Below, in pieces: positions 1-17,321 of a stretch of DNA of 17,321 nucleotides. The DNA lies in assembly GCA_964019335.1 (NCBI GenBank), contig OZ025772.1, positions 1-17,321 on the forward strand, read 5' to 3'. The notes below the pieces were generated by a model. It did not search any database. It was not told the DNA's origin and saw only the letters and a program-made list of their open reading frames with translations. The first letter of the stretch is position 1. Each line of letters begins with the position of its first letter. This DNA is from Diplonema japonicum. Its lineage: Eukaryota > Protista > Euglenozoa: Diplonemea. The position numbers and the translations under genes were made by a program.

Positions 1-107
1 GTGCATTGGTGCCATTGCCTGTACTACTAGATATGCCCCTGTTCCTATCCTTCGTACTTCTCCAGATTAGTGGTTTATTTAGTTCTCATGATTCCACTAC
101 TTCTGGT

Positions 108-1484
108 ATCACTACCCTTCTCAGGATACCTCTGTACTACTGACAGCACTAGATATCATAGTTAGCACAGCATGTATCCTCTGTGCTCTATGCACTGCAC
201 AGTACGTATTCCCTATGTACATACAGTATGTATTGGTGTGCATGATATCATATACAGTACATGGCACTGCATCCTGTGCATTGGTGCCATTGCCTGTGCT
301 ACTAGGATACCTCCGTACTTCCCTAGTTCCATACTCCTGGTATTCTCTGAGTTAGTACTTCTAGTATTCCACAGGTTCCTCCACTCTCAGGATACCTGTG
401 CTACTGATATCATACTATGTACTAGCCATGATATCTATGACAGTACTACATGCATCCATTGCACATGTAGCACTACACAGGATATATGCTCATGCATACT
501 GTGTGTGTACTGGTGGTAGGATATGCTCTATGCCACACACTCAGTGTATTGGTGGCATTGCCTGTGTTAGTACTTCTAGTATTCCACTGGTTCCATACTC
601 CTGTGTTCTCAGGGAATGGTGCCACTAGATATCTACTGCACAGCTAACATGGCATCTCCTTCTGTACTATGCCATGGTATGTACTACAGGATGTACTACA
701 TGCATCCATTGCACATGTAGCACTACACAGGATATATGCTCATGCATACTGTGTGTGTATTGGTGTGCATGATATCATATACAGTGCATGGCACCACCAC
801 AGCTACTGGTGGTATTACCTGTGTTACCAGGGATGTACTACTTCAGGGATTCCCCAAGTTAGTGGTTCTCCTGATTCCACTGCTTCTCTGGGATCACTAC
901 CCTTCTCAGGATACCTCTGTACTACTCCTAGCACTAGATATCATAGTTAGCACAGTATGTATCCCCTGTGCTCTATGCACTACATACTATGTATTCCCTA
1001 TGTACATACAGTATGTATTGGTGTGCATGATATCATATACAGTACATGGCACTGCATCCTGTGCATTGGTGCCATTGCCTGTGCTACTAGGATACCTCCG
1101 TACTTCCCTAGTTCCATACTCCTGGTATTCTCTGAGTTAGTACTTCTAGTATTCCACAGGTTCCTCCACTCTCAGGATACCTGTGCTACTGATATCATAC
1201 TATGTACTAGCCATGATACCTATGACAGTACTACATGCATCCATTGCACATGTAGCACTACACAGGATATATGCTCATGCATACTGTGTGTGTACTGGTG
1301 GTAGGATATGCTCTATGCCACACACTCAGTGTATTGGTGGCATTGCCTGTGTTAGTACTTCTAGTATTCCACTGGTTCCATACTCCTGTGTTCTCAGGGA
1401 ATGGTGCCACTAGATATCTACTGCACAGCTAACATGGCATCTCCTTCTGTACTATGCCATGGTATGTACTACAGGATGTACTAC
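108..1484. repeat. Internal direct duplication of a ~590-bp block with 785-bp period (non-coding; present in each unit)
   Basis: 108-699 is nearly identical to 893-1484 (ORFs at 172/957 and 398/1183 duplicated). The intervening ~190 bp and ~5683-5799 are built from partial copies of the same block. Confidence 0.9.
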
Positions 1485-1850
1485 TGATATCATACTATCT
1501 ATATTGGGGATACATCCTCTGTGTGTCTGCCCATACTTAGGATAGTACTGCTTAGAGGTATTCATGCTTAGTTAGTATCCTTACCAGCATGTTCTCCTCA
1601 TTATGAGATACATGGTTGGTAGAGTATACCGCCACCATCCTCATGAGATGGTATGGCTAGAGAGCACACCACATCCCTGGGATGTATTGGTGTCTGTACT
1701 CCCAGGATATACATGCCTGTACTCTCTGTACTACTCCTAGCACTACATGCATTACCTGTGTTAGCTAGGAATGGCATGAGTACTTACCATTGTACTTACT
1801 ACAGGATGTACTACTACTGATAGTACTGGTAGCACTGATACGATGGTAGT

Positions 1851-1985
1851 GATGGTGACTGTGTTCCTGGCAGAGCTAACAGCACATCATTAGCATGTAC
1901 TCATTCAGGAGTACTCTACGGACAGTGCTCAGAGATATGTGGTAGCTTACATGGCTTCATGCCATTGGTAGTAGCATGAGCATGA
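1851..1985 (+). CDS. cox2: Gene module: C-terminal piece of cytochrome c oxidase subunit 2 (CuA site); no own start or TAA/TAG stop
   Basis: Translates [42 protein letters not shown](W)A(W). This matches the Cox2 motifs D-x-x-PGR-x-N and G[18 protein letters not shown] with the CuA ligands C, E, C, H, M. Boundaries approximate. Confidence 0.95.
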
Positions 1986-2015
1986 GTACATTACCTCCGT
2001 ACTACTCCTAGCACT

Positions 2016-2306
2016 ATGGATGTACTACTGATAGTACTGGTAGCACTACATGCATTGGCATGAGTACTTACCATTGTACTTACTGATAGTACGACAGGCA
2101 CAGCTGTAGGTATCATGGACATGATGTGCTTAGCTATGGTCAGCATCAAGAGTGTGCTCTTGGGACTGCACTCCTGGTTACCTGATGCTATGGAAGGACC
2201 CACTGCAGTGAGTGCTGTCATTCATGCAGCTACCTTGGTTGTAGCAGGAGTAGTATGGATAGCACGTACGCTGTGCTCTCTGTGAGTATGTAGCACTAGC
2301 ATTGCT
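2016..2306 (+). CDS. nad5: Gene module: internal piece of NADH dehydrogenase subunit 5
   Basis: Translates [15 protein letters not shown](W)[73 protein letters not shown](W)VCSTSIA. The core 2148-2267 matches the Nad5/NuoL signature KSAQ[31 protein letters not shown]. The 5' end is uncertain (either ~2016 or ~2091). Confidence 0.95.
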
Positions 2307-2694
2307 TACAGTATATACTACTGATAGTACTGGTAGCACTACATGCATTGGCATGAGTACTTACCATTGTACTTACTACAGTAGATACGGTGGTGGTGGT
2401 GGCATGAGTAGATGAGGTAGCCATCAGGAGAGTCAGGGACTCTTCGTGGTAAGCCTAGTGCTCCACTCATGTGCATCCCTCAGAAGACACAGGTTGTGCC
2501 TAGAAGGAACACCAGTACTTCTACAGGATGATGTACTAGCACAGGCCTGCATCACTGCTGGTGCTTCCACCTGCATTGCTTAGCTATGATACTACTGCTA
2601 ACAGTGTCTCCTTACTGATAGTACTATGGATATACTACTGATAGTACTGGTAGCACTACATGCATTGGCATGAGTACTTACCATTGTACTTACT
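2023..2694 (+). repeat. 62-bp dispersed direct repeat, 3 exact copies (2023-2084, 2316-2377, 2633-2694) plus a permuted copy at ~1773-1836
   Basis: tactactgatagtactggtagcactacatgcattggcatgagtacttaccattgtacttact read directly at each position. Confidence 0.9.
2402..2518 (-). CDS. cox1: Gene module: internal piece of cytochrome c oxidase subunit 1 (helix XI and PRR loop)
   Basis: The minus strand translates VLVFLLGTTCVF(W)GMHMSGALGLPRRVPDSPDGYLIYSC, matching Cox1 consensus F-x-G-x-N-x-TFFPMHFLG-x-x-GMPRR-x-PDYPD-x-Y. There is an in-frame TGA at 2482-2480. Boundaries approximate. Confidence 0.9.
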
Positions 2695-3287
2695 ACAGTA
2701 TATACTACTGATAGTACTATGGATATACTTCCCTAGAGATAGCACACCATCATCCTCATGACTAGGATATGGTATGAGATACTCTCTGTAGTACTGGTGG
2801 TATTCCCACAGGCATTGTTGCCTAGGATGTACACCACCACCATTCCCTTCTCTAGGGATAATGGAGTAGCTACAGTATGAGGTACATGGTTGGTAGAGTA
2901 TACCGCCACCATCCTCATGACTAGGATATGAGGTACATGGTTACTAGAGTATACTGCCAGCATACTCTGTAGATGGTATGGCTAGAGAGCACAGCTGCTC
3001 TTCTAGTAGATAATACCTCTACTCTGTACATCCCATGATCCATGCATGACATGATCTATGGTAATGATACCGTTAGTGGTATGCTCCATGATGTCATGGC
3101 TAGAGAGATGGTATGTTCTCCCACTCTCTGGATATGCTGGCATCCTTAGGATGTACCATCATGCCATGATATGATAATACTACTACTATGATAAGTAGGC
3201 ATACACACTGTGTTAGTGCTAGTACATGTATATGATATACTGTATGTACTACTACACAGAGTACTTACATGATAAGTAGTATGCTGG

Positions 3288-3872
3288 TATCTCTACAGAC
3301 ACTCTCAGGATGTGGTGGTGTCTAGAGATGGTATCCAAGCTAGGGATCCTGGGATCTAGAGGTTGGGTCTCCACCCCTGGGATCCTGGGATCTAGAGAAG
3401 GGGTCCCCATCCCCAGGATGATGTCATGAGGGGATGAGTAGAGCTATGATACCATTAATACAGTTAGTACATCATTATGTAATACTAGTATTATGCATGT
3501 ACATATATCCTCCGTATGCATGGGATAGATATATGATACATACACAGTACTTACATAGTATGTAATGATAGTATTATAGTTATCTCTACAGACACTCTCA
3601 GGATGTGGTGGTGTCTAGAGATGGTATCCAAGCTAGGGATCCTGGGATCTAGAGGTTGGGTCTCCACCCCTGGGATCCTGGGATCTAGAGAAGGGGTCCC
3701 CATCCCCAGGATGATGTCATGAGGGGATGAGTAGGGTTATGATACCATTAATACAGTTAGTACATCATTATGTAATACTAGTATTATGCATGTACATATA
3801 TCCCCCGTATACATGGGATAGATATATGATACATACACAGTACTTACATAGTATGTAATGATGGTATTATAG
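3288..3872. repeat. 293-bp tandem duplication (2 copies), each with an internal gggatcctgggatctagag doublet
   Basis: tatctctacagacactctcagg starts at 3288 and 3581. The copies differ by only a few substitutions. Confidence 0.92.
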
Positions 3873-3933
3873 GTGGTAATAGGAGGGTATATTGAGGGGT
3901 CCCAGAAGGGCTGGATAAGGGGGCATGCTAGGG

Positions 3934-4200
3934 GGTTTACGTCCCTGTAGCCCTCCGATTCCTGAACCCCTTCAGGGCTGTATCGGGTGAATTCGTAGAA
4001 TTACCCCGTAGGAGCCCTGGAATGGTTTACGTCCCTGTAGCCCTCCAATATTGGGACACCTCTCTGGGCTCCTACGGGTGATTTCTGCAAATTAACCCGC
4101 TACGTCCCAGAGAATATCTACGTCCCTGTAGCCCTCCAATTCCTGAAACCCTTGTGGGACACTACGTAAGAATTATGCAAATTACCTCGCTATATCCCCC
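3934..4200. repeat. Diverged ~90-bp tandem repeat (3 copies) with inverted-repeat cores; fourth copy at ~4881-4966
   Basis: tacgtccctgtagc at 3938, 4028, 4119 and 4885. Each is followed by an imperfect palindrome such as cgggtgaattc-gta-gaattaccccg. Confidence 0.85.
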
Positions 4201-4218
4201 ACGCGCGCGCGCGCGCGT
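4201..4218. repeat. (CG)8 perfect palindrome a(cg)8t
   Basis: acgcgcgcgcgcgcgcgt read directly. Confidence 0.95.
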
Positions 4219-4966
4219 AAGGATAACTGTTAGGATAGTAAGGTGCCCCCAAGGTGTCCCCAAAGGGGTAGGGTATAGGACCCCCAATATAAGGGGGTAC
4301 AGAGAGGGGGGGTTAGGATAAGGGTCTAATACATAGGGGTTAGTAGACAGTGTGTAGACAAGGGGTTAGTTAGTAGACAGTGTGTAGGGGCTAATACCAC
4401 AGTATACAAGGGATAATGTACTACCCCATACCAGTGGTTACATACTCTCTGCTAACAGTGTGTGTCTCTGGTAACAGTGTGTGTCTCTGCTAACAGGTAC
4501 TTACTACAGGCCCCCATACGTGCCCTGCTATGGAATCCCCTGTTATGAGATACCACTACCAGACACCCTACTTGTGCTACCCCCCAGAGAACACACCCTT
4601 CTGCTGGTGTTCCTGTTAGTTGGTGTTATCCCCAGATGTATAGCTACACCCTTCTGGAGCACTGCTTGTGCTACTACATGTATTACTACACACTGTCTGT
4701 GTTACTCTCTGTGTTAGTGTGTAGTGTGTTACTGTACTTAGCTAAACAGTGTGCTTCCTCTTGTATGTTATGGATATCAGTACCTCTGGATGTACTCCCC
4801 ACAGGCCTCCGTACCTCTGCTAACAGGTCCTAGCATCCCTAATCCCAGGATCTAAGGGTTCCGAGGGGTCCCAATCTAGGGGTTTACGTCCCTGTAGCTA
4901 TGCAATTCCTGAAACCCTTGTGGGACACTACGGATGAATTCGTAGAATTACCCCGCTATATCCCCC

Positions 4967-4984
4967 ACGCGCGCGCGCGCGCGT
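4967..4984. repeat. Second (CG)8 perfect palindrome
   Basis: Identical tract with the same flanks (gctatatccccc...aagga). Confidence 0.95.
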
Positions 4985-7623
4985 AAGGACATGAGTCCAT
5001 ATACAGGTCTCTACACCCTAATCCCCAGGTTAAAGCACCCTTTCTAAGGATACCTCTGTACAGCACACCCGTTATCAGGGGTTACACACTGTCTGCTGTT
5101 CTCTGATAATGTGTAGTTACTGTACTTACTGTTATCCCATGCATACTGTGGTATTACGTACTTCACACTGTCTATGTTCCTGTGTTATGGTACTTAGCTA
5201 AACAGTGTGTCTGTACTACCACCTGTATATGCTCCCCACAGGTATCCCCAGATGTATAGCCACACCCTTATGGGATGATGTACTTACTATTAACATGTAC
5301 TTCCATAGTTACTTACTTAGATACACTGTGTGAATACTGGTGCAACAACATATTCACTGTGTTACACTGTCTGTACTAATGGTAGCACTACATGTCCCTA
5401 ATACTACAGTATACAAGGGATAATGTACTACCTACATATTACTAGATATACCCTGTACACCTAGATACCCCTTTTAGGCCTGAAATGAGGTCCGAGGCTC
5501 ACCGGGCCTTTTCCCAAAAAGGGGATATCATTTCTCAGAATTGGTCTGGGACCATTCCCTTGAGTCTTCGAATAGAATGAGGTACCTACCAATAAAGTGG
5601 TATTTTGGGTATGCCCATAATCACCCCATATGACCTATCCTCTAGACACCCTATTATCTATGGTAGTACTATATGCCTCCATTGTGCTCTATGCACTACA
5701 TACTATGTATTCCCTACGTACATACAGTATGTATTGGTGTGCATGATATGGTATACAGTACATGGCACTGCATCCTGTGCATTGGTGCCATTGCCTGTAC
5801 TACTAGATATGCCCCTGTTCCTATCCTTCGTACTTCTCCAGATTAGTGGTTTATTTAGTTCTCATGATTCCACTACTTCTGGTATCACTACCCTTCTCAG
5901 GATACCTCTGTACTACTGACAGCACTAGATATCATAGTTAGCACAGCATGTATCCTCTGTGCTCTATGCACTGCACAGTACGTATTCCCTATGTACATAC
6001 AGTATGTATTGGTGTGCATGATATCATATACAGTACATGGCACTGCATCCTGTGCATTGGTGCCATTGCCTGTGCTACTAGGATACCTCCGTACTTCCCT
6101 AGTTCCATACTCCTGGTATTCTCTGAGTTAGTACTTCTAGTATTCCACAGGTTCCTCCACTCTCAGGATACCTGTGCTACTGATATCATACTATGTACTA
6201 GCCATGATATCTATGACAGTACTACATGCATCCATTGCACATGTAGCACTACACAGGATATATGCTCATGCATACTGTGTGTGTACTGGTGGTAGGATAT
6301 GCTCTATGCCACACACTCAGTGTATTGGTGGCATTGCCTGTGTTAGTACTTCTAGTATTCCACTGGTTCCATACTCCTGTGTTCTCAGGGAATGGTGCCA
6401 CTAGATATCTACTGCACAGCTAACATGGCATCTCCTTCTGTACTATGCCATGGTATGTACTACAGGATGTACTACATGCATCCATTGCACATGTAGCACT
6501 ACACAGGATATATGCTCATGCATACTGTGTGTGTATTGGTGTGCATGATATCATATACAGTGCATGGCACCACCACAGCTACTGGTGGTATTACCTGTGT
6601 TACCAGGGATGTACTACTTCAGGGATTCCCCAAGTTAGTGGTTCTCCTGATTCCACTGCTTCTCTGGGATCACTACCCTTCTCAGGATACCTCTGTACTA
6701 CTCCTAGCACTAGATATCATAGTTAGCACAGTATGTATCCCCTGTGCTCTATGCACTACATACTATGTATTCCCTATGTACATACAGTATGTATTGGTGT
6801 GCATGATATCATATACAGTACATGGCACTGCATCCTGTGCATTGGTGCCATTGCCTGTGCTACTAGGATACCTCCGTACTTCCCTAGTTCCATACTCCTG
6901 GTATTCTCTGAGTTAGTACTTCTAGTATTCCACAGGTTCCTCCACTCTCAGGATACCTGTGCTACTGATATCATACTATGTACTAGCCATGATACCTATG
7001 ACAGTACTACATGCATCCATTGCACATGTAGCACTACACAGGATATATGCTCATGCATACTGTGTGTGTACTGGTGGTAGGATATGCTCTATGCCACACA
7101 CTCAGTGTATTGGTGGCATTGCCTGTGTTAGTACTTCTAGTATTCCACTGGTTCCATACTCCTGTGTTCTCAGGGAATGGTGCCACTAGATATCTACTGC
7201 ACAGCTAACATGGCATCTCCTTCTGTACTATGCCATGGTATGTACTACAGGATGTACTACTGATATCATACTATCTATATTGGGGATACATCCTCTGTGT
7301 GTCTGCCCATACTTAGGATAGTACTGCTTAGAGGTATTCATGCTTAGTTAGTATCCTTACCAGCATGTTCTCCTCATTATGAGATACATGGTTGGTAGAG
7401 TATACCGCCACCATCCTCATGAGATGGTATGGCTAGAGAGCACACCACATCCCTGGGATGTATTGGTGTCTGTACTCCCAGGATATAGCCTGTACTCTCT
7501 GTACTACTCCTAGCACTACATGCATTACCTGTGTTAGCTAGGAATGGCATGAGTACTTACCATTGTACTTACTACAGGATGTACTACTACTGATAGTACT
7601 GGTAGCACTGATACGATGGTAGT

Positions 7624-7758
7624 GATGGTGACTGTGTTCCTGGCAGAGCTAACAGCACATCATTAGCATGTACTCATTCAGGAGTACTCTACGGACAGTG
7701 CTCAGAGATATGTGGTAGCTTACATGGCTTCATGCCATTGGTAGTAGCATGAGCATGA
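7624..7758 (+). CDS. cox2: cox2 C-terminal module, copy 2
   Basis: Same sequence as 1851-1985. Confidence 0.93.
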
Positions 7759-7788
7759 GTACATTACCTCCGTACTACTCCTAGCACT

Positions 7789-8082
7789 ATGGATGTACTA
7801 CTACTGATAGTACTGGTAGCACTACATGCATTGGCATGAGTACTTACCATTGTACTTACTGATAGTACGACAGGCACAGCTGTAGGTATCATGGACATGA
7901 TGTGCTTAGCTATGGTCAGCATCAAGAGTGTGCTCTTGGGACTGCACTCCTGGTTACCTGATGCTATGGAAGGACCCACTGCAGTGAGTGCTGTCATTCA
8001 TGCAGCTACCTTGGTTGTAGCAGGAGTAGTATGGATAGCACGTACGCTGTGCTCTCTGTGAGTATGTAGCACTAGCATTGCT
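7789..8082 (+). CDS. nad5: nad5 internal module, copy 2 (one extra in-frame CTA codon)
   Basis: Same as 2016-2306 with a 3-nt insertion at ~7800. Confidence 0.93.
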
Positions 8083-8177
8083 TACAGTATATACTACTGA
8101 TAGTACTGGTAGCACTACATGCATTGGCATGAGTACTTACCATTGTACTTACTACAGTAGATACGGTGGTGGTGGTG

Positions 8178-8294
8178 GCATGAGTAGATGAGGTAGCCAT
8201 CAGGAGAGTCAGGGACTCTTCGTGGTAAGCCTAGTGCTCCACTCATGTGCATCCCTCAGAAGACACAGGTTGTGCCTAGAAGGAACACCAGTAC
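8178..8294 (-). CDS. cox1: cox1 internal module, copy 2
   Basis: Same sequence as 2402-2518. Confidence 0.88.
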
Positions 8295-11200
8295 TTCTAC
8301 AGGATGATGTACTAGCACAGGCCTGCATCACTGCTGGTGCTTCCACCTGCATTGCTTAGCTATGATACTACTGCTAACAGTGTCTCCTTACTGATAGTAC
8401 TATGGATATACTACTGATAGTACTGGTAGCACTACATGCATTGGCATGAGTACTTACCATTGTACTTACTACAGTATATACTACTGATAGTACTATGGAT
8501 ATACTTCCCTAGAGATAGCACACCATCATCCTCATGACTAGGATATGGTATGAGATACTCTCTGTAGTACTGGTGGTATTCCCACAGGCATTGTTGCCTA
8601 GGATGTACACCACCACCATTCCCTTCTCTAGGGATAATGGAGTAGCTACAGTATGAGGGATAATGGAGTAGCTACAGTATGAGGTACATGGTTGGTAGAG
8701 TATACCGCCACCATCCTCATGACTAGGATATGAGGTACATGGTTACTAGAGTATACTGCCAGCATACTCTGTAGATGGTATGGCTAGAGAGCACAGCTGC
8801 TCTTCTAGTAGATAATACCTCTACTCTGTACATCCCATGATCCATGCATGACATGATCTATGGTAATGATACCGTTAGTGGTATGCTCCATGATGTCATG
8901 GCTAGAGAGATGGTATGTTCTCCCACTCTCTGGATATGCTGGCATCCTTAGGATGTACCATCATGCCATGATATGATAATACTACTACTATGATAAGTAG
9001 GCATACACACTGTGTTAGTGCTAGTACATGTATATGATATACTGTATGTACTACTACACAGAGTACTTACATGATAAGTAGTATGCTGGTATCTCTACAG
9101 ACACTCTCAGGATGTGGTGGTGTCTAGAGATGGTATCCAAGCTAGGGATCCTGGGATCTAGAGGTTGGGTCTCCACCCCTGGGATCCTGGGATCTAGAGA
9201 AGGGGTCCCCATCCCCAGGATGATGTCATGAGGGGATGAGTAGAGCTATGATACCATTAATACAGTTAGTACATCATTATGTAATACTAGTATTATGCAT
9301 GTACATATATCCTCCGTATGCATGGGATAGATATATGATACATACACAGTACTTACATAGTATGTAATGATAGTATTATAGTTATCTCTACAGACACTCT
9401 CAGGATGTGGTGGTGTCTAGAGATGGTATCCAAGCTAGGGATCCTGGGATCTAGAGGTTGGGTCTCCACCCCTGGGATCCTGGGATCTAGAGAAGGGGTC
9501 CCCATCCCCAGGATGATGTCATGAGGGGATGAGTAGGGTTATGATACCATTAATACAGTTAGTACATCATTATGTAATACTAGTATTATGCATGTACATA
9601 TATCCCCCGTATACATGGGATAGATATATGATACATACACAGTACTTACATAGTATGTAATGATGGTATTATAGGTGGTAATAGGAGGGTATATTGAGGG
9701 GTCCCAGAAGGGCTGGATAAGGGGGCATGCTAGGGGTTTACGTCCCTGTAGCCCTCCGATTCCTGAACCCCTTCAGGGCTGTATCGGGTGAATTCGTAGA
9801 ATTACCCCGTAGGAGCCCTGGAATGGTTTACGTCCCTGTAGCCCTCCAATATTGGGACACCTCTCTGGGCTCCTACGGGTGATTTCTGCAAATTAACCCG
9901 CTACGTCCCAGAGAATATCTACGTCCCTGTAGCCCTCCAATTCCTGAAACCCTTGTGGGACACTACGTAAGAATTATGCAAATTACCTCGCTATATCCCC
10001 CACGCGCGCGCGCGCGCGTAAGGATAACTGTTAGGATAGTAAGGTGCCCCCAAGGTGTCCCCAAAGGGGTAGGGTATAGGACCCCCAATATAAGGGGGTA
10101 CAGAGAGGGGGGGTTAGGATAAGGGTCTAATACATAGGGGTTAGTAGACAGTGTGTAGGGGCTAATACCACAGTATACAAGGGATAATGTACTACCCCAT
10201 ACCAGTGGTTACATACTCTCTGCTAACAGTGTGTGTCTCTGGTAACAGTGTGTGTCTCTGCTAACAGGTACTTACTACAGGCCCCCATACGTGCCCTGCT
10301 ATGGAATCCCCTGTTATGAGATACCACTACCAGACACCCTACTTGTGCTACCCCCCAGAGAACACACCCTTCTGCTGGTGTTCCTGTTAGTTGGTGTTAT
10401 CCCCAGATGTATAGCTACACCCTTCTGGAGCACTGCTTGTGCTACTACATGTATTACTACACACTGTCTGTGTTACTCTCTGTGTTAGTGTGTAGTGTGT
10501 TACTGTACTTAGCTAAACAGTGTGCTTCCTCTTGTATGTTATGGATATCAGTACCTCTGGATGTACTCCCCACAGGCCTCCGTACCTCTGCTAACAGGTC
10601 CTAGCATCCCTAATCCCAGGATCTAAGGGTTCCGAGGGGTCCCAATCTAGGGGTTTACGTCCCTGTAGCTATGCAATTCCTGAAACCCTTGTGGGACACT
10701 ACGGATGAATTCGTAGAATTACCCCGCTATATCCCCCACGCGCGCGCGCGCGCGTAAGGACATGAGTCCATATACAGGTCTCTACACCCTAATCCCCAGG
10801 TTAAAGCACCCTTTCTAAGGATACCTCTGTACAGCACACCCGTTATCAGGGGTTACACACTGTCTGCTGTTCTCTGATAATGTGTAGTTACTGTACTTAC
10901 TGTTATCCCATGCATACTGTGGTATTACGTACTTCACACTGTCTATGTTCCTGTGTTATGGTACTTAGCTAAACAGTGTGTCTGTACTACCACCTGTATA
11001 TGCTCCCCACAGGTATCCCCAGATGTATAGCCACACCCTTATGGGATGATGTACTTACTATTAACATGTACTTCCATAGTTACTTACTTAGATACACTGT
11101 GTGAATACTGGTGCAACAACATATTCACTGTGTTACACTGTCTGTACTAATGGTAGCACTACATGTCCCTAATACTACAGTATACAAGGGATAATGTACT

Positions 11201-13395
11201 ACCTACATATTACTAGATATACCCTGTACACCTAGATACCCCTTTTAGGCCTGAAATGAGGTCCGAGGCTCACCGGGCCTTTTCCCAAAAAGGGGATATC
11301 ATTTCTCAGAATTGGTCTGGGACCATTCCCTTGAGTCTTCGAATAGAATGAGGTACCTACCAATAAAGTGGTATTTTGGGTATGCCCATAATCACCCCAT
11401 ATGACCTATCCTCTAGACACCCTATTATCTATGGTAGTACTATATGCCTCCATTGTGCTCTATGCACTACATACTATGTATTCCCTACGTACATACAGTA
11501 TGTATTGGTGTGCATGATATGGTATACAGTACATGGCACTGCATCCTGTGCATTGGTGCCATTGCCTGTACTACTAGATATGCCCCTGTTCCTATCCTTC
11601 GTACTTCTCCAGATTAGTGGTTTATTTAGTTCTCATGATTCCACTACTTCTGGTATCACTACCCTTCTCAGGATACCTCTGTACTACTGACAGCACTAGA
11701 TATCATAGTTAGCACAGCATGTATCCTCTGTGCTCTATGCACTGCACAGTACGTATTCCCTATGTACATACAGTATGTATTGGTGTGCATGATATCATAT
11801 ACAGTACATGGCACTGCATCCTGTGCATTGGTGCCATTGCCTGTGCTACTAGGATACCTCCGTACTTCCCTAGTTCCATACTCCTGGTATTCTCTGAGTT
11901 AGTACTTCTAGTATTCCACAGGTTCCTCCACTCTCAGGATACCTGTGCTACTGATATCATACTATGTACTAGCCATGATATCTATGACAGTACTACATGC
12001 ATCCATTGCACATGTAGCACTACACAGGATATATGCTCATGCATACTGTGTGTGTACTGGTGGTAGGATATGCTCTATGCCACACACTCAGTGTATTGGT
12101 GGCATTGCCTGTGTTAGTACTTCTAGTATTCCACTGGTTCCATACTCCTGTGTTCTCAGGGAATGGTGCCACTAGATATCTACTGCACAGCTAACATGGC
12201 ATCTCCTTCTGTACTATGCCATGGTATGTACTACAGGATGTACTACATGCATCCATTGCACATGTAGCACTACACAGGATATATGCTCATGCATACTGTG
12301 TGTGTATTGGTGTGCATGATATCATATACAGTGCATGGCACCACCACAGCTACTGGTGGTATTACCTGTGTTACCAGGGATGTACTACTTCAGGGATTCC
12401 CCAAGTTAGTGGTTCTCATGATTCCACTACTTCTGGTATCACTACCCTTCTCAGGATACCTCTGTACTACTCCTAGCACTAGATATCATAGTTAGCACAG
12501 TATGTATCCCCTGTGCTCTATGCACTACATACTATGTATTCCCTATGTACATACAGTATGTATTGGTGTGCATGATATCATATACAGTACATGGCACTGC
12601 ATCCTGTGCATTGGTGCCATTGCCTGTGCTACTAGGATACCTCCGTACTTCCCTAGTTCCATACTCCTGGTATTCTCTGAGTTAGTACTTCTAGTATTCC
12701 ACAGGTTCCTCCACTCTCAGGATACCTGTGCTACTGATATCATACTATGTACTAGCCATGATACCTATGACAGTACTACATGCATCCATTGCACATGTAG
12801 CACTACACAGGATATATGCTCATGCATACTGTGTGTGTACTGGTGGTAGGATATGCTCTATGCCACACACTCAGTGTATTGGTGGCATTGCCTGTGTTAG
12901 TACTTCTAGTATTCCACTGGTTCCATACTCCTGTGTTCTCAGGGAATGGTGCCACTAGATATCTACTGCACAGCTAACATGGCATCTCCTTCTGTACTAT
13001 GCCATGGTATGTACTACAGGATGTACTACTGATATCATACTATCTATATTGGGGATACATCCTCTGTGTGTCTGCCCATACTTAGGATAGTACTGCTTAG
13101 AGGTATTCATGCTTAGTTAGTATCCTTACCAGCATGTTCTCCTCATTATGAGATACATGGTTGGTAGAGTATACCGCCACCATCCTCATGAGATGGTATG
13201 GCTAGAGAGCACACCACATCCCTGGGATGTATTGGTGTCTGTACTCCCAGGATATACATGCCTGTACTCTCTGTACTACTCCTAGCACTACATGCATTAC
13301 CTGTGTTAGCTAGGAATGGCATGAGTACTTACCATTGTACTTACTACAGGATGTACTACTACTGATAGTACTGGTAGCACTGATACGATGGTAGT

Positions 13396-13530
13396 GATGG
13401 TGACTGTGTTCCTGGCAGAGCTAACAGCACATCATTAGCATGTACTCATTCAGGAGTACTCTACGGACAGTGCTCAGAGATATGTGGTAGCTTACATGGC
13501 TTCATGCCATTGGTAGTAGCATGAGCATGA
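13396..13530 (+). CDS. cox2: cox2 C-terminal module, copy 3
   Basis: Same sequence as 1851-1985. Confidence 0.93.
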
Positions 13531-13560
13531 GTACATTACCTCCGTACTACTCCTAGCACT

Positions 13561-13851
13561 ATGGATGTACTACTGATAGTACTGGTAGCACTACATGCAT
13601 TGGCATGAGTACTTACCATTGTACTTACTGATAGTACGACAGGCACAGCTGTAGGTATCATGGACATGATGTGCTTAGCTATGGTCAGCATCAAGAGTGT
13701 GCTCTTGGGACTGCACTCCTGGTTACCTGATGCTATGGAAGGACCCACTGCAGTGAGTGCTGTCATTCATGCAGCTACCTTGGTTGTAGCAGGAGTAGTA
13801 TGGATAGCACGTACGCTGTGCTCTCTGTGAGTATGTAGCACTAGCATTGCT
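13561..13851 (+). CDS. nad5: nad5 internal module, copy 3
   Basis: Same sequence as 2016-2306. Confidence 0.93.
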
Positions 13852-13946
13852 TACAGTATATACTACTGATAGTACTGGTAGCACTACATGCATTGGCATG
13901 AGTACTTACCATTGTACTTACTACAGTAGATACGGTGGTGGTGGTG

Positions 13947-14063
13947 GCATGAGTAGATGAGGTAGCCATCAGGAGAGTCAGGGACTCTTCGTGGTAAGCC
14001 TAGTGCTCCACTCATGTGCATCCCTCAGAAGACACAGGTTGTGCCTAGAAGGAACACCAGTAC
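13947..14063 (-). CDS. cox1: cox1 internal module, copy 3
   Basis: Same sequence as 2402-2518. Confidence 0.88.
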
Positions 14064-17000
14064 TTCTACAGGATGATGTACTAGCACAGGCCTGCATCAC
14101 TGCTGGTGCTTCCACCTGCATTGCTTAGCTATGATACTACTGCTAACAGTGTCTCCTTACTGATAGTACTATGGATATACTACTGATAGTACTGGTAGCA
14201 CTACATGCATTGGCATGAGTACTTACCATTGTACTTACTACAGTATATACTACTGATAGTACTATGGATATACTTCCCTAGAGATAGCACACCATCATCC
14301 TCATGACTAGGATATGGTATGAGATACTCTCTGTAGTACTGGTGGTATTCCCACAGGCATTGTTGCCTAGGATGTACACCACCACCATTCCCTTCTCTAG
14401 GGATAATGGAGTAGCTACAGTATGAGGTACATGGTTGGTAGAGTATACCGCCACCATCCTCATGACTAGGATATGAGGTACATGGTTACTAGAGTATACT
14501 GCCAGCATACTCTGTAGATGGTATGGCTAGAGAGCACAGCTGCTCTTCTAGTAGATAATACCTCTACTCTGTACATCCCATGATCCATGCATGACATGAT
14601 CTATGGTAATGATACCGTTAGTGGTATGCTCCATGATGTCATGGCTAGAGAGATGGTATGTTCTCCCACTCTCTGGATATGCTGGCATCCTTAGGATGTA
14701 CCATCATGCCATGATATGATAATACTACTACTATGATAAGTAGGCATACACACTGTGTTAGTGCTAGTACATGTATATGATATACTGTATGTACTACTAC
14801 ACAGAGTACTTACATGATAAGTAGTATGCTGGTATCTCTACAGACACTCTCAGGATGTGGTGGTGTCTAGAGATGGTATCCAAGCTAGGGATCCTGGGAT
14901 CTAGAGGTTGGGTCTCCACCCCTGGGATCCTGGGATCTAGAGAAGGGGTCCCCATCCCCAGGATGATGTCATGAGGGGATGAGTAGAGCTATGATACCAT
15001 TAATACAGTTAGTACATCATTATGTAATACTAGTATTATGCATGTACATATATCCTCCGTATGCATGGGATAGATATATGATACATACACAGTACTTACA
15101 TAGTATGTAATGATAGTATTATAGTTATCTCTACAGACACTCTCAGGATGTGGTGGTGTCTAGAGATGGTATCCAAGCTAGGGATCCTGGGATCTAGAGG
15201 TTGGGTCTCCACCCCTGGGATCCTGGGATCTAGAGAAGGGGTCCCCATCCCCAGGATGATGTCATGAGGGGATGAGTAGGGTTATGATACCATTAATACA
15301 GTTAGTACATCATTATGTAATACTAGTATTATGCATGTACATATATCCCCCGTATACATGGGATAGATATATGATACATACACAGTACTTACATAGTATG
15401 TAATGATGGTATTATAGGTGGTAATAGGAGGGTATATTGAGGGGTCCCAGAAGGGCTGGATAAGGGGGCATGCTAGGGGGTTTACGTCCCTGTAGCCCTC
15501 CGATTCCTGAACCCCTTCAGGGCTGTATCGGGTGAATTCGTAGAATTACCCCGTAGGAGCCCTGGAATGGTTTACGTCCCTGTAGCCCTCCAATATTGGG
15601 ACACCTCTCTGGGCTCCTACGGGTGATTTCTGCAAATTAACCCGCTACGTCCCAGAGAATATCTACGTCCCTGTAGCCCTCCAATTCCTGAAACCCTTGT
15701 GGGACACTACGTAAGAATTATGCAAATTACCTCGCTATATCCCCCACGCGCGCGCGCGCGCGTAAGGATAACTGTTAGGATAGTAAGGTGCCCCCAAGGT
15801 GTCCCCAAAGGGGTAGGGTATAGGACCCCCAATATAAGGGGGTACAGAGAGGGGGGGTTAGGATAAGGGTCTAATACATAGGGGTTAGTAGACAGTGTGT
15901 AGACAAGGGGTTAGTTAGTAGACAGTGTGTAGGGGCTAATACCACAGTATACAAGGGATAATGTACTACCCCATACCAGTGGTTACATACTCTCTGCTAA
16001 CAGTGTGTGTCTCTGGTAACAGTGTGTGTCTCTGCTAACAGGTACTTACTACAGGCCCCCATACGTGCCCTGCTATGGAATCCCCTGTTATGAGATACCA
16101 CTACCAGACACCCTACTTGTGCTACCCCCCAGAGAACACACCCTTCTGCTGGTGTTCCTGTTAGTTGGTGTTATCCCCAGATGTATAGCTACACCCTTCT
16201 GGAGCACTGCTTGTGCTACTACATGTATTACTACACACTGTCTGTGTTACTCTCTGTGTTAGTGTGTAGTGTGTTACTGTACTTAGCTAAACAGTGTGCT
16301 TCCTCTTGTATGTTATGGATATCAGTACCTCTGGATGTACTCCCCACAGGCCTCCGTACCTCTGCTAACAGGTCCTAGCATCCCTAATCCCAGGATCTAA
16401 GGGTTCCGAGGGGTCCCAATCTAGGGGTTTACGTCCCTGTAGCTATGCAATTCCTGAAACCCTTGTGGGACACTACGGATGAATTCGTAGAATTACCCCG
16501 CTATATCCCCCACGCGCGCGCGCGCGCGTAAGGACATGAGTCCATATACAGGTCTCTACACCCTAATCCCCAGGTTAAAGCACCCTTTCTAAGGATACCT
16601 CTGTACAGCACACCCGTTATCAGGGGTTACACACTGTCTGCTGTTCTCTGATAATGTGTAGTTACTGTACTTACTGTTATCCCATGCATACTGTGGTATT
16701 ACGTACTTCACACTGTCTATGTTCCTGTGTTATGGTACTTAGCTAAACAGTGTGTCTGTACTACCACCTGTATATGCTCCCCACAGGTATCCCCAGATGT
16801 ATAGCCACACCCTTATGGGATGATGTACTTACTATTAACATGTACTTCCATAGTTACTTACTTAGATACACTGTGTGAATACTGGTGCAACAACATATTC
16901 ACTGTGTTACACTGTCTGTACTAATGGTAGCACTACATGTCCCTAATACTACAGTATACAAGGGATAATGTACTACCTACATATTACTAGATATACCCTG

Positions 17001-17321
17001 TACACCTAGATACCCCTTTTAGGCCTGAAATGAGGTCCGAGGCTCACCGGGCCTTTTCCCAAAAAGGGGATATCATTTCTCAGAATTGGTCTGGGACCAT
17101 TCCCTTGAGTCTTCGAATAGAATGAGGTACCTACCAATAAAGTGGTATTTTGGGTATGCCCATAATCACCCCATATGACCTATCCTCTAGACACCCTATT
17201 ATCTATGGTAGTACTATATGCCTCCATTGTGCTCTATGCACTACATACTATGTATTCCCTACGTACATACAGTATGTATTGGTGTGCATGATATGGTATA
17301 CAGTACATGGCACTGCATCCT

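Follow-up and report, generated by a model that had tools for sequence, protein, structure and literature searches.

Pieces of cox2, nad5 and cox1 in the cassette of a tandemly repeated, multi-module mitochondrial chromosome of Diplonema japonicum

The window, the whole 17,321-nt stretch of DNA that was analysed, is made up of a 5769-5776-nt unit that occurs three times head to tail, matching the ~5.8-kb unit proposed earlier from the letters of the DNA. Approximately 5 kb of this unit is a repeat-rich, non-coding backbone common to sister circles; the cassette zone occupies ~0.8 kb. The features of the first unit copy and their evidence were as follows, those given as unstranded having no assigned strand.

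1-5776, unstranded: copy 1 of the unit of a ~5.77-kb mitochondrial chromosome, from the tandem period; the next copies run from near 5777 and 11548
1772-1800 and 1816-1836, unstranded: partial copies of the spacer repeat, from blastn against all circle units
1837-2620, unstranded: cassette zone, the sole part of the unit not common to contigs C125 and C127, from a DNA search and a k-mer map
about 1837-2017, 2085-2306 and 2392-2606, unstranded: three unique islands with one gene piece each, from a k-mer uniqueness map
~1854 to ~1993, plus strand: last module of cox2 (cox2-m4 in the D. papillatum numbering) with the Cu-A site PGR..., from PF00116; further copies at 7627-7766 and 13399-13538
2027-2084, plus strand: spacer repeat, full copy 1, outside the mature nad5 RNA, from blastn against all circle units
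2101-2287, plus strand: internal nad5 module of 187 nt, ND5 residues ~205-267, from NuoL, ND5 chains and an RNA junction; further copies at 7877-8063 and 13646-13832
2320-2377, plus strand: spacer repeat, full copy 2, 100% identical over 58 nt
2411-2524, minus strand: cox1 module 8 (cox1-m8), 114 nt or 38 codons (VEVLVFLLGTTCVFWGMHMSGALGLPRRVPDSPDGYLI), from COX1 chains and loose ends of contigs from run X8; further copies at 8187-8300 and 13956-14069
2637-2694, plus strand: spacer repeat, full copy 3, which closes the cassette zone, from blastn against all circle units

The cassette was the same letter for letter in 3/3 tandem copies. Differences between copies amounted to a few small indels and substitutions, confined to the repeat-rich non-coding backbone. 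Relative to copy 1, copy 2 (7612 onward) has an additional TAC at ~2022 and 26 additional nt after 2853; it is short of a single nucleotide at 3931 and of the 30 nt at 4339-4368. A few other differences of this kind exist among the copies. These differences may represent heteroplasmy of repeat-unit number. The TAC variant at ~2022 was present too in an independent run, X13. Internal repeats of the backbone (102-1186, 3288-3872 and 4374-4416/5132-5174) included a direct repeat of ~785 nt, a 293-nt unit present twice in tandem and, at 4374-4416/5132-5174, a pair of 43-nt inverted repeats with 715 nt between them. From the tandem repetition, we infer that the chromosome is a circle.

The sequence-only reading had recognised three gene pieces packed into ~700 bp on both strands. 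All three were found where it had placed them, cox2 and nad5 on the plus strand and cox1 on the minus strand, and searches bore out their identities: Pfam and family models confirmed cox2 and nad5, and COX1 chains together with RNA junctions confirmed cox1. The cox2 piece at 1839-1976 (+) matched PF00116 with an E-value of 8.7e-15, over profile positions 78-117 of 120, and also matched the CoxB model TIGR02866 at 9.7e-9. The preceding cox2 piece lies on contig C125, where it covers profile positions 40-82 (77-118 for the window piece in the same comparison) and ends ...SADVIHSWALPSLGMK at C125:3938; the window piece carries on from there as GDCVPGR...YGQCSEICG. The ends of cox2-m4 are approximate, the 5' end being taken from homology and the 3' end from the fall in RNA depth. 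After the cox2 piece, there was no in-frame stop before 2325, the first in-frame TAA/TAG, and TGA codons occurred in the tail at 1977 and 1983. The stop codon of cox2-m4 would be completed by polyadenylation after the TA at 1992-1993, yielding UAA.

The nad5 piece at 2094-2282 (+) matched PF00361 (Proton_antipo_M) at 2e-10. Its assignment to nad5 rather than to nad4 or nad2 follows from the NuoL model, at 1.3e-16 vs 3e-4 for NuoM, and from ND5 chains, matched over residues ~219-262 at 2.6e-14 vs ~2e-3 or weaker for ND4. The module is probably m4 or m5. In the whole-assembly scan, a Pfam match spanned 1992-2318, crossing two TGA codons, and prompted the reading of the 58-nt spacer as nad5 coding sequence. 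Because the RNA junction at 2101 falls beyond the 3' end of the spacer, that reading was rejected.

The cox1 piece is a minus-strand open stretch at 2390-2563 containing two TGA codons. Pfam gave no match to either of its halves free of TGA, 30 and 23 aa in length, and the whole-assembly COX1 Pfam scan missed the piece. Compared with the sequences of solved structures, the 30-aa half matched COX1 chains in 10/10 matches (best E 0.011), all at bovine residues 428-451 and with the motif MH.LG..GMPRR.PDYPD. These chain matches, together with the RNA junctions described below, settle the identity of the piece as cox1. The module starts and ends on codon borders, and an in-frame TGA, read as Trp, lies at 2480-2482, inside the stretch delimited by RNA.

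The assembly holds 132 records (62,535,345 bases), of which 11, C122-C132, are mitochondrial contigs totalling 216,743 bases. The corresponding genome note describes peDipJapo1.1, built from PacBio HiFi reads, as 121 scaffolds spanning 62.30 Mb, 118 of them chromosomal, and calls the mitochondrial genome multipartite (PMC13598402). Each of C122-C132 is a tandem concatemer, the repeat period ranging over 5.2-8.5 kb. In a whole-unit DNA search, C125 and C127 matched the backbone of the window at 87-99% over unit positions 1-1836 and 2621-5776. Thus, sister contigs with the same backbone and other cassettes, as expected for a chromosome of this type, were found. Other parts of the genes were distributed over these contigs. 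Ordered by Pfam position, cox1 pieces lie on C127 (37-91), C123 (76-176), C126 (157-233) and C124 (301-352), with further cox1 pieces on the window's contig, C128, and on C132; cox2 pieces lie on C125 and C128. Six-frame Pfam scans of the 62.5-Mb assembly detected no contiguous cox1, cox2 or nad5, the matches being short pieces on small contigs. Full-length versions of the three genes, which would have spoken for displaced or degraded fragments, were therefore found nowhere in the assembly, and the same scans found no further part of the three genes on the window's contig, as had been claimed for the unit.

Several sister contigs were mixed. Successive ~5-6-kb units of C124, C126, C129, C130 and C132 share the backbone and differ in their cassette sets: four sets in C126, four in C132 (two of them common to C130) and two each in C124, C129 and C130, for roughly 18 distinct circles. 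Unlike these, the window's own contig is uniform. The mixed concatemers could be real hetero-multimeric mtDNA or artefacts made by the assembler through the shared backbone. The notion of one kind of circle per contig was rejected, as the partner of the window's cox1 module lay on a later unit of C132 and mixed concatemers were found.

The cassette was present in twenty public runs from eight studies, none of which was recorded as RNA. The runs with a near-identical cassette, from eight studies, bore nine organism labels; this likely reflects holobiont or endosymbiont labelling together with carry-over of very abundant mtDNA between libraries. Four runs were compared over 1600-2900. X1 and X7 behaved like DNA, with depth highest on the shared repeats. 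X8 behaved like RNA: its depth peaked not on the repeats but on the cox2 module (44,000-198,000 over 1864-1995 vs 5,000-15,000 alongside, falling after ~1995) and on the cox1 module (19,000-72,000), and was lower on the flanks. Judged by this depth behaviour and by contigs at module ends, X8 would appear to be RNA. The X8 data are Logan contigs, in which true transcript ends, strand and abundance are invisible and minor variants have been dropped. In X13, a probable DNA run of 2018 under another organism label, depth was zero at 2128-2303, in the nad5 island; the islands of cox2 and cox1 were covered by collinear contigs, and C>T changes were present at 1998 and 2388. Either a filter effect or a variant circle could account for the gap over the nad5 island.

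Two kinds of X8 contigs were informative at the module ends. Some ran collinearly across them (records 26 and 29; 1778-1884 and 2492-2656), as expected of precursors. Others left the genome exactly at 2101, 2411 and 2524, and all three did so in frame. The pieces and loose ends were translated separately, never as a joined sequence. One contig, record 27, covers 2101-2287 and then continues upstream for 29 nt that are foreign to the window and in frame; this sequence translates as AVVRTAHAS. At the cox1 module, the loose end at 2524 encodes the tail of an upstream partner, GYRMPGWLGR (bovine GYTLNDTWAK), and that at 2411 the head of a downstream partner, NAISTTG (bovine NTISSMG). In a pattern search of the whole assembly, the downstream partner was located at C132:12691-12712, with an exact match of 22/22. 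Past this point, the reading frame of C132 runs NAISTTGGLCTVLLAIALML...; homology to Cox1 resumes there, and the DNA just upstream is non-coding. The X8 contig is thus a direct RNA junction between two contigs, linking window position 2411 to the start of cox1-m9. The expectation that RNA would join these pieces to modules on other circles was borne out here by an exact, in-frame join of 2411 to C132:12691. The island bearing the start of cox1-m9, C132:12625-13287, is 663 nt long, occurs once in the assembly and has room for further modules.

The borders supported by RNA are thus 2101-2287 for nad5 and 2524 to 2411 (-) for cox1. Partners upstream of nad5 and of cox1-m8 (in the latter case cox1-m7) were absent from the assembly, even in an editing-tolerant search (T read as C/T, G as A/G, with ≤2 further mismatches), and we conclude that the circles of these two partners are missing from the assembly. 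Of the 30 chromosomes on record for the species, about 12 would be missing in all. Judged by reading frame and homology, the junctions at 2101 and 2524 are probably real module joins. Among the X8 loose ends listed, none corresponded to the junction of the window's cox2 piece with that on C125. Over the modules, the contigs of this one RNA-like run showed no base differences from the DNA, and none of the three junctions had a U-tract; the editing types named in the sequence-only reading (U-appendage, C-to-U, A-to-I) were thus not seen at these modules. Because diplonemid editing affects particular sites, this is no argument against assigning the chromosome to the diplonemid type.

These data bear on a rival reading, in which a normal mitochondrial genome resides elsewhere and the pieces are dead remnants of mitochondrial DNA, either NUMT-like or degraded copies. 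The pieces are short and have neither start nor stop codons, and some of their neighbours are not in the assembly, as might be expected of such remnants. However, the assembly holds no contiguous cox1, cox2 or nad5 from which they could derive, their motifs are intact and identical in all copies, and the contig that bears them is a tandem array standing alone, for which sister circles exist. Moreover, RNA-like contigs link the pieces in frame to neighbouring parts, one of them mapped to C132. The idea of dead fragments is therefore largely refuted, and we assign it a negligible probability.

The joining of gene pieces in RNA is also what would be seen if they were flanked by discontinuous group I or II introns of the plant and algal type, the halves of which pair in trans. 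Indeed, the flanks of consecutive cox2 modules pair at -42.1 kcal/mol, with z about -3 vs shuffles. However, a non-cognate pair of flanks reached -40.3 vs -42.1, equally strong, and the duplex that cox2-m3 on C125 forms through its 3' flank with the 5' flank of the window's cox2-m4 is attributable to shared palindrome-rich repeats rather than to recognition of a partner. An Rfam scan of the full unit with E up to 1 returned five chance-level matches far below gathering scores, and no group I or II intron. The sequence-only reading, which had seen no intron-like flanks of either group, stood in this respect, given the null Rfam scan and flank pairing that was not specific to partners. In addition, unique flanking sequence extends for only ~16-110 nt, and published work on diplonemids reports no introns (PMC3035467). 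Split introns are thus a highly improbable explanation.

Diplonemid mitochondria are an extreme case of genes in pieces. As described in the diplonemid literature, each module would be transcribed together with its flanks, the module transcripts would then be trimmed at both ends, and the trimmed modules would be ligated to their cognate neighbours by protein machinery, without introns. As the modules are internal, no start codon is needed.

The presence of three modules in one array might instead be a product of assembly, the modules being distributed one per circle in the cell, as is the case in D. papillatum. Other contigs are mixed concatemers, whose units were joined across the shared backbone by the assembler or in the DNA itself, and the spacers, being repeats, could give rise to mis-joins. 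Against this, the array is repeated identically three times, and short-read contigs from other studies cross from the spacers into the islands: records 12 and 13 of X13 span 1804-2044 and 2358-2648, and X1 and X7 cover all 30 bins. The gaps between islands, at ~60-90 nt, are far below the length of a HiFi read. Finally, multi-module cassettes of ~1 kb are reported to be the norm in this species, on the basis of independent short reads (PMC7049700). We consider a chimeric array very unlikely, and the three modules are taken below as neighbours on one chromosome.

The 58-nt spacer borders every unique island on all 5-6-kb circles (C124-C130, the window's C128 among them, and C132), and was not detected by blastn in the larger circles C122, C123 and C131. 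It always has the orientation of the backbone, whatever the strand of the module, and lies 16-112 nt from module ends. With its orientation constant and its distance variable, the spacer is more easily reconciled with a role at the level of DNA, as a scar of recombination or duplication, than with a signal for RNA processing. Tentatively, the spacer may be a recombination site that stacks single-module cassettes and swaps them, the mixed concatemers being the resulting hetero-multimers; we regard this as a possible, if rather unlikely, explanation. If true, recombination at the spacer would provide a concrete mechanism for the shuffling of modules in diplonemid mtDNA.

The mitochondrial chromosomes of D. 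papillatum, circular and 6-7 kb in size, combine a constant region with a small cassette, and cox1 is divided into nine modules and cox2 into four (PMC3035467). Its cox1-m8 measures 110 nt and is bordered by 118 and 23 nt of unique sequence; its cox2-m4, the last of four, is 125 nt long (PMC3035467). The window's cox1 module is similar, with 114 nt and the same asymmetry, the unique flank being long on the 5' side and short on the 3' side, and the use of TGA for Trp and the lack of introns are shared with the class A and B chromosomes of that species (PMC3035467). The breakpoints are conserved among the Diplonemidae (PMC7049700); together with the module sizes in D. papillatum, this identifies the window pieces as cox1-m8 and cox2-m4. 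Unlike in D. papillatum, the circle in the window carries three modules, each from a different gene, and uses both strands for them. In this it resembles D. ambulator, a different species, in which Valach et al. 2017 described multi-module cassettes and arrays that combine modules of different genes at random, in either orientation, with ~100 bp of non-coding DNA between them (PMC5658414). In contrast to the window, a recurrent short inter-module spacer is not described in the main text of that article.

The closest counterpart is the set of chromosomes reported for D. japonicum YPF1604 by Kaur et al. 2020. According to that work (PMC7049700), the 30 chromosomes fall into 5 classes, and 23 are multi-module; the cassettes have a median of ~1 kb, the module numbers and breakpoints are as in D. 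papillatum, and the modules are trans-spliced. The short reads of that work could not cross the repeats, so that whole chromosomes and their sizes were left unassembled, whereas the full 5.77-kb unit is given here. There, flanking motifs are defined as exceeding 100 bp, by which measure the 58-nt inter-module spacer falls inside a single cassette. The window fits every trait reported there, and the strain is very probably the same, YPF1604.

Taken together, the window is very likely a tandem read-out of a circular multi-module mitochondrial chromosome of D. japonicum, a marine protist; its plus strand carries cox2-m4 and an internal nad5 module, and its minus strand cox1-m8. The earlier proposal of a diplonemid-type, trans-spliced chromosome held, in view of the sister circles, the consecutive modules on other contigs and the RNA-level junction with C132. 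Its further suggestion of a possibly uncharacterised diplonemid did not: the organism is very probably D. japonicum YPF1604, and a 2020 publication had already described its chromosomes as predominantly multi-module (PMC7049700). Species, layout and trans-splicing are therefore all on record, and the window belongs to a known system and introduces no new principle. The full circle sequence, the 58-nt spacer and the mixed concatemer contigs are minor new details. The value of the locus is as a resource: a complete multi-module circle from long reads, with exact, RNA-supported borders for two modules. Its islands, punctuated by a short class-wide repeat, could aid the study of how cassettes move between circles.
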